This document shows positions 1-52,376 of a stretch of 52,376 nt of DNA, one piece after another; within the stretch, counting starts at the first letter, position 1; the number at the start of each line of letters is the position of its first letter. A program made the position numbers and the translations under genes. The stretch is from assembly GCA_019689585.1 (NCBI GenBank), contig JADGHG010000003.1, positions 1 through 52,376 on the forward strand, in the 5' to 3' direction. The DNA is from Clostridia bacterium (GTDB lineage: Bacteria > Bacillota > Sulfobacillia > RBS10-35 > JADGHG01). The notes under the pieces are model-generated. The model was given only the letters and a program-made list of their open reading frames with translations. It was not told where the DNA came from and ran no database searches.

Positions 1-128
1 ACAAGGTGCCGCGCATCTACGAGTTCCGCGCCGAGCTGCCGAAGAGCATGGTCGGCAAGGTGCTGCGCCGCGTTCTCCTGGAGGAGGAGAAGGCGCGGCG
101 GGCCGAGGGGCGCGCCTCGTCGGGCTGA
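1..128 (+). CDS. 3' end of long-chain fatty acid-CoA ligase / AMP-binding enzyme (partial)
   Basis: Frame from nt 3 reads KVPRIYEFRAELPKSMVGKVLRR, the A10 motif (PKSxxGKxLR) of adenylate-forming enzymes; stop TGA at 126-128. Confidence 0.85.
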   Translation, partial: KVPRIYEFRAELPKSMVGKVLRRVLLEEEKARRAEGRASSG

Positions 129-231
129 GGCGGACCCGGTGCGCGGCGGCGCGGGGCGCCCGGCCGCCCGGCCGCAGGGCAGGGCCCGGGCGCCCTGGCG
201 TTCGCGGGGCCACGCCGGGTGCCTGCCCCGG

Positions 232-1110
232 TCAGCGCCGCGGACGCGGCCTGAGCGCGCCGAGGATGAGCCGGTCGCGCAGCCGCGTGGGAAGGCGGCG
301 GAGGAGGAGCGTCTCCCGCGCGCGCGCCGGCGGGGCCACGAGGTAGCGGGCGCGCGGCCTGGGGCTCGTGAGGGCGTGGACGACGGCCTCCGCGACCCGC
401 TCCGGCGCAATGCCGCGCTCGCCCGCGCGGAGCGCCGCGCGCATCGTCCGCTCGATCATCTCCCGGTAGGGGGCGACGGCCTCGGGCGGCGCCGCTTCGA
501 ACCAGCGGCGCGCGCGCTCGACCGACTTCGACCAGATGGGCGTCGCGACCGACCCCGGCTCGACGATCGAGACGGCGACCCCGAAGGGCGCGAGCTCGAC
601 GCGGAGCGTGTCCGCCATCGCCTCCAGCGCGAACTTCGAAATCGAGTAGGGGCCGAGGAAGGGGAGCGCGACGAGGCCCGACATCGAGCCCATGAGGACG
701 ATCCGGCCCCGCGTGCGGCGGAGGAGCGGGAGGAAGGCCTGCGTCACGAGGAGCTGGCCCGTGACGTTGACGTCCAGCTGGTCGCGGAACTCGGCGGCCG
801 GGACGAGCTCGAGCGGGCCGCCGACCGCGACGCCGGCGTTGTTCACGAGCGCGAACGCGGCCGGGCCGCCGCCCAAAGACCGGCCGTCGCGCGCGTCGCC
901 GAGGGCCGCCTCGACCGCGCGCGCCGCTTCGCGCACCGCGGCCTCGTCGCGCACGTCGGCCACGACCGGCTCGAAGCCGTCGGCCCGCACCGCCTCCGCC
1001 GCCTCTTGCGAGCGGACGCCGGCGAAGACGCGGAAACCGCGCGCGCCGAGCGCAAGGGCCACGGCGCGCCCGATGCCGCTTCCCGCACCTGTCACGAAGG
1101 CTGCGCGCAC
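232..1110 (-). CDS. Short-chain dehydrogenase/reductase (SDR)
   Basis: TGAGSGIG Rossmann motif, NNAG, catalytic YSISK (YxxxK); GTG start at 1110 with a GGAGAGG-like RBS. Confidence 0.9.
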   Translation of the reverse strand: MRAAFVTGAGSGIGRAVALALGARGFRVFAGVRSQEAAEAVRADGFEPVVADVRDEAAVREAARAVEAALGDARDGRSLGGGPAAFALVNNAGVAVGGPLELVPAAEFRDQLDVNVTGQLLVTQAFLPLLRRTRGRIVLMGSMSGLVALPFLGPYSISKFALEAMADTLRVELAPFGVAVSIVEPGSVATPIWSKSVERARRWFEAAPPEAVAPYREMIERTMRAALRAGERGIAPERVAEAVVHALTSPRPRARYLVAPPARARETLLLRRLPTRLRDRLILGALRPRPRR

Positions 1111-1148
1111 GTCCTCTCCCCTCGACCCCCGATGCCGGCCGGGCCGGG

Positions 1149-2381
1149 CTAGCCGTCGCCCGACGACGCGCCCGCCCAGGCCGGCTCGCCGCCCGCGACG
1201 ACGAGCGAGCGGTCGACGTCGGCGATCCTCGCGCGCCCGGCCAAGCCGAGCGTCAGGTCGAGGTCGGCGAGGAGGTTGCGCAGGAGCCTTCGCACCCCCG
1301 CCTCGCCCGCGACCGCCATGGCGTAGAGATAGGGCCGGCCGACCCCCACGGCGCGCGCCCCGAGGGCGAGCGCCTTCAAGACGTCGGCGCCCCGGCGGAT
1401 TCCCCCGTCGAAGAGCACGACTGCCCGTCCGCCCACGCGTTCGGCCACGGCGGGCAGGGCGTCGAGGGCGGCGAGGGCGCCGTCGACCTGGCGACCGCCG
1501 TGGTTGCTCACGACGACGCCGTCGGCCCCGAGGGCGACGGCGCGCTCGGCGTCGTCGGGGTGGAGGACGCCCTTCACGAGGAGCGGCCGGCGCCAGCGTT
1601 CGCGCACGAAGGCGAGGTCGTCCCACGTGAAGGCGGGGTTGACGTACACGGAGAGGAACTCGGCGACGGCGGCCTTCGGATCCTCCTCGGGCGGCTTGGC
1701 GAGACGGGCGCGGAAGGCGGGGTCGCCGAGGTAGTTCGCGAGGCCTTCGCCCGTGAGGAACGGCAGGTAGCCGAGGCGGAGGTCGCGCTCGCGCCAGCCG
1801 AGCATCGTCGTGTCGACGGTGACGACGAGCGCCTCGTAGCTGGCCTTCTCGGCCCGCGCAAGGAGGCTCGCCGTCACCTCGCGGTCGCGCGCCGGGTAGA
1901 GCTGGAACCAGAGCGGCGCCTCGCCCGCCTCCGCCGCCACCTCTTCCAGTGGCTTGGACGAGACGGTGCTGAGGGCGAACGCGAGTCCGAGCGCCTTCGC
2001 CGCCCGGGCCGCGGCGAGTTCCGCGTCCGGGTGCACGATCGACTGGACGCCGACCGGCGAGAGGTACACGGGGGCCGGCCAAGGCCGGCCGAAGACGTCG
2101 ACCGAGAGGTCGCGCCGGGAGACGTCGTTCAACATGCGCGGAACGATGCGCCAGCGGCGGAACGCCGCCCGGTTGGCCCAGGCGGTCGCCTCGCGCCCGG
2201 CCGCCCCTTCGACGTAGCCCCAGGCCCCCTCGTCGAGCACCGCCTCGGCGGCCTGGCGCCACTCGCGCGGCGAGACCGGCCAGCGGCCGTCGGCCAGCGC
2301 GCCCGGCCGCGCCACCCCCTCCGGGGCCCGGTTTCCGCCGAGGTAGATCTCCGTCTGCGCCTCGAGGCCGAAGTCCGCCAT
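1149..2381 (-). CDS. FMN-dependent alpha-hydroxy acid oxidase (lactate 2-monooxygenase-like)
   Basis: [20 protein letters not shown] and WFQLY motifs; ATG at 2381 after GGAGG. Confidence 0.9.
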
Positions 2382-2581
2382 GCGACCGCACCTCCGCCCG
2401 CCGGAAGCTTCCAGACCGGATCTTCGCGGGCGGTGCCCGCGCCACCTCTCGCGCGGCCGGCGGGCGCAGGCGGCGCGCTGCGACACGCCCGGCGCTGGCG
2501 CCCGGGGCGAGGCTTTGGGTACGCTCGGGCCGTGGCCCGTCCGCGGCCGCTCGGCCCGGGGGGTGCGAGGGAGGCGCGACC

Positions 2582-3373
2582 GTGAAGCAGTACCTCGACC
2601 TCTGCCGGCGCATCCTCTCCGAGGGCGTGCCCTCGGACGACCGGACGGGGACCGGCACGCTGGCCGTCTTCGGCCATCAGATGCGATTCGACCTCGCCGC
2701 CGGCTTCCCGCTCGTGACGACGAAGCGCATCAACATCCGCGCCGTCATCCACGAGCTCCTCTGGTTTCTCAAAGGCGACACGAACGTGCGCTACCTCCAC
2801 GAGCGCGACGTCCACATCTGGGACCCCTGGGCCGGCGAGGACGGCGACCTGGGTCCGATCTACGGCAAGCAGTGGCGCCGTTGGGAGGCCGGAGGGCGCA
2901 CGATCGACCAGCTCGGCTGGGTCGTCGACGAGATCCGGAGGCGGCCGGACTCGCGCCGCCTCGTCGTCTCGGCCTGGAACCCGGCCGACCTCGACCGCAT
3001 GGCGCTCCCCCCCTGCCATACGCTCTTCCAGTTCCGCGTGCTCGCCGGCCGGCTCCACTGCCAGCTCTACCAGCGGAGCGCCGACGTCTTCCTCGGCCTC
3101 CCGTTCAACATCGCGAGCTACGCGCTCCTCACCATGATGGTCGCGCAGGTGACGGGGTACGAGCCGGGCGAGCTCGTCCACACGATCGGCGACGCCCACA
3201 TCTACCGGAACCACCTGGAGCAGGTGAAGCTCCAGCTCACGCGCGAACCGCGCCCCTTGCCGCGCATGATCCTGAACCCGGAGGTGCGGGATCTCGACGC
3301 GTTCCGCTTCGAGGACTTCACGCTCGTCGGCTACGACCCCCATCCGCATATCAAAGGCGAGATCTCCGTGTGA
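2582..3373 (+). CDS. thyA: Thymidylate synthase
   Basis: [38 protein letters not shown]; 263 aa. Confidence 0.97.
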
Positions 3374-3410
3374 CCCGGCCGCCGCGAGGTGGAGCTCACG
3401 CGGATCGGGC

Positions 3411-4430
3411 TCATCCGCCGCGCGCCCTGCCCGGCCGACGCCCGCTGCCCCTTCGCCCCCGAACGGCCAGGCCGCCCGCGCCTTCCGCGTCCGGCGGCTT
3501 CGACGTCGCCCGCAGGAAGCCGACGAGCCCCGCCAGGATGGCGGCGCCGCCCGCCGCCTCGGCCGCGGTCGGCAGCTCGCCCAGGACGAGCCAGGCGAGG
3601 AGCGTGGCGCCCACCGGTTCGCCCAGGTTGGTGACCGAGACGGTCGCAGCCGGCACGTGCTCGAGCGCCCAGTTGAAGAGCGTGTGTCCGAAGAGCGTCG
3701 GCACGACGGCCAGCGCCAAGAAGATCGCCCACTCGCGCGGGGGGTACGGGACGAGCGGCACGCCCGCCACCCGGGCGCCGAGCCCGAGGGCGACGGCCGC
3801 GAACGCGTACACCCAGGTCGTATAGGTCGCGTTGTCGAGGCGGCTCCGCAACCGGCGGCCGACCAGCATGTAGCCGGCGAGGCACGCGGCCCCGAGGAGC
3901 GCCAGGCCATCTCCGTAGAGGGCCGTCCCGCCGAGCGCGTAGTCTCCGCCGCCCACGATCGCCGTCCCCAAAAGCGCTACGCCCGCCGCGAGGTAGGCGG
4001 CGCGGGAAAGGGGCTCGTCCCCGAGCGGCACGGCCGCCGCCGCCACGAGGAGCGGGTGGCTCGAGACGAGCACGAGGGAGCTCGCGACGGTCGTGTAGCG
4101 GAGCGACGCGATCCAGCTCGTGAAGTGAAGGGCGAGCAAGAGGCCGCTCGCCGCCATGAGGGCCACATCGCGCGCCGCGGGCCACCGCGCGCGGGCCGCG
4201 GCCGGCCGCCCCGCGCGGGCGACCCCCGCCCCGCCGGCCGCCCGAGTGCGACCCCGGATCCCGGTGCCCGCGGCACTCGCGAGGACGGTCAGCGGCACCG
4301 CGAGCGCCAGCCGGTAAAAGGAGAGGACCACGGGCGGCGCGGACGAGAACCGGACGAAGATGCTCGCGAAGGAGACGGCGACGACGGCCGTCGCGAGCGC
4401 GAGAAGCACGCGGAGCGGCACGATCGCCAT
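3411..4430 (-). CDS. DMT/EamA family transporter
   Basis: About 10 hydrophobic segments; LALHFTSWIASLRYTTVASS and GHTLFNWAL...GEPVGA motifs. Confidence 0.85.
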   Translation of the reverse strand: MAIVPLRVLLALATAVVAVSFASIFVRFSSAPPVVLSFYRLALAVPLTVLASAAGTGIRGRTRAAGGAGVARAGRPAAARARWPAARDVALMAASGLLLALHFTSWIASLRYTTVASSLVLVSSHPLLVAAAAVPLGDEPLSRAAYLAAGVALLGTAIVGGGDYALGGTALYGDGLALLGAACLAGYMLVGRRLRSRLDNATYTTWVYAFAAVALGLGARVAGVPLVPYPPREWAIFLALAVVPTLFGHTLFNWALEHVPAATVSVTNLGEPVGATLLAWLVLGELPTAAEAAGGAAILAGLVGFLRATSKPPDAEGAGGLAVRGRRGSGRRPGRARGG

Positions 4431-4493
4431 CCCCCCGCAGGCCGCGCCGCGCCGGCGCCTCACGCGGGTGCGGCGCGGCGCGGCATCTCCAGG

Positions 4494-6071
4494 CTAGCCG
4501 AGGCTTCCGTCCGCCGAAAGCCGCACCTCGCGGGTGGCGACGGCCTCGCGAAAGGCGCGGTCGTGCGAGGCGAAGACGACCGTGCCGCGGAACGCCCGCA
4601 GCGCCCGCTCGAGGGCCTCCCGGCCGGGGAGGTCCAGGTGGTTGGTCGGCTCGTCGAGGAGCAGGAGATCCGGGACCGAGACGAGTGCGAGGCAGAGGGC
4701 GAGCCGCGTGCGCTCGCCGGGGCTCAGGGTCGCCGCCGGCCTCAGGGCGGCCTCGCCGGGGACGCCTAGGGCGGCGAGAAGCGTGCGGGCCGTGGCGGCG
4801 TCCGGCGCCCCCGCGGCGAGCACCTGCGCGACGGCGCTGCGGCCGGGGTCCACGGCGCCCTCTTGCCGGAAGTGCAAGACGCGCGCGGACGGCACGACGC
4901 GCACGCGCCCCGAGAGTCTTCCCGACCACGCCTCGCCGCCCTCGCCGTGCCCACCGCCCGACCGGAGGCGCTGCCCTCCGCCTTCGAGGAGCGCGCGGGG
5001 CGCGCCGGAAGCTACGGCGGCCAGGATGCGGATCAGCGTCGTCTTCCCGCTCCCGTTCGGCCCGACCAGCGCGAGCCGTTCGCCGCGCCGGATCTCGAGG
5101 CGCTCGACCCGGAGAGCCGGCCGGTCCGGACGCGCGCCCGAGGCCCGGCCGTCGTGCCCGCTCCGGGCGTCGCCCGCGTCGCGCGCGTCACACCCGCCGG
5201 CGGCTTCCGCGGTGTCGCCGTCCCCGTACCGGAACGTCACGCCCTCCAGCTGCGCGATCACCGGCGGCAGACTTCGCGCCGGGAGGAAGGAGAGGTCGAG
5301 GGGCGGCACCCGCCAGGGCTTCTCGACGCGCCCCGCCTCGTGGCGCGCAAGGCGCGTCTCGATCGCCTTCGCCCTGTCCATGGCCTTGGCGGCCCGCTTC
5401 TTCAGGTACGGGTTCCGCTCCCCGGCCTGGCGGTGGGCCCGCTCGGCCCAGACCGCCTGGCGGCGGGCCGCCTCGAGCAGCCGGCGCCGCTCGGCCTCCC
5501 ACGCCTCGTACCGCTCGGCCTGCTGCCGGCGCTCCGCCTCCCGCTGGGCGCGGTAGGCCGAGTAGTTGCCCGGGTACTCCCGCACCCGACCCCGGTCGAT
5601 CGCCAGGATGCGGCCGCAGACCGCGTCGAGGAGCGCGCGGTCGTGGGAGGCCAGCACGATCGTGCCGCGGAAGGCGAGAAGCCGCCGCGCGACCCAGTCC
5701 TGCACCTCCTCGTCCAGGTGGTTCGTCGGCTCGTCGAGGAGGAGGAGCGCCGGCTCCGCGGAGAGCAGCCGGCCCAAGCGGCGGCGCATCCGCTCGCCGG
5801 AACTCTCCCCCGCCCTCCCCTCCGCCGCGCCGGGACACTCGTCCGGCGCGGGCTCCTGCCGGAAGAACGCGATCGTAGGCCGACCGCCCACCCAGTGGAG
5901 GCAGCGCGGGGGCGCCTCGAGTTCGCCCGCGAGGACGCGCAGGAGCGTCGTCTTGCCGGCGCCGTTCGGGCCGATCAGCCCCACCCGGTCGCCCGCCGCG
6001 AGGTGGAAGGAGACGTCGCGGAGAAGCGGCTCGTCGCCGAAGGAAACGGAAAGGCCGCGCACGCGCAGCAT
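4494..6071 (-). CDS. ABC-F family ATPase (possible ribosome-protection type)
   Basis: Two ABC domains (GPNGAGKT, GPNGSGKT, two LLDEPTNHLD), a charged helical linker and no TM segments. Confidence 0.85.
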   Translation of the reverse strand: MLRVRGLSVSFGDEPLLRDVSFHLAAGDRVGLIGPNGAGKTTLLRVLAGELEAPPRCLHWVGGRPTIAFFRQEPAPDECPGAAEGRAGESSGERMRRRLGRLLSAEPALLLLDEPTNHLDEEVQDWVARRLLAFRGTIVLASHDRALLDAVCGRILAIDRGRVREYPGNYSAYRAQREAERRQQAERYEAWEAERRRLLEAARRQAVWAERAHRQAGERNPYLKKRAAKAMDRAKAIETRLARHEAGRVEKPWRVPPLDLSFLPARSLPPVIAQLEGVTFRYGDGDTAEAAGGCDARDAGDARSGHDGRASGARPDRPALRVERLEIRRGERLALVGPNGSGKTTLIRILAAVASGAPRALLEGGGQRLRSGGGHGEGGEAWSGRLSGRVRVVPSARVLHFRQEGAVDPGRSAVAQVLAAGAPDAATARTLLAALGVPGEAALRPAATLSPGERTRLALCLALVSVPDLLLLDEPTNHLDLPGREALERALRAFRGTVVFASHDRAFREAVATREVRLSADGSLG

Positions 6072-6098
6072 CGCTCGTCCTCCCTGGGATGCGGGATG

Positions 6099-6125
6099 TC
6101 AGCGGACGGCGACGCGGCGCCTCAC
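6099..6125 (-). promoter_or_regulatory. Candidate leader-peptide uORF MRRRVAVR upstream of the ABC-F gene
   Basis: GGAGG at 6136-6132, GTG at 6125, TGA ending 6099, 28 nt before the ABC-F ATG. Confidence 0.45.
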
Positions 6126-6154
6126 TCGCAGCCTCCCCTCGCTACGCTGCTCTC

Positions 6155-7465
6155 TCACACCGACTGTAGCACGGCGTCCTCGGCCGCGGCGGGGAACACG
6201 CACACGAATCGGCTCCCCGGGCCGCCTTCGCGGCCCTCCACCCACACGCGGCCGTCGTGGCGCAGGACGACGTGCTTGACGATCGCGAGACCCAGACCCG
6301 TGCCGCCGGTCTCGCGGCTGCGCCCCTTGTCGACGCGGTAGAAGCGCTCGAAGATGCGGGTGCGGTCGGCGGGCGGGACGCCGATGCCCGTGTCCTCGAC
6401 GACGAGCCTCGCCCACGGGCGCCCGTCCAGCTCGACGACGTCCGTGCGCAGGCTGACCCGTCCGCCGGGCGGCGTGTACCTGGCCGCGTTGCTGAGGAGG
6501 TTGCCGATCACCTGCTGGATCTGGTCCGGGTCGCCCAGGGTGGGCGCCCGCTCGAGCCGGAGGTCGACCGCGAGGTTCCGTTCGCGGAAGAGGGGCTGCA
6601 TGCGCTCGTGCGCCTCCTGCACCTCAGCCGCGAGGTCGAGCGGCACCTGGTGGAACGGCGTCTCGAAACTCTCCAGGCGCGCGAGCGTCATCATGTCGTC
6701 GAGCAGCCGCACCATGAGCTGCACGTTGCGCACGATGTTCGCGAGGTAGCGCTGGCGCGGGTCGTCCTCGGGCCACTCCTCGGCCAGCGTGTCCGCGTAC
6801 CCCTGGATCGCGGTGAGCGGCGTGCGGAGCTCGTGCGAGGCATTGGCCACGAACTCGCGGCGCATCCGCTCGACCGCCCGGAGCTCCGTGACGTCGCGCA
6901 GCACCACGAGCAGGAACGGCCGATCGTCGCCCTTCGGCGTCCCGAGAGGTCGGATGCGCACTTCGTAGGTGCGGCTGCCGTCGTCGCGGACGTACTCCAC
7001 CACGCGCGGCTTCCCGTCGCGGCGGGCGTCGCCGAGGGCCCGGTCGACGTCGGCCCGCCGGAACACCTCGATGGCGTACTTGCCCGTGACCACGGGGGCG
7101 AGAGGGCTCCAGGCCTCGCGTACGCTGTGGTTCGCGTAGATCACGCGCCCCAGAGGGTCGAGGAGGATCACGCCGTCGTCGAGCCCGTCCAGCGTCCGCC
7201 GCATGCTCTCGAGGTCCTCGCGCGTCTCGTCCCAGTACAGGAGGAGCCCGCGCACGACCGCGGAGAGCTCGCGCGCGAGCCGCCCCGCGCCCGGTTTCTC
7301 CTCCCCCTCGGCGTCCAGGAAGGCGCGCCCGCGTTCGACAGCGAACGACGCGACGGAATGGATGGGCCACCAGCGGCCCCGCTCCGCGCGAACGCCGCAG
7401 GCGTACGCCAGCGCGGCGACCGCGAGAGCCCCCGCCGCGGCGACCGCGATCCCGAGGGCGCTCAC
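6155..7465 (-). CDS. PhoR/WalK-like PAS sensor histidine kinase
   Basis: One N-terminal TM, PAS-like region, H-box ANASHELRTPL, N-box, RIFERFYRVDKGRSR, GGTGLGL. Confidence 0.9.
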   Translation of the reverse strand: MSALGIAVAAAGALAVAALAYACGVRAERGRWWPIHSVASFAVERGRAFLDAEGEEKPGAGRLARELSAVVRGLLLYWDETREDLESMRRTLDGLDDGVILLDPLGRVIYANHSVREAWSPLAPVVTGKYAIEVFRRADVDRALGDARRDGKPRVVEYVRDDGSRTYEVRIRPLGTPKGDDRPFLLVVLRDVTELRAVERMRREFVANASHELRTPLTAIQGYADTLAEEWPEDDPRQRYLANIVRNVQLMVRLLDDMMTLARLESFETPFHQVPLDLAAEVQEAHERMQPLFRERNLAVDLRLERAPTLGDPDQIQQVIGNLLSNAARYTPPGGRVSLRTDVVELDGRPWARLVVEDTGIGVPPADRTRIFERFYRVDKGRSRETGGTGLGLAIVKHVVLRHDGRVWVEGREGGPGSRFVCVFPAAAEDAVLQSV

Positions 7466-8148
7466 GGTTCCTCGGACCTCAGCCGGTAGCCGACGCCGCG
7501 CACGGTCTCGATCAGGCCCTCGATGCCGGCCGCCGCCAGCTTCGAGCGGATATGACGGACGTGCACGTCCACCGTGCGCTCCTCCCCGACGAAGTCCGAC
7601 CCCCAGACGCGGTCGAGGATCTGGGCCCGGGACAAGACGGCCCCGGGGCGCTCCGCAAGCACGTGCAGAAGCCCGAACTCCATGGCGGTGAGCGGCACGA
7701 CGTCGCCGTCCACCTGCGCCAGCATCCGCACCGGGTCGAGCGACAGGCGTCCCACGCGCACCACGCCCGCGGACGGAGGGCGCGTGACGCGCCGGAGCAC
7801 CGCCCGCACGCGAGCCACGAGCTCACGGGGGCGGAAGGGTTTCACGACGTAGTCGTCGGCGCCCAGTTCCAGGCCGGCCACCTGATCCGCCTCGTCGGAG
7901 AGCGCCGTGAGGATCACGATGCCGACCGCCTCGCCCCGCTCGCGCAGGCGTCGGCAGAGGTCGAACCCATGCCCGTCGGGAAGCATGAGGTCGAGGACGA
8001 CGAGCTCCGGGCCCCACCGGGACACCAGCTCCCAGCCCTCCCGGGCGTCGCCCGCCGCCTTCACCTGGTAGCTGGCGCGCGTGAGGTGGTGACTCACGAG
8101 CTCCCGGATGTCCGCGTCGTCCTCGATCAAGAGGATCCTGCCGGGCAT
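7462..8148 (-). CDS. OmpR/PhoB family response regulator (PhoB/PhoP-like)
   Basis: Receiver (IEDD, LDLMLP, ADDYVVKPF) and winged helix (RTVDVHVRHIRSKL, TVRGVGY); 4-nt overlap with the kinase gene. Confidence 0.92.
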   Translation of the reverse strand: MPGRILLIEDDADIRELVSHHLTRASYQVKAAGDAREGWELVSRWGPELVVLDLMLPDGHGFDLCRRLRERGEAVGIVILTALSDEADQVAGLELGADDYVVKPFRPRELVARVRAVLRRVTRPPSAGVVRVGRLSLDPVRMLAQVDGDVVPLTAMEFGLLHVLAERPGAVLSRAQILDRVWGSDFVGEERTVDVHVRHIRSKLAAAGIEGLIETVRGVGYRLRSEEP

Positions 8149-8236
8149 GCGCGCTCACCCCTTTGGAATGCCGACGACAGCTCATGTTCATTAAGCCATG
8201 AGCCCTATCGTCGGATCCCGACCTGCGTGCTCCCGG

Positions 8237-8270
8237 CCCTCATCAGGTTCTCATCCCAGGACGGTATCCT
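8237..8270 (+). promoter_or_regulatory. Candidate response-regulator box pair plus -10 element
   Basis: CCCTCAT and TTCTCAT in 11-bp phase (TCA at 8240 and 8251); TATCCT at 8265. Confidence 0.5.
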
Positions 8271-8288
8271 TACGGGTTGGTGAGCCTC

Positions 8289-8978
8289 ATGCCCCTCGGG
8301 AGGATCCTCGTCGTCGAGGACGAGCCCTCGCTGGCCCGCTACCTCCAGATGGAGCTGGAGCACGAAGGCTACCGGTGCCGAATGGCCCATTCCGGCCCTC
8401 TGGCGCTGCAGCTCGCGCAGGCCGAAGCCTTCGACCTCGTGCTTCTCGACCTGATGCTGCCGGACCTCGACGGCCTGGAGGTCTGCCGGCGCCTCCGCCG
8501 CGCGAGCGATGTGCCGATCATCATGATCACCGCACGAGACGCCGTCGCCGACAGGATCGCGGGTCTCGACACCGGAGCCGACGACTACCTCACCAAACCC
8601 TTCGCCATCGAGGAGCTGCTGGCCCGCATGCGCGCCGTGGTGCGCCGCCGCGAGCGAAGCGCGCCTTCGACCGAGACGGCTGTGCTCGCGGTCGGCGCTC
8701 TCCGACTGAGCCCCGCCACCCGCGAGGTTCGCTGCGCCGAAAGAGTCATCGCCCTGACGAAACGCGAGTTCGATCTGCTCGAATACCTCATGGAGAACGC
8801 CGGTCGGGTCTGCAACCGGGACCAGATCATGGCCGCCGTCTGGGGATACGATTCCGAGGCGGAGACGAACGTCGTGGACGTCTACGTCCGTTACCTCCGG
8901 AGGAAACTGGGCCGGTGCGCCGGGTTCCTGCGGACGGTGCGGGGCGTCGGTTACCTCTTGCGAGAAGACGGTGCATGA
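8289..8978 (+). CDS. OmpR family response regulator (ArlR/MprA-like)
   Basis: VEDE, LDLMLP, GADDYLTKPF, NVVDVYVRYLRRKL, TVRGVGY. Confidence 0.92.
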   Translation: MPLGRILVVEDEPSLARYLQMELEHEGYRCRMAHSGPLALQLAQAEAFDLVLLDLMLPDLDGLEVCRRLRRASDVPIIMITARDAVADRIAGLDTGADDYLTKPFAIEELLARMRAVVRRRERSAPSTETAVLAVGALRLSPATREVRCAERVIALTKREFDLLEYLMENAGRVCNRDQIMAAVWGYDSEAETNVVDVYVRYLRRKLGRCAGFLRTVRGVGYLLREDGA

Positions 8979-10324
8979 ACCGCCTGAGCCTGCGCCTCAG
9001 CGCGGCCATCGCCGCCGTCTTCCTGCTGGCCCTCCTTTTGTCCGGCCTTCTGACGTACGCGGGCGTCAAGCGGCAGATGGAGCTCGCCGCCCGCACCCAG
9101 GCGGAGGCCGTGGTCCAGACGCTGCGACGTACGTATGCAGAACCGGAGGACGGCCAGCGGGACCAGCACGCCGACCCGGCCGACGGAGACTTCCTCGCCG
9201 GGGTGCCTCCGGGCATCGAGATCGTCATCCGCGACGGATCGGGACGGGTCGTGAACGCGACATCGCCCGGGGCGGTCCGGCTGCTCCCCGGCACGGGGAT
9301 CCAAAGCGCCGGCGAATCCTTGTACTGGGTGATCCGGAAACCGCTCGACCGCGACGGCCGGCTCATCGTCACGGTCGGTGTGCCCTTCGGCGGTGCGTGG
9401 GAGTTCCTCGAGCTGCTGCGCGCGCGCCTTCTCATGATCGGCGCCGGGAGCGGCCTCGCCGTGCTGGCCGTCGTCTTCCTCCTGGTCCGGGCCAAACTGC
9501 GCCCCCTGCGCGAGCTCGCACAGGCGGCCCGCCAACTGGGGCAGGGCGACTGGGGTCGCCGGTTCGACGCGCGCGGGTCGCCGGAAGAGGTCGCGGCTCT
9601 GGGTCAGTCGTTTAACGACATGGCCGACCGCCTGGAGGCCGCGTTCGAACGGCAGCGCACGTTCGTGGCCGACGCCGCCCACGAGCTGCGGACTCCGGTC
9701 GCCATCCTGGACGGGTACACGCGCATGCTCCAGCGTTGGGGGAAGTCCGATCCCCGCGTGCTCGACGAATCGCTGGACGCCATGTCCACCGAGACGGCAT
9801 ACATGGCGAAGCTCGTGCAGAAACTGCTCGCCGCAAGCCGCGACGGCCGGTCGGCGGCCGAGCCCCCGACCGCCTTCCACCTGGACGACCTGCTCGCGCA
9901 GGTCGTCTCTGCGACGCGACTCCTGGGCCGCGAGCGGGACGTCGCGGTGCGGCTCGGGACGATCAAGCCTCTCACGGTCAAGGGGGACCCGGACGCCATG
10001 CGGGAGGCCTTGCTCGCGGTGATCGAGAACGCCATCAAATTCACCAAGCCCGGAACCGCGGTGGAGGTGTCCTGCGAAGCGTCGGGCGACGCCGCCCGGG
10101 TCGTCGTCCGCGACCAGGGGCCTGGTATTGCACCCGAAGCCCTGCCTCACATCTTCGAGCGCTTCTTCAAGGCGGACCGCGCCCGCGCCCGCCACATCGA
10201 GGGCACGGGTCTGGGTCTGTCCATCGCCAGCGATCTGATGAAGTCCCAAGGCGGCCGCGTGTACGTGCTCGAGACGTCCCCTACGGGCACGGCCTTCGCC
10301 TTGGAACTGCCGCTCTTCTCATGA
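8975..10324 (+). CDS. HAMP-containing sensor histidine kinase
   Basis: Two TMs, HAMP, DAAHELRTP, ENAIKF, DQGPG, GTGLGL; ATGA overlap with the regulator gene. Confidence 0.92.
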   Translation: MNRLSLRLSAAIAAVFLLALLLSGLLTYAGVKRQMELAARTQAEAVVQTLRRTYAEPEDGQRDQHADPADGDFLAGVPPGIEIVIRDGSGRVVNATSPGAVRLLPGTGIQSAGESLYWVIRKPLDRDGRLIVTVGVPFGGAWEFLELLRARLLMIGAGSGLAVLAVVFLLVRAKLRPLRELAQAARQLGQGDWGRRFDARGSPEEVAALGQSFNDMADRLEAAFERQRTFVADAAHELRTPVAILDGYTRMLQRWGKSDPRVLDESLDAMSTETAYMAKLVQKLLAASRDGRSAAEPPTAFHLDDLLAQVVSATRLLGRERDVAVRLGTIKPLTVKGDPDAMREALLAVIENAIKFTKPGTAVEVSCEASGDAARVVVRDQGPGIAPEALPHIFERFFKADRARARHIEGTGLGLSIASDLMKSQGGRVYVLETSPTGTAFALELPLFS

Positions 10325-10371
10325 TGCTCTCAGTTTCTTTTCACAGGCGTTTCATCTGGCCGGACTACGCT
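10316..10371 (+). promoter_or_regulatory. Four phased direct repeats (candidate OmpR-type binding site) plus -10 element
   Basis: TTCTCAT, CTCTCAG, TTTTCAC, GTTTCAT with TCA at 10319, 10330, 10341, 10352; TACGCT at 10366. Confidence 0.6.
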
Positions 10372-10399
10372 TGAGCAAAGGGGAGGAGGTGAATACACG

Positions 10400-10717
10400 G
10401 TGAAGTGGAGCAGGTGGGCAACAGCGCTCGCCGTGGTCGGCATTGTATCCCTCGCGGGGTTCGCCGGCGGCCGGCTGGCGTTCGCGGCGCAGTCTCCGGC
10501 TCCGTCGGTCGATGCTGCGTCCCATGCCCAGGGGGATACGGACAACGTCGAGCAGCAGGTCGGCGACCAGAGCGGTCCCGATGGTCAGCAGGACGGCGAG
10601 GAAGCGGGGAGCGCCGACGAGGCGAACGACGGTTCGGACGCGTCGGACGCCGCGGTCGGCGACGTCTCCGGCCAGGTCGTTGGTGCGGACGAGGCAGACC
10701 AGGGCGAGGGTCGCTGA
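10400..10717 (+). CDS. Small secreted acidic low-complexity protein
   Basis: Strong RBS GGAGGAGG, Sec signal ending AFA-A, mature part rich in D/E/Q/G. Confidence 0.75.
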   Translation: MKWSRWATALAVVGIVSLAGFAGGRLAFAAQSPAPSVDAASHAQGDTDNVEQQVGDQSGPDGQQDGEEAGSADEANDGSDASDAAVGDVSGQVVGADEADQGEGR

Positions 10718-10760
10718 CGCGGGCAGGCGCCTCTCTTCCCGAGAGGCGCCTGCGCGTTTC
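10717..10760 (+). terminator. Intrinsic terminator
   Basis: 13-bp perfect stem GCAGGCGCCTCTC / GAGAGGCGCCTGC (10723-10753) followed by a short T run. Confidence 0.7.
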
Positions 10761-10867
10761 CGCCGCGGGTCGCCGCACCCTGCGCAGCCTCAAGACCCGC
10801 GTCTTTCTCACCACGGTCTAATGAACGGCGGCGTACACCGCGCTAGCCTGGGACATGGAGTGACGCG

Positions 10868-12004
10868 ATGCGACGCGCTTCGACCGAGCGGAGACGCGCG
10901 GCGGCGATAGTGACACTCGCCGTGGGCCTCATTCTCGTGGCCTGCGCCCCCGTGTCGCAGCCGGCGACCTCGCCGCTTGCGAAGAGCGAGTACACGCTGA
11001 CCCCCTCCGAAGGCGTCGCCTCGGAGGCCTCCCCGTTCACGCTGGGCACGCCGTTCAGCCCCAGTGAACCGGCGCATCCGGGACCTTTGCCCGGCGACCT
11101 CCTCATCGCGGACCGCTTCAACCGGCGCCTAGTCATCGTCTCGCCGGCGAAGAAGATCCTGTGGGACTACACCTTCCCCGCCTCCGTGGACGGCGGTGTC
11201 GGCAAGCGCGGCCCCGACGACGCCTTCCTCACGCCCGGCGACAAGACGATCATCACGAACGAGGAAGACAATCACACGATCGAGGAGGTCGACCTCGCCA
11301 CCAAGAAGATCGTGTGGTCCTACGGGCATCCCGGCGTACCCGGAAGCAAGCCGGGATTCCTCAACACGCCGGACGACGCCTATCGGCTGCCGAACGGCTG
11401 GACCACCGTGGCCGACATCGGCAACTGCCGGATCCTCACGATCGCCCCCGACGGAACCGTCGTGAAGCAGTACGGTCGGACGCTGGTCTGCCGCCACGGT
11501 CCGCCGCGGACCTACGCGAGCCCGAACGGCGACACGCCTCTTCCCGACGGCGGCATGCTGGTCACGGAGATCGGCGGCAGCCACGCGATCCGCCTCGACG
11601 CCCAAGGGCGCGTCGTCTGGGATCTCAAGCTACCCATCCGCTACCCCTCGGACGCGCAACTCCTCCCGGATGGGAACGTGCTCGTCGTCTCCTACACGAG
11701 CCCCGGCACAGTCCTCAAGATCTCGCCCGAGGGGAAGGTGCTCTGGAAGTACGGACCCACAAGCGGCGAGGGCCGCCTGGACAAGCCCTCCCTGGCCATC
11801 GAACTGCCCAACGGCAACATCGCGGTCAACGACGACGCCAATCACCGCGTGGTCGTGATCGACCCGAGGACGAACGACATCGTCTGGCAGTTCGGGGTCA
11901 CCGGCGTCCCGGGGGACGACGCGACGCACCTGAACACCCCCGACGGCATGGACTTCGTCCCGTTCGCCGTCGGCGACGCCCTCTACTTCGCGAGCCACCA
12001 CTGA
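10868..12004 (+). CDS. Beta-propeller repeat lipoprotein (NHL/PQQ-like)
   Basis: Lipobox LVAC; repeated P-x-D-A-x-x-L-P-(N/D)-G blades and IVWxYG motifs. Confidence 0.7.
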   Translation: MRRASTERRRAAAIVTLAVGLILVACAPVSQPATSPLAKSEYTLTPSEGVASEASPFTLGTPFSPSEPAHPGPLPGDLLIADRFNRRLVIVSPAKKILWDYTFPASVDGGVGKRGPDDAFLTPGDKTIITNEEDNHTIEEVDLATKKIVWSYGHPGVPGSKPGFLNTPDDAYRLPNGWTTVADIGNCRILTIAPDGTVVKQYGRTLVCRHGPPRTYASPNGDTPLPDGGMLVTEIGGSHAIRLDAQGRVVWDLKLPIRYPSDAQLLPDGNVLVVSYTSPGTVLKISPEGKVLWKYGPTSGEGRLDKPSLAIELPNGNIAVNDDANHRVVVIDPRTNDIVWQFGVTGVPGDDATHLNTPDGMDFVPFAVGDALYFASHH

Positions 12005-12117
12005 TCCCCGGTCGCAGGCGCCCCGTCCGGGCTCGGGCAGCCGGCGGCAGGATCTCGGCGGCCGCGCCCCGAACCGCCCCGGCGTGCATCTTTCGTGACC
12101 CGAAAGGAGTCTGTGCC

Positions 12118-13914
12118 ATGGCGGAGCGCCCGCGGCGATCGCAGGTCCCCGTGGAGGAGACCTGGAACCTGCACGACATCTACCCGAGCGACGAGGCCTG
12201 GGAGGCGGACCTCGCCCGAGTGCCCGAGGCGGCCGCGGCGGTCCGCGCGTACCAGGGCCACCTGCACGAGGGCGGCGCCACGCTCCTCGCCTGCCTTCGC
12301 GCGCGCGACGCCTTCCTCGAGCTGGCCGCGAAGGTGGGAGCATACGCGCGCCTTCACCAGTCGGCGGACGGGACCGACCCGAACAACCAGTCGATGAGCG
12401 AACGGGCGGGGTCGGCGCTCGCCCGGGCCGAGGCGGAGGTGGCCTTCCTCACACCCGAGCTCCTCGCGCTCCCCGAAGGCACGATCGAGCGCTACCTGCG
12501 AGAGGAGCCCGGCCTCTCCACCTACCGGCGCCAGCTCGAGCGCGTCGCGCGCCGGCGGCCGCACACGCTGGGCGCGGAGGCCGAGGAGGCGATCGCCTCG
12601 CTGGGCGAGGCGCTCGCCGCGCCGTCTGCGATCTACCAGCGCGCGACGTCGGCCGACCTGGACTTCCCAAGCGTCCGCGACGCGCGCGGCGAGGAGGTCG
12701 CCGTCTCGCTCGCGGGGGCCCAGCGGCTCCTCGCCTCGACCGATCGCGACCTCCGCCGCCGCGTGCACGAGGCTCTCGGCGCGGGGCTGCGCCGTCACCA
12801 CCACACGCTGGCCACGGCGCTCGCGTCGGTCGTGAAGCGCAACGTGACCATGGCGCGGCTTCGCCGCTTCGCCTCGGCCGAGCAGATGATCCTCCACGGC
12901 CAGGAGGTGCCGTACGAGGTCTACACGAACGTCCTCGACGTCATCCACGACGAGATCGCGCCTCACGTGCGGCGGCTGATGAGGCTCCGGAAGCGCGTCC
13001 TCGGGCTCGACGAGCTGCGCAGCTACGACCTCGCCGTGCCGCTCGACCCCGGGTTCGACCCGCAGTACACGTGGGAGGACGCGGAGCGCCTCATCCGCGA
13101 AGGCCTGGCGCCGCTCGGGGAGGAGTACGGCGAGATCCTGCGCAGGGCCTTCCACGAGCGCTGGGTCGACCGGGCGGACAACGTCGGCAAACCGCACGGC
13201 GCCTTCTGCAGCAGCGTCTACGGGGTGCACCCGTACATCCTCATGACCTGGACCGGGAGGCTGCGCAACGTCTTCACGCTCGCCCACGAGCTCGGCCACG
13301 CCGCGCACGGGATGCTCGCCGCCCGCAACCAGGTGGTGAGCAACGTCTGGACGACGCTCTTCTTCGTCGAGGCGCCGTCCACGTGCAACGAAGTGTTCCT
13401 GGGCACGCACCTCCTCGCGACCGCGCGCGATCCGCGCCTGCGGCGCCACGTGATCCAGCAGTTCATGGGGACGTTCCTCCACAACATGGTGACCCACCTC
13501 CTGCAGGGGCACCTCGAGCGGCGGCTCTACCGGCTCGCCGAGGCCGGAAGGCCGCTCACGCTGGCGACGATCACCGAGGCCCAGGCCGAGGTCTACGAGC
13601 GCTTCTACCAGGGCACGGTGGTCTTCGACGAGGTCGACCACCTCGACTGGATGACGGTGCCCCACTACTACCGCGGGCTCTACCCGTACACGTACGCGGC
13701 CGGGCTCACCTGCGGCGTCGCGGTCGCACGGGCGGCGCAGCGCGAGGGGCGGCCGGCCGTGGAGCGGTGGCTCGAGGCGCTCAAAGCCGGCGGGACGCTT
13801 CCGCCGCTCGAGCTCATGACGACGGCCGGCGTCGACATGACGACGCCGGCGCCCATGCGGGAGGCGGTCGCGTTCTTCGGGGAGCTCGTCGCGGAGCTCG
13901 AGAAGAGCTTCTGA
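12118..13914 (+). CDS. pepF: Oligoendopeptidase F (M3B)
   Basis: N-terminal RSQVPVEETWNL, zinc motif HELGH, EAPSTCNE, HYY near the C-terminus. Confidence 0.92.
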   Translation: MAERPRRSQVPVEETWNLHDIYPSDEAWEADLARVPEAAAAVRAYQGHLHEGGATLLACLRARDAFLELAAKVGAYARLHQSADGTDPNNQSMSERAGSALARAEAEVAFLTPELLALPEGTIERYLREEPGLSTYRRQLERVARRRPHTLGAEAEEAIASLGEALAAPSAIYQRATSADLDFPSVRDARGEEVAVSLAGAQRLLASTDRDLRRRVHEALGAGLRRHHHTLATALASVVKRNVTMARLRRFASAEQMILHGQEVPYEVYTNVLDVIHDEIAPHVRRLMRLRKRVLGLDELRSYDLAVPLDPGFDPQYTWEDAERLIREGLAPLGEEYGEILRRAFHERWVDRADNVGKPHGAFCSSVYGVHPYILMTWTGRLRNVFTLAHELGHAAHGMLAARNQVVSNVWTTLFFVEAPSTCNEVFLGTHLLATARDPRLRRHVIQQFMGTFLHNMVTHLLQGHLERRLYRLAEAGRPLTLATITEAQAEVYERFYQGTVVFDEVDHLDWMTVPHYYRGLYPYTYAAGLTCGVAVARAAQREGRPAVERWLEALKAGGTLPPLELMTTAGVDMTTPAPMREAVAFFGELVAELEKSF

Positions 13915-14112
13915 TGGGACTGCCGGATGTCCCGGCACGTCAAGCACGGCGGGTCAAACGCGCCCTTGGAGCGCTCCGGACCCTCCCTGCTATACGTTGC
14001 CTCACCTCTTTCGCGACCGTCGCGTGCGGCGTTGCGCATCCGTACAGCGCAGCCCCGAGTGCGCGGCCATCCGAGCGGCGGGCCGCCCACGTCGGGTTGC
14101 CAGAATGTCGTC

Positions 14113-14586
14113 CTACTGCGCGTACCACAAGTTCCATCGGTCACGTTCCTTCGTGACAAACATCTCCTCACCCATCAGGCTGTTGCTGGGGGCGGCGTTC
14201 GGATATTGCACGAACACGACCCACGTGCTGTGTGCGACGTCGGCTCCACACCATGTAACGACAAATTGCCCCCAAACGCCCGCCTCTCCGGCCTGCTCCA
14301 GCCGAACGACCTTGAACGTGTTAAACATCGATTCGGAGGAAACGAACTCCGATTCGAGCTCCCGGACAGCTGCAATCGCCTTCGGCAATTGTCGAGCAAT
14401 CTCGTCATGGTCCCTGCTTCCGGTCGTCGCAAGCCGATCCGCCCGGGGACACGCATCCCACGGCTCAATGCCTGGTGTATACGTGACAACGAGGGGAAGA
14501 TCGCCCTGCGAAACGAGGCCCTGGCAAGCGCCGAGGAGTCCGGCTGCACCTATGGCCGCCACGGCGGCCGCTACCCGCCACCGCAC
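14113..14586 (-). CDS. Hypothetical lipoprotein
   Basis: Lipobox LLGAC after a hydrophobic stretch; purine-rich RBS; last gene of the lower-GC operon. Confidence 0.65.
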   Translation of the reverse strand: MRWRVAAAVAAIGAAGLLGACQGLVSQGDLPLVVTYTPGIEPWDACPRADRLATTGSRDHDEIARQLPKAIAAVRELESEFVSSESMFNTFKVVRLEQAGEAGVWGQFVVTWCGADVAHSTWVVFVQYPNAAPSNSLMGEEMFVTKERDRWNLWYAQ

Positions 14587-14643
14587 CGGGTGTCATCCCC
14601 TTCCACCCACCACAACATGTACGTAGCCCTTCAGATATGAGGA

Positions 14644-15243
14644 CTAAAGATCTGGCGCATAGTCGACTATCTCACTCGAGAGAATTTCTTTCCACCGTGC
14701 TACTTCCTTCACACGTATCTCTGCCTGCCGAATCAGATCAGCTGTCACCTTCCTTCGCGCACGGTATTTCAGAATCCCGGGCCCAAGCGCAATCGCAGTA
14801 AGCCCAAGGGCGGCCGGGTGTGACAATGAGCCAGTAGGATGGAACGCTGTTCCAACCACTGCTGCTATGCTGCAAGCAAGTATAAAAAGGCTTCGCGCCA
14901 GTGTTCGTAAGGTAACGGTGTCATCGGCAGAACCACTGCAACCGCATGGTACAGGGGTCCCTCTTCTCAAGACCATCGACGTTGCCACAACGAAACAAAT
15001 TGCAAGGGCTATTCCGAGCATCGGGCCGACCACACTTGAGCCTGCGAAAAGAATGACGAGTCCTACCAACATCTCAAACCAAGGCAATGCGAGCCCGATT
15101 GGCCGCGTGAAGCTAGCCGGCAGGATTCCGTAAGCGGACACAACTGACCGAGACGACGGATAGTCCGCCAACTTCATCCCGGCCGAACACACAAACATCG
15201 TCCCCAGCCAAGCACGGATGATCGACAAGAGGTCAATATTCAC
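14644..15243 (-). CDS. MauE/DoxX family membrane protein
   Basis: R-x-x-LGTMF...K, LPWFEMLVG and the CGC motif (VPCGCSG) typical of MauE; 4-5 TMs; start approximate. Confidence 0.8.
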   Translation of the reverse strand: MNIDLLSIIRAWLGTMFVCSAGMKLADYPSSRSVVSAYGILPASFTRPIGLALPWFEMLVGLVILFAGSSVVGPMLGIALAICFVVATSMVLRRGTPVPCGCSGSADDTVTLRTLARSLFILACSIAAVVGTAFHPTGSLSHPAALGLTAIALGPGILKYRARRKVTADLIRQAEIRVKEVARWKEILSSEIVDYAPDL

Positions 15244-15253
15244 AACCAACGAC

Positions 15254-15868
15254 CTACCTCTTGACCCACAATTTCGTGACACGAAAGCCACCATCCGGTA
15301 ATCTCAGCCCGACTGTACCTACAGTCATGCCCGGAACAAGTGCTGTGCGCCCGCCCTGCAGAGGGATATCGCCTTCACCCACGACCTCGAGCACCGGAGA
15401 CAGCTCAACCTTAACCGGTCCTCGCCTCGTCATCAAGTTCAGGTGGTCGGAGCCGACATGCTCGATAACCCCGTCACGACGGCCGATGTTGACCCACACC
15501 CACTGACTCCGGGCGCGGAGGCTGCCGTCTGGTAACGGCGTTCCCCGCACGTCAAGCCAGTCACCGATTTGAACTACCTGGTGGTTTCGAAAGACCTCCT
15601 TCCACACCACGGTGTCGGGCTGAAATCGAACAGCTCGAACGCCTGCACCGGACTCGAGGATGACTCCGGTTTCCGTGCGGTCTACAACACGTCCTGACGC
15701 AAACCCCGGGTCTGGGCCCACAACCTGATCCACAGTGGGTCGAAGTGCAGTCCGTCGCGGTGGGTGGGTGCCGATCGCCTGTAAGACCCCTGGGTACAGA
15801 AAGTCGACTACAAGAACGAGGGCTCCCCCCAGGATCGTCAGAAACGAACGACGGCTGATAGGCTCCAT
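15254..15868 (-). CDS. Tat-signal protein with two beta-rich (OB-like/DUF5666-like) repeats
   Basis: SRRSFL twin-arginine motif followed by a hydrophobic core; repeats GRVV..VQIGDWLDVRGTPLPDG and GVIE..LVPGMTVGTVGLRLPDG. Confidence 0.7.
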   Translation of the reverse strand: MEPISRRSFLTILGGALVLVVDFLYPGVLQAIGTHPPRRTALRPTVDQVVGPDPGFASGRVVDRTETGVILESGAGVRAVRFQPDTVVWKEVFRNHQVVQIGDWLDVRGTPLPDGSLRARSQWVWVNIGRRDGVIEHVGSDHLNLMTRRGPVKVELSPVLEVVGEGDIPLQGGRTALVPGMTVGTVGLRLPDGGFRVTKLWVKR

Positions 15869-15900
15869 GCCAGCGCCTCCGTGTTGGCAACCGCTCCAGT

Positions 15901-16302
15901 CTAGCAGCACAGCTGTGTAGGCTTAGTCGCAGCGTTCATATTGGTTATTCGCCCTTGGTGCAGGGGAGCAAAGACGGTAAACATAGCCTTCGTGAAATCT
16001 ACCATCGCCGTGCTACTGGGGCCGGTGTCCACCCGCACGGCGGCGACCCAGTTCACACAATCGGTGGTGAACACCATTTGGTCTCCACAACTTGGACACA
16101 ACCCGCAGGATTTCGCCTGTCCGCACTCCCATGCGAACCCGCGGTTTCCGGAGTTGCATGTGCAGCACGCCCCGACTCCACATGCGTTCCCTTCGCCACA
16201 TGGCGTTGAGCAGTCACTCCCCTGGCAACAGCACGCGTCGCAGTCGCAAGTATCCGGGTAGCAGCAGAACCACGTTGCGTCGCCGCAGCACGGCTCGCTC
16301 AT
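15901..16302 (-). CDS. Cys-rich (22 of 133 aa) RlpA-like double-psi beta-barrel protein
   Basis: RBS GAGGAGG; GDATWF, CG, VRVDTGP and VDFTKAMFTVFAP..G resemble DPBB motifs; no signal peptide. Confidence 0.7.
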   Translation of the reverse strand: MSEPCCGDATWFCCYPDTCDCDACCCQGSDCSTPCGEGNACGVGACCTCNSGNRGFAWECGQAKSCGLCPSCGDQMVFTTDCVNWVAAVRVDTGPSSTAMVDFTKAMFTVFAPLHQGRITNMNAATKPTQLCC

Positions 16303-16346
16303 GTTTCCCCTCCTCGCCCGTTCCGTCCCGCATGATAGCCGCTACT

Positions 16347-16375
16347 ACCATACACTGCCGGGCCAAGAATTGCAA
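16347..16375 (-). promoter_or_regulatory. Sigma-A-type promoter of the Cys-rich operon
   Basis: TTGCAA-17 nt-TATGGT on the minus strand, 45 nt upstream of the ATG. Confidence 0.55.
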
Positions 16376-16675
16376 CCCGGATAGGAACAGGTGTCGTAAA
16401 CGGCAGCCAAGGCTCGCCACGCTACGGCGACATGCCGGAGCATCAGTGGACCTGAGAGCTCGCGTCCGGCGACCCGGTCGAGTACGCCGCCCGGAGCAGT
16501 TCGATGGCGGAGGGATGCGCCCCGCCAACCACAGGACGGGGCGAGCAGCTTGCCGACATGCCGGGGGCTTCGCCGCCCGTCGCGGTCATGCCCCCGTCTC
16601 CGAAAACCGGCTCGCCGGTGCCCAAGCGGCGAGCCCGGCCGGGCGACGATGATCCCGCTCCCGCATCGCAGTCCG

Positions 16676-18514
16676 TCAGCCGCCCGGGTGGCGGCCGGGG
16701 CGATCGTCCTCGCCGCCGCCAGCGCCTCGGGAACCCATGCCGCCACCGGGCGCCGGAGGAGCGAGCTCCCTCGCCGGTGCGGAGGGCTGCATCGCGGGCG
16801 TAGGCGACCGCATGACGGGCGCGGAAGGCCGCACGGCCGACGCCGCCTCCGCACCCGCGCGCCTGGGCTCGGTCTCCTGGTCAGTCTCGCGGTAGAACTC
16901 GTCACGCCGGAGCGGGACCTCCGGCAGGAGGAGGACGCCGAGGAGCGCGACGGCCGCGAAGGCGAGCGCGGTCCAGAAGATCCCGCTCATGGAGGCGGCG
17001 AGCGTCTCGCGCACCGCGTGGATGAAGCCTTGGTAGAGTGCTTCGCCGTGCGGCCCGAAGGCGGCGAACCGGGCGTGCACGGCCGCCTGCCCCTGGGCGC
17101 TCACGAGCCCCTGCGGGTCGCGGAAGGCCTGGGCCTGGGCGGGCGGCATCTTGGCGAGGAGCGCCTTCAGCTCCGCGGGGAGGTGGCGGGGCAGCTCAGC
17201 CGCGAAGCGGTTCGCGAGCACCGTCCCGAGGATCGGCGCCGCGACGGCGCCTCCCAGCGAGTTCGCCGCCTGCTGGGTCGCGTTGACCGTCCCGAGCATG
17301 CGGTAGGGGAACGCGTTCTGGATCACGGTGCCCATCACGGGCATGAGGCTCCCGATGCCGAGCCCGAGGACGACCATGTCGCGCACGACCGTGAGCTGCG
17401 CCGTCCTGGCGTCGAGCCGGGTGAGGAGGTAGGCTCCGGCGACGAGGAGACACCCGCCCGCGACCGTGAGCGCCTTGTAGCGGCCCGTGCGGGACATCAC
17501 CTGGCCGGCCACGATGCTGGCCGCGATGAAGGAGAGCATCATCGGCGTGAGGATGTAGCCGGCGCTCTCGGCCGAGATGCCGAGCGCCCCCTGCACGAAG
17601 AGCGGCAGGAAGAGCATGGCGCCGAACATCGTCATGGAGACGGCGAGGCTGATCACCATCACGGACGAGAAGATCGGGTTCGCGAAGATCCGCATGTCGA
17701 TGACGGGCTCCGGCGCGCGCCGCTCGTTCCACACGAAGAGCGCGAGCATGAGGGCGGAGCCGGAGAAGAGCCCGATCACGCGCCAGTCGCTCCACGCGTA
17801 GGTCGTCCCGCCCCAGGTGACGCCGAGGAGCATCGGCACGAGCGCGGCGACGAGGAGCAGGCTGCCGAGGAAGTCTACGTGGCGGCGCGTCTCGGTGCGG
17901 ACCGTGGGAAGCGCGTAGACGACCATGGCGAGCGCCAGGGCGGCAACGGGCATGTTGACGTAGAAGACCCACCGCCAGCCCAGGTGGTCCGTGATCCAGC
18001 CGCCCACCCCGGGCCCGATGATCGTGGCGAGCCCGAACACGCCCATCGTGAGCCCGATCCAGCGCCCGCGTTCGCGCGGGTTGAAGATGTCGCCGATCGT
18101 CGCGCGCGGCATGCTCATCATGGCGCCGCCGCCCACGCCCTGGACGAGGCGCGCGGCGACGAGCATCGCCATCGAGTGGGCGCGCCCGGCCAGCGCCGCG
18201 CCGAGGAGGAAGACGAGGAGGCCGAAGACGTAGAACGGCTTCCGCCCGTACATGTCGGACAGCTTGCCGTAGAGCGGGATCGTCACGGAAGAGGCGAGGA
18301 TGTAGGCCGTGAACGCCCAGGCGTAGAGGTTGAAGCCCTGGAGTGCGCTGATGATCGTCGGCATGGCGGTCGAGACGGTCGTCTGGTTGAGGGACGAGAA
18401 GAACATGCAGATCATGACCGCGGCCAGCGCCCACCAGCGGCGCTCGCCCGTGATCCGGTTCGTCGTCTGCACCTGCGACCGGCGGGGACCGCGGTTCGAG
18501 CCAGCGCGCGCCAT
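16676..18514 (-). CDS. DHA2 (EmrB/QacA) family MFS drug transporter
   Basis: GKLSDMYGRK motif A, WRWVFYVN, about 14 TMs; start approximate. Confidence 0.88.
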   Translation of the reverse strand: MARAGSNRGPRRSQVQTTNRITGERRWWALAAVMICMFFSSLNQTTVSTAMPTIISALQGFNLYAWAFTAYILASSVTIPLYGKLSDMYGRKPFYVFGLLVFLLGAALAGRAHSMAMLVAARLVQGVGGGAMMSMPRATIGDIFNPRERGRWIGLTMGVFGLATIIGPGVGGWITDHLGWRWVFYVNMPVAALALAMVVYALPTVRTETRRHVDFLGSLLLVAALVPMLLGVTWGGTTYAWSDWRVIGLFSGSALMLALFVWNERRAPEPVIDMRIFANPIFSSVMVISLAVSMTMFGAMLFLPLFVQGALGISAESAGYILTPMMLSFIAASIVAGQVMSRTGRYKALTVAGGCLLVAGAYLLTRLDARTAQLTVVRDMVVLGLGIGSLMPVMGTVIQNAFPYRMLGTVNATQQAANSLGGAVAAPILGTVLANRFAAELPRHLPAELKALLAKMPPAQAQAFRDPQGLVSAQGQAAVHARFAAFGPHGEALYQGFIHAVRETLAASMSGIFWTALAFAAVALLGVLLLPEVPLRRDEFYRETDQETEPRRAGAEAASAVRPSAPVMRSPTPAMQPSAPARELAPPAPGGGMGSRGAGGGEDDRPGRHPGG

Positions 18515-18638
18515 GCGACTGATTCTACGCGCGAAGGGCCCTCCGGGCAACGATCGCGTCAGCCCGCGCCGCGGCGGCGGCTGCGGCGCGGCCGGCGGGC
18601 GTCCCGGGCCTCGGCCGACGGCGCGCGGGGGCGAAGCG

Positions 18639-20771
18639 TCATTCGATCGCCACGGGCTCGAGCGCCTCGGCCGGCTCGAAGCCGAAGACGCGCGAGTAGA
18701 AGTAGAGCTCGGCCTCGAGCGCCCGCCGGATGTGCTCCGCCCGGCGGAACCCGTGACCCTCGCCCGGGAAGGCGAGGTAGGCCACGGGCACGCCCTTCGC
18801 CCGGAGCGCCGCGACCATCCGCTCCGCCTGGTCGGGCGGGACCACACGATCCTCCAGTCCCTGGAAGAAGATGACGGGGCAGCGGATGCGGTCGGCGAAG
18901 TGGATGGGCGAGCGCGCCAGGTAGAGATCGCGTCGCTCGGGGTAGGGCCCGATGAGACCGTCGAGGTAGCGGGACTCGAACTTGTGGGTGTCGCGCGCGA
19001 GGGCTTCGACGTCGCTCACGCCGAAGTGGCTCGCCCCCGCGTGGAAGACGTCGCGGAACGCGAGGGCGCAGAGCGTCGTGTAGCCTCCTGCGCTCCCGCC
19101 CCGGATGGCGAGGCGTTGAGCGTCGACCTCGCCGCGCCCGGCGAGGTGCAGGGCGGCGGCGCAGCAGTCGTCGACGTCGGCCACGCCCCAGCGGCCCTTG
19201 AGCGCATCGCGGTACGCCCGGCCGTAGCCTGTGCTTCCCCGGTAGTCGACGTCCACCACGGCGAAGCCGCGGCTCGTCCAGTACTGGATGCCGAGGTTGA
19301 ACGCGGTCGAGGTCGCGCCCGTCGGCCCGCCGTGGCTTACGACGAGAAGCGGCGGCCGCTCGCCGGCGGGAGGCGCGAAGTCGCGGTTCCGCGGCCGGTA
19401 GAAGAGGCCGTGGGCCGTCTCGCCCCCCGTCGTCGGGAAGGCGATCGGCTCCGGGACGGACACGTACCCGGGGCCGAGCTCCACCTCGAGCTCGCGCCGG
19501 AGCTCGCGGAACGCCGGCCGCCCACCCGCGAGGTCGAGCTCGACCACGGCCAGCGGGCGGTCCGGGGCCGAGCCGAGGAACCACACGCGGTCGCCCCGCA
19601 CCTGCACGGCGGCGATGGCCGTGTAGGGGAGCGCAAGGGGCGCGAGCGCCCAGCCGCCCGCGGCCGGCAGGCCGCCGGTCGCCCGCTCCGGGGCGAGGAT
19701 GGCGAGCCGGTCGACGCCGTCCTTGCGGTAGCAGGCGACGACGCTGCCGTCGGGCCGGAGGCCGTAGGTCGAGAGGCCGAACGCCCAGGCCGGCACGCCG
19801 AATTCGGCTTCCATCGGGAAGAGTGGCTCCACCGGACCCACCTGCGGCGCGCCGTCCGCGCCGCCCGCTGCGCTGCCCGCGACCGCCGCGCCCGGGAGCC
19901 GCACCCGGGCGCGGTAGTGGTTCCACCAGCCGGTCCGGTCGGAGACGAAGTGCAGGTGGCCGTCCTCCGACCACTCGGGCTGAAAGACCGACTCGCCGGG
20001 CCCCCCCGCGACGAGCGCCGCGGGTCCGAGACCGCCGTCCTCGGCGAAGGCCGCGACCCAGAGCTCCGTGCCGTCCCAGGGCATGCGCGGGTGGTCCCAG
20101 CTGAGCCAGGCAAGCAGCCGGCCGTCGGGCGAGATGCGCGGCGAGGAGAAGAAGTCGTGGCCCGAGACGAGGACGCGCTGGCCCGGCACGTCGTCGGGGG
20201 CCCCAAGGCCGTCGCCCGCGGCCGCCGAACCATCGCCTGGAAGCGCGATCGCCACGATCGCGTTCTCGCAGTCGCGGTCGGAGCGGCGGTGGTCCTCGCG
20301 CACGGCGAGGATCCGGCCGCGGCGCTCGTCCATGCGCATGTCGGCGTAGCGCAGGGGCAGCTCCGGCGTGATCGGCCGGGGTTCGGCAGGCGCGCCCTCG
20401 ACCGGCCGGCCGTGCGCCGGCACGCGGTAGAGCCTCTGGTCAGCGAAGTTGACGAAGTACGCGACGCCGCGGTGGACGAGGGCGGCGCCCCCGCCGTACT
20501 CGTGCACGCGCGTGCGGACGTTGAAGGGCCGGGGCGTCACATCGAGCGCCTCCGCCTCGCGCGACGGAGCCCCCTCGCCTCGCGGGGCCGCGCGCACGAG
20601 CACGCTCCGCCCCTCCTCCCACGGCCGCCCCTCGATCCAGTAGACGTCCTCCCCGTCGACGAGGAGCTCGGAGAGGCGACGCGCGCCCTTCGTGAGAAGC
20701 TCGGCCGTGACGGGCGAGACCCAGGAGCCGTAGGGCGCCGTCCGCAGCTCTGCCGTACCGCCTTCCGGCAA
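18639..20771 (-). CDS. S9 family serine peptidase (prolyl oligopeptidase/acyl-peptide hydrolase-like)
   Basis: APYGSWxSP N-terminus, HGGP, GGSAGG nucleophile, DRVV, EGHGF. Confidence 0.9.
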   Translation of the reverse strand: MPEGGTAELRTAPYGSWVSPVTAELLTKGARRLSELLVDGEDVYWIEGRPWEEGRSVLVRAAPRGEGAPSREAEALDVTPRPFNVRTRVHEYGGGAALVHRGVAYFVNFADQRLYRVPAHGRPVEGAPAEPRPITPELPLRYADMRMDERRGRILAVREDHRRSDRDCENAIVAIALPGDGSAAAGDGLGAPDDVPGQRVLVSGHDFFSSPRISPDGRLLAWLSWDHPRMPWDGTELWVAAFAEDGGLGPAALVAGGPGESVFQPEWSEDGHLHFVSDRTGWWNHYRARVRLPGAAVAGSAAGGADGAPQVGPVEPLFPMEAEFGVPAWAFGLSTYGLRPDGSVVACYRKDGVDRLAILAPERATGGLPAAGGWALAPLALPYTAIAAVQVRGDRVWFLGSAPDRPLAVVELDLAGGRPAFRELRRELEVELGPGYVSVPEPIAFPTTGGETAHGLFYRPRNRDFAPPAGERPPLLVVSHGGPTGATSTAFNLGIQYWTSRGFAVVDVDYRGSTGYGRAYRDALKGRWGVADVDDCCAAALHLAGRGEVDAQRLAIRGGSAGGYTTLCALAFRDVFHAGASHFGVSDVEALARDTHKFESRYLDGLIGPYPERRDLYLARSPIHFADRIRCPVIFFQGLEDRVVPPDQAERMVAALRAKGVPVAYLAFPGEGHGFRRAEHIRRALEAELYFYSRVFGFEPAEALEPVAIE

Positions 20772-20965
20772 GGTCGGTCCCTTCTCCGCACGTGACGATT
20801 GCGCGCGCGGGTCGCCGCATCCTGCCCCGGGCCGCCGTCTTGGTCCACCGCGCGTCACGAGGCGCGGCGCCTCCGGCCGGAGGGCGCGCCGCTGCCGAGC
20901 CCCTTGCGCCTCACCGCCCCGGGCGCGGATACTGGCTCGGTGAACCTCGGGCGGGGGGCCGCACC

Positions 20966-21901
20966 GTGCGCGCGATCGAGGTCGAGGGGCTCGTCAAGAC
21001 GTACGGCCCGGTGAGGGCCGTCGACGGCATCTCCTTCTCCGTCGAAGCCGGCGAGATCTTCGGGCTCCTCGGACCGAACGGCGCCGGCAAGACGACGACC
21101 CTCGAGATCCTCGAGGGGCTGCGCCGCCCCGACGCCGGGCGCGTCGCGGTCGCCGGCGTCGACGTGATCCGGGCGCCGCAGGCCGTCAAGCGCCGGATCG
21201 GCGTGCAGCTCCAGGCGACGGCCCTCTTCGACCTCCTCACAGCGCGCGAGACGGTCGCGCTCTATGCGCGCTTCGCCGGGCGCGACCGGCCCGAGGTCGT
21301 CGACGGCCTCTTGCGCGAGCTGGCGCTCGAGGAGAAGGCGGACACCTACGCGAAGAACCTCTCGGGCGGCCAGCGCCAGCGGCTGTCTGTCGCCCTCGCG
21401 CTCGCCAACGACCCGGAGATCGTCTTCCTCGACGAGCCGACGACGGGCATGGATCCGCAGGCGCGGCGCGGCCTCTGGGACACGGTGCGGCGCATGCAGG
21501 CGCGCGGCAAGACCGTCGTCCTCTCCACCCACTACATGGACGAGGCCGAGGCCCTCTGCGACCGGCTCGTCGTCATCGACCACGGGCGGATCATCGCGCA
21601 GGGCTCGCCCAGCTCGCTCGTCCGCGAGAACTTCTCGCACTCGTTCGTCGACGTGCAGCTCGAGCGGACGCTCTCGCCGGAAGGGGCGGGCGAGCTCCTG
21701 GGCCTCCTCGGCCAGCGTCGCGAAGCGCAGGCGGCGCCGGACTCCGGCTTCACGTTCGCGGTCGACGACGTGCCGCGGGCGATGGAGGCGCTCTTCGCCT
21801 GGTCGGCGCAGGCGGGCGTGGCGATCCGCGACGTCACCGTGCGGCGCCCCTCGCTGGAGGACCTCTTCCTCAAGCTCACGGGAAGGAGCCTGCGCGAGTG
21901 A
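20966..21901 (+). CDS. ABC-2 exporter ATP-binding protein
   Basis: GPNGAGKTT, LSGGQRQR, LDEPTTG, PSLEDLFLKLTG. Confidence 0.92.
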   Translation: MRAIEVEGLVKTYGPVRAVDGISFSVEAGEIFGLLGPNGAGKTTTLEILEGLRRPDAGRVAVAGVDVIRAPQAVKRRIGVQLQATALFDLLTARETVALYARFAGRDRPEVVDGLLRELALEEKADTYAKNLSGGQRQRLSVALALANDPEIVFLDEPTTGMDPQARRGLWDTVRRMQARGKTVVLSTHYMDEAEALCDRLVVIDHGRIIAQGSPSSLVRENFSHSFVDVQLERTLSPEGAGELLGLLGQRREAQAAPDSGFTFAVDDVPRAMEALFAWSAQAGVAIRDVTVRRPSLEDLFLKLTGRSLRE

Positions 21902-23132
21902 AGGTCTGGACGGCGTTCTTCGTCGCCTCGTTCAAGCAGACGGTCCGCAACCGCCAGAACCTCTTCTGGAGCCTCTTCTTCCCGGTCGTGTTCATGGTGT
22001 TCGTCGGGTTCCTCGGCAACGCCTCGAACCAGACGATCGCCGTGGCCGTCTTCGACGAGGACCGGACGCCGCTTTCGGCGCAGGTGGTGAAGGCGCTCGA
22101 ATCCGTGCCCGCCTTCCAGGTGCGCCGGGAGCCGTCGCTCGAGCAGGCCCGAAGCGACCTGGAAGAGGCCCGCCTCCAGGCGGTGATCACCGTGCCGCGC
22201 GGTTTCGGGGCCGCGCTCGCGCCCTGGCTCGCCCCCGCCGGGAGAGCCGCGGGCTCGGGGGGTGAGACGGCCTCCTCCGGTCCCCCGCCCGCGGCGAGCG
22301 GGTCCGCTGGCGCGGCCACGGGGGCGAGGGCGGCGTCGCCGATCGCGCCGGCGCCGGAGCCGGCGCGCCGCCTCCACCCCAGGCCGAGCTCGAGGTCCTG
22401 TATGCGTCGCGCAACTACATCCAGGCGCAGGAGACGCAGAGCCTCGTCGAGTCCGTGGTCGAGCACGTGGGCCTCGCCCTCACGGGCCGGGGCTCGCCCA
22501 TCCGGGCCGCCTCGCAGGCTATCGGGGCGCGCGTGGCCTCCTTCCTCGACTTCCTCGTGCCGGGGCTTCTCGCGATGATGCTGATGAACAGCGCCGTCTT
22601 CGCCATCGCGATCACAGTGACGCGCTGGCGCGACCGCGGGGTGCTGAAGCGGCTGCGGGCCTCGGGACTGAGCCCGGCCACGATCATGACCACCTGGCTC
22701 GCGAACCAGTCGCTCACCGGCATCGCCTCGGCGGCCATCCTCCTCGCGCTCGCGATCTGGGGCTTCGGCGCGCACGAGACCCTGCGGCTCGGGACGCTCG
22801 CCGTCCTGGTCGTCATCGGGCTCCTCGCCTTCTTCGGCCTCGGCTTCTTCCTCGCCAGCGTGGCGCGCGACTCCGAAGGCGTGGCGCCCCTCGTGAACGT
22901 CGTCACGCTGCCCATGATGTTCCTCTCCGGCGTCTTCTTCCCCGTCGACTCGCTGCCGCGCTGGCTCCAGTCCGTCGTCCAGTTCCTGCCGCTCACGTTC
23001 CTCTCCCACGGCCTCCGGGAGACGATGAACGCGGGCGCGGGGCTCGGCTCCCTCGGCGTCGACGTCCTCGGGCTCATCGCCTGGCTCTGCCTCGCGGGCG
23101 CCGCCGGCGTGCGCTTCTTCCGGTGGGAGTGA
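21898..23132 (+). pseudogene. ABC-2 permease split by a frameshift near 22320
   Basis: N-terminal TM and loop are in one frame; AELEVLY...DFLVPGLLAMM...RFFRWE is in another; G5 run at 22320-22324. Confidence 0.75.
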
Positions 23133-23229
23133 AACGGGCGGTCAAGCGGGTCCCGTGCCCTCGTTCAAAATGTCGAGGTAGCCGGTGTACGCGAGGAGCG
23201 GTTGCGCCGAGAAGGGCGGCGTGCACCTC

Positions 23230-23744
23230 GCGGATGAGTCGGTTCGAGAGTGGCGTCTACTTCGGCGCCGAAGCGCGGCACCTGGTAGTGCCGGTCGGTC
23301 CCCGCTTCACGGCGTCGACTCCAACTCGACATGGGAGATCACGTCCAGGTCTTCGTGCCAGCTCGTGTGCAAAAGCCTGGCGTCATTGGACTTCTTCTTG
23401 ACTACCCCAAAGGAAACCGAGCCTCCACAACCGTGTACCGAGTGATCGCACATCCTGCTCCTCAACGAACTGACGTCTTTGTCACAGGGCCTGGTGGAAC
23501 GGTACACCTTCATGGTAACTTTGCTCTTCCGTCCGTCACATCGCCATCGTCCACACCGAGCTCAGGTGTGCAGCCCATGAACGCCGTTTGCGATGCCGTC
23601 TGCGTTGCTGTAGTGCTAGGCGTGTGCGGCCCACTCATCGACTGCGGACTTGCGGGAGCTCCGATCTTGACAGTCGTGTGCATAATAGTATGCGATACCC
23701 AACCAGGCAACGGTGGAGGCGGTGGTGGTGGGCGAGCGCGCTAG
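23230..23744 (+). pseudogene. 5'-degraded pro-peptide/Cys-core precursor, paralog of 34503-35144
   Basis: FVPA.VQKP..IGLLL...VYR pro-region; core with CDAVC, CGPLIDC, CIIVC and a Gly tail; in-frame stop at 23286 and no signal peptide. Confidence 0.6.
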
Positions 23745-24057
23745 TAGGCGGTTCTGGGACACGTCGCGTGTTGTCCCGAGTCTTGTCTGGATTGTCACGG
23801 CTATTCTCTGGTTCGTGCTACCGTCGCCGTGGCGGTGGGTGGCCCTGGGCCTCGGGCTTGGCGCGCTTGGCGCGTTCACGTGGGCTGAGTGGGCGAATCA
23901 CGCCGTTCGGCGCAGGATGATGAGCGGCGCCAGCGCCCTCGTGTGGGGCGCAGCGACGTATGCGATAGTCGCGACCGGAGCAAACGCTCTGTGGACATTT
24001 GCTCTCACGGCCGCCGCCGCCGCCATTTGGGCCCTGCTCGTGCGGTTGATGCGCTAG
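23725..24057 (+). CDS. Small 4-TM membrane protein (candidate immunity protein)
   Basis: Four hydrophobic segments; its RBS GGAGG (23715-23719) lies in the precursor Gly-tail codons. Confidence 0.6.
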   Translation: MVGERASRRFWDTSRVVPSLVWIVTAILWFVLPSPWRWVALGLGLGALGAFTWAEWANHAVRRRMMSGASALVWGAATYAIVATGANALWTFALTAAAAAIWALLVRLMR

Positions 24058-24092
24058 ATATGGCTACGACCGTAGCAGTAACCGTACAACTG

Positions 24093-24218
24093 CTAGCTCC
24101 GGGTCGAGCAATGGATAAACCCCTCCGAAGTGAGGCTCGCAGGACGGTAGACGGACCCCACCTTCGCCCGGTCCCACTCTGACCGTTCGACGATGTGGTA
24201 GATCAGCTCGCCGTCCAC
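24093..24218 (-). pseudogene. DUF952 family fragment
   Basis: IYHIVERSEW...YRPASLTSEGFIHCST followed by a premature stop. Confidence 0.7.
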
Positions 24219-24329
24219 TCCGTTCACGCCTCCAAGGGTAAGACATCGGTCAGTGGGAACCGTCGCGCGACTCAGAAGGGTTCTCGCCACCCGTCTTGCA
24301 CTGGTAGAGCTGCCTGAGCGCGCGGCGTA

Positions 24330-24585
24330 GCCGCGGGCTACCTGCTCCTGAATCTCGCGGAGTGGGGCGGCGTTGAGATGGTACCGGGTTTCCCGTCCCA
24401 CCTTGCGACCCTCCACCAGACCGGCCTTCTTCGGGATCGCCAGGTGCTTGGACACCCCGGTACGACCCATCCGGAACCTGGCTGTCATCTCGTGGAGAGG
24501 CAACTCGTCGACCTCCGCCAGCAAGTGGAGCAGCTGGCGGCGAGTTGGATCGGCGATCGCGCTGAAGACGTCTCTCGTGGGCCAT
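24330..24585 (-). pseudogene. ArsR/SmtB family regulator remnant
   Basis: DVFSAIADPTRRQLL...VSKHL...AGLV...GRETRYHL; ATG at 24585 is out of frame and the C-terminus is lost. Confidence 0.75.
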
Positions 24586-24598
24586 CCCCTCTCTCGTC

Positions 24599-24624
24599 AA
24601 CACGACACTTTTTGGTGTCATGTT
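24599..24624. promoter_or_regulatory. Palindromic operator upstream of the ArsR remnant
   Basis: AACACGACAC-TTTTTG-GTGTCATGTT, 9 of 10 arm positions complementary. Confidence 0.6.
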
Positions 24625-24862
24625 GGAGGCTATGTCACCCCTGTCAAGGCCTAAGAGGCGATCCGAAAATGGCTGGATGTGCGTGTCCACCATCGCCTGC
24701 AAACGGACAGCCGACGTTCCGTCCGGACGGGGCTCCTCGCCAGCCCGTCCGCGCCCCCGGCTTTCCGACGTTTCGTCGTATTTATGCACAGCTACTTCAC
24801 AGTTCGTCAGGCTGGAACGAGAATCGCTGACGAGACGTCGGTGGGGGGAGGGGAGAACGGCG

Positions 24863-25318
24863 GTGGACGCCATCGACCGCGCGATCTTGCGGCTCTTGCA
24901 CGCCCACGGTCGCATGAGCCAGGAGGACATCGCCCGTGAGGTCCACCTCTCGCGGGCGGCCGTCCACGGGAGGCTGCGGCGGTTGGAGGACCAGGGGGTG
25001 ATCCGCGGGTACCGCGCGCTCCTGAACTGGGCCGCCCTCGGCCAGCCGGTGACCGCCTTCGTCTGGGTGCGGACGTCGGGCGTCCGGTGCGATGCGGCGG
25101 GGCAGAGCATCATGCAGCTGAGCGGACCGGCCGCCGTGGTGGAGGAATGCCACCGCGTGACCGGGGACTGGTGCATGCTCCTCAAGGTTCGCGCGGGTTC
25201 AACCCTGGATCTTCAGGACCTCATCGACCGGATTCGCGATGTTCCAGGGGTGACGGCGACCATGACGACCGTGGTGCTCTCCACCCTGTCCGAGCACGGC
25301 GCCTCGGAAGGATCGTGA
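24863..25318 (+). CDS. Lrp/AsnC family regulator
   Basis: DAIDRAILRLL...GR.S..IA..V.LS..AV..RLRRLE..GVI.GY and ECHRVTGD motifs. Confidence 0.92.
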   Translation: MDAIDRAILRLLHAHGRMSQEDIAREVHLSRAAVHGRLRRLEDQGVIRGYRALLNWAALGQPVTAFVWVRTSGVRCDAAGQSIMQLSGPAAVVEECHRVTGDWCMLLKVRAGSTLDLQDLIDRIRDVPGVTATMTTVVLSTLSEHGASEGS

Positions 25319-25320
25319 CG

Positions 25321-26736
25321 ATGGAACGTGCTCTCGTCCGGACGATCACCCTCCCCGAGGGGGTGTCGCTCTACGTGGGCGCCGTGGTCGGGGCCGGAGT
25401 GCTCATCCTGCCCGGGGTCGCGGCATCGATGGCGGGGCCGGCGTCGCTCGTGGCCTGGACCTTCAACTGCCTGGCCGGCATCCCGCTCGCGCTCACCTTC
25501 GCCGCCCTGGCCGCCCGCTTCCCGGACGCCGGCGGCGTAGCCACCTACACGGCGAAGGCATTCGGACCCGCCTGGGGCGCGATCGTCGGCTGGCTCTACT
25601 TCGTCGCCGCGGCCACGGGCCAGGTGATCGTCCCGCTCACCGGAGCGTACTACGCGGCCGACGCGCTCAACCTTCGACGCGACGACACGTTCCTATGGGC
25701 GACGGCGATCCTGGGCGTCGCGGTCGTCAGCAACCTGCGGGGGCTGAAGGTGAGCGGGCGAGTCCAGCTGGCGCTGAGCGCAGCCGTGGCCGGCCTTCTC
25801 TTGGGAGCAGCGCTGGCTTCTCTGCCAAGGCTCAGCCTCGCGCACCTTACGCCGTTCGACCCCCGAGGCATGGACGCCGTGGGCCATGCGACGGTGCTCA
25901 TCTTCGTCGCCGTGTTCGGCTGGGAGGCGATCGCCCAGCTCTCGTCGGAGTTCCGGAACCCGGAGCGGGACGTGCCGCGCTCGACGATCTGGAGCGTGGG
26001 CCTCATCACCGTGCTGTACCTGGGCGTCGCCCTGGCCACCGTGGGCACGGGGACGTACGGGGATCCCGAGCTCGACCGCGTCGCGGTGGCCCGTCTCCTC
26101 GCAGACGGGTTGGGGATCGGCGCGAGACTGGTCGCCGCCGTCATGGCGCTGGTGATCGCCCTGGGCACGGCGAACGCGTTCGTGGCGGCCACGTCGCGGC
26201 TCGGCTACGCCCTCGCGCGGGACGACGCCTTCCCCGCCTGGCTCGGCGTCCTGGACCGGCGCGGCGTGCCTGGCCGAGCGGTGCTGGCGGTCGGCGCATG
26301 CGCGGCGGGCGGGCTTGCCCTCACCTACTTGACGGGACGTGGCGCCGAGAACCTCTTGGTGATCCCCGCCTCCCTCGGCATCACGACGTACGTGATCGGC
26401 GCCGCCTCCGGAGTCCGCCTGCTGACCGGTCCGGCGCGCTGGATGGCCACCGCCAGCCTCGTCCTGTGCCTGGTCGCACTGCCGTTCGCCGGTGCATCAG
26501 TCTCTTGGCCGCTCCTCGTCGCGATCTTCGCCCTGGGCTATCGCCTCTGGCGCCGCGGGCGGCAGAGGTTGCGCGGAGCTCGGTATTCCTCCTGCACGAC
26601 GTCTTCGGAACACACTAGAAGTGACGCCTCTACATCAGGTGTTGGCAGTCGGGCGCTGGACGGCGCCAGGGAAACGAAGAGGTCACGGCGCACTTCCTCT
26701 GGTGACGAACCGGGAGGAAGAGGTGCAAAGCCGTGA
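25321..26736 (+). CDS. APC family amino acid permease/exporter (YjeH-like)
   Basis: YVGAVVGAGVLILPG, FPDAGG, FGWE; about 12 TMs; hydrophilic tail runs into the IS end. Confidence 0.85.
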   Translation: MERALVRTITLPEGVSLYVGAVVGAGVLILPGVAASMAGPASLVAWTFNCLAGIPLALTFAALAARFPDAGGVATYTAKAFGPAWGAIVGWLYFVAAATGQVIVPLTGAYYAADALNLRRDDTFLWATAILGVAVVSNLRGLKVSGRVQLALSAAVAGLLLGAALASLPRLSLAHLTPFDPRGMDAVGHATVLIFVAVFGWEAIAQLSSEFRNPERDVPRSTIWSVGLITVLYLGVALATVGTGTYGDPELDRVAVARLLADGLGIGARLVAAVMALVIALGTANAFVAATSRLGYALARDDAFPAWLGVLDRRGVPGRAVLAVGACAAGGLALTYLTGRGAENLLVIPASLGITTYVIGAASGVRLLTGPARWMATASLVLCLVALPFAGASVSWPLLVAIFALGYRLWRRGRQRLRGARYSSCTTSSEHTRSDASTSGVGSRALDGARETKRSRRTSSGDEPGGRGAKP

Positions 26737-27101
26737 CCCTTGTGGACAGTGTATATCGCTTTCGGCGGCAGGTCATCCGCCGCGCGCAGGAGTTGCGCGA
26801 CGTGAGCCAGGCCTGCCGGGAGGCAGGGATCCCGCGGGCGCTGTTTTACCGCCGGCGCAAGCGGGATCTGGCCGAGGGAGCCGATGGGCTGCGACCGCGG
26901 CCGCAGGCGCGTGGGCGCCACCCGCGCCGGGCGCCGCCCGCGCTGGAGGACGTCCGCATCGAAGATCTGCAACGCGTCCTCGACAGTTACCTCCGATACG
27001 ACAACTTCGACCGACGCCATCAGGGCTACCGTCTCAGAGGACGCGTGCCGGCCGACCTCTTCTACCCAACACAACTGTCAACACCTGATGGAGTCAGGAC
27101 A
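26622..27101 (+). mobile_element. Internally deleted IS481-family element
   Basis: Inverted repeats CATCAGGTGTTGGCAGT (26633-26649) and ACTGTCAACACCTGATG (27074-27090); ORF 26733-27107 has the HTH (VSQACREAGI.R..FY) and the DNFDRRHQG end but no DDE core. Confidence 0.75.
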
Positions 27102-27283
27102 GCCTAAGCGGTCCTGCCAACGACCGCGTCACGCGGCCCTGGCTGCGGCGGCTACTTCCAGGCAATCCTGGAGCCGCGCCGGAGGGAACGGAGGGAATAC
27201 GGAATAAGAAGGAATCTAGACGTCTCCGCCGAAACTATCCCATGATCGGGCGCGCTGCCCACTTCCTGCGGAGGTGATCCGTT

Positions 27284-27568
27284 TTGAGGCGGCTGGTGCA
27301 CGTCGCTATCGGCACGTTTGTTGCGGTGGCCCTCTGGACCGCAACGGCTGCTGCTCAGGGCGCTTCGACCGTGCTGTGCTATGATACCGGCGACTACGAG
27401 GACGTGGTTACAGCAGTGTACTGCAACGCGTGCGTGCCGCAGAGCAACCCCGACGAGATCAAGAAGGCCCGCTACGAGATCTACGTCTGTGAGGACGGCA
27501 GCCTGCTGTACCTCCTGACCAACACATGGACGGAATGCGGCTACGTAGCGCGCTGCACCCACGAGTGA
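27284..27568 (+). CDS. Secreted 6-Cys peptide (bacteriocin-like)
   Basis: RBS GGAGG; Sec signal ending TAAA; about 70-aa mature region with 6 Cys. Confidence 0.7.
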   Translation: MRRLVHVAIGTFVAVALWTATAAAQGASTVLCYDTGDYEDVVTAVYCNACVPQSNPDEIKKARYEIYVCEDGSLLYLLTNTWTECGYVARCTHE

Positions 27569-27577
27569 ACTGACGAC

Positions 27578-36587: not shown

Positions 36588-38336
36588 TTACCCCTTGGCC
36601 CGGGCGAAGCGGAGCCGAGCGCCCGGCGCGAGTTGCGCGAGGCGGTCGAGGTCGGCTTCGCAGACCACTGCGATCTTCGGGTAGCCCCCGATCGTCTGCG
36701 CATCGGCAAGGAGCACGATGGGCGTCCCGTCGCCCGTCACCTGGATGGTGCCGTGCGGGATGGGCTCGGAGAGCGGCTCCCGCCCCGGGGACACTGGAAG
36801 GGCCGGGCCGAGGAGCCGCATGCCCATCCGGTCCGAGGCGGGCCCGACCCGCCAGACCGTACCGAAGAAGGTCTCGCTCGCCGAGGGGCCCAGGCACCCG
36901 CCGTCGGGGCCCGTAAGGGCGCGGACGGTGACGAGATCGACGCCCCCTCGCGCACCGCTTGGGGCAGGCCCGGTCCCCCGCGCGCCCTGCCCCGCCCAGG
37001 GGGCTTCCGCGTGCGGCGCGTGCGGCGCGTGCTCGTCGCCGGGCGGTGTGCCGAGCGGCAGGAGGTCCCCCGGCCGGAGCGCCCGGCCGGCAAGGCCGCC
37101 GATGCCCGAGCGCAGGTCGGTCGCGCGGCTCCCTCCGACGACCGGGACGTCGAATCCCCCCTCGACCGCCAGGTACGCGCGAAGCCCGCTCCGCCGCCCG
37201 CGGAAGACGAGGCGGGAACCCGGTCGCAGCTCTCCGACCTCGCCCGGAGCGAGCGGCCGTCCGTCAAGCTCGGCGCCGAGGTCCGCGCCCGCCACCGCGA
37301 CGCGCCGCGGCGGGGCGCCCCCGGGCGCCCGGCAGTCGAGCGCCGGGCCGCGCAGCGTCACCTCGAGCCCGGCCGCGCCGTCGGGGTTGCCCACCCTCCG
37401 GTTGGCCATCCGGAGCGCGCCGCGGTCCAAGGCGCCGGCGAGCGGGAAGCCGAGCTCGCGCCAGGCCATTCGGCCGAGGTCCTGGACCGTCGTGAGAAGC
37501 CCGGCCTCGCGCACGAGGAGCGCCCACGAGGCCGCCTCGGTCGCCCTCTCGGCAGCCTCGCGCACGCGCGTCTCCCACGCGGCCGCCTCGGCCGCCTCGC
37601 GCTCCTCGATCCGCCGGAACTCCGCCTCGCCGATGGGCTCGAAGCGCACAGCGTCGCCCGGGCGGATGAGGACCGGCGGGTCCTCCCAGGGCCGGTACAC
37701 GAGGCGTGGGGTTCGGCCCAGGATGCGCCAGCCGCCGGGGCTCTCGCTCGGGTAGACGGCCGTCTGCCGGCCTGCGACGGCGACCGACCCGGCGGGCACC
37801 CGAGTGCGCGGCTGGGGCAGCCTTGGTACCGCGAGATCCTCGGGCAGCGCGCCGAGGTAGGCGAAGCCCGGCGCGAAGCCGAGGCAGAAGGCGTGGTAGC
37901 GCGTCTCCGAATGCCGGCGCACGACCTCCTCGGGCGTGCGCCGGAGAAGGCGCGCGACCTCCGCCAGGTCGGGGCCGTGCGCGCCGCCGTACAGGACCGG
38001 GATGACGACCGTTGAGGGCGGCGCCGCGCGCGCGAGCGCGGCCTCCCCGCCGCGGCCGCTCAAAAGCCGCGCGGCCTCGCGACGCAGAAGCTCGGCAGCG
38101 GGCGCGAGGCCACCCGGCGCCGCCTCTCCGGAAAGCTCCAGGTACAGCGAAGCGTACCCGACGAGGACCGCCGCCGCCCGGCCGCCGAACCCCGCGCGGA
38201 GCCGGCCGGCCAAGGCGTGGAGCCGCCCGTTGACGTCTACATCGGGGCCCTCGACCGCGACGCGGAGGAGGAGGCCGCGCTCCCCGAAGGGGAGGACAGC
38301 GAACGCCGCCGCGCCTCGCCGGGTCTCCCAGGCCAC
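36588..38336 (-). CDS. Fused PxpB-PxpC (5-oxoprolinase B/C; KipI-KipA, allophanate hydrolase-like)
   Basis: PxpB motifs YGG..GPDL, GFAPGFAYL, SPGGWRILGRT; PxpC motifs TTVQDLGR, SDRMGMRL, DAQTIGGYPKI. Confidence 0.88.
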   Translation of the reverse strand: MAWETRRGAAAFAVLPFGERGLLLRVAVEGPDVDVNGRLHALAGRLRAGFGGRAAAVLVGYASLYLELSGEAAPGGLAPAAELLRREAARLLSGRGGEAALARAAPPSTVVIPVLYGGAHGPDLAEVARLLRRTPEEVVRRHSETRYHAFCLGFAPGFAYLGALPEDLAVPRLPQPRTRVPAGSVAVAGRQTAVYPSESPGGWRILGRTPRLVYRPWEDPPVLIRPGDAVRFEPIGEAEFRRIEEREAAEAAAWETRVREAAERATEAASWALLVREAGLLTTVQDLGRMAWRELGFPLAGALDRGALRMANRRVGNPDGAAGLEVTLRGPALDCRAPGGAPPRRVAVAGADLGAELDGRPLAPGEVGELRPGSRLVFRGRRSGLRAYLAVEGGFDVPVVGGSRATDLRSGIGGLAGRALRPGDLLPLGTPPGDEHAPHAPHAEAPWAGQGARGTGPAPSGARGGVDLVTVRALTGPDGGCLGPSASETFFGTVWRVGPASDRMGMRLLGPALPVSPGREPLSEPIPHGTIQVTGDGTPIVLLADAQTIGGYPKIAVVCEADLDRLAQLAPGARLRFARAKG

Positions 38337-38373
38337 GGCCCGCCCCCGTCCGCCGGGCGGAAGTCCCCGGGTA

Positions 38374-39771
38374 TCAGCGCGCGAGCGAGCCCATCGGGTC
38401 CCAGGGCGGGAGCACGATGGGCGGCTGCTTCAGCGCCTCCTGCAGCTCGGGCGGGAGGTAGCTCTTCTTCACGACCACCTGGTACATGAACTCGTCGAAC
38501 CAGTCGTCGCTCATCACGAAGAACCCCTGGTGACCCGGCTCCGTGCCCCAGCTGTTCTCGACCTTCCAGCGGTTCGGCCGCCCGTTCACGAGGTTCACGC
38601 CCGTGAAGACCATCGCGTGCGTCATGCGGCTCTCGCCGTAGTCGAGCCGCCCCGCCTTGTCGAGGTCGAAGCGCACGCCCAGGACGCCTTCGTAGTCGTA
38701 GAGCCGCGCGTCGAGGACGCCCGAGGCGCGGTCCGACATCTTCCCCACGTCGCACCCGAACCAGACCGGCTCGCCGTCGAGGAGCTGGCGCAGCGCCATC
38801 TCCTTCAGGGTCTCGATCTCGACGTTCAGGTAGAGCACGTCCCGCCCGCCCTTGACGTAGCCGAGGTACTGGACGGTGTACGTGCGGCCGAAGGGCTTGT
38901 CGGCGGTCGGGGCGTGGATGAGGCTGACGTACTCGGAGAGGTCCAGCCCGACGTACGCCTGGAGGAACTCCTGCGGCGTGAGCCCGGGGTCGCGGTGGAA
39001 GTCGCCGTCCTTGTCGCGGTACTCGAAGTCGAAGCGGCTCGGCGGTTCGCCCAGGAACCGGACGAGGAGCCGGTAGACCTCGCCGAGCATCCGCTCCTTC
39101 TCGGCCCGGAGCTCGGCCAGGGAGGCGTTCCCCTGGTGGTACATCTCGCGGAGGCGCCTCGCGTACTCGCGCAGCTTGAGCGTGAGGATGCGGTTCATGC
39201 CGGCCGAGTCGCTCGAGTGGAACGACTCCGGCATCGCGTACTTCGGCACGACCCCGTACTTCTCGACGAGGTTCACGAACATGTCCCACTGGCCGCCGTC
39301 GTTGAGCGGCGCGTCGAGGAGCCAGGCGACGAGCCGGCCGTGGAGGTCCTCGTCGCGGGTCTCGATGATCGCCTCGAGGAAGTAGTTCGAGCGCTCGAAC
39401 TTGTCCCAGAACATCTGATAGGCCTGCGAGAGCTCGAACTCCTTGAGCTTGCACCGGCGCATCACGGCGACGCGCAGGGTGTTGAGCCCGGCGAACATCC
39501 AGCAGCGGCCGCTCTTCTTCTGGTGGGTGATCGGCCCCGTCTCGATCTCGTGAGAGAACGTGTAGGGCCGCGCGGTGATGATGTCCTGGTTCAGCGCGAC
39601 GGCCTGGACGCCGTTCTTGCGGATGGCGTTCGCCGTCGCCCGCACGAGCGGGTCGGCCTTCGCCTCTGCGGAGAAACGCGCGACGAGCTCGGGCGCGACG
39701 GCGCCGTCCGCCGCGGCCGCGGAAGGCGCGATGGCCCCGCCGGCGTCCGGCCGCACGGCTGCGTCCGACAT
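38374..39771 (-). CDS. pepC: Aminopeptidase C / bleomycin hydrolase (C1B)
   Basis: QKKSGRCWMFA, THAM, VENSWG, C-terminal PWDPMGSLA. Confidence 0.95.
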   Translation of the reverse strand: MSDAAVRPDAGGAIAPSAAAADGAVAPELVARFSAEAKADPLVRATANAIRKNGVQAVALNQDIITARPYTFSHEIETGPITHQKKSGRCWMFAGLNTLRVAVMRRCKLKEFELSQAYQMFWDKFERSNYFLEAIIETRDEDLHGRLVAWLLDAPLNDGGQWDMFVNLVEKYGVVPKYAMPESFHSSDSAGMNRILTLKLREYARRLREMYHQGNASLAELRAEKERMLGEVYRLLVRFLGEPPSRFDFEYRDKDGDFHRDPGLTPQEFLQAYVGLDLSEYVSLIHAPTADKPFGRTYTVQYLGYVKGGRDVLYLNVEIETLKEMALRQLLDGEPVWFGCDVGKMSDRASGVLDARLYDYEGVLGVRFDLDKAGRLDYGESRMTHAMVFTGVNLVNGRPNRWKVENSWGTEPGHQGFFVMSDDWFDEFMYQVVVKKSYLPPELQEALKQPPIVLPPWDPMGSLAR

Positions 39772-39856
39772 GACCCCAACCTCCTTCGGGACCCTTCCGG
39801 TTCTCCTTGCGTATTCCGCGGCAGCCGGTGCAATCCCTCGTCCCGACGCGCTCCCG

Positions 39857-40429
39857 CTAGGCCTCCGCCGGCGTGAAGTCGGGGCAGTACTTGCGCGCTT
39901 CCTCTTCCGAGAGGAACGCCTGCAGGAGGTTGCAGCGGTGCGGCTCGGGCGAGCCGGGCGCCGCGTTTTCGCGGAAGTGCGCGCACCCGCGGCAGGGTTC
40001 CGCCACCTCGAGGTGCCCCGCCGCGCGAAGCGCCCAGATGACCGCCCCGAGGCCGCGCTCGAGGGTCCCGCGCTCCTCCACCGGAAGCGCGGCGAGGGCC
40101 TCGCCCAGGAGGTGGCCCCAGCGCTCGAGGCGGTCGGCCGCGCGCCGTCCGGCGTCGGTCAGGCGCAGAAGCGTGCTCCGCCGGTCGCGGGGGTCGGCTT
40201 CGCGGCGGAGGAGCCCGCGGGCGACGAGCCCGTCCACCACGCCCACGGTGCTCGCGTGCGTGGCGCCCAGGTGCCGCGCGAGATTCCCGACCGAGGTGGC
40301 GAAGGACTTCGTGTCGCGGACGAAGAGGAGGGTCTGCGCCTGCACGGGCGTGAGGCCCGCCTCGCGCGCCTCGGCGAGCGTAGGATGCCGACTTTTTGCA
40401 GGGCCGTCAAGGGGTGGGCATGGGGCCAT
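39857..40429 (-). CDS. MarR family regulator with C-terminal Cys cluster (5' end doubtful)
   Basis: GLTPVQAQ, DPRDRRSTLLRLT winged helix; CRGCAHF...HRC...CPDF tail. Confidence 0.75.
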   Translation of the reverse strand: MAPCPPLDGPAKSRHPTLAEAREAGLTPVQAQTLLFVRDTKSFATSVGNLARHLGATHASTVGVVDGLVARGLLRREADPRDRRSTLLRLTDAGRRAADRLERWGHLLGEALAALPVEERGTLERGLGAVIWALRAAGHLEVAEPCRGCAHFRENAAPGSPEPHRCNLLQAFLSEEEARKYCPDFTPAEA

Positions 40430-40537
40430 GCGAGGCCGCCCCCGGCGGGCGGCGCGAGGAGGCGCGCCGGGGCGGACGTGCCTCCGGCGCCGCGAGCGCA
40501 CCGTCGTCGCCCGGCGTGCGGAACGCCCGGGCCGTCG

Positions 40538-42217
40538 TCAGGACTCCTGCATGGGGATGCGCAGGCCGCGCTCGCGGGCGACCGCGAGGGCGCGCTCGTA
40601 CCCGGCGTCGGCGTGGCGGACGACGCCGCTCCCCGGGTCGGTCACGAGGACGCGCGAGAGCCGCTCCTCCGCCTCGTCCGTTCCGTCGGCCACGACGACC
40701 ATGCCGGCGTGGAGCGAGTACCCGATCCCGACGCCGCCCCCGTGGTGGACCGAGACCCACGTGGCGCCGGCGGCCGTGTTGAGGAGCGCGTTCAGGATCG
40801 GCCAGTCGGCGATGGCGTCGGAGCCGTCCCGCATCCCCTCGGTCTCCCGGTAGGGCGAGGCCACCGAGCCCGCGTCCAGGTGGTCGCGCCCGATGACGAT
40901 CGGGGCCGCGAGCTCCCCCCTGCGCACCATCTCGTTGAAGCAGAGGCCCGCCCGGTCGCGCTCCCCGTAGCCGAGCCAGCAGATGCGTGCGGGGAGCCCC
41001 TGGAACGGCACGCGCTTCTCCGCCATCTCGATCCAGCGGCGCAACGACTCGTTCTCGGGGAAGAGCTCGAGGATGGCGCGGTCGGTCTTGCGGATGTCCT
41101 CGGGGTCGCCCGAGAGCGCCACCCAGCGGAACGGCCCCTTGCCCTCGCAGAAGAGGTTCCGGATGTAGGCGGGCACGAAGCCCGGGTACGAGAAGGCCTC
41201 GTCGCGCGGAAGCCCGCCGAGCGCGGCCTGCTCGCGCAGGTTGTTGCCGTAGTCGAAGGCGACGGCCCCCCGGGCCTTCAGGTCGAGGATCGCCCGCACG
41301 TGCTCGACCATCGAGGCCCGCGCGCGCCGCACGTGCTCGTCGGGGTCGCGCCGCCGGAGCTCCGCGGCCTCCGCGACGGAAAGGCCCTTCGGCACGTAGC
41401 CGTTCAAGGGGTCGTGGGCCGAGGTCTGGTCCGTGACGACGTCCGGCACGACGCCGCGCCGCACGAGCTCCGGAAGCACGAGGGCGGCGTTGCCGAGGAG
41501 CCCGACCGAGAGCGCCTCGCGGCGGGCCGTAGCCTCGCGGACGAGCGCGAGCGCCTCGTCGAGCGAATCGGTCGCGCGGTCGAGATAGCGCGTGCGGAGC
41601 CGCCTCTCGATGCGCTGCGGGTCGACCTCCACGACAAGCGCCACTCCGCCGTTCATCGTGACGGCGAGCGGCTGCGCGCCGCCCATGCCGCCGAGCCCGG
41701 CCGTCACGACGAGCCGCCCCGCGAGGGAGCCGCCGAAGTGCTGGCGCGCGCACTCGGCGAGCGTCTCGTACGTGCCCTGGACGATGCCCTGGGTGCCGAT
41801 GTAGATCCAGGAGCCCGCCGTCATCTGGCCGTACATCGTGAGGCCCAGGCGGTCGAACTCGCGGAAGTGCTCCCAGTCGGCCCAGGCCGGGACCAGCATG
41901 GCGTTCGCGATGAGCACGCGCGGGGCCAGGCGGTGGGTGCGGAACACGCCGACCGGCTTGCCCGACTGGACGAGGAGCGTGTCCTCGGGCCCCATCGAGC
42001 GGAGCGTCCGCACGATCGCGTCGAAGGCCTCCCAGTTGCGGGCCGCCTTGCCCGCCCCGCCGTAGACGACGAGCTCGTCCGGCCGCTCGGCCACCTCGGG
42101 GTCGAGGTTGTTCATCAGCATGCGGAGCGGCGCCTCGAGCTGCCAGGAGGCGCAGCTCAGCTCCCTGCCGCGCGGCGCGCGCACCGGGCGCGGTCCGCTG
42201 GCCACAGCGCTCGCCAT
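40538..42217 (-). CDS. hutU: Urocanate hydratase
   Basis: [50 protein letters not shown]. Confidence 0.97.
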
Positions 42218-42348
42218 TCTCCCCCGCCTCCCCGGAGCCAGCGTAGCACGCCGCCTGCGCGCCCGTCGGCGCGGCCGGCCGGCGAGCCCTGGGAGCCGGT
42301 CTCGGTTCGGGGTATCGTAGGTGGGCACGGGGAAGGGGGGGCCGGAAG

Positions 42349-43011
42349 ATGGAGCGCCTTCTCAGCGACGAGATCCGGCGCAAGGTGGCGGAGGTCCTCG
42401 GCGATGTCGAGCGGGAGGTCGAGCTTCTGCTCGTCGCCCGGGAGGAAGACGACGAGGCCGACGTGATCGCGGAGCTCCTCGCCGAGGTGGCCGAGGCCTC
42501 GCCGCGTCTCTCGAGCCTCCGGCTCTCCCCCGAGGCGGCCCGGCGCGAGGGCCTCGTGGGTGAACCGCACCCGGCCGTGTACGTCCGCGCGAAGGGCGGC
42601 CCGGCGCCGCGCTTCCGCTTCCTCGGCGCCCCGGCGGGCTACGAGTTCGGCAGCCTCGTGGAGGACGTGCGCGACGTCGCCCGCGGTACGACCGGCCTTT
42701 CCGAGGAGACGCGCGCCTTCCTCGCGAGCCTCGCCGACCTGGCGGAGCCCGGCGTGCGCATCGAGCTCGAAGTCTACACGACGCCGACCTGCCCCTACTG
42801 CCCGCGGGCGGTTCGGCTCGCGCACCAGATGGCGATGGAGAGCGAGCGGGTGACGGCCGTCGCGATCGACGCCCTCTCGTTCCCCGAGCTCGCCGACCGC
42901 CACTCCGTCTACGCGGTGCCGAAGACGGTCATCAACGGCGTCCACTCGATCGAGGGAATGGTGCCCGAGGCGGTGCTCGTCGCGCACATCCGAGAGGCGC
43001 TCGGGGCCTAG
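42349..43011 (+). CDS. Protein-disulfide oxidoreductase / AhpF N-terminal-like double thioredoxin fold
   Basis: [27 protein letters not shown]. Confidence 0.85.
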
Positions 43012-43994
43012 CGCAGGAGGGCGCCGACGAGCCGCCCGCCGGCGTAGGCCACGGCGAACCCGGCCGCGGGGCCGACGGCCCACCCGGCCAGGATCCCTCG
43101 CACCGTGCGCCAGTGCACCGTCTCGAGCCCGCGCGCCAGCCCGGCGCCGGCGAGGGCCCCGACCATCGCCTGGTTGAGCGACGTGAAATAGCCGAAGACG
43201 ACGGCCACAAGGACCACGAGCGCCTGGACCGCCTGGGCCGCGACGGCCACGCCCGCGTCGACCCGGACGATGTCGTAGGCGACGGCCGAAAGGAGCGGCC
43301 GCCCCCACGTGAGGGCGCCCAGGGCCAGCCCGAGCCCGCCCGTGAAGGCGGCGCCCCAGGTGCCCATGAGCCCCGTCATGAGGAGCACGCCGCTCGCGTT
43401 CGAGACGTCGTTCGCGCCCATGGTGAAGGAGACCGCGACGCCCACGCCGATGAGGAAGGCGGCCACGCCCGCTCCGGCGCCCCGCCGACCCGCGCTCGCC
43501 GCGCCTTCTACCGCCCGCCCGAGGACGGGGTGGCGCACGAGGGCCCGCGAGAGGAGGAAGCCGAGGACGGTCGCCGAAAGCGGCGCCGCCACCCACACGC
43601 CCGCAAGGCGCAGGACGGTCGCCCAGTGGACGGCCGCACCGGCCGCCGTCGCCGCGCCCGCCACGCAGAAGACGAGGATCTGGATCGTCGAGGTCGGCAT
43701 CTTGAGGTACGTGAAGAGCGTCGTGAGAAGGAAGGCCGAGGCCACGACCGCGATGGCGGGGGCCACGCCCATCGCGCGGGCGTCGACGAGCGCGAAGGCC
43801 ACCGTGTGCTGCACGGCGTGGCTCGCGAGGGTGGCGCCGAGAAGCGAGAAGCCCGCGACGACGGCGAGCGATCGGACGAGGTCGAGGGCGCCGGCCGCGT
43901 ACGGCATGCCCATGCAGGCGCCGGTGTAGTGGGCGCCCATGCTCCAGGCGAAGGCCAGGGCGAGCGCGACGAGGACGAGGTCCGCGCCCGTCAC
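43008..43994 (-). CDS. PiT family inorganic phosphate/anion transporter
   Basis: GANDVSNA signature, PTSTIQ, multiple TMs; the N-terminal signature is degenerate (GAHY). Confidence 0.75.
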   Translation of the reverse strand: MTGADLVLVALALAFAWSMGAHYTGACMGMPYAAGALDLVRSLAVVAGFSLLGATLASHAVQHTVAFALVDARAMGVAPAIAVVASAFLLTTLFTYLKMPTSTIQILVFCVAGAATAAGAAVHWATVLRLAGVWVAAPLSATVLGFLLSRALVRHPVLGRAVEGAASAGRRGAGAGVAAFLIGVGVAVSFTMGANDVSNASGVLLMTGLMGTWGAAFTGGLGLALGALTWGRPLLSAVAYDIVRVDAGVAVAAQAVQALVVLVAVVFGYFTSLNQAMVGALAGAGLARGLETVHWRTVRGILAGWAVGPAAGFAVAYAGGRLVGALLR

Positions 43995-46069
43995 GCACCG
44001 GCCCCGCCCGAGGCGGCCGGGCGGGCCTCGCCGGCCTCGTCCCCCTCGGCGGCCGGCTCGGCCGCCTGGAGGAGGTGGCGCTCGAACCAGCCGACGATCG
44101 CGCCGAGCCGCTCGATGCGGTTGACCGGCCGGCCGGAGCGCGAGAGCTCGTGGTTCTCGCCCGAGAAGCGGAGGAACTCGACCGTCTTCCCGAGCCGCTT
44201 GAGCGCGACGTAGAACTGCTCGGCCTGCTCGATCGGGCAGCGGTAGTCCTCGTCGGAGTGGATGATGAGGAGCGGCGTCGCGACGTTTCTCGCGTGCCGG
44301 ATCGGCGAGCGCTCCATGATGCGGTCCTCGGCCTCCCAGAGCTCGGCGTCGCCGAGCTCGCGCCGGTTGAAGTGGAAGCCGATGTCGCTCGTCCCGTACA
44401 TGCTGTAGAGGTTCGAGATGCTGCGCTGGGTGACGGCGGCGCGGAAGCGGTCCGTCTGGGTGACGATCCAGTTCGTCATGTACCCGCCGAAGCTTCCGCC
44501 GGTCACGCCGAGCCGCTCGCGGTCGATCCAGCCGAAGCGCCGGAGCACCTCGTCGACGACCTGCATGAGGTCCTGGTAGTCGCGGCCGCCCCAGTCGCCG
44601 ACGCAACCTCGGGTGAAGGCTTGGCCGTAGCCCGTCGAGCCGCGCGGGTTCGAGAAGAGCACGCCCAACCCGCGCGCGGCGAGGAGCTGGAATTCGTGGA
44701 AGAAGGCGCGGCCGTACGCCGAGTGCGGGCCGCCGTGGATCTCGAGCACGAGGGGGGCTTTGGCGCCGGGCGCGAGACCGAGGGGCTTCATGATCCAGGC
44801 GTCGATCTCGGCGCCGTCGTCGGCGATGACCGTGAAGTGCTCGGGCTCGGAGAGGCCCGTCTCGGCGAAGAGCGCGTCGTTCAAGGCCGTGTGCCGGCGG
44901 GCGCCCCGGCCGTCGAGCCCGACGGTGTAGAGGTCGCCGGGCGCGAGGAAGCCGGCGCCGACGTAGGCCGCGATTCCTGCCCCGGGCGCGGCGGTGAACG
45001 AGGTCACGACGACCGGGTCGGCCGTCACGCGGCGCACGCGGCCCGTCTCGACCTCGACGGCGAAGAGCGGCGCCTCCCCGCGCTCCGTGAAGGTGAGGAA
45101 CACCTCGCGGCCGTCCGCGCTCCAGACGGGGCGCGAGGGCCCGTGGTCCCAACGCGCGTCGGCCCCGACCGAGTTGCCGGCCGTGTGGTCGAAGGCGCGC
45201 GTGACATTCCTCGGCTCGCCGCCCTCGACCGGCACGATCCAGAGGTCCTGGTTCGCGACCTGGTCGCCTTGGTCGTGCCCCACGTAGGCGAGGAGGCGAC
45301 CGTCCGGGGAGAAGGCCGGCGACTGCGACGGTCCTCGGCTCGGCGTCAGCCGGCGGGGCTCGCCGCCCTCGACCGGCACGACGAATACGTCCGACCAGCT
45401 CTCGTCCGGGTCGTCGACGCGGTGGTTCGAGACGAAGGCGAGGAGGCGTCCGTCCGGGGAGAAGGTCGGCTGCGACTCGTCGAAGGGGCCGTCGGTGAGC
45501 TGGCGCGATTCGCCCGTCTCGACGTCGACGAGGTGGATGTGGCGCCGGCGGTCGGGGTCGAGGAAGCCCGCGCCGTTGAACTTGTACCGGAGCTTCGTGA
45601 TGCGCCGGCAGGTCGGTTTCGGCTCGCCCGCCTGGCGCTCGTCGTCGTCCTTCCTCTCGGGGTCGCGAAGCGCGACGGCGAGCCGGCGGCCGTCGGGCGA
45701 CCAGGCGAGCTCGCCCGCGCCCGCCTCCTCGCTCGTCACGGGCTGAGCCTCGCCGCCCATCGCCAGGTCGAGGACGTACACGCGCGGCTTCCCCGAGCGG
45801 TTGCTCGTGAAGGCGAGCCGGCGGCCGTCGGGCGACCAGCGCGGATTCTCGTCCACCCCGAGGCCCTCGGGCGGCCCAGCGAAGGTCAGCCTCCGCGGCC
45901 CGGCCTCCGGCCGGTCGAGGTCGAGGAGCCAGATGGACGACTCGTACCCGTTCCGCCGCCGGTCGGCGCGCGTGCGCACGAAGGCGACGCGCCGGCCGTC
46001 CGGCGAGATCTGCGCGTCGCCGACCCACTCGAACCGGAAGAGATCCTCCGCCTGGATGCCCCGTGCCAC
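43991..46069 (-). CDS. S9C acylaminoacyl-peptidase-like serine peptidase
   Basis: WSPDG propeller repeats, IHGGPH, GGSFGG, DYRC, ENHEL. Confidence 0.92.
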   Translation of the reverse strand: MARGIQAEDLFRFEWVGDAQISPDGRRVAFVRTRADRRRNGYESSIWLLDLDRPEAGPRRLTFAGPPEGLGVDENPRWSPDGRRLAFTSNRSGKPRVYVLDLAMGGEAQPVTSEEAGAGELAWSPDGRRLAVALRDPERKDDDERQAGEPKPTCRRITKLRYKFNGAGFLDPDRRRHIHLVDVETGESRQLTDGPFDESQPTFSPDGRLLAFVSNHRVDDPDESWSDVFVVPVEGGEPRRLTPSRGPSQSPAFSPDGRLLAYVGHDQGDQVANQDLWIVPVEGGEPRNVTRAFDHTAGNSVGADARWDHGPSRPVWSADGREVFLTFTERGEAPLFAVEVETGRVRRVTADPVVVTSFTAAPGAGIAAYVGAGFLAPGDLYTVGLDGRGARRHTALNDALFAETGLSEPEHFTVIADDGAEIDAWIMKPLGLAPGAKAPLVLEIHGGPHSAYGRAFFHEFQLLAARGLGVLFSNPRGSTGYGQAFTRGCVGDWGGRDYQDLMQVVDEVLRRFGWIDRERLGVTGGSFGGYMTNWIVTQTDRFRAAVTQRSISNLYSMYGTSDIGFHFNRRELGDAELWEAEDRIMERSPIRHARNVATPLLIIHSDEDYRCPIEQAEQFYVALKRLGKTVEFLRFSGENHELSRSGRPVNRIERLGAIVGWFERHLLQAAEPAAEGDEAGEARPAASGGAGA

Positions 46070-46163
46070 CCTAGCCCGCTCCCCCTTCTCCTCGCTTGGG
46101 ACGCTCGGGGGGAGTTCCCCACGCGGGCCGCGAATGCCTTCGCAACGAGCGGGAGGTCGCACG

Positions 46164-47435
46164 ATGGGGGACGAAGAGCGGACGGCCGCCCGGGCCCGAG
46201 GGACGGTGGGCGGCGAAGGCGGGCGCGCCGAGGAGCTCCAGCCGGCCACCCTCGCCGTGCACGCCGGCCGGCCCGGCTGGCGCGGCGACGGCGAGACGGG
46301 CCTTCCCCGCACGGCCGGCATCCCGACCTCGCCGCCGATCCACCTGAGCACCGCCTACTGGCACCCGACGGCCGAGGACCTCGACCGCGCGATGGCGGGC
46401 GAGCCGGGGCGGTACAGCTACGCCCGCTTCGGAAGCCCGACCGTGGCCGCCCTCGAGGAGGCGCTCGCCGCCCTCGAGGGCACGGAGGCGGCGTGCGCGT
46501 ACCCCTCGGGCATGGCGGCCGTCTTCGCCGCGCTCTCCGCCGCGGGTCTCGGCCCGGGGACGTCGCTCCTCCTCTCCCGGGACGTCTACGGCGCGACGCT
46601 CGCCCTCGCCCGCGACCACTTCGCCCCCCTCGGCGTCGAGGTGAGGACGGTCGACGCGACCGACCTCCGGGCCGTCGCCCAGGCGCTCGCCGAGACCCGG
46701 CCGACCGCCTTCCTCTTCGAGTCCGTCTCGAACCCGCTCCTGCGCGTGGCGGACGGCCCGGAGCTCGTGCGGCTCGCGAAGGCGGCCGGGGCGCGCGTCG
46801 TCGTCGACAACACCTTCGCCACGCCGCTTGGCGCCCGGCCGGCCGAGTGGGGCGCCGACTTCGTCGTCCACAGCACAACCAAGTTCCTCGCCGGCCACGG
46901 CGACGTCCTGGGGGGCGCCGTGCTCAGCTCGGCCGCGGACCGCGAGCTCCTTTCGGCGCGCACGAAGCTCATCGGCTCGGTGCCCTCCCCCTTCGACGCC
47001 TGGCTCGCCTTGCGCGGCCTAAGGACCCTCCACGTGCGCCTCGCCCGCCAGGAGGAGAACGCCGCCCGGCTCGCCGACTGGCTCGCCGGCCACCCGGCCG
47101 TCGCCCGCGTCCACTATCCCGGCCGGCCTGACCACCCCGATCACGAGGTGGCGCGGCGCGTCCTCCGCGGCCCGGGGGCCATGGTCTCGGCCGATCTCGC
47201 GGGCGGCCGGCCAGCCGCCTCGCGGCTCCTCGCCTCGGTGAGGCTCTGGGTGCCCGCCACGACCCTCGGCGACTGCCACTCGCTCGTCCTCTACCCGGCC
47301 GAGAGCTCGCACCGCGGCCTCACCCCGGCCGAGCGGCACGCGCTCGGCATCGGCGACGGGCTCGTCCGCTTCTCGGTCGGCATCGAAGCTTTCGAGGACC
47401 TCCGGCGCGACCTCGCGCGCGCGCTCGCCGGCTGA
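46164..47435 (+). CDS. PLP-dependent cystathionine gamma-synthase/methionine gamma-lyase family enzyme
   Basis: YARFGSPT, SGMAA, DNTFATP, HSTTKFLAGHGD, RFSVGIE. Confidence 0.9.
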   Translation: MGDEERTAARARGTVGGEGGRAEELQPATLAVHAGRPGWRGDGETGLPRTAGIPTSPPIHLSTAYWHPTAEDLDRAMAGEPGRYSYARFGSPTVAALEEALAALEGTEAACAYPSGMAAVFAALSAAGLGPGTSLLLSRDVYGATLALARDHFAPLGVEVRTVDATDLRAVAQALAETRPTAFLFESVSNPLLRVADGPELVRLAKAAGARVVVDNTFATPLGARPAEWGADFVVHSTTKFLAGHGDVLGGAVLSSAADRELLSARTKLIGSVPSPFDAWLALRGLRTLHVRLARQEENAARLADWLAGHPAVARVHYPGRPDHPDHEVARRVLRGPGAMVSADLAGGRPAASRLLASVRLWVPATTLGDCHSLVLYPAESSHRGLTPAERHALGIGDGLVRFSVGIEAFEDLRRDLARALAG

Positions 47436-47571
47436 AGGCGTCCTTCGGGCGTCGAAGGAATCGGCGCGCCGAGGTGCCGAATCGGTTTCTTCGGAACGCG
47501 AGGGATCTCCGGCGAGACCGCAAGGCACAGACGGCGACGGGGGCCTTCCCGGCCCGGGCGGGGCCGGGGCG

Positions 47572-48825
47572 GTGGCCCCGGCCCGCACGGCGACACCGCG
47601 CCGCGCCTGGCCGAAGGCCGTGGCCGCGCTCGGCGAGCCGAACTTCCGTCTCTTCTGGGTCGGCCTCTTCCTTTCGAACGTCGGGTCCTGGATCCAGACG
47701 GTCGCGCAGGGCTGGCTCGTCTACGAGCTCACCGACTCTTCCGCCTACCTCGGCGCCGTCGGGGCAAGCCGCGCCGTGCCGCTCGTCGCCCTCTCGCTCG
47801 TCGGCGGCACCTTCGCCGACCGCTTCGACCGTCGCCGCCTCCTCTACGCGACGAACGCCGCCTCGGCCGCCCTCGCCCTCGCGCTCGCCGTCGACACCTG
47901 GCTCGGCTGGGTGAGGCCGTGGCACGTGCTGGCGACGAGCTTCCTCGCGGCCGCCGTCCTGGCCTTCGACCAGCCGGCGCGCCAGGCGCTCTTGCCGGCC
48001 CTCGTGCCGCGCGAGCTCCTCCTGAACGCCATCTCGCTCAACTCGATGACCTTCAACGGCGCCGCCATCCTGGGCTCGGCCCTCGGCGGGGCGCTCGTCG
48101 CGCCGATCGGCACAGGCGGCTGCTTCTTCGTGAACGGGCTGAGCTTCGGCATCGTCATCCTCGCGCTTCGCCGGATGCGCCTTCCCTCGGGCGCGGCCGG
48201 CTCCCCGGGGCGCCCGGGCGGCTCGCTCCTCGGCGACCTGGCGGAGGCGCTCGCCTACGTGCGGCGGAGGCGGGTGATCCTCGCGCTCCTTGTCACGGCC
48301 GCAGGCACGAGCTTCTTCGCGCGCGGCTACCAGGCGCTCCTGCCCGTCTTCGCGCGCGACGTCCTCGCCGTCGGCGTGCGCGGCCTCGGGTGGCTGTCGG
48401 CGGCGCCGGGCGCGGGGACGGTGGCCGGGGCGCTCTCGCTCGCCGCGCTCGGGGAGGTGGGCGGCAAAGGCCGACTCCTCCTCGCGACCTCGCTCGGACT
48501 CGCCGGCACGCTCGTCGGCTTCGCCTACGCGCGGAGCCTCGTCCTCGCCGCGCTCCTCCTGCTCCTATCGGGGGCCTTCTCGATCCTGGCGAGCGCCACG
48601 CTGCAGACGCTGCTCCAGCTCGGCGTCGACGACCGCATGCGGGGGCGCGTCATGAGCATGTACACGCTCACGATGCTCGGGATGATGCCGCTCGGCCAGC
48701 TGCCGCTGGGCGCGGCCGCGGACCTCGTCGGGGCGCCGGCCGCCGTCGCGCTCGGCGCCCTCTTGGCGGCCCTCTGCGTCTCGGGAGCGGCGCTCTGGGA
48801 GCCGCGCCTCGCCCGCGCCCGGTAG
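47572..48825 (+). CDS. MFS transporter (MFS_3/H+ antiporter-like)
   Basis: NFRLFW..LFLSNVGSWIQ, GTFADRFDRRR, RGRVMS. Confidence 0.88.
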   Translation: MAPARTATPRRAWPKAVAALGEPNFRLFWVGLFLSNVGSWIQTVAQGWLVYELTDSSAYLGAVGASRAVPLVALSLVGGTFADRFDRRRLLYATNAASAALALALAVDTWLGWVRPWHVLATSFLAAAVLAFDQPARQALLPALVPRELLLNAISLNSMTFNGAAILGSALGGALVAPIGTGGCFFVNGLSFGIVILALRRMRLPSGAAGSPGRPGGSLLGDLAEALAYVRRRRVILALLVTAAGTSFFARGYQALLPVFARDVLAVGVRGLGWLSAAPGAGTVAGALSLAALGEVGGKGRLLLATSLGLAGTLVGFAYARSLVLAALLLLLSGAFSILASATLQTLLQLGVDDRMRGRVMSMYTLTMLGMMPLGQLPLGAAADLVGAPAAVALGALLAALCVSGAALWEPRLARAR

Positions 48826-48859
48826 GCGGCGCGCGCGCCCGGGCGCGGCGCCCGGCGGT

Positions 48860-49972
48860 TCAGCTCGGGACGAGCTCGGCCTCGGCCTCCCGCACGCGGG
48901 CGATCCGGTCCCAGCGCACCTCGTAGCCGATGCCGGGCCCCTTCGGCGGGAGGATGGTGCCCTCCGGCGTGACGACGACGGGCGGCTCGATGATGTCCTC
49001 GTCCCAGTAGCGGGAGCTCGCCGCCGTGTCGCCGGGGAGCGTGAAGCCGGGGAGCGTCGTGATGGCGACGTTGTGGGCGCGGCCGATCCCCGTCTCGAGC
49101 ATGCCGCCGCACCAGACGGGCACGCCGGCCGCGCGGCAGACGTCGTGGAGCTCGAGCGAGCGCTCGAGCCCCCCGACCCGCCCGATCTTGACGTTCACGA
49201 CGCGGCAGGCGCCGATCGCGATCGCCTTCTCGGCGTCCTCGGGCGTGTGGATGCTCTCGTCGAGGCAGATCGGCGTCCGGAGCCGCGACTGCAGCCGCGC
49301 GTGCCAGACGATGTCGTCGTGGCCGAGCGGTTGCTCGATCATCATGAGGTCGTAGTCGTCGAGCCGGGCGAGGTGGTCGGCATCGGCGAGCCGGTAGGCC
49401 GAGTTGGCGTCGACCATGACGGGCACGTCGGGGAAGGCGCGGCGCACGGCCGCCACGTACTCGAGGTCGGCGCCGGGGGCGATCTTGAGCTTCACGCGCC
49501 GGTAGCCGGCCGCCAGGTAGCCTTCGACCTTCCGCACGAGCGCCTCGGGCGAGGGCTGGATCCCGACCGAGATGCCGACCGGGATCGGCCGCCAGCTCCC
49601 GCCGAGCGCCTCCCAGAGGGGGATGCCGCGCGCCTTGGCGTAGGCGTCCCAGATCGCGCTCTCGATCGCCGACTTCGCCATGCGGTTCCCGCGGATGAAG
49701 TCGAGCTTCGGCGCCACCTCGCGCGGGTGGTCGAAGTCGGCGCCGAGAAGGGCCGGCGCGAGGAAGTCCCTCAGCATGAGGAACGCGCCCTCGACCCACT
49801 CCTCGTTGTAGAGGGGCTCGACCATCGCGACGCACTCGGCCACGCCGACGGCGCCTTCGACGTCGGCCTCGACCAGGATGACGCGCTTCTCCTCCTCGAC
49901 CCCGAAGCTCGTGCGGAAGGGCTCCTTCATCCGCATGCGCAGGACGTGCAGCCGGACGCGTTCGAGCCTCAC
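48860..49972 (-). CDS. menC: o-Succinylbenzoate synthase / N-succinylamino acid racemase (enolase superfamily)
   Basis: PFRTSFG, KLK, DANSAY, IEQP, LDES, WCGGMLE, PGDT. Confidence 0.9.
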   Translation of the reverse strand: MRLERVRLHVLRMRMKEPFRTSFGVEEEKRVILVEADVEGAVGVAECVAMVEPLYNEEWVEGAFLMLRDFLAPALLGADFDHPREVAPKLDFIRGNRMAKSAIESAIWDAYAKARGIPLWEALGGSWRPIPVGISVGIQPSPEALVRKVEGYLAAGYRRVKLKIAPGADLEYVAAVRRAFPDVPVMVDANSAYRLADADHLARLDDYDLMMIEQPLGHDDIVWHARLQSRLRTPICLDESIHTPEDAEKAIAIGACRVVNVKIGRVGGLERSLELHDVCRAAGVPVWCGGMLETGIGRAHNVAITTLPGFTLPGDTAASSRYWDEDIIEPPVVVTPEGTILPPKGPGIGYEVRWDRIARVREAEAELVPS

Positions 49973-50904
49973 CCCGCCCCACCCCCTCCGTCGACGAGGA
50001 CATAGGCGCCGACGCCGCGCGCCCGGTCCCGCCGGAAGGCGACGGCCAGCGCGCCCGCGGCGAACGCTCGCTGGGCCACCTCCGCCGAGGCCGCCCGCCA
50101 CTCCTTCGCGAGCCCCATGTCGCGCGCCTTCATGTCCTGGTAGTCGAGCGGGATCTCGACCAGCCAACGGATGGGGGCGATACGGTCCGCGGCGGCCGGG
50201 GGCGGCTCGGGCGCGCGGAACGCGTGGATGGGGAGGGCGCCGCCCGAGCCTCCGCCATCCGATCCGCCCGGGGACGGGCCGCGGAGCGCGTCGAGCGCCC
50301 GGCCGACCCGGGGGACGACGAGGCCGTCCTCGCGCGGCACGGCGGCGAGCAGCACCTCGGGTTCCACCCCCTCGCCGTCCGCGGGCGAGGCCGGGGGCGC
50401 GGCGGCGTCCGTCACCCACCACTCGCACCAGAACCGGTCCGAGGGGACGCCGCGGTTCAGCGGGTCGTCCATCTCGCCGTAGTGGTTCGGCAGGAAGCGG
50501 CGCACGAGCGCGCCCAACACGTTCAGGTTGAAGTTCGCGTTCCCGGCCTGCAGCGGGTCGAACGTCCAGGTGATGAGGGGGAGCCCGCGCGCGCGCGCGA
50601 TCTCGTACTGGCGGCGCTTCAAGGCGGTGCCGACCCCGAGCCCCCGGAAGCCCGGCCGCACCGCCGCCATGTGCGACCAGAGCCAGGCGCGCCGCCCGTC
50701 GTAGGCGAGGAGGGCGTAGACGAAGCCGACGACCTCGCCGCCCAGGCGGGCGACGAGCGCCATGCCGCCGCACTCGACCGTCACCATGAGGACGTTCGCG
50801 GGGACGACGACGGACGGGCTCCACGTCTCGGCCTGGATGCGCTCGATGGCGGCGAAGTCCGCGAGCGTCTCCGCCGGCTCGACGCGGACAGCCTCACTGT
50901 ACAT
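49969..50904 (-). CDS. GNAT acyltransferase (D-amino acid N-succinyltransferase-like)
   Basis: SHMAAV...RGLGVG.ALK..Q, WTFDPL..NA..N, YG.M.D.LN.G.PSDR; overlaps the OSBS start. Confidence 0.85.
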   Translation of the reverse strand: MYSEAVRVEPAETLADFAAIERIQAETWSPSVVVPANVLMVTVECGGMALVARLGGEVVGFVYALLAYDGRRAWLWSHMAAVRPGFRGLGVGTALKRRQYEIARARGLPLITWTFDPLQAGNANFNLNVLGALVRRFLPNHYGEMDDPLNRGVPSDRFWCEWWVTDAAAPPASPADGEGVEPEVLLAAVPREDGLVVPRVGRALDALRGPSPGGSDGGGSGGALPIHAFRAPEPPPAAADRIAPIRWLVEIPLDYQDMKARDMGLAKEWRAASAEVAQRAFAAGALAVAFRRDRARGVGAYVLVDGGGGAG

Positions 50905-50999
50905 ATGGCAGTCACACTTCTCTGGCCGCGGGCGCTTCCCCTTCTCGCTGGGCTCGCCCGGCCTGGGGTAGAATGCGGTGGACCCGGAGGGATGGCGCG

Positions 51000-51272
51000 T
51001 TGTCCGAGGAGCACGGCCGCTTCACCACCCAGGGCCTCGAGGTGTACACCGAGTTCGTCGACGAGCACGGGACCCCGGTCAAGGTGAAGGACAGCGGCGC
51101 CGCCGCCCCGCGCGTCTGGATCCTCACGCACAACGCCCACCTCGACCTCGAAGGCGCCCGCCGCGTGCGCGACGCGCTCGACCGCTTCATCGCCAAGCAC
51201 GCGCCTCACGACGAGGCGGCCCCGGCCGCCCCGAGCCCGACCGGCACCACCTCGCCCAAGGCGGCCAAGTAA
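51000..51272 (+). CDS. Small hypothetical protein
   Basis: RBS GGAGGG before TTG 51000, high GC3 codons, globular-looking sequence. Confidence 0.6.
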   Translation: MSEEHGRFTTQGLEVYTEFVDEHGTPVKVKDSGAAAPRVWILTHNAHLDLEGARRVRDALDRFIAKHAPHDEAAPAAPSPTGTTSPKAAK

Positions 51273-52376
51273 AGGTACGCCTCGCGCACGGGGACGCCCG
51301 TGATCTCGCGCACGGCGCGGGCGTACGTGCGCACCTGCCCCTCGTGCCGCCGCAGGAGCTCGGCCGCCCCGCCGGCGGGCTCCCGGTCCGTCTTGAAGTC
51401 GACGAGGAGCCAGCCGGGCTCACCGCCCTCGTACGCGCGCGGCCCGGCCAAAAGGTCGACGACGCCCTGGACGACGACGAGGTCGTCGGGCGCCGCGACG
51501 ACGCCCGGGTAGGCTTCGGAGGCGCCGAGGCCGAGGGTGAACATCCACTCGCGGCGGACGTCCTCCGGGTGCGCGAGGATCCTCCGCCCGACCTCGCTCG
51601 CGAAGAAGGACGTCACCCAGGCCGGGTCGACGGCGCCCGCGGCCGCCTCGCGTACGTACCCGAGCTCTCGGAGCCGCTCGAGGGTGGCGCGCACCTCCGC
51701 CTCGCCCGGCGGCCGCCCCGGCACGAGGGGCAGGTGTTCGAAGACGAGGTGGAGCGCCGTCCCGACCTCGGCCCCCGTCGGCTCACCCGAGCCTCCGGAC
51801 GCCAAAGGACGGGGGCGGACGGACGCCCCGCCCCGCGCGGGCTTCGCCTCGCCGAGCGGCGCGGCCTCCTCCCCGCCGGGATCGGCCGGCCACTCCCAGT
51901 CGCTGGCCGCCCGTTTCGCCGGCCGGTCGGCGAGCGCCCCGTAGGGGTACGCGAAGGTGAGGCGGGCGGCGAGCTCCGCCGTCCGCCTGTCCAGCTCCCC
52001 CTCGCCTCCAGCGTCGCCTTCGCCTACGGGGGCCTGGCCGGACGCGGCGGCCGGGCCGGCGGGCCGGGCGCCCGGAGGCTCCGCGCCGCCCGGGCCGCGC
52101 GCGCCGTCGAAGTGGGCCTCGAGCTCTTCGGCGGCGTGGAACGTGAGCGACCAGGGCGGCTCGCCCGCCTCGGCCTCGGCGAGGGCCGCCGGCACGACCC
52201 AGTCGAGGTAGGTGCGGGCGGCGAAGAAGGCCCCTTGCGGGATCGGCTCGCCCGGACCGGGCGCGTCGAGCTCCCAAGCGAGGCGCCGGTCGGCGAGCTC
52301 GCTCACCGAACCGACGAGCACGAGGCGGTCGCGCGCCCTCGTGAGCGCCACGTAGAGGACGCGCGCCTCCTCGGCC
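51206..52376 (-). CDS. addA: Helicase-nuclease AddA C-terminal part (partial)
   Basis: EEARVLYVALTRA (helicase motif VI), GTALH, QGVVD...VDFKTD...Q...Y RecB-family nuclease. Confidence 0.88.
   Translation of the reverse strand, partial: AEEARVLYVALTRARDRLVLVGSVSELADRRLAWELDAPGPGEPIPQGAFFAARTYLDWVVPAALAEAEAGEPPWSLTFHAAEELEAHFDGARGPGGAEPPGARPAGPAAASGQAPVGEGDAGGEGELDRRTAELAARLTFAYPYGALADRPAKRAASDWEWPADPGGEEAAPLGEAKPARGGASVRPRPLASGGSGEPTGAEVGTALHLVFEHLPLVPGRPPGEAEVRATLERLRELGYVREAAAGAVDPAWVTSFFASEVGRRILAHPEDVRREWMFTLGLGASEAYPGVVAAPDDLVVVQGVVDLLAGPRAYEGGEPGWLLVDFKTDREPAGGAAELLRRHEGQVRTYARAVREITGVPVREAYLYLAALGEVVPVGLGAAGAASS

Follow-up and report, generated by a model that had tools for sequence, protein, structure and literature searches.

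Cys-rich double-psi β-barrel proteins encoded with a Tat-signal protein and a MauE-family membrane protein: a candidate rare three-gene module

The tyrosinase pair MelC1/MelC2 of Streptomyces is an example of proteins that use twin-arginine translocation (Tat) as a hitchhiker pair. In other such pairs, among them E. coli PaoABC and the small and large subunits of hydrogenase, a partner without a signal is described as being exported while bound to a partner with a twin-arginine signal (PMC4273604; PMC10924467). According to the accounts in PMC6708511 and PMC5936819, the typical cargo of Tat consists of proteins whose folding or cofactor uptake takes place in the cytoplasm. The known hitchhiking passengers are cofactor-bearing redox enzymes.

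MauA, methylamine dehydrogenase's small subunit, is a protein of about 130 amino acids with a twin-arginine leader. It has six disulfide bonds and its maturation needs the membrane protein MauE, which has recently been proposed to be a general disulfide-forming enzyme: as described in the preprint, MauE proteins can replace DsbB of E. coli through a CXC site, which is the active site and is followed by a highly conserved Phe-Gly, and a conserved Lys and a conserved Glu lie in the first two transmembrane helices (bioRxiv 10.64898/2026.03.05.709764). So far, the methylamine dehydrogenase small subunit is the one specific client of MauE.

The double-psi β-barrel (DPBB) is a fold of proteins with various functions. 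Members of the RlpA family are marked by a G-x-A-S/T-W-aromatic strand and two Asp motifs. Expansin domain 1, fungal loosenins, kiwellin, barwin and cerato-platanin are Cys-stabilised, secreted and mostly non-hydrolytic DPBB proteins, mostly of eukaryotes, which bind polysaccharides, loosen them or bind to other proteins; they are secreted by signals of their own and are much poorer in Cys than the protein described here, and we know of none that needs a carrier protein. The Streptomyces papain inhibitor SPI (PDB 5ntb), a single-domain DPBB protein, is also secreted by its own signal and has few disulfides, and to our knowledge it is not associated with a Tat carrier or with MauE. SPI and loosenin are non-enzymatic, like expansins.

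Here, we describe a small Cys-rich gene and its neighbours in a window of 52,376 nucleotides, the whole stretch of DNA that was analysed (contig JADGHG010000003.1), in whose positions all coordinates are given. An earlier note on this DNA had pointed, without naming a strand, to a metallothionein-looking protein at 15901..16302. This is a real open reading frame and not due to chance: on the minus strand it encodes 133 amino acids and the stop codon, and a ribosome-binding site, GAGGAGG (16309..16315, minus strand), lies 6 nt 5′ of its ATG at 16302. The product (P0001) contains 22 Cys by script count, 16.5% of its residues, arranged as had been noted in CC (residues 5–6, 13–14, 46–47 and the C-terminus), CCC (24–26) and CxC (19–21 and 47–49) clusters, and the strings GDATWF, VRVDTGP and VDFTKAMFTVFAPLHQG that had been quoted all occur in the translation. 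Since M1 is the first start codon past an upstream stop in this reading frame, an N-terminal extension is impossible. Its sequence and a Pfam scan revealed no hydrophobic N-terminus, lipobox, Sec signal, SPOR domain or other Pfam domain. Pfam assigned it to no family, with only DUF3540 at E 0.3, scans of NCBIfam and PADLOC gave nothing useful, and no metallothionein family model matched it in Pfam or NCBIfam at E≤1.

Four parts of P0001 can be distinguished, all encoded on the minus strand. The first barrel strand (E5–11 in the structural model) includes G7–F12 (GDATWF; 16267..16284), for which the family consensus in alignment A1 is G-x-A-S/T-W-F. Between barrel strands 1 and 2, as placed by the same alignment and the AlphaFold model, lies a Cys-dense insert of residues 13–49 (16156..16266), which holds 14 of the Cys. 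Further on, R90–P95 (RVDTGP; 16018..16035), with invariant D92 and P95, lines up with R-DKCP in SPI and with ADECP in a loosenin, and V101–K105 (VDFTK; 15988..16002), with invariant D102, does so with IDLS in SPI and with IDMT in a loosenin. D102 would be the equivalent of the catalytic Asp of RlpA.

A database search yielded 25 homologues of P0001 with 40–65% identity, and among 1.84 billion representatives 27 clusters match the family at E≤1e-3. All 26 rows of alignment A1 share G7, C13, C14, C19, C21, D22, C26, A57, W58, C72, D92, P95, D102 and F108. The proteins of this family start with M-[AS]-C-C about five residues ahead of strand 1, and a signal peptide was found in no member, either in alignment A1 or in the longer database entries inspected. 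The N-terminal extensions of six entries (P0009, P0032, P0035, P0036, P0047 and P0049) were considered and are most simply over-extended gene calls: the usual start, M-[AS/T]-C-C, MASC or MATY, lies inside five of the six, and a signal-like stretch in none; P0047 was trimmed at LATCK, where there is no Met. A C-terminal extension of 180 amino acids in P0034 has no Pfam match. The family was found in none of 40 other genomes of the same order or class as the source genome. DNA of the locus occurs in the wood-decay metagenome runs X1–X4, which possibly represent the source sample and hence are not independent evidence. Among the sequencing runs listed as containing positions 14100–16400, none is an RNA run.

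The AlphaFold model of P0001 has a mean pLDDT of 70, with 77–90 in the barrel strands and less than 50 at residues 16–49, most of the Cys-dense insert. The earlier note had proposed a hidden RlpA/barwin-like DPBB and an HHpred or Foldseek search to check it. Foldseek, run against the PDB, returned DPBB proteins for all of the top matches: SPI 5ntb (E 3.9e-5), kiwellin, loosenin 9ce9, expansins, PA4485 and sugarwin. VIA-align against 48,161 chains gave the RlpA-like protein PA4485 (PDB 4avr) a Z of 9.8 (rmsd 2.3, 84 residues aligned), GhEXLA1 8.4 and SPI 8.2, kiwellin and the expansins lying at 7.5–8.4. A profile of the family built from alignment A1 found SPI (E 7.4e-4) and loosenin 9ce9, an RlpA-like DPBB domain protein (E 0.011), among PDB sequences, and in both of these D92 and D102 align with Asp residues. 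Look-alikes in the ESM Atlas are all DPBB-type clusters (scores 0.88–0.91), which is a lead only. The proposed fold is thus supported by Foldseek, VIA-align and the profile search, and so is the claim that both Asp positions are kept, as they are invariant in 26 of 26 rows and aligned with those of two solved DPBB proteins. What did not stand is membership of the RlpA group itself. The Pfam model DPBB_1 (PF03330; gathering score 28.8 bits) does not match P0001 at E≤1, and a six-frame search of the genome, which is 95% complete, gave no match to it at E≤0.01. P0001, which lacks signal peptide, lipobox and SPOR, is therefore not an RlpA.

How does P0001 compare with its nearest relatives? Like SPI, it is a single-domain DPBB protein of similar size, and the two have in common the AAW strand, a D-x-x-P motif and the tail I/V-D-L/F-S/T-x-A-x-F…APL…G-V; however, neither the Cys-dense insert of 37 residues nor the terminal CC pairs are present in SPI, and the identity is 16–19%. 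With the RlpA-like proteins (P. aeruginosa RlpA and PA4485) it shares the fold, a first strand of the form G-x-A-S/T-W-aromatic and two Asp motifs that are conserved, but unlike them it has no PF03330 match, no lipoprotein signal and no SPOR domain, and its Cys content is 16.5%. The best reading is that P0001 is the founding member, as seen here, of a rare, unnamed DPBB family, related in fold and faintly in sequence to SPI, loosenins, expansin domain 1 and RlpA-like proteins, in which a decoration of 16–26 Cys is grafted onto the barrel, mainly as the insert between strands 1 and 2 and in addition at both termini. A RiPP precursor was considered and rejected: none of the loci contains a modifying enzyme, P0001 forms a folded domain, and the genes on either side vary from locus to locus.

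Downstream of the Cys-rich gene, after a gap of 32 nt, a second gene on the minus strand (15254..15868) encodes a Cys-free tandem β-barrel protein of 204 amino acids with a Tat signal (P0052, DUF5666-like), the predicted carrier and partner of P0001. Its ribosome-binding site, GGAGG, is at 15876–15880, 7 nt before its ATG. The twin-arginine motif SRRSFL (S5–L10; 15839..15856, minus strand) is followed by a short hydrophobic stretch, and just past this lies a conserved motif, FLYPG (F23–G27; 15788..15802, minus strand). Among 46 carrier homologues, RR occupies the twin-arginine position in 31, RK in eight, RG in three and RS in two, with none of these in the remaining two, so the second Arg is not universal; the loose pattern [FLAM][LFM][YF]PG is found in all 46 rows, with P26 and G27 invariant. 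One homologue has been named 'twin-arginine translocation signal domain-containing protein' by NCBI, but none of the NCBIfam models, a Tat-signal one included, matched the carrier ORF when it was scanned in a 218-aa version. Cys is absent from 42 of the 46 homologues. The mature carrier is modelled at pLDDT >90 as tandem OB/cold-shock-like barrels, and the search for its family gave 73 clusters as compared with 25 for the Cys-rich family. A TatC gene is present in the source genome (E 7.4e-54).

The third gene, also on the minus strand (14644..15294), encodes a MauE-family membrane protein, 216 amino acids long if its ATG at 15294 is the start. Translation may instead begin with a TTG or GTG at around 15249 or 15243, just past the carrier stop, because the homologues lack the first ~17 residues. 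The protein scores 79.4 bits against PF07291 (cut-off 27), and 81.9 bits in the six-frame search. Its CXC motif, C117-G-C119 (14938..14946, minus strand), is invariant in the eight cassette MauE proteins compared (alignment A3), as are K41 and E74, which may correspond to the Lys and Glu of the preprint. The Phe-Gly reported to follow the CXC site is absent from all eight, which have S, T or A and then G or S. Elsewhere in the genome, a second MauE has the canonical CGCFGG and adjoins a thioredoxin-like protein with WCPYC, which makes the copy in the cassette an additional one; the cassette itself contains no thioredoxin-like (MauD/DsbA) intermediary.

This arrangement recurs. The order Cys-rich gene, Tat protein, MauE was found in eight of eight genome loci, and among 11 metagenome loci the Tat protein comes next in all nine with room for it and MauE in all eight with room. 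Altogether, every one of the 17 loci with room for a second gene has the same order, in Chloroflexota, one Gaiellaceae genome and the source genome, near-duplicates being included in these counts (L017 of L007, L023 of L004 and L018 of L019). In the window, the cassette lies in an islet of low GC content (14000..16400; 53–63% against 69–78% in the flanks) between genes for an M3 oligopeptidase and an MFS transporter. The same islet holds a 157-aa ORF with a lipoprotein-like N-terminus (…AGLLGAC…; 14113..14586, minus strand), which is missing from all 19 related loci and probably stands outside the three-gene module. A scan of 13800–16900 for promoters and terminators gave no promoter-like site and one terminator-like site, inside the carrier gene, which is not above the level in shuffled sequences. 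Around the islet there are only short repeats at chance level, the single tRNA gene is 28 kb away, and no mobile-element boundary was found.

Structure prediction for the Cys-rich protein together with the Tat protein gave ipSAE values of 0.94, 0.93 and 0.93 in three runs, while the best of three controls reached 0.01. At least 93% of the contacts are common to the runs, and the pLDDT of the partner is at least 84. Of 80 solved complexes, 58 come up to the ipSAE mark used, as do two of 110 mismatched pairs, counts that are only a rough guide for self-made alignments. The predicted interface joins invariant residues of the carrier (D53, W89, I128, R130 and W201) to conserved parts of the barrel protein (WFCCYPD and APLxQG). 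The predicted contacts at residues 96–99 and 105–118 of P0001 flank both Asp, and the carrier may cover the barrel groove around them. Binding of the barrel protein to the carrier is supported in this way as a prediction.

The explanation that we favour, at slightly better than an even chance, is that the three genes form a rare, undescribed module in which a Tat carrier serves to export a signal-less, hyper-disulfide DPBB protein and a dedicated MauE oxidises it. An outline of the process would be as follows: the barrel protein is made from the same operon as the carrier and the MauE-type membrane thiol oxidase. In the cytoplasm, the reduced barrel protein would dock on the carrier through the large conserved interface, and the pair would then cross the membrane by way of the Tat translocase on the signal of the carrier, that is, by hitchhiking. 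Outside, the dedicated MauE, with its CGC site and presumably linked to quinone, would form up to 11 disulfides, so that the product would be a very rigid extracellular protein or heterodimer. The cassette resembles the known Tat hitchhikers in having a protein with a Tat signal, a signal-less neighbour and a high-confidence predicted complex between them. It differs from them in that the candidate passenger is a small Cys-rich DPBB protein without a known cofactor and the candidate carrier is a tandem OB-like barrel protein. As for the third gene, MauA is the closest known parallel to a MauE that serves a single protein with many disulfides; however, no relation in sequence or fold is seen between MauA and P0001, and the cassette, unlike the mau system, has no MauD, MauG or MauB, carries the signal on the partner protein and has CGC-S/T instead of CGC-F.

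What is the state of the Cys residues? The number of Cys, which ranges from 16 to 26, is even in 38 of 42 full-length members and odd in four. A tree built with Cys masked, although poorly resolved (good support for 5 of its 39 inner branches), implies at least 24 changes in the count and only four in parity. Cys columns are gained or lost jointly: C13 and C21 are both present in 38 members and both absent in four, with none mixed, and for C31 with C47 the counts are 38/1/0/3. C24 and C41 co-vary as well. An apparent covariation between the N-terminal and C-terminal CC pairs (30/0/4/5; Fisher p 2e-4, Spearman 0.74) was set aside, as it amounts to one independent event on the tree. That counts stay mostly even through at least 24 changes favours disulfides over metal clusters. 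Of the two options raised in the earlier note, up to 11 disulfides or a metal-cluster insert, the former is therefore to be preferred, on the parity of the Cys and the neighbouring MauE.

The metal option has several points on its side, and it is the strongest of the competing explanations that we consider, if an unlikely one. The Cys insert would be a metallothionein-like or cluster module filled in the cytoplasm, the protein either staying there as a store or buffer or being exported folded. The CC, CCC and CxC spacing resembles that of metallothioneins, P0001 has no signal peptide, and the failure of AlphaFold to place residues 16–49 is as expected for folding that depends on metal. Export of a protein folded around metal would also explain the use of Tat, given the substrates that it is described as typically carrying (PMC6708511; PMC5936819). 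If disulfides alone were needed, a Sec signal would be simpler, so the choice of Tat hints at a step in the cytoplasm that involves a cofactor or a metal. Tat as a rule takes proteins that are already folded, and one that requires 11 disulfides might not fold in the cytoplasm, which counts against the Tat export model. However, the parity of the Cys and the paired gain and loss of Cys columns speak against metal, a disulfide-forming MauE is present in every cassette, no metallothionein model matches in Pfam or NCBIfam, and the Tat signal of the partner argues against a purely cytoplasmic role.

If the barrel protein is exported and cross-linked by disulfides as we favour, its final job is most likely, by analogy with expansin, loosenin and RlpA-like proteins, to bind or loosen a polysaccharide wall; inhibition of a protease, as by SPI, would be less likely. 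In a more specific scheme, which we put forward as tentative, the cassette would be a self-contained 'export and harden' module that is horizontally portable, in which the OB-barrel carrier takes the reduced barrel through Tat and the MauE variant (CGC-S/T) oxidises it directly without a thioredoxin-like intermediary. Bolder and less likely is a permanent extracellular two-protein enzyme with a Cys- or Trp-derived cross-link in its small subunit, analogous to methylamine dehydrogenase's small subunit.

The conserved Asp residues raise the possibility, already suggested in the earlier note, that the barrel cleaves glycans. In this explanation, P0001 would be an RlpA-like lytic transglycosylase cutting the glycan strands of peptidoglycan with D102 of VDFT as the acid, the Cys serving as staples only. 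D92 and D102 are invariant and, in alignments with solved DPBB proteins, fall on their D-x-x-P and I-D-L/M-S/T motifs, P. aeruginosa RlpA is reported to need its catalytic Asp D168 where the inactive RlpA of E. coli has Ser (PMC9712689), and the best structural match, PA4485, is an RlpA-like barrel. The same Asp residues are, however, kept in SPI, which its PDB entry names a papain inhibitor, and in a loosenin; neither is listed as an enzyme. Because non-enzymatic DPBB proteins retain these residues, glycan cleavage does not follow from them. With no match to DPBB_1 and no lipobox, Sec signal or SPOR in P0001, and with a predicted carrier interface on both sides of the two Asp that may cover the groove, we regard a transglycosylase as improbable.

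We give a similarly low probability to a secreted protease inhibitor of the SPI or fungal RsRlpA kind, in which architecture and export would be as in the explanation that we favour and the target would be a protease. Extreme cross-linking by disulfides is common in inhibitors, and SPI is both the closest solved relative by sequence and the top Foldseek match. A fungal RlpA-like DPBB effector has also been reported as a protease inhibitor (PMC7662947). Against this stand the low identity to SPI and the lack of any SPI counterpart of the Cys-rich insert and the carrier. That the three genes are mere neighbours, the Tat protein and MauE serving another function and the Cys-rich protein being an unrelated small cytoplasmic protein, is very improbable: adjacency alone often fails interaction tests and the carrier clusters outnumber the Cys-rich ones, an imbalance that may reflect missed short genes, but the order is the same in all loci with room, the gap between the first two genes is short, several database entries of the carrier and Cys-rich families come from contigs of identical length, and the predicted binding stands at 0.93 against 0.01 in controls.

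Among the matches listed in a literature search, none joined MauE or DUF5666 to DPBB, double-psi or RlpA-like proteins, and the DUF5666 literature, judged by title, is unrelated to the cassette. The cassette of Tat carrier and MauE, which was absent from the earlier note, is the more informative part of the finding; if the link to the carrier and the oxidase fails, the finding reduces to an ordinary one, a Cys-rich subfamily, new and rare, within a fold that is well known. For MauE, the cassette offers a second candidate client, one that is genetically linked and could contain up to 11–13 disulfides, beside a MauE with a distinct active-site neighbourhood and no DsbA-like partner, and three small genes would suffice to ask whether MauE can oxidise a substrate directly. 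A DPBB scaffold of 133 residues that would carry 11 disulfides and is akin to expansins and loosenins may also be of interest for very stable carbohydrate-active or inhibitor proteins. If the 'export and harden' scheme is true, the cassette would provide the first dedicated pair of MauE and client outside methylamine dehydrogenase and the first Tat hitchhiker with a cofactor-less, disulfide-knotted passenger. Under the explanation that we favour, hitchhiking would no longer be confined to cofactor-bearing redox enzymes but would serve a structural or binding protein as well.

The ORF at 15901..16302 (minus strand) encodes 133 residues followed by a TAG stop codon; 6 nt 5′ of its ATG is a ribosome-binding site, GAGGAGG. 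This ATG is the earliest start codon following the upstream stop, and therefore a hidden N-terminal signal is impossible for the product. A scripted count bears out the 22 cysteines that an earlier note on this DNA had ascribed to it, and the motifs quoted there (CC, CCC, CxC, a terminal CC, GDATWF, VRVDTGP and VDFTKAMFTVFAP..G) are all found in the translation. Scans against Pfam, NCBIfam and PADLOC gave no assignment. Word-indexed searching across 5.8 billion proteins returned 25 homologues with 40-65% identity, none carrying a functional name or a Pfam domain, and when 1.84 billion cluster representatives were searched exhaustively with HMMER, only 27 matched the family at E ≤ 1e-3; its sole label in any database source is "hypothetical protein". 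Invariant in the family alignment (26 rows) are G7, C13, C14, C19, C21, D22, C26, A57, W58, C72, D92, P95, D102 and F108. Judged from sequence, the gene is real and conserved. The only fused form of the protein seen is the homologue P0034 (314 aa), where the barrel is followed by two ~85-aa repeat copies (…PNPVPAG.GYG.TTI…VWVS…TY.F.LY.GTTH…), which Pfam does not recognise. The first strand is missing from P0034, whose N-terminus is perhaps wrongly called.

What fold does such a cysteine-laden protein adopt? The earlier note had proposed a double-psi beta-barrel (DPBB), and this proves right, as Foldseek, structure alignment and a sequence profile all point to DPBB proteins. An AlphaFold2 model built on the family alignment has a mean pLDDT of 70, with strands at 77-90 and residues 16-49 poorly defined. 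In a Foldseek search of the PDB, the top matches are DPBB proteins only: the Streptomyces papain inhibitor SPI (PDB 5ntb; E 3.9e-5), kiwellin, a fungal loosenin, bacterial and plant expansins, PA4485, sugarwin and cerato-platanins. Independently, all-against-representatives structure alignment gave PA4485 (Z 9.8, rmsd 2.3, 84 residues aligned), cotton expansin (Z 8.4) and SPI (Z 8.2), and the remaining upper matches are DPBB domains too; as Z of 7-8 is common in such alignments, the uniformity of the list weighs more than single values. The family profile, run against 177,635 PDB sequences, matched SPI (E 7.4e-4) and loosenin (PDB 9ce9; E 0.011) on sequence alone; the Asp of the D-x-x-P motif and that of the I-D-L/M-S/T motif in these two proteins align with D92 and D102. 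Look-alikes in the ESM Atlas, taken as a lead only, fall in RlpA-like, KWL1, barwin and cerato-platanin clusters (0.88-0.91). Pfam DPBB_1 matches neither this protein nor, in six-frame translation, any part of the genome. We class the Cys-rich family as a new family of the DPBB fold, not as a member of DPBB_1.

The gene does not stand alone. It is the first of a string of minus-strand genes, and the start of the second, at 15254..15868 (minus strand, 204 aa), lies 32 nt past its stop behind a GGAGG. The third, at 14644..15294 (minus strand), encodes a membrane protein of the MauE family (PF07291, 79.4 bits). With the ATG at 15294 as its start, the MauE ORF would share 41 nt with the second gene and include ~17 residues that homologues lack; translation therefore more probably begins just past the preceding stop codon, at a TTG or GTG (~15249 or 15243) that has an AGAGG in front of it. 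When one genome each from 185,579 species was scanned with the pattern CCYPDxC[GDN]C, which bounds the result, eight loci emerged (seven from MAGs of Chloroflexota, one from a MAG of Gaiellaceae), and in all eight the Cys-rich gene is followed by the second gene and then directly by MauE, with order and strand unchanged. Metagenomes yielded 11 further loci. Two of them end within the Cys-rich gene and one within the second gene; where the contig leaves room, the second gene is present in 9/9 and MauE in 8/8. The independent cases number fewer than 19, since some loci are near-duplicates of genome loci or of one another (L017/L007, L023/L004, L018/L019). Genes outside the cassette vary between loci. 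The most distant cassette, in a Dehalococcoidia MAG (L010, 6001-7420), has a Cys-rich protein of 32% identity; there two frames or ORFs share the match to the second gene between them, possibly through a frameshift or an assembly error.

The cassette lies in a 2.4-kb islet (14000-16400) whose GC content is 53-63%, whereas both flanks have 69-78%. On one side is an M3 oligopeptidase gene (PepF-like; 11161-13914, plus strand), on the other an MFS transporter gene (16676-18847, minus strand), beyond which follows an S9 prolyl-oligopeptidase-family gene (18639-20858, minus strand). Many long overlapping ORFs in the GC-rich flanks are spurious. The only other content of the islet is an unrelated ORF at 14113..14586 (minus strand, 157 aa) whose product starts like a lipoprotein (…AGLLGAC…) and weakly matches DUF7539 (E 0.012); it has a counterpart in none of the related loci. 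All 40 other genomes searched from this order or class lack the Cys-rich family. The drop in GC, this absence from relatives and the mostly Chloroflexota distribution elsewhere suggest horizontal acquisition; a search of the flanks found no tRNA, integrase, clear repeats or integration scars.

The product of the second gene, here called the carrier, begins with MEPISRRSFLT and a short hydrophobic stretch, by its sequence a twin-arginine signal. In an alignment of 46 homologues the motif reads RR in 31, RK in eight, RG in three, RS in two and absent in two, and NCBI names one homologue a twin-arginine translocation signal domain-containing protein. The carrier matches DUF5666 weakly, and many homologues have that domain; 42/46 contain no cysteine at all. 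Signal peptides are usually variable right after the hydrophobic core. In all 46 carriers a FLYPG-like motif (residues 23-27; 15788-15802) directly follows the core; it lies outside the predicted interface with the Cys-rich protein, and candidate roles are cleavage site context, MauE docking or a membrane anchor. The mature carrier is modelled (pLDDT >90) as two small beta-barrels resembling tandem cold-shock/S1/OB domains. When carrier residues 20-204 were predicted together with the Cys-rich protein from the two family alignments, three runs gave ipSAE 0.94, 0.93 and 0.93 with 134-159 contacts, at least 93% of them shared, and a partner pLDDT of 84 or more, whereas none of the three controls exceeded 0.01. 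In calibration, 58/80 solved complexes reached the mark, as did 2/110 mismatched pairs; with custom alignments these figures are approximate here. We know of no similar complex, and therefore the score is unlikely to reproduce an existing structure. The prediction supports, rather than proves, binding of the Cys-rich protein by the carrier. The predicted interface involves invariant D53, W89, I128, R130 and W201 of the carrier and the conserved WFCCYPD and APLxQG segments of its partner, for whose conservation carrier binding offers a possible explanation.

In the proposed mechanism, the carrier would bind the Cys-rich protein in the cytoplasm, the bound protein would cross Tat on the carrier's signal like a hitchhiker, and the cassette MauE would oxidise it outside. 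A weak point is that Tat prefers folded cargo. The genome encodes TatC, and hitchhiker pairs exported via a partner's Tat signal are known (PMC4273604, PMC10924467). According to a 2026 preprint (bioRxiv 10.64898/2026.03.05.709764), DsbB of E. coli can be replaced by MauE proteins from two phyla; the loop joining helices 3 and 4 holds an essential CXC motif, usually followed by Phe-Gly, Lys and Glu are conserved in the first two helices, and the six disulfides of methylamine dehydrogenase need MauE and the thioredoxin-like MauD. C-G-C, K41 and E74 are retained in the MauE of all eight cassettes, with S, T or A where Phe is usual in the preprint. Unlike the methylamine dehydrogenase system with its MauD, the cassette has no thioredoxin-like intermediary, a weak point for the oxidation step. 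On another contig (C66), a second MauE (canonical CGCFGG) overlaps the gene of a membrane-anchored thioredoxin-like protein (WCPYC) by 4 nt (locus L012, 1399-1920 and 1917-2621, minus strand); the two probably serve this genome as its housekeeping pair for disulfide formation, and the cassette MauE therefore looks like an extra, specialised copy.

Are the cysteines oxidised in pairs, or do they hold metal? That the proposed route is Tat, and not simply Sec, is a further weak point of the mechanism and might hint at loading of a metal or cofactor in the cytoplasm; a metal-loaded variant is therefore retained as a rival, though we consider it unlikely. Against it stand the cysteine counts, which lie between 16 and 26 and are even in 38/42 full-length members (seven fragments or truncated forms left out, five over-extended gene calls trimmed; naive binomial p 3e-8, ignoring relatedness). 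On a Cys-masked tree, weakly resolved with 5/39 inner branches well supported, the count changes at least 24 times and parity only four, each at a single tip. Columns co-vary as well: C13 and C21 are both present in 38 members, both absent in four and mixed in none (the four losses are close on the tree, perhaps one or two events), and the counts are 38/1/0/3 for C31 with C47 and 29/0/6/7 for C24 with C41. An N-terminal/C-terminal association, strong in raw counts, came down to one independent event on the tree and was dropped. Since parity is stable while counts change and columns are gained or lost together, the family fits cysteines working in pairs.

The DPBB fold, Tat hitchhiking and MauE are each already known; their combination was not found described. 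Among the papers listed by a literature search, with supplementary files outside it, none joins MauE with DPBB, RlpA-like or DUF5666 terms, and the DUF5666 papers found were, by title, unrelated. The end function is the least certain part of the proposal. Within the proposed architecture, true lytic transglycosylase activity is improbable: both signature Asp residues, which the earlier note had seen to be retained here, are invariant (D92, D102), but they are also kept in SPI and loosenin, and proteins of that type act without hydrolysis. Pseudomonas aeruginosa RlpA, for its part, is reported to rely on a single Asp (D168), which is Ser in the inactive E. coli RlpA (PMC9712689). Protease inhibition, reported for a fungal RlpA-like protein (PMC7662947) and the activity under which SPI is entered in the PDB, has a similarly small chance. 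By analogy with its structural relatives, the Cys-rich protein would most likely serve in polysaccharide binding or loosening.
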